Shown piece by piece: positions 1 to 64,000 of a stretch of DNA of 64,000 nt (positions are counted from its first letter, which is position 1; each line of letters starts with the position of its first letter). The stretch is taken from NCBI RefSeq assembly GCF_009914755.1, contig NC_060936.1; one strand, written 5' to 3'. Below the pieces are notes generated by a model. That model was not told the origin of the DNA. It saw nothing but the letters and a program-made list of their open reading frames with translations, and did no database searches. The position numbers and the translations under genes were made by a program. The stretch is from the human T2T-CHM13v2.0 reference genome, Homo sapiens.

Positions 1-9
1 AGACTCAAG

Positions 10-215
10 TCCAGCTCACTGAGTTAGAATCCCAGTTTCACCCATTACAGATAACCTTGGGCAAATCAATTAATCACTAAGCTTCAGTTTCCCAATGTGT
101 AAGAGGTACATGTCACATCCATCTGCCTCTTAGGGCTGTTGCAAAGATAATTAAAGAATACAATACACAAAAGGTGCTTAGTACAGTGCTGGGATATAGG
201 AAGTGTCCAAATTTT
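10..215. mobile_element. MIR SINE fragment
   Basis: MIR core-like ACCTTGGGCAAATCA...GCTTCAGTTTCCC and TTAGTACAGTGCTGG. Confidence 0.55.
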
Positions 216-631
216 AGTTATGACTATGGTTAGGGGGCACTTCAATGGATATCGTTCCAAAAGGGAACAATTTAATTAACCCAGGGACCGTCCAGCGTTG
301 CTGGGGACCCAGTCCCTGCCTTTACGAAGCCCATAGGGAAGCAAGTGAGACAAACACACCACTCGACTATCTCGAGAGGGAGACGCGCCAGGTATAAACT
401 AAATGCCCTCAGACGGCACAGGGAGGGAGGTTCGGGGCAGGGCTTCCCTGAGATAACAAACGGGAAGGCCTCTCAAAGGCGGATGGGAAAGAGAGGGATC
501 CCGATTACCTCTCCGTGTCTTCCTGGGCAACAGCCCTCGCCGCGGGCTTTTCCCGGGCCAGTGCTTTGGGAAGGGAAGCCCTCCGGGCCCAGACCCGGCT
601 ACAGGGAATGCGGCGAGGCCGCGGGACTCAC

Positions 632-713
632 CCGCGGCGCTGAAGCCGAAGCCGGCGGGGACAGGCGAGTGTTCCGCGAGCTCCAATCGGATAACAACCA
701 GTGACACACTCAT
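632..713 (-). CDS. BRAP: BRAP (BRCA1-associated protein/IMP, RING E3 ligase) first coding exon, 82 nt
   Basis: ATG at 713 (minus) reads MSVSLVVIRLELAEHSPVPAGFGFSAA, the recognised BRAP N-terminus. It ends at donor G|GTGAGT (GT at 631-630). The rest of the gene lies left of the window. Confidence 0.95.
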
Positions 714-973
714 AGGGCAGGCGCTGGCCGGCGCGGGCCCCGGCGGGCTCAGGCGAGGCTGGAAGGCGAGCCGAGAGGCCGAGCGGCCCGGGGCCGGCAG
801 CGCCGCCACCACCTCAATGCAGTTGCCGCCGCCTCAGCAGCAGCAGCTCCTCGAACAGCCCTCGGAGCCACAACAACCTCCACTTCCGCCTCCCGGCCGC
901 CGTCGCTGACCTGCGGTTTACGCATGCGCGCAGGACCGCGCACAGCGATTGGGCGGCGTGGCAGGGGTCACCC

Positions 974-1160
974 ACTGCTCTTCCGGACGCAATTTTGAGG
1001 AGGTCGGAGCGGAAGGACGTCGTGGAGATTGCTTGCGCTGGGGTGCCACACTTAGGCTGAGCTGCAGGTTTTCGCACAGTCGCGAGTTAACCTCTGCTTG
1101 CTCCAGAGGCCTCGTCCTAATCCACCTCGGCTGACGGCGCGGGATCCCTGGCTCCGCGAG
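974..1160 (+). other. ACAD10: ACAD10 non-coding exon 1 (start approximate)
   Basis: Exon 2 has only 13 nt of UTR after an acceptor, so an upstream exon is needed. The CpG island ends at GAG|GTCTCC (1160/1161). The boundary partly rests on recollection of the mRNA. Confidence 0.6.
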
Positions 1161-1416
1161 GTCTCCGAATTGTCCGAGCTATCTGCTATGCAGAACTTTG
1201 CCCCTTTTGTTGTGTTTGACTCCTGTCTCTAACCCTAGTCTGGATGGTTTTGTTTCTGTCCCACTTTACAGATAGGTACAACGAGGCTCAGAGAGGTGAA
1301 GTTCCTTCTAAGGGGCCGTAGAGAGTGGAGAGTCGATCGCTGTTCAGATAGCGATCTGGCTGGGCGCGGTGGCTCACGCCTGTAATCCCAGCCCAGAGGC
1401 TTAGGCGGGCGAATCA

Positions 1417-1635
<219 letters not shown>

Positions 1636-2225
1636 TCAAAAAAAAGAGAGAAAAGATGGTGATCTGCTGGTTACGAGCATAGTGCTGCAGTTAGACCGGG
1701 GTCCTCCTCCCCACCCTGTCACTTCACAAATGTTTACTGAGAGTCTAGACACCCTTGGGATGCTTGAGATACGTTGGCGTATAAGATAAACACAGTTCCT
1801 GTCCGTACTATGAGGTTGACCTACATCAGCAGTTGTGCAGTCTTGAACTAGTATAGTCATTGCATAAAGTTGGCATGATATCATGTCCTCATGCAGTTGT
1901 GAGGATGAAATGGAATTATGTATATGGAGATAACATTAGCTTTTCTGAGGCTCAGCATTCTTTCCAGTATGTCAGAGTGGCTTTTGTATGTAGATACTGA
2001 CACAATCAATGCATATGGGACACATACATGACAGGATGCTACTCTAGGTACATTGTATAATGATACATATGTAAGTACATAGTACATTCTAGATGTGTGT
2101 GTGTGTGGACATAGTGCGTTCTAGATGTGTGTGTATCTGGACTATGACATGACCACAAGATACATGCGTATATAGATCTTGTGACTACATCCTATGAAAT
2201 ACGTTTCCATATGCCCTGTTTAAAT

Positions 2226-2456
2226 CAGGGTTTCTCAACTCTGCACTATTAACATTTTGGGTCCTGATTATTCTTTTTTGTTTTTGGCAAGGGGGCGGGG
2301 TGTCCTGAGCATTGTAGAGTGTTTAGAAACATCCCTGGCCTGACCCACTAGATGTCAGTAGCACCTCTCCCCAGGTGGTGACAACCAATAATGTCTCTGG
2401 ACCTTTCCAGATGTCTCCTTGGGGTTAGAAAACATAACCCTGTTGAAGAATCACAG
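2226..2456. mobile_element. MER20 (hAT-Charlie)
   Basis: CAGGGTTTCTCAAC...CATCCCTGGCC...CACTAGATG...GTGACAACCAA; homologous to 45016-45229. Confidence 0.7.
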
Positions 2457-3269
2457 GGTTATGTGAAAGTGCATAAACCATACACACATACTGTATGCAT
2501 AAAACCTATGAGACCTCTTGTGAACTTTTTTAGTATATTACTATAGTAGATAACATTTCAACATGTGCCAGGTACTAATTTGAGTGTTTCATATACCTTG
2601 TGTCATGCAATGGTCACAACAACTTTATGAAACTGGTACTATGTCCCTGTTCTACAGAGGAGTAACCTGAGGCTTGGAGGAAGAGTAACTGGCTCAGGAT
2701 TTCACAGGTAGTAGTGGCAGAGCTGGAACTGAAATTCAGGCAATCTGAATCCAGAACGAACATTCTTTATCTCTTTACCAAACAAACCTTTTTTTTTTTT
2801 TGTATTTTGAGACGGAGTCTCACTCTGTCGCCCAGGCTGGAGTGCAGTGGTGCCATCTCGGCTCACTGCAACCTCGGCTTCCTGGGTTCAAGCTTCCTGC
2901 CTCAGTCTCCCAAGTAGCTGGGACTACAGGCACACAGCACTGCACCCAGCTGATTTTTGTATTTTTTTTTAGAGATAGGGTTTCACCATGTTGGTCAGAC
3001 TTGTCTCGAACTCCTGACCTTGTGATCCGCCCACTTCGGCCTCCCAAAGTGCTGGGATGACAGGCGTGAGCCACCGCGCCCGGCCCCCCCAAAGGCATTT
3101 TTCGTCTCTACTAAGCCCTCACACAAAATATACAAGTGTGTAAGTAAATTTCTCTTTCTATCATAAACATTGGCCTTGGCATAGGAACGTTAAGTAAAAC
3201 TGAAAATGCAAATGAACCTTGACATTTTTAGTTTCAAATATTGCCCCCAAATTCAGCAAATTTCCAATT

Positions 3270-5009
<1,740 letters not shown>

Positions 5010-5070
5010 AGATGAGAAACACATTATATTCAAGATTTACCACTTAAGAGTCCTTTCTCTAGGTGCTTAT

Positions 5071-5749
<679 letters not shown>

Positions 5750-6448
5750 TCAGATATTTGGATTGGGGATGCTCAAAGTATATAGTTTTGGAGTCCTTTT
5801 GGCCCCACTGAATGACTCCTGTAAACTCAGATGCTGTCTTACCAACCTGTTTTGCACTCTCCTGATTTTTAGTAAGCTTTTTAACTGTAGAAATCACATA
5901 AAAAGCTTAAAGATTTTCATGAAGAAAATAGAATTTGCCTTCATTATTTTGGTTTTTTTCCCCATCTTTTTATTTCAAGCTTATAGAAAAGTCAAAAGAA
6001 GTTACAGTGATCTCCCGTTATACCTTTCATCTAGACTCACTATTAATGTCTGGCCATGTTTGGTTTTCTCTATACACGAGTGTATATAGGTATGCATCTG
6101 TATACGTGTACATGTATGTATGTGTGTTGTGTGTGTCTTTTTTTTTCCTGAACCTTTTGAAAGTAAGTTTGAGGAACAGTTACCAGGCTGCTGCAGTGAT
6201 CTGTAAGTGGAAATGATGGTGTTTTGTGGTGTGAGGGTGTCATCGTAAGTGCTAGGAGGAGGCGAGTACAGGACATCTTAGGTGCATACAGGAGAGACTC
6301 CTAATGAGTCTTTTCTGGTATCCCCAAGAGGCTTCATGAAGACAGTGACTGGTAAACTGCAACCCAAAGGACTGTTTGGAATTAGCCAGGCAACAGGTGG
6401 AACAGAGCATTGCAGAGGAGAACATGCGTTTGAGGAAACTGCATGTAG

Positions 6449-6744
<296 letters not shown>

Positions 6745-6864
6745 TGACCTCAGGTGTTCTGCCCATCTCAGCCTCCCTAAGTGTTGAGATTACAGGCGTG
6801 TGCCACTGCGCCTGACGGGAGTAGATCTTTTAAGCCAGGCTTAGGAATTGAGATTTTATTTTAA

Positions 6865-7017
<153 letters not shown>

Positions 7018-7630
7018 TAGCTGGGATTACAGGCATGCGCCACCATGCCCGGCTAATTTTGTATTTTTAGTAGAGGTGGGGTTTCTCCATGTTGGTCAGG
7101 CTGGTCTCGAACTCGCAACCTCAGGTGATCCACCCGCCTTGGCCTCCCATAGTGGTGGGATTACAGGAGTGAGCCACCACACCTGGCCCAGATTTACAAT
7201 TTTTAAAGAATACTCTGACTGGAGGGTGAAGAAAGAATTGGAGAGAGGTCTGAGAAGAGGCAAGGGGGCCAGTTAGGATCCATGGGCAAGATGGTGGCAG
7301 TGAGAATGCAAAGAGGTAGATGAGATTTTCAGGAGAAAGACTTGACAGCACAGAACTAGATAGGGCGAGGTGAGGTAGAGATTGCAGAAAGTCAGAGGCG
7401 AGTCCCAGCTTTCTAGCTTGGGCAGCCGAGTGGGCGATGGAGCCCTTGACTAAGTAGCCAGGGAGGGAGGAGACACTGAGGTCAGTTGTGGGTGTGATTC
7501 GAAGTGCCTGTTGGAGATGGGTTAGAGATGTCTGGCTGGCCCCTCTGAGCTCCAGGATGGAGGCCTGGTTGGGAGGCAGTGCAGGCAAGTAACGCCCTGT
7601 GCCTTCTTCCCACACAGCCTCAGCCTCACC

Positions 7631-7817
7631 ATGTGTGTCAGGAGCTGTTTCCAGTCCCCCCGTCTCCAGTGGGTGTGGAGAACAGCCTTCCTGAAACACA
7701 CCCAGCGCAGGCACCAGGGGTCCCACCGATGGACACACCTTGGAGGCAGCACCTACAGAGCGGTGATTTTCGACATGGGCGGAGTTCTCATTCCTTCTCC
7801 AGGGAGAGTCGCTGCAG
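7631..7817 (+). CDS. ACAD10: ACAD10 exon 2 CDS (exon 7618-7817): Arg-rich mitochondrial presequence and HAD motif I
   Basis: Acceptor cacacag|7618; Kozak CTCACCATG; [30 protein letters not shown]...[12 protein letters not shown]; donor CAG|GTGAGC. Confidence 0.96.
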
Positions 7818-8095
7818 GTGAGCTATTGATTCTGTTTCACTTTGTGGGACTAGAGTGGTGGTGGGAGAATGGAGGGTGATCGGGAAGGCAGAGGGGAACA
7901 CTTGGGCAGCAGTGTGTCCCAGCAGGCCATGCTCTGGCTCTCGAGTCGAATTCCAAGCACCACTAGGGGGCTGAGTGTCTTGGGCGCATGATTCAGCTTC
8001 TCCAAATCTTACTTTCCTCATCATTAAATGAGCTAATGGTAGTGCCTTCCTCCTTGGGATTTGGCGGAGAGTTATCCGTGGGAAGCACTTGCTTA

Positions 8096-8302
<207 letters not shown>

Positions 8303-9705
8303 TTAAAAATTATCTGGGCATGATGACAGGCACCTGTAGTTCTAGCTACTCAGGAGGCTGAGGTCGGAGGATCACATGAATCCAGGTGGTTGAGGCTGTA
8401 GTCAGCCGTGATCATGCCACTGCACTCCAGCCTGGGTAACAGAGCAAGACCCTTACTCAAAAACAAACAACCAAAAATCCCAAAGAATTTAACCACTTCT
8501 TCTTGGGAACTGTTCTACTTCTGAAATCTAGAATGCTGAAATTCCCCTTTTGATTACAGCCTTCCTCCCTTCTACCCCACTCCCTCTAAACCTGCTTCTG
8601 GACTGACAGGGTAAGGGTCAGCCCTCTGGTCTCTGGTCTTCTCTTTACCAGCCCCTTCCTGGTTTTACTTCTTTTCTACTCAGTTCAGTTTTTATTAGTT
8701 AAAGTCGTTTTGGCTTCAAGCAGTAGAAAACCTAACAAAACAGTGACTGAAACAAGCTAGAAGTTTCTTTCTCTTGCACATAAAAGCCCAGGTATGTGGT
8801 CTGGGGCACTGTGTGATGCGACTCTGTGGTATCAGGGACTCCGACTCTTTATAGCATGTTGCTCTGCTGTGACTTTTCATTTCCACTCTTACATTGTGGT
8901 CTGTCTTGGCTGTGTCGCCTCCTGCTATCATATTCTCATGCCAGCCAGCAGGAAGGACAAAGGGCCAGGCAGCCATCCCTCTCCTTTTGACCTTCTGTGG
9001 TGGCTGGTTGGCCAGTTCTCCATCCTAAATCAACCCAGGCACAGGTTTTCTATGCCTGCGTGTCTAGGCTTTCCAGCACTGCTGACCAAATTACTCAGCC
9101 GTGCTAACTGGCTGCACAAGCTGGTTTCTGAGCTCCAGCCTCAGTTGGGCCATTGGTGCTACGCCTGAGCCTCTCTGTTCCTTCACTCTTATCTCTCTGT
9201 TCCTTCACTCGTATCTCTGTCATGTTTACCTCAGGGGCTGTTCCAGACTGTCCACTCCCCCTGCTCCTTACCACCCCCAAATATTCTTGCTCTGCAGATA
9301 GCTGAATCTGTTCTTCTACAAAGAACATAAAGACTAAACCTGAGCAACACAGTGAGACCCTATGGTGAGCTAGGATTGCACCACTGCACCCCAGACTGGC
9401 ACAACAGTCTTTTTTAGAGAACCTGTCTCTAAAAAAAAAGGCAGCAGGGAAGAACATAAAGATCACTGGACAGAAAGTTTCTTGACTTTCTCTAGAATAT
9501 CTTAAGAACCAATTCACTTCTCTCCATTGCCACTGCCTCCACCCTTGCCTTCTCTCACCCAAATGATGTCATCAGCCTCCTAACTTCCTCTGCCTCTGGC
9601 TCTCTGGATTTTACAAAATCTCCTCCCAGCTCCAGAATTAACCTTTCTAAAACATGGATCGTGCTTCTGCGCTTAGCAGCTCACACCTGTAATCTCAGCA
9701 ATTTA

Positions 9706-10263
<558 letters not shown>

Positions 10264-10603
10264 TCAGTAAATCTCATGGTTGTTACTAACTTCAAGAGTC
10301 CTCTTCTGTCAAGACTTCTCCAACCTCATTTGCAACCTGGGCAGAATGTTCCTGGATAGCCAATTCCCATTAAGTTTCACCTTCACCGAGATATTTTTGT
10401 TTGCAGTGGGATATGTTCATGTCTCCTCTATGGGGCTCTTGGATTCCAGGACCCCAGGTCTGGGATTTCTTCACTTCACTGTTGCAGTGTTAGCTCTGCA
10501 GGCTGGCTCAGTCATTCAGGAAATGTTTGATGGGTAAATGTGAACAAAATAGTGATGCCTTCTACTTTGTCTTTTGCTTGACTGGAGCTTCTAATGTTAT
10601 TTA

Positions 10604-11186
<583 letters not shown>

Positions 11187-11839
11187 TAGTGTCGAACTCC
11201 CGGGCTCAAGTGATCCTCCTGCCTTGGCCTCTTGAGTCATTGGAATTACAGGTGTGAGTTACCATGCCTCACCTGCTGTCTGTTTTTGTATGGCCTGTCA
11301 GCCAAGAATGACTTTTATGTTTTGAAATACGTAATTGAAAAATATCAAAACAAGAATAATATTTTGTGACATGTGAAAATTATGTGAAGTTCATATTTCA
11401 ATGTCCATAAAAATGAAATTTTTTAGAAAACCATCTTGCCCATTTGTTTACATATTGTCCATGACTGCTTTTACCCTGTACTGGCAGAGTTGAGTAATTT
11501 CAACAGGGTCCGTAATGCTTTCAAAGCCTAAAATATTTACCATCTGGCCCTTTTCAGAAAAGCTTGATTTAAGCTGTTAGTTTACTATAAAATTAGTACG
11601 CACAACAAAGAATTCAAAGTATAGCCCAAACATTTTAGTTTTTTTATTTTTTATTTTACTTTATTTTTCTCCAAGAATGCATTTTCAGACCAAAGCTCAA
11701 ACACTTTAAGATTGAATTTAGGCCGGGCACAGTAGCTCACGCCTGTAATCCCAGCAGTTTGGGAGGCCAAGGCAGGTGGATCACGAGGTCAGGAGATTGA
11801 AACCATCTTGGCTAACGTGGTGAAACCCCGTCTCTACTA

Positions 11840-12522
<683 letters not shown>

Positions 12523-12910
12523 TGAGACAGAGTCTTGCTCTGTCGCCCAGGTTGGAGTACAGTGATGCTATCTCAGCTCACTGCAAACTTCGCCTCCCGG
12601 GTTCACACCATTCTCCTGCCTCAGCCTCCCGAAGTAGCTGGGACTGCAGGCATCCACCACCACGCCCTGCTAATTTTTTGTATTTTTATTAGAGACAGGT
12701 TTCACTGTGTTAGCCAGGATGATCTCAATCTCCTGATCTGGTGGTCCGCCCGCCTTGGCCTCCCAAAGTGCTGGGATTATAGGTGTAAGCCACTGGGCCT
12801 GGCCTTTTTTTTCCTGTTATTTTAATGTTCATTTGCCTGATTGCAACTGAGGTTGCGCCTTTTTTTTTTTTTTTTGAGTCGGAGTCTCACATTTGCCTGA
12901 TTGCAACTGA

Positions 12911-13075
<165 letters not shown>

Positions 13076-13417
13076 TAGCTAATTTTTTATATGTTTTTAG
13101 TAGAGATGGGGTTTCACCATGTTGGCCAGGCTGGTCTTGAACTCCTGACCTGAAGTGACTTGCCTGCCTCAGGGTTCCAAAGTGCTGGGATTATAGGCAC
13201 AAGCCACTGCATCTGGCCTTTTTTTTTTTTTTTTTCAGAGAGCATCTTGCTGTATGGCCCAGGCTGTCAGGCTGGTCTCGAACTCCTAGTCTAAAGTGAT
13301 TCTCCCGCCTCCTGAGTAGTGAGCCTTTTTTTTTTTTTTTAATATTATTGGTCATTCAGTTTTTCCGTGAATTGCTCACTTTTCTTGTTGATTTTCAGTA
13401 AACCTTTTTTTTTTTGA

Positions 13418-13522
<105 letters not shown>

Positions 13523-16266
13523 TGAGTAGCTGGGATTACAGGCATGCACCACCACCCCTGGCTAATTTTGTATTTTTAGTAGAGACGGAGTTTCTCCACG
13601 TTGGTCAGGCTGCTCTCGAACTCCCTACCTTAGGTGATTGCCCGCCTTGGCCTCCCAAAATGCTGGGATTACAGGCATGAGCCACTGCGCCCGGCCGGTC
13701 ATAACCGTTTATCTGTTACATGATTTGCAAATATTTTCTCCCTTTTATGCCTTGTCTTTTGATTTTATTGATAATGCTTTTAGCTGTACCAAAGTTTTCT
13801 TTTTCTTCCTTTCTTTTTGAAACGGAATTTTACTCTGCCACTCAGGCTAAAGTGCAGTGGAGTGACCTCGGCTCACTGCAACCTCTGCCTCCCAGGCTCA
13901 AGCTATCCTCCCACCTCAGCCTCACAGGTAGCTGCACTATAGGCTCGCACCACCACACCTGGCTAATTTTTGTATTTTTTGTAGAGATGGGTTTTCACCA
14001 TGTTGCCCAGGCTGGCCTTGAACTTGGGAGCATAAACAATCTGCCCACCTCTGCCTCTGCCTCCCAAAGTGCTGGGATTTTAGCCATGAGTCACCACGCC
14101 CAGCCTTCTATATTATTTTCTAAGTTTTAGAATTTTGTTTTTCTGACTTGGATATTTACTGTATTGGGAATTTGTTTTGTGATGGCCTGAAAGATGATTT
14201 AACTTAATTTCTATTCCATATTGAAACCTAGTTATGCCAACCCCATTTATTGAATAGTCACTGCTAAAAGAGCATAAAATACAGATAAAATTTCCTGCTG
14301 CCACCTCGACCCTTTCCCAGTTGGTTCCAGACTTAAGTGGTTATCATTGTGAAAAGTTTCTTGTTTATTTTTGAAAAATTGCCCGTGTGTGTTGGGGGTG
14401 GGTGTGGGGGGCATATACAAATTGGATCATATGCTGTAGACTGTTCCATAGCTTTTTTTTGACTCAGTATGATATTTTGCCATCTTTTTCATATCAGTTG
14501 GCATATGTCTAGGATCTAGTTTGGAGGTTAGTAAACTTTTTCTATAAAGGGCTAGACATGGTGGATGTGATGGCTTATGGCTACGATCCCAGCACTTTGG
14601 GAGGCCGAGGTGGGAGACTGTTTGAGGCCAGGAGTTTGAGACTAGCCTGGGCAACATAGTGAGATCCCCATTTCTACAAAAAATAAAAAAATTAGCTGGG
14701 CATGGTAGCACGCACCTGTAATCCCAGCTACTCAGGAGGCTAAGGCAGAAGGATCACTTGATCCTGGGAGCTTGAGGCTGCAGTGGGCCATGACTGTGCC
14801 ACAGCTCCCCAGCCTGGGCAACAGCAAGACCCCATCTTAAAAAACAAAAATAAAGAAGGGCTAGATAGGCTTTGTGAGCCATACTCTCAGTCACAACTAT
14901 TCACTTCTACCATTGCAGCAAGAAAGCAATAATAGACAATAGTAAACAAGTGTGGTTGTGTTCCAATAAGACTTTATTTACGAAAATAGGTAGAGCCAGG
15001 CATGCTGGTGTGTGCCTGTAGTTCCAGCTACTAGGGAGGCTGAGGTGAAGGTTCATTTGAGCCCAGGAGTTTGAGGCCAGCCTGGGCAACACAGCAAGAC
15101 CCCATCTCTTAAAAAAATAGATAGGAGACAGATTTGGCCCCAAGCCATATTTTGCTGACCTTTGGGCAAGTTTATATGTTTTAACATCTGTGTGGTATTC
15201 CGTTATATGAATATATCATAATTGATGTAATAAACACCTTATTAGTATACATTTAACTTTTCTAGTTCTTTTTATTATGAGCAATTCTGCACAAACAACC
15301 TTGTACATAACCTTTGCTTACTTTCATAAATATATATGGAAGAAATTTCTGAAAGTAGAATTACTACGTCAAATGTATGTGCATTTCAGATTTTGACAGA
15401 AATTATCAAATTGCTGTCTGCAGAGGTTGTGCTTGTTTACGCTCCCGTCAACAGCATATGATGGTGCCGGTTTCCTCACATGCTTGCCAACTCCGAGACT
15501 GTGAAAAATGCTATATGCTTTAGCTCTAAAATTAAAGTATTTTTTGGATTGAGTTTTAAAAGTCTTGTTATTTTCAAAGGACATATACCAGATTGTTAAC
15601 ATTAGTTATTTCTGAAAGAAGATAGGACTGCTTGTCCTTTTACTTTCCTTCCTTCCTTCCTTCCTCTTCTTTTTTTTTTTTTTTTTTTTTTTTTAAGACA
15701 TGGGGTCTTGCTCTATGTCCCTAGGCTGCAGTGCGGTGGCACCATCATAGCTCATTGCAGCCTCAAACTCCTGGGCTTAAGCGATCCTTCCACCTCAGTT
15801 TCCCGAGTAGCTAGAATTACAGGTGCAACCCATCACGCCAAGCTAATTTTTAAATTTTTTCTAGAGACAGGGTTTAATCATGTGGCCCAGGCTGGTATCA
15901 GACTCCTAGCCTCAAGCGATCCTCCCATTTTGGCCTCCCAAAGTGCCGGGATTATAGGTGTGAGCTACTGCACCCAGCCTACTTTCTTTTGCATAGTTTT
16001 CTATGAAATATATTGTCTGAAAAATTTTCAATGCACAGACACTACTTTATCAGAAAAAAACAACAAAGGTGTTTTAATTCCAAAACAAAAGCTATATGTA
16101 AAGTGTATTTTGTCTTAGATATATAATTATGAATGTTGTATGTATATATTTGCCCCCAGCATCTGTATTATAGACAGAAAAAGCAACTGTGGATGAGGAG
16201 AAACAGTCCTTGCACAAATGTTCCCAGTATTCTACAGATGCTGATGCTGATCCATCCACTGCCTTA

Positions 16267-16608
<342 letters not shown>

Positions 16609-17082
16609 TTATCCACAAAGACAGCATTTCAGGCGAACATTTCAGTGTACTCACTCCATGCTGTGAAGAATTACTATAGCCTATAGAAGGAAGGGCATGT
16701 TCTAGGGGCCACCAGGATCTGGCTTCTTCCTTCATGTGCTTCCATAGTCTCTGCCAGGTCCAGGTAAGTGACCTAACATATGGTCCAGTGAATATGAGAT
16801 CAAGGAATAAAATTCATCATGCAGTGCCCGGAGTCCTCTCAAGCAACCACTGAGGATCTGATGCTTCACAGCAGTGTGCTCTCTGTTGTACACATTAGCA
16901 TTGCTCTTCCTCTGGGGGTCTAAGGTTGAGATTTTGCATTTTGTGAATGTCTGCAAATTTCCAACAGCATCCACCCTGGCAGTACAGCGAGTCCGTAGGA
17001 ACTGGTATGGTAATTTTCCTGAGCTCCCTAAACCCCAGCATGTATCAATGTATTCCACTTTTGCATATTTTGCTTCCTATAG

Positions 17083-17231
17083 AATGGGAGGTACAGAATC
17101 GTATCCCTTCTGGAACTATATTAAAGGCCTTGATGGAAGGTGGTGAAAATGGGCCCTGGATGAGATTTATGAGAGCAGAAATAACAGCAGAGGGTTTTTT
17201 ACGAGAATTTGGGAGACTTTGCTCTGAAATG
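17083..17231 (+). CDS. ACAD10: ACAD10 exon 3 (149 nt), HAD cap region
   Basis: tag|AATGGGAG...ATG|gtgagt; [35 protein letters not shown]...; phase consistent (c.336). Confidence 0.95.
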
Positions 17232-17489
17232 GTGAGTGGTAAACATACCTACATTTCCATATTTTTCTTTTTGCCTTGAGTAGTGGTTGCAACATTCATG
17301 TATAAGTTAGTTAAACTGAAAATAAAGTGAAACCTAATAACCCATTACATGTTTTAAAGTTATTTCTTAGGCCAGGCGCAGTGGCTCATGCCTATAATCC
17401 CAGCACTTTGGGAGGCCCAGGGGGTGGATCACCTGAGGTCAGGAGTTCGAGACCAGCCTGGCTAACATGGTGAAACCCCGTTTCTACTA

Positions 17490-17648
<159 letters not shown>

Positions 17649-18376
17649 TCAAAAAAAATAATAATAAAGTTATTTCTTTCACCCCTAGGTGTTCAATGTT
17701 CAATTCATATATGAATAACTAAAAATATTCTTAGCCAGGCGTGGTGGCTAACACCTGTAACTTCAGCACTTTGGGAGGCTGAGACAGGAGAAGTGTTTGA
17801 ACTCTGGAGTTTGAGACCAGCTTAGGCAACATAGCCAGACCTTGTCTCTACTAAAAATCAAAAAAATTAGCCAGGCATGGTGGTGCACACCTGTGGTCCC
17901 AGCTATTCAGGAGGCTGAGGCTTGAGCCCTAGGGATTGAAACTTCAGTGAACCATGACCGTGCCACTGCACTCCAGCTTGGGCAACGTAACAAGACTCTG
18001 TCTCAAAAAAAAAAAAAAAAAAATTCTTTACTAAGTTCCTCCAGCATATATTTTTTTAATGTTTTCTGGTGTATTATAAAGGATGTTATGAAGGATACGA
18101 ATGAACAGCCAGATGACAAGATACCTGGGGGCAAAGGTTTTAGAGCCACTGTGCCCTTTCCAGGCCTGCCACCCTCCTCCCAGCACCTCCATGCATTCAG
18201 CAACCTGAAAGCTCCCCTCTAATAGATACTAAAACAGGAGCTGTCTACATAATGGCTTTGATAAAAAAGCTTTTTTAAAGCAATAATAATATTGAACATT
18301 TTTTCTGTACTGTGCACTGTTCTAAGCTCTTTATATAACTCATGTAACCACAATAGCTCTACTAAAATATAATTTA

Positions 18377-18805
<429 letters not shown>

Positions 18806-19027
18806 TTACATATATTTTCCACAATTTATATATATATATATATATAAACATATATGTGTATATGTAATAGTAAACTTTGAAAACATTATGCAAAGTGAAA
18901 GAAGCCAGTCAAAAAAGACTGCATGGTGTATGATTCCATCTGTGTGAAATGTCCAGAATAGGCAAACCCATAGAGATAGAAAGTAGATTGGTGGTTTTCT
19001 AGTACAAGGAGACTTTGGGGGAAATGA

Positions 19028-19341
<314 letters not shown>

Positions 19342-19576
19342 TGAGCCACCACGCCTGGCTGGTTTGCTCTTTAGAGTAATGAAAATGTCCTAAAATTGAT
19401 GGCAGTGATGGTTGCACAACTTTGTAAATATATTAAAAACCATTGAATTGTACTCTTTAAATAGGTGACTTGCATGGCATGTGAATTAGAGTTCAGTAAA
19501 GCTGTTCTAAAATCTGTGTGTGTATATGTATATATAAAACAGCAGACTTGCCTTTGCAGATTTTGAAATGTGATAA

Positions 19577-19795
<219 letters not shown>

Positions 19796-20113
19796 TAAGG
19801 GGTTTCACCATGTTAGCCAGGATGGTCTCGATCTCCTGACCTCGTGATCTGCCTGCCTCAGCCTCCCAAAGTGCTGGGATTACAGGTGTGAGCCACTGCG
19901 CCCAGCCTTATAAGAGTTTTCAAAACCCACACAGATTGAATTTAAAAACAAGAAAAAAATTGATCAGAAACTAAAGTTCATAATGGTGATACTGAGGCAA
20001 TATAAAAAGCATTAAATGACTTCTCAATCATTAAAAATTAAATTACATATACTTCATATACTTTTAGATTTCACTGTATCCTCTTATGATATGCTGTTTT
20101 TTTTTTCAACTAG

Positions 20114-20332
<219 letters not shown>

Positions 20333-20658
20333 TAGATCTCACTTTGTTGCCCAGGCTGGTGTCAAAATCCTGAGCTCAAGCAGTCTTCCCACCTCAGCCT
20401 CCCACAGTGCTGGGATTACAGGTGTGAGCCACTGTGCCCAGCCTATAACTCTAGTCCTGGATAACTTTTAAAAACCTTATATGAGAGTTCAGCACAGGGG
20501 CTGAGGAACACAGTTCCTGCAGGCAGCAAGCTATGAGCCTGGGCTCTTGTAGCAGAGAGCAGAAGGACGCCAGGAATAAGCATTTTTTTTTTCTGTTGGC
20601 CATGAGTGTTTGTCACTCTTAATGATTGCTGTTCTCCTGTGCCCTCTCCTGTTCTTAG

Positions 20659-20853
20659 TTAAAGACCTCCGTGCCTGTGGACTCATTTTTCTCTCTGTTG
20701 ACCAGTGAGCGAGTGGCAAAGCAGTTCCCAGTGATGACTGAGGCCATAACTCAAATTCGGGCAAAAGGTCTTCAGACTGCAGTCTTGAGCAATAATTTTT
20801 ATCTTCCCAACCAGAAAAGCTTTTTGCCCCTGGACCGGAAACAGTTTGATGTG
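20659..20853 (+). CDS. ACAD10: ACAD10 exon 4 (195 nt), HAD motif II (AVLSNN)
   Basis: ttag|TTAAAG...GTG|gtaagc; [14 protein letters not shown]...[12 protein letters not shown]...QFDV (c.531). Confidence 0.95.
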
Positions 20854-21390
20854 GTAAGCTTGAGCTAATTGAAAACCATTGGAACAGAATCTGTGCCCTC
20901 GCTTCAGGGTGCAATGTTAAATGCTATCTTCCAGCAGGTCTTGAGTGAGGGAGTTTTTCCTTCAGCCACTTGACTAAGTTAGGTTTAAATGCAATATGTT
21001 GAAAACAGACCCTTTAAGATATCACTGTGTTCTTAGCAAGGTCAGACATTTATGGCATTTGATTACTGGTTGACACTTCAGCTTTACATTCTAAATTCGA
21101 ACCTTAGTCTTCATATAACACAAGCATCTCTGTCAGCCCTCATATCGTAATGGATCCTTTGGCCTTTTCTAAGACCAACTATGTTGCCTTCTATTTCTGT
21201 GACGTTAGTTCCTAGACCAGTGCTGTCCAATAAAATTTTACTGCCTTCCTCGGCCTGATTTACTTCCATACTAAATCCATCTGCTCCATGTGTGTATCCC
21301 AACCTGTCATGTGATAAACCTATCGTTTTGACATGCTTGGCTATATTTGGGTACTTTACCTATTTATTTATTTTTATTTTTTTATTTTGA

Positions 21391-21498
<108 letters not shown>

Positions 21499-21555
21499 TA
21501 GCTGGAATTACAGATGTGTGCCACCATGCCTGGCTAATTTTTATATTTTTAGTAG

Positions 21556-21877
<322 letters not shown>

Positions 21878-24446
21878 TAGTAGAGACAGGGTTTCACCAT
21901 GTTGGCCAGGCTAGTCTCGAACTCCTGACCTCAAGTGATCTGCCCACCTCAGCCTCCCAAAGTGCTGGGATTACAGGCATGAGCCATCGTGCCTGGCCCC
22001 TATTTGGGTACTCTCTTTTTTTTTCCTTGAGAGAAGGTCTCTCTCTGTCGCCCAGGTTGGAGTTCAGTGGCGCAATCTCAGCTCATTGCATCCTCCACCT
22101 CCTGGGCTCAAGCAATTCTCGTGCCTCAGCCTCCTAGTAGCTGAGACTACAGGTGCATGCCACCACGCCTGGCTAGTTTTTGTGTTTTTTATGAATATTA
22201 GAGACTGGGTTTCACCCTGTTGGCCAGGGTGGTCTCAAACTTCAGACCTCAAGTGACCAACCCACCTCAGCCTCCCAAAGTGCTGAGATTACAGGCATGA
22301 GCCACTGTGCCTGGCCCTATTTGGATACTTTAAAAATGTTTGTTTTTGTCTTATAACCAACAGCAGTGATAATTCCCTTTAGAAACTCCAAAGCCCAGAT
22401 TGGCAGTTGATCTTCCAGCACCTTTTAGAGTTGTGATGGATCAGAAGGACCCTTCCCCTGGCCCATTCCTCCAAGGATATTCTGAGTCAGTGCAAAAGGG
22501 AACAGCTCATGAAATATAGTGAGAGTCATGGTAGCCTCTAGAACACATCAGATTAAATTTCTCTGATAACTCAAGTATTGGACATTTTGCTACCAGAGCC
22601 CCTTTCTGATTCTTTCCATCTTTGGAAGAGCTACTTTTGCTGGACTCCAGGAAGTGGCATATTACCTTAGCCCTACATCTGCCTATGCCTGGGTGTATTT
22701 GTACCCTTCGTTGGGCCAGTGAGATTAAAGATTTTCAACTCTGCCTACACATCACATGACCTGGGAGTTTGTAAAGATGCTGGGTCTGTTTCCCTGGAGG
22801 CTTTCATTGAGTATGTCTAGTTGGGATCCAGGCATGTGTATTTCGAAAAAGCTCCACAGGTGATTCTGCCTTGCAGCTGGGGTGAGATACCCCAAGACGC
22901 AGTGAGGGACTTCAGATTCTGTCCATGCTTTTCTCTTATCAGACAGCCTCTGTCATGCTTACCTTGAGAAGGAGGCTTCCCCTCCATCTTCCTGGGATAG
23001 AGCCTTGATAAATAAAATCATTTTTATCTGATCTACATTTGGAAAAACACTGACCTTGTTCCCACAGTTCCTGCTTTGCCAAGAAAGTAATAGAAGCCCT
23101 GAATAAGTTCATGCCATCATGTGCAAAATAAGAAAGAGAAGGCTAGAGATCTTATCAAATAAATCTTAAGAATTTATTTTACTTCCCCCAGATGTAATTC
23201 ACCTAGTGAGAGGAGCCGAATGCTTCCTGGAACTTTGCCCCATCCCCCCCAATTCCCTCCACTCTCCTAGCTCTTGTCTCAGCCAGTACAGCTCTGCCAC
23301 TTCCATCTGGTACGTTACATCGACTGGTGTCTGAAACACCCTGCTTCTGTACTTCTCACTATTGACGTTTTCTTTAGGGTAGCCTCTTAGACTTTTTTTT
23401 TTTAGCTCATTCAGGTCCTTAGGAGACAAGAGAAAGTAGAAAGGTCCAGTTTATTCCAGACATTTATTTACCTGAAAGGGCAGTTCTCACCCAACCCAGA
23501 ATGCAAGTGTAGGGTAGAGAGAGGGGCCACTGGGTTTGTCCTTGGCCTTGGAGAGCTTGGGTCATTCCAAGTGGCAAGTCAGAGATTTAGTTCTGTTCTT
23601 AGGGCAGATCAGAGGGTATTGGTTATAGGCTATGTGGCTATAGGAGATTGGGCCCACTCTATAGGAGATTACGCCCTGGGGACACTGTAAAAGGACTTTC
23701 GGGGAATCAGTGGATCAGAGACAGCCTGACACTGAGAAGGCTTTCCCGTGTTCTCCTGAACTCTCACCAGCACCCTCCACCCATTACGGATCAGATATGT
23801 GGCTGAAGCAAGGTCGTCAGAGTACAGGAGCCTCTTAGCATGTCAGGAACAGTGTCAGCCCTCCCATGGAATTTCTGTCTAAATGGAGTATGGATGGGTT
23901 TTTAACCTCTGAAATAAACACTAAGTTCGTATTTATTTTATACCTGTAATAGTGTCTTCTTTCTGCAAAAAAAAAAAAAAATGGCGAAATGCTTTCCGTC
24001 AAACTGACATGTACAGCTTTTCTTCTGCTCTGTTTAGCCCCAAGATGTGACATTAGCCAAATGCTTTGTCATTTTGGAACCCACTTAAGTTTCATTTAAG
24101 TTTCACAACTTACTGAGCTAAGATAGGTACGATGACTATTAATATTATTCCCATTTTATTGATGATGGCACTGAGGCCCATTATGGCTTTGCTCGTTTGC
24201 ACAGGGTCACAGTGTCTGAAACAGACACTTTGGTTTCTCGAGTTTGCCCCCACGTTGTAACCCAGTATTGTCAAATTACTCAATGTAAGAAGGCAACATC
24301 ATTTTATATCATAACACTCTTAAATTACTTGTTATAATAAATCTCAACTGTCCTTCTTATGCTTTTCCTCTCAAAAAGTTTACCAGCATGCATGTGGGAG
24401 CTCCACCTTTCGGGACATTCATCTCTCATTCCTGTCCCTCCATCAG

Positions 24447-24605
24447 ATTGTGGAGTCCTGCATGGAAGGGATCTGTAAGCCAGACCCTAGGATCTACAAG
24501 CTGTGCTTGGAGCAGCTCGGCCTGCAGCCCTCTGAGTCCATCTTTCTTGATGACCTTGGAACAAATCTAAAAGAAGCTGCCAGACTTGGTATTCACACCA
24601 TTAAG
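24447..24605 (+). CDS. ACAD10: ACAD10 exon 5 (159 nt), HAD motifs III/IV (KPDPRIY, FLDD)
   Basis: cag|ATTGTG...AAG|gtaata; [53 protein letters not shown] (c.690). Confidence 0.96.
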
Positions 24606-25193
24606 GTAATAGTCACTAATTTTTGAACTCCCTCCCATGCACCAGCCACTAATGCAATGTTTCTCTGTAATCTTTTTACATTTGTAGCTCTAGCTTTCCT
24701 TAGGGTTTCCCCCTGTGTTTCCATAGTCATCTTATTTTGTGTTAATTATGAAATCTATGTGACTAGCTGCTTGTATTTTCAATGGGAAGCAAGACAAACA
24801 GGTACTGCGAAGGCAGGTTGAGAAAAGAGATGGGAAAGGAGGTGAATGGCAGGCTTAAGACCTTTGTGGGGGTGTTCACACTGTCCTCATGATCCAGTGA
24901 TGCTGCCTTAAGTGGGGAGCCAGTGGCCACCAGCCATGCAGGCCATGCAGCTCACTGCTGTAAAGCACGAGAAGCCATGTGAGGGGGTCTCATGCCAACT
25001 TTTTTCTATTCTTTTTTTTTTTTTTTCTCATACAGGGTCTTGTTATGTCACCCAGGCTGGAGTGCAGTGGTGCAATCATAGCTCACTGTAGCCTCAACCT
25101 CCTGGGCTTAAGTGATCCTCCTACCTCAGTCTCCTGAGTAGCTGACCAGAGGCATACACCACCACACCCGACTAATTTTTGTATTTTTTGTAG

Positions 25194-25286
25194 AGACAGG
25201 GTTTTGCCGTGTTGCCCAAGCTGGTGTCGAACTCCTGGGCTCAAGCGATCTACCCACCTTACCCTCCCAAAGTGGTGAGATTACAG
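25194..25286 (+). CDS. ACAD10: Alu-derived in-frame cassette exon of ACAD10 (93 nt, 31 aa)
   Basis: ttttttgtag|AGACAG...TTACAG|gtgtga inside an antisense Alu; phase 0-0, no stop: [31 protein letters not shown]. Matches my recollection of a 31-aa-longer ACAD10 isoform. Confidence 0.75.
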
Positions 25287-26009
25287 GTGTGAGCCACCAT
25301 GCCTGGCTTCTATTCTTCTATGTTTGGGTTTTCATCGTCGAGCTGATGGGCCTGTAGGGTAAGAGCAAACGTTGTAACATAATCTTCTTTCTTCTTGGCA
25401 CAAGAGGGTATTGTGAAATTTTTTTTTTTTTTTGAAACAGAGTTTCACTTTGTCACCCAGGCTGGAATACAGTGGCATGATCTTGGCTCACTGTAACCTC
25501 TGCCTCCCTGGTTCAAGCAATTCTCGTGTGTCAGCCCCCTGAGTAGCTGGGACTATAGGCGCACGCCACCATGCCCGGTTAATTTTTTGTATTTTAGTAA
25601 AGACAGGGTTTCACCATGTTGCCCAAGCTGGTCTCAAACTCCTAAGCTCAGGAAATCTGCCCGCCTCGCCTCCCAAAGATTCACGGCCTCACCACGCCCG
25701 GCCGTGAATCTTTTTTGAGATGAGGTCTTGCTAGGTTGCCGAGGGCTTTGAACTCCTGGACTCCAGCAGTCCTCCCACCTCAGGCTTCCCAAGTGGCTGG
25801 AACTGTGGGTGCACACCATCATGCCTAGCTGTTTTGTGAACCGTTGACCAGTGCTTCTCTCTGCAGGATAGAAAGTTCAGTGTGGTTAGGAGTTAAATGG
25901 GAAGAGGAAATGCATTCTACTGCTCCCTCATTAGCTAAATATCCTGGGTTCGAAGGCCTTCCTCAGAGTACTGACTTCTTTGATAATTTCCCTCTAAAGG
26001 ACTACCCTT

Positions 26010-27220
<1,211 letters not shown>

Positions 27221-27418
27221 CCTCCTAGGAAACAGATAGGAGCCCCTGAGGCCAGGATTGACTGCTGGCACCTGTTCAATATATATTCTCTGCACCTGTA
27301 CTACCATGAATTGTAAAATTAAAAATATATACGTGTATATATTCTCAACATCCTGTGAAAGGAAGGGAAAAATAACAACAACAAAAAATATACATCTACA
27401 TATTCTCTCTGAAACCAG

Positions 27419-27578
27419 GTTAATGACCCAGAGACTGCAGTAAAGGAATTAGAAGCTCTCTTGGGTTTTACATTGAGAGTAGGTGTTCCAAACACTCGGC
27501 CTGTGAAAAAGACGATGGAAATTCCGAAAGATTCCTTGCAGAAGTACCTCAAAGACTTACTGGGTATCCAGACCACAG
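27419..27578 (+). CDS. ACAD10: ACAD10 exon 6 (160 nt), HAD/kinase junction
   Basis: ccag|GTTAAT...ACAG|gtatgt; [53 protein letters not shown] (c.850). Confidence 0.95.
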
Positions 27579-27879
27579 GTATGTGGGCTTCTTTCATGTT
27601 TTGGTAGCTCTCTCCAAGGCGAAGGTTTTGGTCTGTTTCTCACTTTTCAACCCTAATGGAATGGGCTGGAGACAAAGAAGCTTTACAGTGAGGAAAATAG
27701 CCATTGGGCCTGGTGCATCGGAGCACTGCTTTCAGTTTTGCTTGGGAAAAAGCATTAACTTCCCTATTTATGCATCTCCAAAAGTGTACCTATCCCACTC
27801 TTACACCTGAGAGTGTGGTATGGCAGTGGTTGCCTGCTTTCAACAGGGAGAGGAACTTGGGGACTGCAGTGTGTGCTCA

Positions 27880-28635
<756 letters not shown>

Positions 28636-28715
28636 TCACCTGAAGTCAGGAGTTCGAGGTCAGCCTGGCCAACATGGCAAAACCCCATCTCTACTAAAAA
28701 TATAAAAATTAGCTA

Positions 28716-29248
<533 letters not shown>

Positions 29249-29399
29249 TCACATTCCCCCCTCAGAAAACCAGGTGCCTTGTGTGCTTTAGAGGACACTT
29301 TTGGGCCAGGGGTGGTGGCTCATGCCTGTAATCCTACCACTTTGTGAGGCTGAGGTGGGCAGATCACTTGAGGCCAGGAGTTTGAGACCAGCCTGGTCA

Positions 29400-29627
<228 letters not shown>

Positions 29628-29652
29628 TTAAATTAAATTAAATTTTTTTTGA

Positions 29653-29913
<261 letters not shown>

Positions 29914-30741
29914 TGAGCCTCCGCACCTGGCCAAAGAAGACATTTTTCCCAGGTAATAAAGGCTTCACCCACTTGCTCCGTGAAAAAGGCTTTTATTGAT
30001 GGAGTTTCATGTTAGGATGTTTTCCAGCAATTGGATTATTGGTAGTGGCCTCTGCACAGCTGAGGCGCCCACTCTGGCCAGCCAGAAGAACTCAGGCCGA
30101 GTTCTGTTGCTTGCCTACTCTTCTAACCAAGTGAAATCAGTCTATACCCAGGGTTCAGTCTTCTTATGGAGCTGAGAATGAATTAGTTTCACCTCAGCCA
30201 GGATCCTGCAAGGGAGCCACAGAATTCAGCCTAGTGCAGTGGGAAATTACATCTCATGAAAGCAGCTTTGGGTCAGGCCGAAGGCCTCTGTGTCACTCCT
30301 TTCAGCTGTCCCAGCAGTGTCAGGCAGAGGGACGTGCAAGGGCACCTTTCATCCTCAGGCTTAAAGCATTCCATTTGGCAAGATGGGTTGCCATGGCTGC
30401 GTTTGTGCTTGATAAACAGAATGAACATGTTTTTATTCATGGAGCAGGAGCTGGCAGGAAGGACAAAATTGGACACCTGCACAAACTGAGAAAATTACTG
30501 TGGTATAAAATGAATGGCCTTTGACAAACTGTAGTGGCATGTGATCCTGGACCTGAGTTGGCGGAGTGTAGACCTGGGACTCAGTCACTCCTAGTAGGCA
30601 GAGAAGAGGTACTTTTCTTGCACTGCATGGCAGATGAGGATATTTTGAAGCCCAAATGCAGAACTCATTAGAAAGAAAGAATGTCTGCTCAGATCTGTCC
30701 TCCAGGGCTGGTTTGAGTTTTCTTTGTTTTCAAACTTGCAG

Positions 30742-30883
30742 GCCCATTGGAACTACTTCAGTTTGATCACGGGCAGTCAAATCCAACTTACTACATCAGG
30801 CTGGCTAATCGTGATCTAGTTCTGAGGAAGAAGCCCCCAGGGACACTCCTTCCATCTGCCCATGCCATAGAGAGGGAGTTCAG
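30742..30883 (+). CDS. ACAD10: ACAD10 exon 7 (142 nt), APH-like kinase N-lobe
   Basis: gcag|GCCCA...CAG|gtaagt; [41 protein letters not shown] (c.992). Confidence 0.96.
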
Positions 30884-32007
30884 GTAAGTTTTCAGGGCCA
30901 GGGGAGCACTTGCCCACTAGCCTCCACTGTGCACAAGCTCAGCCCTAAACTGAAAAGTCAGCACTCCATAAAAATACCCCAAGACATTTAAAACTACAAT
31001 TATGGGCCAGGCTTGGTGGGTCACACCTATAATCCCAGTGCCTTGGGAGACCGAGGCAAGAGGATCATTGAGCCCAAGAGGTCAAGACCAGCCTAGGCAA
31101 TGCAGCAAGACCCTGTTTCTACCCCCCATCCCCCCCCAAAAAAAAGCCTGGGTGTGCTGGCATGAACCTGTAGTCACACCTACTCAGGAGGCTGAGGTGG
31201 GAGGATTGCTTGAGCTGGGAGGTTAAGGCTACAGTGAGTTACTGTGGCATCATTGCACTCCCACCTGGGAGACATTGTGAAACCCTGCTCCAATCCCCCA
31301 AAAAGCCAAATGTAAATTAGAACTATTCTGGAAAACAATATGATACAATTTATTAAAAGCCTCAGCGTTTTCATACTTTCAGACCTAATAATTCCAATTC
31401 TGGGGCTCTGTCTTAAAGAAATAATTCTAAGTAGGGGGAAACAGCTGTATGTATTAATATGCTCACCATAAAGTTGTTTAATAATAAGAATTTGGAAGGC
31501 CAGGAGCAGTAGCTACCATAGTCCCAGCACTTTGGGAGGCTGAGGCAGGTGGATGACTTGAACTCAGGAATTGAAGACCAGCCTGGACAACATAGTGAAA
31601 ACCTGTCTCTACCAAAAATACGAAAAATTAGTTGGGTGTGGTGGCACATACCTGTAGTTCCATCTACTCAGGAGGCTGAGGTGGGAGGATCTCTTGAACC
31701 TGGGAGGTGGAAGCTGCACTGAGCCGAGGTGGGCACCACTGCACTCCAGCCTGGGTGACAGAGCGAGACTGTGTCTCAAGAAACAAACAAAAGAGTTTGG
31801 AAACTACTTAAATATACTATAATCTGTACCATAATCAGGAAATAATTAAGTAAACCTTGGTATATATACTGTCGCAATGACAGTAATAGTAATAGCTAAC
31901 ATTTATCGAATGGTTAATATGTGCCAGGCACTAAAATAAATGCTTCGAATGTCTGTTACTGCAGAGCATCCTCACAACTCTATGATATGTTACAATTATA
32001 GTCCTCA

Positions 32008-32265
<258 letters not shown>

Positions 32266-32769
32266 TCAAAAAAAAAAAAAAAAAAAAATTAACCAGCATA
32301 CCCAGGGTCATAAAACTAGTAAGCAAGTGCTAGAGTCTGGCTTTATAGCCAGTCTGTGAGATTTCATAGCTCACCTTTAATGATTATGCTGTTATTGCAG
32401 CTAATAAAAGTATGCCTATAATAACAAATGTGTATGATAAAATTTTAAGATAGTAAAGGCAGATACAAACTGCATATATAGTATTAGCTGATTTTTTTTT
32501 TTTTTTTAGGCAGAGTGTCACTATTGTCCAGGCTGGAGTACAGTGGTGTGATGATACCTCACTATAATCTCGAACTCCTGGGCTCAAGTGATTCTCCGCC
32601 TCAGCCTCCCAAATACTACAGGCACATGCCATCATGCCTGGCTAGTTTTAAAAATTTTTTTGTAGAGATGGGGCCTCACTATATTGCCTGAACTCTTGGC
32701 CTCAAGCAATCCTCCCACCTTGGCCTCCCAAAGTATTGGGGATTACAGGCATGAGCCAGCGTGCCTGGC

Positions 32770-36180
<3,411 letters not shown>

Positions 36181-36269
36181 ATTTTTAATTCAGAAAAGTA
36201 ATTTCAGGCCAGGCACAATGGCTTATGCCTGTAATCCCAGGACTTTGGGAGGCCGGGGCAGGTGGATCA

Positions 36270-36533
<264 letters not shown>

Positions 36534-36591
36534 TCAAGAAAATCTCATCAATTCAGCCAGCAATTTTGTTTATTTTCATTTGTCCTTGCAG

Positions 36592-36660
36592 GATTATGAA
36601 AGCCCTTGCAAATGCTGGAGTACCTGTCCCTAACGTTCTTGATCTCTGTGAAGATTCAAG
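36592..36660 (+). CDS. ACAD10: ACAD10 exon 8 (69 nt)
   Basis: gcag|GATT...AAG|gtaaag; [22 protein letters not shown] (c.1061). Confidence 0.95.
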
Positions 36661-37165
36661 GTAAAGTTCAGATGTTTTTGCTATTGCACTTTCAAGCTAC
36701 AGGAGAGAAAAGCCCATATGCTAACACAAATTCCAATTTGTTAAAGACAAATAAAATTTGGGTAGGAGGGAAAAGAAACTTTATCACAACCTCTCCCAGA
36801 AGTTCTCAGATATTTAAGTTATCCTGCAAGATAAGTATATGCCTGCTTTAGGGATAATTGGTAGAAAACATCTTTTTTAACATTCAAAAAATACATATTA
36901 ATCTAGTTTCATGTTGCTTGTCTTTATTTATTTTTTTAATCAGAGTCTTTCTAAACTGTTTTGTTTTGTTTTTTTGAGACGGAGTCTCATTCTGTCACCC
37001 AGACTGGAGTCTCATTCTGTCACCCAGACTGGAGTCCAGTGGCCTAATCTCGGTTCACTGCAACCTCTGCCTCCTGGGTTCAAGTGATTCTGCTGCCTCA
37101 GTCTCCTGAGTAGCTGGGATTACAGGTGCCCCCTACTATGCCCAGCTAGTTTTTGTAATTTTTGA

Positions 37166-37285
<120 letters not shown>

Positions 37286-37290
37286 TAAAC

Positions 37291-39846
37291 TATTTATTTA
37301 TTTATTTATTTATTTATTTATTTTTTATTGATAATTCTTGGGTGTTTCTCACAGAGGGGGATTTGGCTGGGTCATAGGACAATAGTGGAGGGAAGGTCAG
37401 CAGATAAACAAGTGAACAAAGGTCTCTGGTTTTCCTAGCAGAGGACCCTGCGGCCTTCCGCAGTGTTTGTGTCCCTGGGTACTTGAGATTAGGGAGTGGT
37501 GATGACTCTTAACGAGCATGCTGCCTTCAAGCTTCTGTTTAACAAAGCACATCTTGCACCGCCCTTAATCCATTTAACCCTGAGTGGACACAGCACATGT
37601 TTCAGAGAGCACAGGGTTGGGGGCAAGGTCACAGATCAACAGGATCCCAAGGCAGAAGAAGTTTTCTTAGTACAGAACAAAATGAAAAGTCTCCCATGTC
37701 TACTTCTTTCTACACAGACACGGCAACCATCCGATTTCTCAATCTTTTCCCCACCTTTCCTGCCTTTCTATTCCACAAAGCCGCCATTGTCATCCTGGCC
37801 CGTTCTCAATGAGCTGTTGGGCACACCTCCCAGACGGGGTGGTGGCCGGGCAGAGGGGCTCCTCACTTCCCAGTAGGGGTGGCCGGGCAGAGGCGCCCCT
37901 CACCTCCCGGACGGGGCGGGTGGCCGGGCGGGGGGCTGACCCCCCCCCACCTCCCTCCCGGACGGGGCGGCTGGCCGGGCAGAGGGGCTCCTCACTTCCC
38001 AGTAGGGGCGGCCGGGCAGAGGCGCCCCTCACCTCCCAGACGGGGCGGCTAGCCGGGCGGGGGGCTGACCCCCCCACCTCCCTCCCGGACGGGGCGGCTG
38101 GCCGGGTGGGGGGCTGACCCCCCCTCCTCCCTCCCGGACGGGGCGGCTGGCCGGGCAGAGGGGCTCCTCACTTCCCAGTAGGGGCGGCCGGGCAGAGGCG
38201 CCCCTCACCTCCCAGACGGGGCGGCTGGCCGGGCGGGGGGGCTGACCCCCCCACCTCCCTCCCAGACGGGGCGGCTGTCCAGGCGGGGGGCTGACCCCCC
38301 CACCTCCCTCCCGGACGGGGCGGCTGGCCGGGCGGGGGGCTGACCCCCCCGCCTCCCTCCTGGACGGGGCAGCTGGCCGGGCGGGGGGCTGACCCCCCCG
38401 CCTCCCTCCCGGACGGGGCGGCTGGCCGGGCAGAGGGGCTCCTCACTTCCCAGTAGGGGCGGCCAGGCAGAGGCGCCCCTCACCTCCCGGACGGGGTGGC
38501 TGGCCGGGTGGGGGGCTGACCCCCCCACCTCCCTCCCGGACGGGGCGGCTGGCCGGGCGGGGGGCTGACCCCCCGACCTCCCTCCCGGACGGGGCGGGGG
38601 GCTGACCCCCCCCCCCACCTCCCTCCCGGACGGGGTGGCTGCCCGGCGGAGACGCTCCTCACTTCCCAGATGGGGTGGCTGCCGGGCAGAGAGGCTCCTC
38701 ACTTCTCAGATGGGGCGGCTGCCGGGCGGAGGGCCTCCTCACTTCTCAGACGGGGCGGTTGCCAGGCAGAGGGTCTCCTCACTTCTCAGACAGGGCGGCC
38801 GGGCAGGGACGCTCCTCACCTCCCAGACGGGGTCTCGGCCGGGCAGAGGCGCTCCTCACATCCCAGACGGGGCGGCGGGGCAGAGGCGCTCCCCACATCT
38901 CAGATGATGGGCGGCCAGGCAGAGACGCTCCTCACTTCCTAGATGTGATGGCGGCCGGGAAGAGGTGCTCCTCACTTCCTAGATGTGATGGCGGCCGGGA
39001 AGAGGTGCTCCTCACTTCCTAGATGGGATGGCGTCTGGGCGGATACGCTCCTCACTTTCCAGACTGGGCAGCCAGGCAGAGGGGCTCCTCACATCTCAGA
39101 CGATGGGTGGCCGGGCAGAGACGCTCCTCACTTCCTAGATGTGATGGCGTCACTTCCTAGATGTGATGGCGGCCGGGAAGAGGTGCTCCTCACTTCCTAG
39201 ATGGGATGGCGGCGGGGCGGAGACGCTCCTCACTTTCCAGACTGGGCAGCCAGGCAGAGGGGCTCCTCACATCCCAGACGATGGGCAGCCAGGCAGAGAC
39301 ACTCCTCACTTCCCAGACGGGGTGGCGGCCGGGCAGAGGCTGCAATCTCAGCACTTTGGGAGGCCAAGGCAGGCGGCTGGGAGGTGGAGGTTGTAGCGAG
39401 CCAAGATCACGCCACTGCACTCCAGCCTGGGCACCATTGAGCACTGAGTGAACGAGACTCCATCTGCAATCCCGGCACCTCGGGAGGCTGAGGCTGGCGG
39501 ATCACTCGCGGTTAGGGGCTGGAGACCGGCCTGGCCAACACAGCGAAACCCCGTCTCCACCAAAACCAGTCAGGCGTGGCGGCGCGTGCCTGCAATTGCA
39601 GGCACTCGGCAGGCTGAGGCAGGAGAATCAGGCAGGGAGGTTGCAGTGAGCTGAGATGGCAGCAGTACAGTCCAGCTTCGGCTCGGCATGAGAGGGAGAC
39701 CGTGGAAAGAGAGGGAGGGGAGACCGTGGAAAGAGAGGGAGAGGGAGACCGTGGAAAGAGAGGGAGAGGGAGACCGTGGAAAGAGAGGGAGAGGGAGACC
39801 GTGGAAAGAGAGGGAGAGGGAGACCGTGGGGAGAGGGAGAGGGAGA
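37291..39846 (-). mobile_element. Full-length SVA retrotransposon, antisense in ACAD10 intron 8
   Basis: On the minus strand: CCCTCT hexamer head (~39690-39846), Alu-like domain (~39340-39690), GC-rich VNTR (~37825-39340), SINE-R (~37325-37825) ending AGAAACACCCAAGAATTATCAATAAA, then a (TAAA)n tail. Short ACTATTT repeats at both flanks. Confidence 0.96.
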
Positions 39847-40423
39847 AGACTATTTTAAACAGCTTTGTAACATGCTTTTTGAGTGTCTCTTCTTTCCTAA
39901 TGTTTTAATTATGTAACATTTGAAACCTTCAGAAAAGGTGAAAGAAGAAAAACTAATACAATGAATACCTGTTTACACTTCATCTAGATCAAAAATTAAA
40001 ACATTGTTAACATTTTGCCACATTTATTTTCTGTATATGTGTGTGTGTATACATGTATACTTTTAACATGTAGATAATGATTTTTTTTGGCTGAACCTTT
40101 TGAAATAAGTTTCAGACAGCATGCATCTCTCAAGAATAAAGACATTGACCGGGCATAGTGGCTCACTCCTGTAATCCCAGCACTTAAGGAGGCTGAGGCA
40201 GGTAGATCACTTGAGCCCAGGAGTTTGAGACCAGCCAGGGCAACATGGCAAAACCCCATCTCTACAAAAACAAACAAAAAATTAGCCAGGCGTGGAGGTG
40301 CACACCTGTAGTCCTACCTACTTACCCGGAAGATTGTGGTGGGAGGATCACCTGAGCCTGGGAGGTGGAGGCTGCAGTGAGCTGTGATCACATCACTGCA
40401 CTCCAGGCTGGATGATAGAGTGA

Positions 40424-40735
<312 letters not shown>

Positions 40736-40921
40736 TGAGCCACTGCACCCGGCCGACATTGTTTTTCATAACCACAACACCAGTATACCTAACTAACAAT
40801 TATTTAATAATAATACTGAATATCTAACCCATGTTCAAATTTCCCCAATCCAAAACATCTTTTGTAATAATTTTTCAACTTGAAACATTTGTAATGGTAG
40901 GATTTTCAAAACAATTTTTTA

Positions 40922-41236
<315 letters not shown>

Positions 41237-41594
41237 TTAGTGACATGTCATTGGGTCACCTTAGTACTGCTGGGTGGTATATACACCACTCATACCACCA
41301 AAAAATGATAAAAATAACCTCAATAACAAGAAGGGATACTTATTGAACCCTTATTGGAACCAGAGACCATGTCAGGCACTCTGTATGTTTGTTCCCTAAT
41401 TCATTTCTTTTTTTAAGTAACAAATACCCTGGAAGCTCCCTTAATTCTTGCAATTACCCTTTGAAGTATGTATGTTTTACAGATTAAAAAACAACAACAT
41501 GGCTGGGTGCAGTGGCTCACGCCTGTAATCCCAGCACTTTGGGAGGCTGAGGCGGATGGATTACGAGGTCAGGAGATTGAGACCATCCTGGCTA

Positions 41595-41792
<198 letters not shown>

Positions 41793-42004
41793 TCAGAGAG
41801 GTTTAATAAGTCTCTCAGGGTCACTCTTCAACTAAGAGCAGAGTTGGGATTTAAACCTGGTTCCAACCAGGTGCAGTGGCTCACACACGTAATCCCAACA
41901 CTTTGGGAGGCTGAGGCAGTCAGATTACCTGAGGTCAGGAGTTTGAGACCAGCCTGGCCAATATGGTGAAACCCCATCTCTACTAAAAATACAAAAATTA
42001 GTCA

Positions 42005-42223
<219 letters not shown>

Positions 42224-42334
42224 TCACGAGGTCAGGAGATCAAGACCATCCTGGCTAACACGGTGAAATCCTGTCTCTACTCAAAATACAAAAAATTAGC
42301 CGGGCGTGGTGGCGGGTGCCTGTAGTCCCAGCTA

Positions 42335-42569
<235 letters not shown>

Positions 42570-42882
42570 TTACACAAATGAACCAGGGAGAAGAGAAAAG
42601 CATGCTGTCCAAGAAGCATAGATGGGTGTGCATGTGTGTGTGTGCACGTGTGTATGTATATGTGTGTGTGCATGTATGTGGATCGATCCATTGCAAGAGA
42701 GGATACTTCTAATGCACTGTGCTTATGTGAAAGGAAAAAGGAAGTATCCAGTGCTCTGGGTCTGAACTCTTCACCAGCTCTCAACCTGTATACCCAGGGA
42801 AAGTGACAAAGAATAGGGTCATGACTAACAGCCTGCCACATTATGACTCTGATCCCTGAAACCCCTTCTGTGTTCCTCCCAG

Positions 42883-43064
42883 TGTCATTGGCACCCCCTT
42901 CTATGTGATGGAGTACTGCCCAGGTCTCATCTACAAAGACCCTTCCCTGCCAGGCTTGGAGCCCAGCCACAGACGAGCCATATACACTGCCATGAACACA
43001 GTCCTGTGCAAAATTCACAGTGTGGATCTGCAGGCTGTGGGACTTGAAGACTATGGGAAGCAAG
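42883..43064 (+). CDS. ACAD10: ACAD10 exon 9 (182 nt)
   Basis: ccag|TGTC...AAG|gtgagc; [24 protein letters not shown]...[17 protein letters not shown] (c.1243). Confidence 0.96.
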
Positions 43065-43667
43065 GTGAGCAGGAGGCCACGTCTCCCATGCTGGTTGTTT
43101 CATCACTAGTGCTTCTGCTTTTAGGATCTGAATCGTTTTGGGTCGTTTTGAGTATTAGCACACCAAGCGTAAGGCAGACTTAGCTTCTTCCTTGGAAATC
43201 CAGTTTAGTTTTAATGGAGGTGTTGCTGACTTAGGCATTTGGGCCTTCAATAAATCCCTTTATGAACTACACAGTCTTTCTTCCCTGCAACTTTTTTTTT
43301 TCATTTTTTCTTTTTTTCCCTTAAATATTCTGCTATCCAATTCCCTGCAACTTTTATCTCACTAGACCATTTAAATTTTTTTTCTGATACTGACCATAGG
43401 TATTTAAAATGTATTTTTCTCCGTTTTTTACCCTTTCCCCTAAATATTCTTTTCAACAGGAATATATGTATTTTTTGAGATGGGGGTCTCACTGTGTTGC
43501 CCAGGCTGGTCTCAAACTTCTGGGCTCAAGCCATCCTCCTGTCTCAGCCTCCCAAGTAGTTGGGACTCTGGGCATGTGCCACCGTGTCCAGTTTCAACAG
43601 GGATAGTTTTTTTGTTTGTTTGTTTTTTGAGACAGGGTCTCTCTCTGTCGCCCACACTGGAGTGTAG

Positions 43668-43847
<180 letters not shown>

Positions 43848-44177
43848 TGATTTGGCCTCCCAAAGTGTTGGGATTACAGGCATGAGCCTCTGCAGCCAGC
43901 CCTCATGTAGTTCTTACCACATGCCAAGAATAGTTCTAAGGGCTTTACATATTTTATTCTCCCAACAGCTCTATGAGGACCATCTCAAGATGAGGAAACT
44001 AAAGCATAGAGATGTTAAGTAACCTGCCTGAGATCACAGAGCTAGAGAACAACAGAGCTGGGTTTCATAGCCTGGCAGTCTGGCTCCAGGGTTCATGTGC
44101 TCAGCTAACCACTGTTGTTTAGCCAAAAAGTGATTTATGAAAGGCTATTAGGAAGCACAGAAGATCTTTTTTTTTGA

Positions 44178-44462
<285 letters not shown>

Positions 44463-44726
44463 TAAGAGGACCAGAGATCATACTTGGAGACCATATAGCT
44501 AGGAACAGCACCCAGACCACACTAATCCAGCCAAAGAGCTGGTGACTTCCACCTTGGGGCAGCAGGAGCATCATGTGGGAAATTCTCCAGTCATAGGAAC
44601 GTGTTCAAAGACACTGCACCACCCAGTGCAGAGCATGACAAAGGGTTTCACTGCACTGGTTTTTTTTTCCGCTACTTTCAGAGGTTGCTGAAATTGCACA
44701 CCAAGTTCTAATCCTATTTCCCGCAG

Positions 44727-44877
44727 GGGACTATATTCCACGCCAGGTACGAACCTGGGTTAAGCAGTATCGAGCTTCCGAAACTAGCACCATCCCAGCC
44801 ATGGAGAGGCTGATCGAATGGCTGCCCCTCCATCTTCCCCGTCAGCAGAGGACCACAGTGGTGCACGGGGACTTCAG
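44727..44877 (+). CDS. ACAD10: ACAD10 exon 10 (151 nt), ends in kinase catalytic loop HGDFR
   Basis: gcag|GGGAC...CAG|gtagat; [19 protein letters not shown]...TTVVHGDF (c.1394). Confidence 0.96.
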
Positions 44878-45015
44878 GTAGATGTGGTGGCAGGGAGAGC
44901 TGAAAAATGACAGCAAGGATGCTCCAAGGGGGAATTGAGCAATTGGTCTTGGTGCAATTTACAGCTGGGAATTATTCCTATTACAAAGCACCTGTCTGTG
45001 TGTGGCCTTTTCAGG

Positions 45016-45229
45016 CAGGGTTTCTCAGCTCTGGCACTGTGACATGTTGAATTGGATAAGTTTTTGTGGTGGGAGCTACTGTGCATTGCAGGATGTCAGG
45101 CATCATCCCTGGCCTCAACCCACTCGATGACAGTAGCACCCCTCCCCACAGAGTGTGACAACCAAAAATCTTCGCAGACCTGGTCCAGTGTTCCCAGGGA
45201 GGGCAGCATTCCTCTGTTGAGACCCACTG
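45016..45229. mobile_element. MER20 (hAT-Charlie)
   Basis: CAGGGTTTCTCAGC...CATCCCTGGCC...GTGACAACCAAAAAT...GTTGAGACCCACTG. Confidence 0.7.
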
Positions 45230-45246
45230 TTTGAAAGTAAGGCAGA

Positions 45247-45288
45247 GTCTATGGCCATACCACCCTGAACAGGCCCGATCTCATCTGA
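45247..45288 (+). pseudogene. 3'-truncated 5S rRNA retrocopy (nt 1-42)
   Basis: GTCTATGGCCATACCACCCTGAACAGGCCCGATCTCATCTGA is human 5S nt 1-42 with 4 mismatches. Flanked by direct repeat TGAAAGTAAGGCAGA. Confidence 0.92.
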
Positions 45289-45640
45289 AAGTAAGGCAGA
45301 GTGAGGGTGCCACTCACCTCCCAAGAGGCCTGGGGATGGACATTCTCACTGGGTGTAATGAAAGGATTGAAAGAGAGTGACAGGGTCTCTGGGGGTATGT
45401 GATGAGTCTGTAGCACGGCTAAAATGGGAACTTCAGTATGCCTGGCGTCTGGCGGCAGTGTCTAGCTTTATCTTATCATCTCTTGCTGTGAAAACTGCCC
45501 GTTAGGTACTTTTATAGGGTAGTGTTTATAGTGTTTTCTGCTTCGCAGCACCTGGAGACCTGCTTTTGATGCAAGCATGCCTTATTTGGCTTGTCTTCTT
45601 GCCCATCTGGGGACTCAGGCCTTTTATTAAACAAGACTAG

Positions 45641-46012
<372 letters not shown>

Positions 46013-46784
46013 TAAAGACATTTCTTTGCCTTCCAAATTTGATTGGCCTCTCTTCATTGGCTTGACCGGTGTCCCTCGCTCCCGGCTTCTTCCGTTAGCC
46101 AGCCACCTTTGGGGATCCCCCTGGGTCTGAGAGTGGACAGCTGAGCTTTCTTTGTCATGTGGTCATCACGGGAGCTTGAGGAACCTGCTTCTGCATCAGA
46201 GACTGATGGGGCCAAGTGCTTCCCCCACACTGCCTTGAACGTGGCATGCAGTTGGGCTGCATTTGACCCCCTCCTCCATCTTCTTTCTCCACTTGGGATT
46301 CTAGAGCACTTGCCTGACAACACTTTCCTTGCCAGCCATTGCCATGTATTTCCTTTGGCGGGGAAGACCTCAGGTGGCCTTTGTGTCACCAGCCCACAAC
46401 AGCTGCTCCGTGGACCTTGTCTTTGCTTCTCTTGGCACCTCAACAATCCACGAATGTGATCAAGTATACAGCAGGCAGGAGATATCCAGTGCAGTCTGAG
46501 CACCCCCTCCCCTAGCTATAGTGAAGTATGATGATCATTTAGGATGTTGCCTCCAGGAAAGGCATCCTCTGATTTTAGAGAGCGTGCTGCTGCTTATTGA
46601 TCAACACAGTCAGAGATAGTTCTGTCTTTTGATGGATAGAAGAACATTTCTTGCTAGTGGAGTGAATCAGCGGTGGTGGGAGCATAAACTGCTGCAGCTA
46701 CTTTGAAAAGTAGTAGGCAGTGGCCAGGCACGGTGACTCAAGCGTGTAATCCCAGCACTTTGGGAGGCGAAAGCGGGCAGATCA

Positions 46785-47135
<351 letters not shown>

Positions 47136-48843
47136 TCATGCTTGTAATTATAATACATGATAAATAAAGTGTAGTTTGGCCATATGTTGGAATTCTATTT
47201 AGTGAGTAAAATAAACCAATTTGCTGTACATAAGTCATAAGTCTCAAAAAAGATAATCGAAGTAGAAAAAAGTTTCAAAAGGGTAATATATCATTTATGA
47301 AAATTTAAAAATAATTGAAAGAACACTATATGTGGTATATAGGTACAGGTATAGATAAGAGAAATATAGAAATGTCTGAGACTGATATATACCAACTTCA
47401 GGGTAGCAGTAAATCTCATTTTTAAAAAATCTGAAGCAAATGTAACAAAAAAGCACGTACAATATCTGTTAAATCTGGAAGGTGGACACATGAGTTCTGT
47501 CATTATGTCATTCTCTGTATTTTTCTGCATGCTTGATGTTTACTTTTTCTTTTAAATAAAGCATGCATTACAGACAGCCCTGGCAGGAAACAGAAAGCAT
47601 GAAAGAGGCTATCTGGGGAGAGTTCAATATAGGGTTATTTAGTTCAATATAGCGTGGTTTAGAGGAACCGCTGAAGAACAGCGTGGAGTCCCGGGGCCAG
47701 TAACAGTGAGGGGTCAGTCTGACAGGGCAAGCATGTGCTGTGGTTATTGCTACTCTACAACAAACTTTGTCAGAACTGAGTGGCTGTCAACAACGACAGC
47801 AGTCATTTTGCTTATGAATCTTTGCAGTCTGGGGACAGGACAGCTTATTTCAAAGTAGGGCGGCTGTCGGGTGGGGCTGGATCTTCTGAAGACTTGCTAG
47901 CATGCTGGCCCTGGGCAGAGAAGATATTAACAGCCGGGCTCCTTGGGCCTCTCTTTCTGTCTCTTTGTGGTTCCCACATGGTCTCTCCAGCATGGCAACT
48001 TCTGGGTAACTGGACTTTTTTTTTTTGAGACAGGATCTTGCACTGTCACCCAGGCTGGAGTGTAGTGGCAATTCATAGGCTGGAACATAACTCACTGCAG
48101 CCACCAACTCCTGGGCTCAGTGATGCTCCCACCTTAGCCTCCTGAGTAGCTGGGACTACAGGCGTGCACTACCACGCTCAGCTAATTTTTAAATTTTTTT
48201 TTGTAGAGATAGGATCTTGTTATGTTGCCCGGGCTGGTCTTGAACTCCTGAGCTTAAGCAGTCCTCCGAAAATGTGGGGATTACAGGCATGAACCATTGC
48301 TCTCAGCCCTGGACTTCTTACCTGGGGGCTCAGGGCTCCAAAATAGTGTGTTTCAAGAGACAGAGGGCTGGGCAGAAGCTGTATCACGTTTTCTGACCTA
48401 GTCTAGTTTCAGGAATCCCTCAGCATCACTTCCACGTGTCTTATATCTGTTAGAAGCAAGATGCTTCACTGGGCCAAGCATTAGACTCTACCTTTTGTGG
48501 GAGGAGTGTCAAAGGATTTACAGATCTGTTTTAAAACCATCACAGGGAGGGAGTAATTCCCGGAACCCAGAGAGGCTAGCTCTCTGGGGAAGGCTGCAGA
48601 GAAGGAGCTGGGGAAATAAATAACCAGGCCCTTTCCCATCTCCTGCTTTTGATTGGCTGAGTCCAGCTGGAAGCCAGAGGGCAAGGGAGCCTTTGGAGCA
48701 CACAGCCCAGGGAGCTCAGGCACCCGGGCACAGAGGGGATGGGAGGGTGGGGAGCCAAGCCTAAAGGGCAAACAGACCACGCAGAATCCACCCTAGCCGG
48801 CAGTTTTCTTAGTGCTGTCTCTATTCCTCCTGCGACTTTTCAG

Positions 48844-48989
48844 GCTCGACAACCTGGTGTTTCATCCAGAAGAGCCAGAGGTGCTTGCTGTCCTTGACTG
48901 GGAACTTTCTACCTTGGGCGACCCCCTTGCTGATGTGGCCTACAGCTGCCTGGCTCATTACCTGCCATCCAGTTTTCCCGTGCTGAGAG
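48844..48989 (+). CDS. ACAD10: ACAD10 exon 11 (146 nt), LDN and DWE metal-binding motif
   Basis: tcag|GCTC...GAG|gtagga; [33 protein letters not shown] (c.1540). Confidence 0.96.
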
Positions 48990-49384
48990 GTAGGAACTGC
49001 TGCTGGAGGATAGTGGGGGAGCAAGCCAGTTCTCCAAGCATTTGGGAGCAAACTCAGCTGAAGTAGTCCGTGATTGGGCGGGGGAAGTGAAAGTGAGGTC
49101 CTGGTGGTTCTGGTGGGAAACATAACTAGAATGCAGTCCTGTCACATTTACGGGAAAGTGGATATAGGATGTGTTTTAAGTGAAAAGTATGCCTGTATAG
49201 GTACCGCTTATGCTTTTACACAGCTAACTTCTATTTAGGGTTTTAAATTAAAAACACATTCATTGTGGCTGGGTGTGGTGTCTCATGCCTGTAATCCCAG
49301 CACGTTGGGAGGCCAAGGCGGGTGGATCACAAGGTCAGGAGTTCCAGACCAGCCTGGCCAACATGGTGAACCCTGTCTCTACTA

Positions 49385-49582
<198 letters not shown>

Positions 49583-50038
49583 CTAGAGCCAACAGATAGC
49601 AACAACAACAAAACAGTTAAAATCATTAGTAGTCCCAGAGATAACCATTTGCTGACATTTCAGTATCTATCCATGTCATCTTTTCTTCTGTGTGTATATG
49701 TACATTTCCTAAAACAAAACAAAAATGTAACATGATCTAATGGCATGCTTTTTTTCACTTCATTGTATACTGTAGACATGTTTTCATGACATTAAGTATT
49801 TCTTCTATAGCATAATTTTTAATGAGAGCATATAATTTTATTGTATAGAATTAAGGGAAGACGGCCGGGCGCGGTGGCCCACGCCTGTAATCCCAGCACT
49901 TTGGGAGGCCGAGACGGGTGGATCACGAGGTCAGGAGATCGAGACCATCCTGGCTAACATGGTGAAACCCCGTCTCTACTAAAAATACAAAAAAATTAGC
50001 TGGGCGTGGTGGTGGGCACCTGTAGTCCCAGCTACTCA

Positions 50039-50179
<141 letters not shown>

Positions 50180-50344
50180 TTAATTCCTATTTAGATATTT
50201 AATTTGTTTCCAATTTTTTAGTATTACTTCCCCTACTTCCATGAAAAAAAGGCAGTGAACATCCTTGTAGTAATATATTTGCCTATATATAAGGTATACT
50301 CCTAAGATTAATACCTAGGAATGGAATATATTACATGCTTCTAA

Positions 50345-50500
<156 letters not shown>

Positions 50501-50780
50501 TAAGTAGCTGGGACTACAGGCACCCACCACCACGCCCGGCTAAATTTTTGTTTTTGTAGTAGACATGGGGTTTCACCGTGTTAGCCAGGATGGTCTCGAT
50601 CTCCTGACCTCATGATCCGCCCGCCTTGGCCTCCCAAAGTGCTAGGATTACAGGCGTGAGCCACTGCGCCTGGCCCGTGAAATTATTTTATTTGCTATAA
50701 TTATCATTTTCATAATTTGGTGAGATCTTTTTATTTTTATATTTATTTATTTATTTGTTTATTTGTTTATTTATTTTTGA

Positions 50781-50924
<144 letters not shown>

Positions 50925-51077
50925 TGAGTAGCTGGGATTACAGGCGTGTGCCACAATGTCTGGCTAATTTTTGTATTTTCAGTAGAGACAGGGTCTTCAC
51001 CATGTTGGCCAGGCTGGTGTCGACCTCCTGACCTCAAATGATCTGCCCTCCTCGGCCTCCTAAAGTGCTGGGATTAG

Positions 51078-51445
<368 letters not shown>

Positions 51446-51751
51446 TGACTGGTTGAAGATAATATGCATCCACCCTTAACTGTGGCCAGATGGAATTGGA
51501 AGCTCCCATTCCTTCCTTTACTGCCAGTTGAGTCTGAAACCTGTAAGAGCCAATTTGTGAATAATGACTTCATGCCTGGATCCCCAGCCATCTAAGGGAG
51601 CAAGAGCCAATGCAGGAATAAGCTAACCCATGGAACTGGTCGTGAAACTAATTTGCAAGGGACATGGCGATTTTCAGAATTTAAATATTTGCCAGCCACA
51701 GGGGCGTGTCACGTCAGTGACTACCCATGAATGGCTCTGTCTTTCTCGCAG

Positions 51752-51925
51752 GTATTAATGACTGTGACTTGACACAGCTGGGAATCCCTGCTGCAGAGGA
51801 GTATTTCAGGATGTACTGTCTCCAAATGGGGCTCCCTCCCACTGAGAACTGGAACTTCTATATGGCTTTTTCCTTTTTCCGTGTGGCTGCAATCCTACAG
51901 GGAGTCTACAAGCGATCACTCACAG
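51752..51925 (+). CDS. ACAD10: ACAD10 exon 12 (174 nt)
   Basis: gcag|GTATT...CAG|gtaatg; [22 protein letters not shown]...[16 protein letters not shown] (c.1714). Confidence 0.95.
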
Positions 51926-52080
51926 GTAATGGGATGGCTGCCCTGAAGAGCCACTGCGGGGTGAGTCACAGCAAGGACCGTGCCTCCACCTGGAAACCCT
52001 CTCAGGGCCACAGAGGCTTTGGAGAGACCGATTTGGCCAGGATTCTCTGAGGTTCAGTTAATCTAACCATTTGTCCATAA

Positions 52081-52420
<340 letters not shown>

Positions 52421-52749
52421 TAAACTTGTTTTTTAATTATTAAAGTAATGCACAAAGAAATTTTTCCAGTTAAAGCATTCATGCACATGATCAAAATTTG
52501 GTCATATAGAATTATGTAAAATTGTATCTCACCCTTTTCAACACCATTCCTCAAAGATAAATGTTACTGTTAAGAGTTTCCTGGGCCCTCCAGTTTTTCT
52601 GTTTATCTGTCTTCTCTCTCTCCTCCTACTTTTACACAAATGTGATCATCCTATGTGTATTTTTCGGTACTTTGATTTTAAAATTTTGTAAGCTTAAGAA
52701 TTTCTGTGAAATATGTGTGTGACCATTTGCATATTTAACAACTATATGA

Positions 52750-52956
<207 letters not shown>

Positions 52957-53176
52957 TAGTAGAGATGGGGTTTTGCCATGTTGGCCAGGCTGGTTTCGAA
53001 CTCCTGACCTCAGATGATCCATCCACCTCGGCCTCCCAAAGTGCTGGGATTACAGGCATGAGCCACTGAGCCCGGCCAGTCCCCAAGTCTTTAGGTAAAA
53101 CCCCTGTGGTCTTTGACAACTTCCTTGCTCGCTAGTATGACAAAATGTTCCAGGTTCATCTTGTCTATCCAGCCTA

Positions 53177-53365
<189 letters not shown>

Positions 53366-53423
53366 TCAAAAAAAAAAAAAAAAAAAGACTTGGGAGCCAA
53401 CCTGAACAGGCTCCCACTTGCTA

Positions 53424-53678
<255 letters not shown>

Positions 53679-54458
53679 TCAGGGGACTGAGGCAGGAGAG
53701 AGAATCACTTGAACCCAGGGGGCAGAGGTTGCAGTGAGCTGAGATCGCGCCTGTGCACTGCAGCCTGGGTGACTGAGCAAGACACTGTCCCCCCAAAAAT
53801 AAAAATTAAATAAATAAGTCCATGAGTAGTGATACAAAAACAAAGAGACAAAGTCTCATTGATGACCTCAGAGGTTGCCAGGAAAGCAACTTATTATTCT
53901 GAAAATTGGAAAATGGGGTGGGGGGGTGGGGAATCAAGCATTTGTCCTGTCTTTCCTGTACAAATGATACTGCAGGCTATCCAAATAATCAATGAGGGAA
54001 TGTTTCTCTCTAGAGAAGTATCCTGGACAGAATAATATAGAATTTGCATATCACCAATTTGCAACTCCTAATGCATTAATGGATGTGGGCAATAAGCTTC
54101 AATGAAAGCCAACACCACTGAGAGACAGACAGCCAGACATTATATACCTCCTGATGCTTCCCTCAAAAGTTACACTGACTCTGCCCAGGTCTCCAGTGCT
54201 AGCTGCCAACTCATGGGAAACACAGGGTTCAGAGGGACATGTTCAGCAGCACCCTGGGCACAGCACTCACAAAATCCAGATTCTGGAAAACATCACAGGG
54301 CAAACAACTCAGTTTCTTCAAACACTTACATTTCAAGGGGAGGAAAAGGGTGAAAAAGGAACCTGTAGATTGAGAGAGACTTAAAAGAAACATCAGGCTG
54401 GGCGTGGTGGCTCACGCCTGTAATCCCAGCACTGTGGGAAACCGAGGTGGGTGGATCA

Positions 54459-54674
<216 letters not shown>

Positions 54675-55221
54675 TCAGAAAAAAAAAAGGTGGGGGGAGC
54701 GGGGAGAGACTTAAAAGATACGTTAGCCAGTTACAGTGTTGGGACCTTATTTGGATCCTTTCTTGAACAAATTATTTGGAAAAAATTTTGATGATAGTCA
54801 CTGAAACTTGAATTCTGAGTGGATAGTCGATGATATGAAGAAGTTAACAGTTAACGATTTTTTAAGGGTAATAATAGTATTGTGGGTTTTTAAAAAAACA
54901 TTTGTTTTTAGAGTTTTGAAAGAATCCTAGATGAGATATTTGGGATTTACTCCAAAAAATCCAGGACAGTGGGAGTGGGGATGGCAGGGAATGAAACCAG
55001 ACTGGGCTGGCATCGATCATTGCGGAAGGCGAGCAGTAGAACCCGTAGGCTTGTTATTCTCTCCTCTCTACTCCTGTGTGTCTTTGAAATTTTCCAAAAG
55101 GAGGCCAGTCATGATGGCTCACGCCGGTAATCCTAGCACACTGGGAGGCCGAAGTAGGTGGATCACCTGAGGTCGGGAGTTTGAGACCCCTGGCCAACAT
55201 GGTGAAACCCCGTCTCCACTA

Positions 55222-55458
<237 letters not shown>

Positions 55459-57649
55459 TCACGAGGTCAGGAGATCAAGACCATCCTGGCCAACATGATG
55501 AAACCCCGTCTCTACTAAAAATACAAAAATTAGCTGGGCTTGGTGGTGTGTGCCTGTAATCCCAGCTACTAGGTGTCTGTAATCCCAGCTAACTAGGGAG
55601 GCTGAGGCAGATGAATAGCTTGAACCAGGGAGTCAGAGGTTGCAGTGAGCCGAGATTGCTTCACTGTTCACTCCAGCCTGGTGACAGAGCGAGACTCCAT
55701 CTCAAAAAAAAAAAAAAAAAAAAGAAAAGAAAAAGAAATTTTCCAAAAGCAAAACTTAAAAACAAAAGGCAAGGAGAAAGAAGGAGAAAGGAATTCATCA
55801 TGGGATTTGCTAGTGCTGATGGAGTGTTTAGCTTTGCAGTCAGTGACACCCCAAGCTTGCTGGCAGCCTGTGTTCTCAGCCAGGTTGCCAGAGTCTTCTG
55901 AGAGAAGCAGTTGCAGTAGGGGAATTGATCATTCATTCCCAAGTATATGAGCCTCTACTAAAAGCCAGCACTGTGCTAGGTGGTCCTGGAGATACACAGT
56001 CATGAGAAAAACTGTCCGGAGAAAAACCAGTACCCAGAGAATTTCTAGTTTAACTGTACCTGGTCTGATAAGCAGGGGATGCTGGAAGCAGGAATTTCTG
56101 GAAACAATATTTTCCCTCTTTTAGGAAAATACAGTATCAGCTGTAAGCCACTATTTCCCATTTTTTTTATAGTTTTCCAATAAACACTAACCAGAAATAT
56201 TTACTTAAACAGAATGGCTGCTAAGTCCTTATGGTGATGAATAGTCCTGGTCACCTCTGATATTTCCTAGCCGGCTGCCAAGTTTTCTCCCTGCTCTGCT
56301 CCAGTGACCTGGGAAAAGCTTAATAGACTGCCCATTTTAGAGTCTCCACACTGAGTGTCCTCAGCCTGTCTCTCAGGAAGCCCTTTGACATGTTTTTAAG
56401 ATCCTGTGAGCCATCGTTGTGGCTTCTGGTTTCTCTCGGCCCAGAGCTAAAACACCCCACCTGTTTGCCACCAGACAGAAAAATGTCTGTTTGTTCAGGC
56501 CTTTATTCCTCTTATCTTACTGTGCACTCCTTTCCCTCCCTCTGGGAAGCCAGCCAGACACACTGAGGAAATGGCTTAGTTTTCTCACGTAAAAACAACA
56601 AAATCCATTTTTTGAAAGAATAATATAAAAACGTATGATGAATGGGGAAAAAACCAACTATACAAACATAAATATTACTTCTGTACATTTGTCTTCTACA
56701 ATTAGCTTTAAAATCATTTTTGTTTGAACAGCTGAGATATTTGGTACTGGCCAGGAAAACTGGAGCTTAGAGAAGGGGTATCTGTTTCCAAGACATTCTC
56801 TCTATGGTGTCATTTACAAAAGACTTCAAATCAGCATTAGATTGGGAAGGGGATGAGAGAGACCAGAGCCCAGTGAGCAGAAGATTAACAGTATGTACCT
56901 GCCCAGCCCATGTGTCCTTCTCCTTCCTTAATAAGTGGGTGCAGAAATTAGATTTCTGGTAGATGGCCACTGAAATTCTATAAAGTGCTTATGACTGCAA
57001 GTTAAGTGGACACCAGTGATGTGGTCTCTTCTGCTGGAACTACATTTTGGAAAATATACCAGAAGCAATAGATCTAAATCAATCCAAGCTTATACAAGTG
57101 ACTTTTTTCAGGGACAAAGTAGCAGTCTCAGAGTGGGAGCCAACCAAATAGAAGAAAATTAAGAATACACCTCTTACTCTGTTAGAAGAAGAAAATCCTT
57201 ATGAATAATAAGGAACATAAGGGAGTATCTTTCCCTTCAATGTGCTGTGTGCAGTCCGAGGAATAAGGAATAAGCCCCCACTGTGTGTCTGCAAGGAAGA
57301 GGCTATCTGGTTTCTGACTGACTTCCCTGGGTTAGGTTCATACCTAGCACCCAGAAGGTCCTCAGTAGAGACCTATTGAGGTCCAGTAGGCTAACTCTCT
57401 GCAGGGTAGCAAAGAATTTGCTCTGAGTTTGTTCCTAACTCTGTAAGGAATAGTTTAAACTATCTTTAACACCAAAGCTGCATGAAAATGGCTGTCTCAG
57501 CTGGGCATGGTGGCTCATGCCTGTAATCCCAGCAGTTTGGTAGACTGAGACAGGAGGATTGTTTGAGGCCAGAAGTTCGAGACCAGTTTGGGCAACGTAG
57601 TAAGGCCCCATCTCTTATTTAAAAATAAATAAAATATTTATTTTTTTGA

Positions 57650-57967
<318 letters not shown>

Positions 57968-58539
57968 TAGAACTATCAATTTATCCATTTATTGGGTACA
58001 GTCTCTTGGGGACATGGAAGTGCTAGAAGTAATCCAGGAGAGCTGGCTGTGAAAAAGTTCACTGTGAGGAGACATTGTACACATAGCAATCTGGATGTGT
58101 CTCAGATGCAGGGCTCAGAGTGATGGAGGCCATACTGAAAAGGCCACATGCTGAGTGACATATGTATTTATGGGACATCCTGGAAGAGACAGACTACAGA
58201 AACAGAGATCAGTGGGTGCTGGGGATCAGGGGGGCAGGGGTTGAGTACAAAAGTACACTGGGGAAATTTCCAGATGATGGAAATATTCTGTTTTTTTTTT
58301 TTTTTTTGAAATGGAGTCTCGCTCTGTTGCCCAGGCAACCTCCGCCTCTCGGGTTCAAGTGATTCTCCTACCTCAGGCTCCCAAGTAGCTGGGACTACAG
58401 GCATGTGCCACCATGCCTGGCTAATTTTTGTATTTTTAGTAGAGACAGGTTTCACCATGTTGACCAGGCTGGTCTCAAACTCCTGACCTCCGGTGATCCA
58501 CCCGCCTCAGCCTCCAAAGTGCTGAGATTACAGGTGTGA

Positions 58540-58791
<252 letters not shown>

Positions 58792-59563
58792 TGAGTAGCT
58801 GAGATTACAGGCACACACCACCATGCCTGGCTAATTTTTGTATTTTTAGTAGAGATGGGGGTTTCTCCATGTTGGCCAGCCTGGTCTTGAACTCCCGACC
58901 TCAAGTGATCCGCCCACCTCAGCCTCCCAAAGTGCTGAGATTACAGGTGTGAGCCACCGCACCTGGCCACCTTAATTTTTTTTAATGGGGAAAAATATGT
59001 TTGTAAAAAAAGTCTTGATGCACATTTTACAAGAAGAAAGAGACGCTGTGAGAGCCAAATAGTGAGCTGAGTGATGCTGGTGTTGATTCCCTCCAGAGAC
59101 AGTGGTGTCTAGAAGTTGGCTCTTCCTTTAGTCAGTTGTGGCATTGCTGTTATCAATTTTGTAGCAAGGGTGGTCTAGGATGCAGGACTTCTTATAGCCC
59201 ACTGGCAACGGCAGAGGTGATCTGGGGTGTTACTGATTAAATGTAGTCTTTTAGGAAAGCAGAGATCAAGAGCAGGGAGCAGGCAGACCTAAGTTGGACT
59301 CTGGCCCCCAGCCCCCTAACTTCCAGCTCGTCCAAGTCACCTCCTTCTCTAAGACTCAGTTTTCTTGCGTGCAAAGTGCAGGTGAAAGCAGTTGTATTGC
59401 TTTGGGGATTCAGTGAGCTATAGTGGCTCTTAGCACAGTGTTTGGTACTTAGCAAGTGCTCAGCAAATGGCAATAGCTGCTGAAGTGACAGTGTCATCAC
59501 ATGTTAACATCCCTATGATGGGTCGTGTGGGAGTAATCACTGTTTTTCTTTGATTCTGCTTAG

Positions 59564-59964
59564 GGCAAGCAAGCTCCACATATGCGGAACAAACTGGAAA
59601 GCTGACCGAATTTGTGTCTAACCTGGCGTGGGATTTCGCAGTCAAAGAAGGGTTCCGGGTTTTCAAAGAGATGCCCTTCACAAATCCGTTAACAAGGTCC
59701 TACCACACGTGGGCCAGGCCCCAGTCCCAGTGGTGCCCCACAGGCAGCAGGAGTTATAGCTCCGTTCCAGAAGCTTCCCCAGCTCATACCTCAAGGGGAG
59801 GTCTGGTTATCTCTCCAGAGAGCCTCTCTCCACCTGTCAGAGAGCTGTATCACCGGCTGAAGCACTTCATGGAGCAACGTGTGTACCCTGCAGAGCCAGA
59901 GCTGCAGAGTCACCAGGCCTCAGCAGCCAGGTGGAGCCCCTCCCCACTGATCGAAGACCTCAAG
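59564..59964 (+). CDS. ACAD10: ACAD10 exon 13 (401 nt): kinase C-terminus, linker, start of ACAD domain
   Basis: tag|GGCAA...AAG|gtaaag; [24 protein letters not shown]...[13 protein letters not shown]...LIEDLK (c.2115). Confidence 0.96.
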
Positions 59965-61064
59965 GTAAAGCAGCCATGGTGAGGTGGTAAGACCCCAATA
60001 CCATGGCATACCCTCCCCGACCCCACCGGGCTCACCTGAACCATCCCAGGCAGTGAAGATACAGGAGCTCCGAGTTGAATGATCTTTGCTTCCATCGTCT
60101 CAGAAAGAGCCAGCTCTTCATGACTCAGTTTCCATCTCTTGCTCTTGCTGTGCCTGTGTCACAGGCAGATGGCTCAGGTGTGACTGCACAGCCCAGGCAG
60201 TGGAATGCTTGGCCTTAGAAAGCCAGGGCAGGTTAGGCCTATCTGATGGGTATTTGAATTATGTAAATTTGAAACAGTGCTGTATCAGCTAATAAATCTC
60301 TCTCTAGAGAACCCGTAATATCACAGCTAGAGGGCCAGATCCACTGTGAGCTGAGTTTCTGTGTTGTCTCCCAGTGCTGTCACTTCAGCTGATAAACAGA
60401 AACACCCGCTGTTCCTTATCACGTGAACCTTGGATTGTGTTAGTTTTGAAATTACTTGAGATCTTCAGGAGCATAATGCAATCATCATCTACTTTTCTTT
60501 TTTTCTCTTTTTTTTTGAGACGGAGTCTTGCTCTGTGCAACTTCCGCCTCCCAGGTTCAAGCGATTCTCCTGCCTCAGCCTCCCGAGTAACTGGGATTAT
60601 AGGCACGTGCCACCATGCCCAGCTAATTTTTGTATTTTTAATGGAGATGGAGTTTCACCATGTTGTTCAGGCTGGTCTTGAACTCCTGACTTTGTGATCC
60701 GCCCGCCTCGGCCTCCCAAAGTGCTGGGATTACAGGCGTGAGCCACCATCTCTCTCTTTTTTTTTTTTTTTTTTTTTTTTGAGACAGGGTCTCGCTTTGT
60801 CACCCAGGGTGGAATGCAGTGGTGTGGTCATAGCTCACTGCAGTCTCAACCTCCTGGGCTCATGTGATCCTCCCACTTCAGCCTCCTGTGTAGCTGGGAC
60901 CACAGGCACAGCCACCATGCCCAGCTCCTCATATCATTTTTTTGGGCACACGTGCATGTTTGGTTGTCTGCCTTGTTTCCTCCAATCCCTTTCATTGTTT
61001 TCCACGGTTCAAAATAAAATGAAATCTTCCACTGTGGTTTCCTGACTTATTTTCCCCATGATAG

Positions 61065-61205
61065 GAGAAAGCCAAAGCTGAAGGACTTTGGAACCTTTTC
61101 CTACCCTTAGAGGCTGATCCCGAGAAAAAATACGGAGCAGGACTGACCAATGTGGAATATGCACATCTGTGTGAGCTCATGGGCACGTCCCTGTATGCCC
61201 CCGAG
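61065..61205 (+). CDS. ACAD10: ACAD10 exon 14 (141 nt)
   Basis: atag|GAGAAA...GAG|gtacct; [14 protein letters not shown]...[15 protein letters not shown]...APE (c.2256). Confidence 0.95.
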
Positions 61206-61279
61206 GTACCTTCTTTAAAGTTTTCCTCAGTGTGTGGGAACATCCTGATCTTCATAAGAACTCAATCCTAAACAGATAA

Positions 61280-61612
<333 letters not shown>

Positions 61613-61969
61613 TGAAGCTTGAAATATTAATGTGAGAAGGCCAGGCATGGTGGCTCACACCTGTAATCCCGGTACTTTTGGAGGCCGAAGTGTGGGGGAT
61701 CACTTGAGGCCAGGAGTTCGACACCAGCGTGTGCAACATAGAACTCTGTATGTACAAAAAAATAAAAAATTAATCGGGTGTGATGGTGCATACCTGTAGT
61801 CTCAGCTGCTTGGGAAGCTGAGGCATGGGAGGATGGCTTGAGCTGAGGAAGTCGAGGCTGCAGTGAGCCATGATCGTGCCACGATACTCCAGCCTGGGTG
61901 ACAGAGCTTGACTCTGTTTTTTTTAGAAGAGGACATGACAGTCATGGTCACGCTCCTTTTCCTTCTCAG

Positions 61970-62107
61970 GTATGTAACTGCTCTGCGCCTGACACGGGCA
62001 ACATGGAGCTGCTGGTGAGGTATGGCACCGAAGCGCAGAAGGCTCGCTGGCTGATTCCTCTGCTGGAGGGGAAAGCCCGCTCCTGTTTTGCTATGACCGA
62101 GCCCCAG
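61970..62107 (+). CDS. ACAD10: ACAD10 exon 15 (138 nt), ACAD FAD-binding AMTEP
   Basis: tcag|GTATGT...CAG|gtacgt; [46 protein letters not shown] (c.2394). Confidence 0.95.
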
Positions 62108-62215
62108 GTACGTCGCCTGGGCTGCCACCCACTTGCCTGGCCCTGTTGTTGTCGGCCCCACAGGGAACACGGGCTGTCTGCTGGCGTCTCTGACTGGAAT
62201 ATGCTCCCCACTCAG

Positions 62216-62306
62216 GTTGCCTCTTCAGATGCCACCAACATTGAGGCTTCCATCAGAGAGGAGGACAGCTTCTATGTCATAAACGGTCACAAATGGTGGA
62301 TCACAG
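62216..62306 (+). CDS. ACAD10: ACAD10 exon 16 (91 nt)
   Basis: tcag|GTTGCC...CAG|gtattt; [30 protein letters not shown] (ACAD NGxKxWIT motif) (c.2485). Confidence 0.96.
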
Positions 62307-63237
62307 GTATTTGGCCTAAAATGCACTTTCCAAATGCACATCAGGGAGTCTGTGCTGTTAGGCGCGTCTCTCAATGCCTGGGAGGAGCCTCTGCTTTTTC
62401 AAGTTGACACAAAGGAGATTCTGTCACTTAGCGCCCCCAGCAGAGGCAGCTGGGAGAATAGGAGGGTAATCCGTGGAGCACACTGTTCTCAGAGGTGGCA
62501 CTTCACAGGGCAGGGACGTCCCCCGGTGCCCACACATGGACGGATGCCTCCCTGCACATGTGACCCCAGGAATCTCTCCACTTCCTGCTGTTCATTCTGC
62601 TTTGGGCAGCTCCCCTTCCTTGGTGGCTTCCTGGCTCCTCGATCAGGTGTGTTACATCCTAAGGGCTAATGACAATCCTGACTTTTAGGGATTGTCCAGT
62701 GTTACTTTTGCAGGGCCCCTACAAGTAGCCGTGGAGCTTACCTCCCGGAGCCCATACCTCCCTGGACATTAAGAATGAGCATCCCCATTTTGCAAAGGAG
62801 GAAACCGCACTCAGACTTAGGTCCCTTGCCTGGGGTATGAGCCCCCAGCCAGCAAGTAGAGAACCCAGAGTCAAAGGTTCACCTGATTCCAAGGCCCGGG
62901 CCCAGAGCCGTTATGTGTGCACCACCTGTGGGAGCCGAGCCAGCTGGCAGGGATCAAGTAGCGGTTTTCATCCTCTTGTCTCTAAATTATATTTTCTACT
63001 CTATGTGATGCTTTTAAAAACTTGCTCTTATGATGTTGGATTCATTCCTCACTGGGACAAAACCCAATTTGCTCTTATTTCTGGTCAGCAGTCTGCAGAT
63101 GCTCATCTGATTACATGGAGCCTTAAAGAGCTCTGTCTGCTTCCTTACTGTGCCTTTCTTGGGCCAGGACCACGTGTGTAGAGATTTGATGGCCCTGGTG
63201 TCAGATGATGGGGTCTGTCTCTCTCCTTTCCTGGCAG

Positions 63238-63396
63238 GCATCCTGGATCCTCGTTGCCAACTCTGTGTGTTTATGGGAAAAACAGACCCACATGCACCAA
63301 GACACCGGCAGCAGTCTGTGCTCTTGGTTCCCATGGATACCCCAGGGATAAAAATCATCCGGCCTCTGACGGTGTATGGACTGGAAGATGCACCAG
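63238..63396 (+). CDS. ACAD10: ACAD10 exon 17 (159 nt)
   Basis: gcag|GCATC...CAG|gtgaga; [52 protein letters not shown] (c.2644). Confidence 0.95.
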
Positions 63397-63931
63397 GTGA
63401 GACCTCCAGGGGCGGGTCACCCCTGGGTGTGGGTCTGGTCCCCAGGAAACACCACTGAGGGGCCCCTGCTCTTGTTCAGGACTTGCCACATCCCACGTCT
63501 GAGGGTATGATGACATTTGGAGTCACATGCTCCTGCATTTCATTTCCATACATGAATATCAACCATGCAGGCGGATTTCAGACAGGCATTTATGGATTTT
63601 TTTCCCTCTTCTAAACTTAGAAAGTAATCAGGAGTCTGTGACACAGGAAGCCATACAGGGCAGACGCAGGAAGTGGACCCCAAACCTACTCTTCCAGGCC
63701 CCAGTGTGAACAGCTGACCTCTAGGCCACAGCCCTGGTTTGGTCCGCTCCCAGTTTGGTTCTCTGCTAATAGTGTTCACATTTTTACTTTCAGTGTTTTC
63801 ATAGGATCACTACATTGTCACAAACCACTAGGAGCTTCAGCTTAAGGTGGCATTATTATGTTTTTATAAAAGGAATCACAGAATAGTCATTTGCCATTAT
63901 AAATCAGTGATTCATTTTCTGTGTTTAACAG

Positions 63932-63960
63932 GCTGTTTCCTGCCGTCCTTTTCCCTTTAA
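63932..63960 (+). CDS. ACAD10: Candidate alternative terminal exon of ACAD10 (…G-CFLPSFSL-stop)
   Basis: Acceptor ttcattttctgtgtttaacag|63932; phase-1 join to exon 17 gives GCFLPSFSL*; AATAAA at 63983-63988. Confidence 0.55.
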
Positions 63961-64000
63961 CCATGTCCCAGTAAGAAGGCTAAATAAAGGGCAGGGACAT

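What the first reader, a model, noticed from the sequence alone, without database searches (positions are those of the whole stretch)
59671..59769. Internal mitochondrial-presequence-like linker with two R-S-Y motifs between the kinase and ACAD domains
Seen: M608-P640 ([33 protein letters not shown]) has no Asp/Glu, is Arg/Ser/Thr-rich and contains RSY|H (616-619) and RSY|S (634-637). Established: R-x-Y|S is the R-3 motif left by MPP plus Icp55/XPNPEP3 processing. Inference: ACAD10 may be a polyprotein cut after import into HAD-kinase and ACAD halves, or M608 may start an independently imported ACAD-only protein. I recall reports of ACAD10 cleavage, but the site assignment is my inference.
Basis: partly seen in the sequence, partly recalled or inferred. 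Interest (0 to 1): 0.75.

Follow-up and report, generated by a model that had tools for sequence, protein, structure and literature searches.

The report
Known internal cleavage linker of ACAD10
This stretch of the human ACAD10 gene encodes the flexible linker where the imported protein is cut into a kinase half and a dehydrogenase half, which was already shown by experiment in 2024.

Summary
Window 59671-59769 (+), inside ACAD10 exon 13, encodes M608-P640 exactly as written, with no Asp/Glu and RSY at 616-618 and 634-636.

The main interpretation is already published. Paquay et al. 2024 (PMC11342911) showed that human ACAD10 is cut in this linker. The HAD-kinase part ends at S617 and the ACAD part starts at S637. 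Loop deletions or permutations abolish cleavage. Single R603A, R616A or R634A mutants have no effect, and triple or quadruple mutants halve cleavage. MPP is called "likely", not proven.

The acid-free composition alone is not unusual (shuffle P about 0.9). Two exact RSY within 33 residues is unusual (P about 3.5e-4).

New here, from 147 chordate ACAD10 rows: the R616 column is the best conserved linker position (140 of 147). R-x-[Y/F] at site 1 reaches amphioxus. Site 2 is mainly an amniote feature.

All chordate rows with a recognisable HAD motif carry an N-terminal basic extension and none ends in a strict PTS1. Four unnamed HAD-bearing relatives have PTS1-like ends, no extension and no such linker motif.

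M608 is not conserved outside eutherians, so an M608-initiated protein is unlikely. Verdict: real, functional and already known.

The parts
59564..59964 (+). ACAD10 exon 13, residues 573-705: end of the kinase (APH) domain, the interdomain linker and the start of the ACAD domain
   Evidence: Annotation supplied with the finding; AG/GT splice signals seen; residue numbering
59665..59808 (+). Disordered linker, residues 606-653, as delimited by Paquay et al.
   Evidence: Paquay 2024: ADOPT disorder prediction 606-653. Deleting or permuting this loop abolishes cleavage. Coordinates computed
59671..59769 (+). The finding itself: M608-P640, an acid-free, Arg/Ser/Thr/Pro-rich, presequence-like core of the linker
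59695..59703 (+). Site 1: R616-S617-Y618. The published C-terminus of the HAD-kinase part is S617, so the cut lies between 59700 and 59701
   Evidence: Codons read; terminus from Paquay 2024; R in 140 of 147 chordate rows and R plus Y/F in 116 of 147
59749..59760 (+). Site 2: R634-S635-Y636-S637. The published N-terminus of the ACAD part is S637 (59758)
   Evidence: Codons read; terminus from Paquay 2024; R plus Y/F in 63 of 67 eutherian and 23 of 26 sauropsid rows but only 12 of 54 other rows
59701..59757 (+). Y618-Y636: the 19-residue spacer between the two published termini, presumably discarded (inference)
   Evidence: Follows from the termini S617 and S637; its fate has not been shown
7631..7732 (+). 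N-terminal presequence, residues 1-34, which brings the whole precursor into mitochondria
   Evidence: 7 K/R and no D/E. The legend of Paquay Fig. S4e says the mature protein starts at T35. A comparable basic extension precedes the HAD motif in all chordate rows examined that have that motif

Best explanation
The stretch encodes the core of an internal presequence-like linker that makes ACAD10 a mitochondrial polyprotein.

The precursor enters the matrix through its N-terminal presequence, and the mature protein starts at T35. The unfolded linker is then cut at two sites, each with an arginine two residues before the scissile bond and an aromatic residue just after it. Site 1 is R616-S617|Y618 and site 2 is R634-S635|Y636. 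At site 2 one further residue (Y636) is removed, leaving S637.

The products are a HAD-kinase enzyme (35-617), an ACAD enzyme (637-1059) and a 19-residue spacer.

Shown in print: the cleavage, both termini, and the dependence on linker sequence. Inferred: that MPP makes both cuts, that an Icp55-type aminopeptidase (XPNPEP3 in human) removes Y636, and that the spacer is degraded.

Added here: site 1 is the ancestral chordate site, and site 2 is mainly an amniote addition.
For: Paquay 2024 (PMC11342911; abstract, sections 6, 12 and 23 read, supplement legends):
- A band of about 60 kDa for the N-part in mouse tissues and HepG2 is lost in knockouts.
- HA- and FLAG-tagged halves separate.
- A GluC peptide ends at S617, and an abundant peptide starts at S637.
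- Loop deletions, permutations and replacements block cleavage.
- TargetP and MitoFates predict both sites on serial truncations.
- The triple R603/616/634A mutant halves the cleaved products.

Ye 2026 (PMC13596139, passages) cites the cleavage and uses human ACAD10 residues 41-617.

Precedent comes from yeast Arg5,6, which purified MPP cuts at an internal RSY in an iMTS-like segment, with predicted Icp55 trimming (Friedl 2020, PMC8734313).

Conservation in 147 chordate rows:
- R616 is R in 140 of 147 rows, the top linker column at 0.95 against a median of 0.44.
- R-x-[Y/F] at site 1 occurs in 73 of 80 non-eutherian rows, including amphioxus, hagfish, lamprey and sharks.
- R-x-[Y/F] at site 2 occurs in 63 of 67 eutherian and 23 of 26 sauropsid rows.

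ACAD11, which is peroxisomal and not cleaved, lacks the insert.
Against: Single R-to-A mutants cleave normally. The triple and quadruple mutants still give about half the cleaved product, and S637 remains the dominant N-terminus. The authors therefore leave open another protease, or arginine-independent MPP action.

No MPP depletion or in vitro MPP assay on ACAD10, and no XPNPEP3 test, was found.

In eutherians site 1 is degenerate. Only 43 of 67 rows keep R plus Y/F; the Y618 column holds H in 14 rows, C in 6 and L in 1, two rows have G for R616, and one model lacks the linker.

Seven of the 147 rows lack R at site 1. Two of them are gene models missing the whole linker.

The acid-free composition is not statistically unusual.

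I could not run TargetP, MitoFates or iMLP myself.
Confidence: 0.8

Rival explanations
1. The linker is cut, but mainly by a matrix protease other than MPP that recognises the disordered loop. The R-x-Y motifs are only partly relevant.
For: The triple and quadruple arginine mutants keep about 50% cleavage with the same S637 N-terminus, and single mutants have no effect. The authors state that other proteases might contribute. Site 1 loses its aromatic residue in 21 of 67 eutherian rows.
Against: Both published termini fall exactly where an R-2 cut, and an R-2 cut plus one-residue trimming, would put them. R616 is the most conserved linker column across chordates. MPP cuts an internal RSY in yeast Arg5,6. 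The redundancy of three candidate sites can explain the single-mutant results.
Confidence: 0.13
2. M608, or an internal or exon-skipping transcript, starts an independent ACAD-only protein, and the acid-free stretch serves as that protein's own N-terminal presequence.
For: M608 has a purine at -3 and is followed by a presequence-like stretch. Predicted isoforms in a bat and two rodents join exon 2 (residues 1-62) directly to exon 13, giving presequence plus linker plus ACAD-only models (P0070, P0108, P0110). The exon 2 to exon 13 join would also be in frame in human.
Against: The M608 column is M in only 7 of 80 non-eutherian rows. The N-part reaches S617, beyond M608, so the same polypeptide spans it. 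The annotation supplied with the finding lists no transcript starting in intron 12 or exon 13. The exon-skipping models are computer predictions in other species and still use the exon 2 start, not M608.
Confidence: 0.04
3. The composition and the two RSY motifs are chance features of a disordered linker with no role.
For: D/E-free runs of this length are expected by chance (90% of shuffles), and two R-x-[Y/F] within 33 residues occur in 36% of shuffles.
Against: Published cleavage occurs at exactly these motifs and depends on linker sequence. R616 is conserved in 140 of 147 chordate rows in an otherwise fast-evolving linker.
Confidence: 0.02

Closest known systems
Human ACAD10 internal cleavage as described by Paquay et al. 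2024 (Cell Mol Life Sci 81:367)
   Same: It is the same protein, the same linker and the same two sites (S617 end, S637 start). The same arginines were mutated and the same MPP hypothesis was proposed.
   Different: Nothing differs in the core claim. The main text and the supplement legends I searched contain no cross-species analysis of the sites and do not name Icp55 or XPNPEP3. This report adds the chordate-wide conservation of site 1, the later origin of site 2, and the co-occurrence with the N-terminal presequence.
Yeast Arg5,6 polyprotein, cut by MPP at an internal iMTS-like sequence (Friedl et al. 2020, Mol Biol Cell 31:2657)
   Same: Both are two enzymes of one pathway made as one precursor with an N-terminal presequence. 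Both have an internal presequence-like linker with an R-S-Y site, a second R-x-Y about 26 residues (yeast) or 18 residues (human) downstream, and predicted one-residue Icp55 trimming.
   Different: In Arg5,6 the single RSY is essential, the second RGY is dispensable, and MPP was shown directly. In ACAD10 both sites are used, a spacer is excised, single mutants are silent, and MPP is not proven. ACAD10 is not mentioned in that paper (0 occurrences).
Yeast Atp25, cleaved three times by MPP into two proteins (Woellhaf et al. 2016, Mol Biol Cell 27:3031)
   Same: It is a composite mitochondrial precursor with more than one internal MPP cut in a presequence-like stretch (abstract seen in the listing; also described).
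   Different: The domains are unrelated (a ribosome-silencing factor and an mRNA stabiliser). I saw only the search listing and citations, not the full text.
ACAD11, the peroxisomal paralogue
   Same: It has the same kinase-ACAD architecture and chemistry.
   Different: It has no HAD domain and no N-terminal presequence, and it carries a PTS1. Its unaligned interdomain gap is 40 residues against 82 in ACAD10, with no R-x-aromatic site in the mouse chain. No cleavage was seen.

Membership tests
Mitochondrial polyprotein processed internally by MPP (Arg5,6 / Atp25 type) | N-terminal cleavable presequence on the precursor | tested here: met
   Residues 1-34 have 7 K/R and no D/E. All chordate rows examined that have a HAD motif carry a basic, acid-poor extension in front of it. 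The published mature start is T35 (legend).
Mitochondrial polyprotein processed internally by MPP (Arg5,6 / Atp25 type) | Two separate functional modules joined by a presequence-like, acid-free linker | tested here: met
   The Pfam architecture of the orthologues is HAD + APH + ACAD. The linker 608-640 has no D/E and net charge +3. I could not compute an iMTS-L/TargetP profile here. It is published as Fig. S4c,d, of which I saw only the legend.
Mitochondrial polyprotein processed internally by MPP (Arg5,6 / Atp25 type) | R at -2 and an aromatic residue at +1 of the internal cut | tested here: met
   R616-S|Y618 and R634-S|Y636 are present in the window. R plus Y/F occurs at site 1 in 116 of 147 rows and at site 2 in 98 of 147 rows.
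Mitochondrial polyprotein processed internally by MPP (Arg5,6 / Atp25 type) | The precursor is split in vivo into two stable polypeptides | not testable with these tools
   Published for human cells and mouse tissues (Paquay 2024).
Mitochondrial polyprotein processed internally by MPP (Arg5,6 / Atp25 type) | Cleavage is carried out by MPP (purified enzyme, depletion or a temperature-sensitive mutant) | not testable with these tools
   Not shown in print as far as I found. Arginine mutants reduce cleavage by about 50% only, and no paper links ACAD10 functionally with PMPCB.
Icp55/XPNPEP3 substrate (R-3 type N-terminus) | R at -3, Y/F/L at -1 and S/A at +1 of the mature N-terminus | tested here: met
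   R634-S635-Y636|S637, with S637 as the published N-terminus. In non-eutherians the same pattern sits at site 1, where R-x-[Y/F]-[S/A/T/G/C] occurs in 70 of 80 rows.
Icp55/XPNPEP3 substrate (R-3 type N-terminus) | The N-terminus shifts by one residue when the aminopeptidase is lost | not testable with these tools
   No such experiment was found. Paquay's main text does not name Icp55 or XPNPEP3.

The most novel reading that the evidence does not exclude
The internal cut site was acquired together with the N-terminal presequence near the base of the chordates, when a peroxisomal (PTS1) HAD-kinase-ACAD enzyme was moved to mitochondria. Site 1 (R-x-Y/F-S-T-W) is the ancestral, chordate-wide processing site. 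Site 2 is a later addition, mainly in amniotes, that in eutherians took over defining the ACAD N-terminus while site 1 relaxed. On this reading, splitting the protein is an obligatory and ancient part of mitochondrial ACAD10 biology rather than a human or mouse peculiarity. Fish, frog and amphioxus ACAD10 should then be cut once, after R-x, at site 1.
Probability: 0.5. Interest if true: 0.4.

Novelty: already known. Interest (0 to 1): 0.22.

Why it matters
ACAD10 is one of the few documented animal examples of a mitochondrial polyprotein cut at an internal presequence-like site. The cleavage separates a HAD-kinase module from the ACAD module. The kinase acts on 4-hydroxyacyl-CoAs and, by a recent preprint, on ether lipids. 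This complicates every localisation, antibody and activity study of "ACAD10".

The core facts are in print, so the finding mainly confirms that a sequence-only reader can recover a real processing site.

The open points worth testing are which proteases act, whether cleavage is needed for function, and whether the site arose with the move from peroxisome to mitochondrion. The conservation data here bear on that last point.

Tried and rejected
- Composition as evidence. The D/E-free run is not unusual, so I dropped it as an argument.
- A first motif tally using fixed distance windows mixed up sites 1 and 2, because sauropsid linkers are shorter. I replaced it with an alignment-column tally.
- Exon 13 alone found no solved structure at E up to 0.01. 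A full-length macaque orthologue did find ACAD11 structures.
- My regular-expression searches for vertebrate ACAD11 among the unnamed representatives failed twice. P0146 was then tied to ACAD11 through its match to chain 8v3v.
- A trend across 70 unnamed kinase-ACAD representatives is not significant. None of the 6 with a linker R-x-[Y/F]-[SATG] motif ends in a strict PTS1, against 26 of 64 without it (Fisher P = 0.078). Many of these sequences are partial.
- The protein atlas gave no usable taxon for two unnamed non-HAD proteins with R-x-Y-S linkers.
- Papers not held: Calvo 2017 N-termini and He 2011. I therefore could not check endogenous N-terminomics or the early transcript data.
- An internal DNA duplication as the origin of the two RSY sites is unlikely. 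The serine codons differ in family (TCC against AGT).

Full report
**Observation**

The stretch lies inside ACAD10 exon 13 (59564-59964), which is bounded by an AG acceptor and a GT donor. Splicing the 16 annotated coding parts that lie in the window gives 881 residues without a stop and places the peptide at 608-640. RSY occurs at 616 and 634 and nowhere else. The peptide has no Asp/Glu, 3 Arg, 6 Ser, 4 Thr and 5 Pro, with net charge +3.

**Is it more than chance?**

The composition is not. In 20,000 shuffles of the 881 residues, 90% had at least one D/E-free run of 33 or more. The real protein has four runs of 30 or more: 1-47, 546-579, 608-640 and 141-170. Two R-x-[Y/F] within 33 residues also arise in 36% of shuffles. 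Two exact RSY within 33 residues arise in 0.035%, but that pattern was picked after seeing it. From the human sequence alone the case would be suggestive at best.

**What is in print**

Paquay et al. 2024 (PMC11342911) settle the main point. I read the abstract, sections 6, 12 and 23 and the supplement figure legends.
- An N-terminal antibody detects about 60 kDa rather than the full-length protein in mouse liver and kidney and in HepG2. The band is lost in knockouts.
- With an N-terminal HA tag and a C-terminal FLAG-SBP tag, the two halves run separately.
- ADOPT predicts disorder at 606-653. Deleting, permuting or replacing this loop blocks cleavage.
- Affinity purification and mass spectrometry show that the N-part ends at S617 (a GluC peptide that GluC cannot have produced) and the C-part starts at S637.
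- TargetP and MitoFates, run on serial one-residue truncations, predict both sites.
- R603A, R616A and R634A singly have no effect. The triple mutant, and a quadruple mutant that adds R623A, raise the uncleaved band and halve the cleaved products, yet S637 remains the main N-terminus.
- The authors conclude that MPP is likely but that other proteases may contribute.
- The mature N-terminus of the whole protein is T35.
- They saw no cleavage of ACAD11 and no stable complex between the two ACAD10 halves.

Ye et al. 2026 (preprint PMC13596139; passages, section 6) cite this cleavage, use human ACAD10 residues 41-617 as the phosphatase-kinase unit, and note that C. elegans ACAD10 lacks a presequence and is peroxisomal (C-terminal S-R-L). 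Rashan et al. 2025 (PMC12440821; term search only) do not mention cleavage.

The numbering in Paquay (R603, R616, R623, R634, S617, S637) matches the window's translation exactly.

**Mechanism**

Both termini fit the rules for presequence processing as set out by Friedl et al. 2020 for yeast Arg5,6 (PMC8734313; outline and sections 6 and 10 read). MPP cuts with Arg at -2 and an aromatic residue at +1, and Icp55 may then remove that aromatic residue.
- R616-S617|Y618 gives the observed S617 C-terminus.
- R634-S635|Y636, followed by removal of Y636, gives the observed S637 N-terminus.
- The 19 residues 618-636 would be released.

The cleavage and the termini are shown. The enzyme identities and the fate of the spacer are inferred. 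The held library has no paper that tests ACAD10 against MPP subunits or XPNPEP3. Searches for ACAD10 with "mitochondrial processing peptidase", XPNPEP3 and PMPCB returned only Paquay 2024 or incidental co-mentions.

**Conservation (new here)**

Three protein searches and one representative search gave ACAD10 sequences. From these I took one row per species where possible, 146 rows plus the human window sequence.
- The rows are 67 eutherians, 3 marsupials, 26 sauropsids, 30 amphibians, 2 lobe-finned fishes, 9 ray-finned fishes, 3 cartilaginous fishes, 4 cyclostomes and 3 amphioxus.
- Isoform duplicates and unnamed rows were left out.
- Two gene models that lack the whole linker (Eschrichtius, Branchiostoma lanceolatum) were kept and count as misses.

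In one MAFFT alignment:
- The R616 column is R in 140 of 147 rows. It is the best conserved column of linker 607-649, with a top-residue fraction of 0.95 against a median of 0.44. Next come P609 (0.85), T620 (0.80), R634 (0.78) and W621 (0.72).
- R plus Y/F at site 1 holds in 116 of 147 rows. That is 73 of 80 non-eutherians, including amphioxus (R-S/H-Y-S-S-L), hagfish (R-T-F-C-T-Y), lamprey (R-P-Y-S-T-S), sharks and chimaera, but only 43 of 67 eutherians. In eutherians the Y618 column holds H in 14 rows, C in 6 and L in 1, two rows have G for R616, and one model lacks the linker.
- In non-eutherians the next residue is S/A/T/G/C in 70 of 80 rows, the classical R-x-Y|S form. In eutherians it is almost always His.
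- Site 2 behaves differently. R plus Y/F holds in 63 of 67 eutherians and 23 of 26 sauropsids, but 0 of 3 marsupials, 9 of 30 amphibians, 1 of 14 jawed fishes, 2 of 4 cyclostomes and 0 of 3 amphioxus. Outside amniotes the alignment of this part is uncertain.

My reading, which is inference, is that site 1 is ancestral to chordates and site 2 is a later addition, mainly in amniotes. Eutherians then rely on site 2 for the ACAD N-terminus while site 1 has relaxed.

**Link to targeting**

In the chordate rows examined for this (a subset of 82 of the 146 named rows, chosen as the longest models), every row with a recognisable HAD motif I has a basic, acid-poor extension in front of it, typically about 40-50 residues (shortest 21, and longer in a few models). 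None ends in a strict PTS1 tripeptide.

The four unnamed HAD-bearing representatives P0124, P0126, P0129 and P0163 differ on all three counts. They begin at the HAD motif (residues 5-12), end in SKL, SRL, SKI or CKL, and have 22-50-residue linkers without R-x-[Y/F]. This agrees with the peroxisomal C. elegans enzyme. It suggests that the presequence and the internal site were gained together. The outgroup is small and unnamed, so whether this happened at the chordate or the deuterostome base is open.

**ACAD11**

A macaque ACAD10 aligns to mouse ACAD11 (PDB 8v3v) with the kinase match ending at chain residue 338 and the ACAD match starting at 378. That is a 40-residue gap against 82 in ACAD10. 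The mouse interdomain sequence, printed, contains an Asp and no R-x-aromatic site.

**The M608 alternative**

- The M608 column is Met in 60 of 67 eutherians but only 7 of 80 other rows.
- The N-part extends to S617.
- The supplied annotation lists no transcript that starts there.
- Predicted isoforms in a bat and two rodents (P0070, P0108, P0110) join exon 2 directly to exon 13. These would give presequence plus linker plus ACAD-only proteins. The same join would be in frame in human. These are computer models that use the normal start codon, and I found nothing for human.
- ORFs from the 'lgn' source that begin at M534 look like partial transcripts.

I rate an M608-initiated protein at about 4%.

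**Comparison and verdict**

The closest known case is the published description of this very site. The closest mechanistic relatives are the yeast polyproteins Arg5,6 and Atp25. ACAD10 meets the sequence-level criteria of that class: a presequence, two modules, a presequence-like linker, and R-2 sites with an aromatic residue at +1. The in vivo split is published. Direct proof that MPP makes the cut is missing.

The finding is real and functional but already known. The added value here is the evolutionary picture, which I did not find in the main text or supplement legends of Paquay 2024 or in the literature searches. The supplements of N-terminome papers that could confirm an endogenous S637 terminus were not available.

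Noticed in passing
P0070, P0108, P0110; human equivalents would be window 7631-7817 joined to 59564-59964: Predicted isoforms in Pipistrellus, Cricetulus and Arvicanthis splice exon 2 (presequence plus the first residues of the HAD domain) straight to exon 13, encoding presequence + linker + ACAD only. The join would also be in frame in human.
   Followed up: partly
Protein lists: No bird and no clupeocephalan teleost (for example zebrafish) ACAD10 appeared among the 120 rows shown in each search. Only basal teleosts (eels, tarpon, bony-tongues) were present. The lists are capped, so this is not evidence of gene loss, though a goose paper does mention ACAD10.
   Followed up: no
P0139, P0243, P0150, P0156 (unnamed representatives): Several kinase-ACAD proteins without a HAD domain, from unknown eukaryotes, have linkers with classical R-x-[Y/F]-S motifs (RRSYHS, RRNYSS, ARAYST, RRAFST). 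These are possibly independent internal processing sites. The atlas gave no taxon.
   Followed up: partly
window 51752-51925 and 59564-59586 (residues 546-579): A second D/E-free run of 34 residues lies at the end of the kinase domain, just upstream of the linker. Another lies at residues 141-170 in the HAD domain. Both fall within what chance allows.
   Followed up: partly
window 59656-59658 (R603): R603 (R-V-F-K), a third MPP site predicted and mutated by Paquay et al., is R in 91% of the 147 rows. It sits in the invariant K-E-G-F-R-V-F segment at the end of the kinase domain, so its conservation may be structural.
   Followed up: partly
Marsupial rows P0367, P0370, P0373: All three marsupials keep R at the site 2 column but have Q, W or L instead of Y/F, while their site 1 is the ancestral R-x-Y-[S/C/G] form. 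The eutherian pattern (site 1 with His, site 2 with Y-S) may therefore have arisen after the marsupial split.
   Followed up: no
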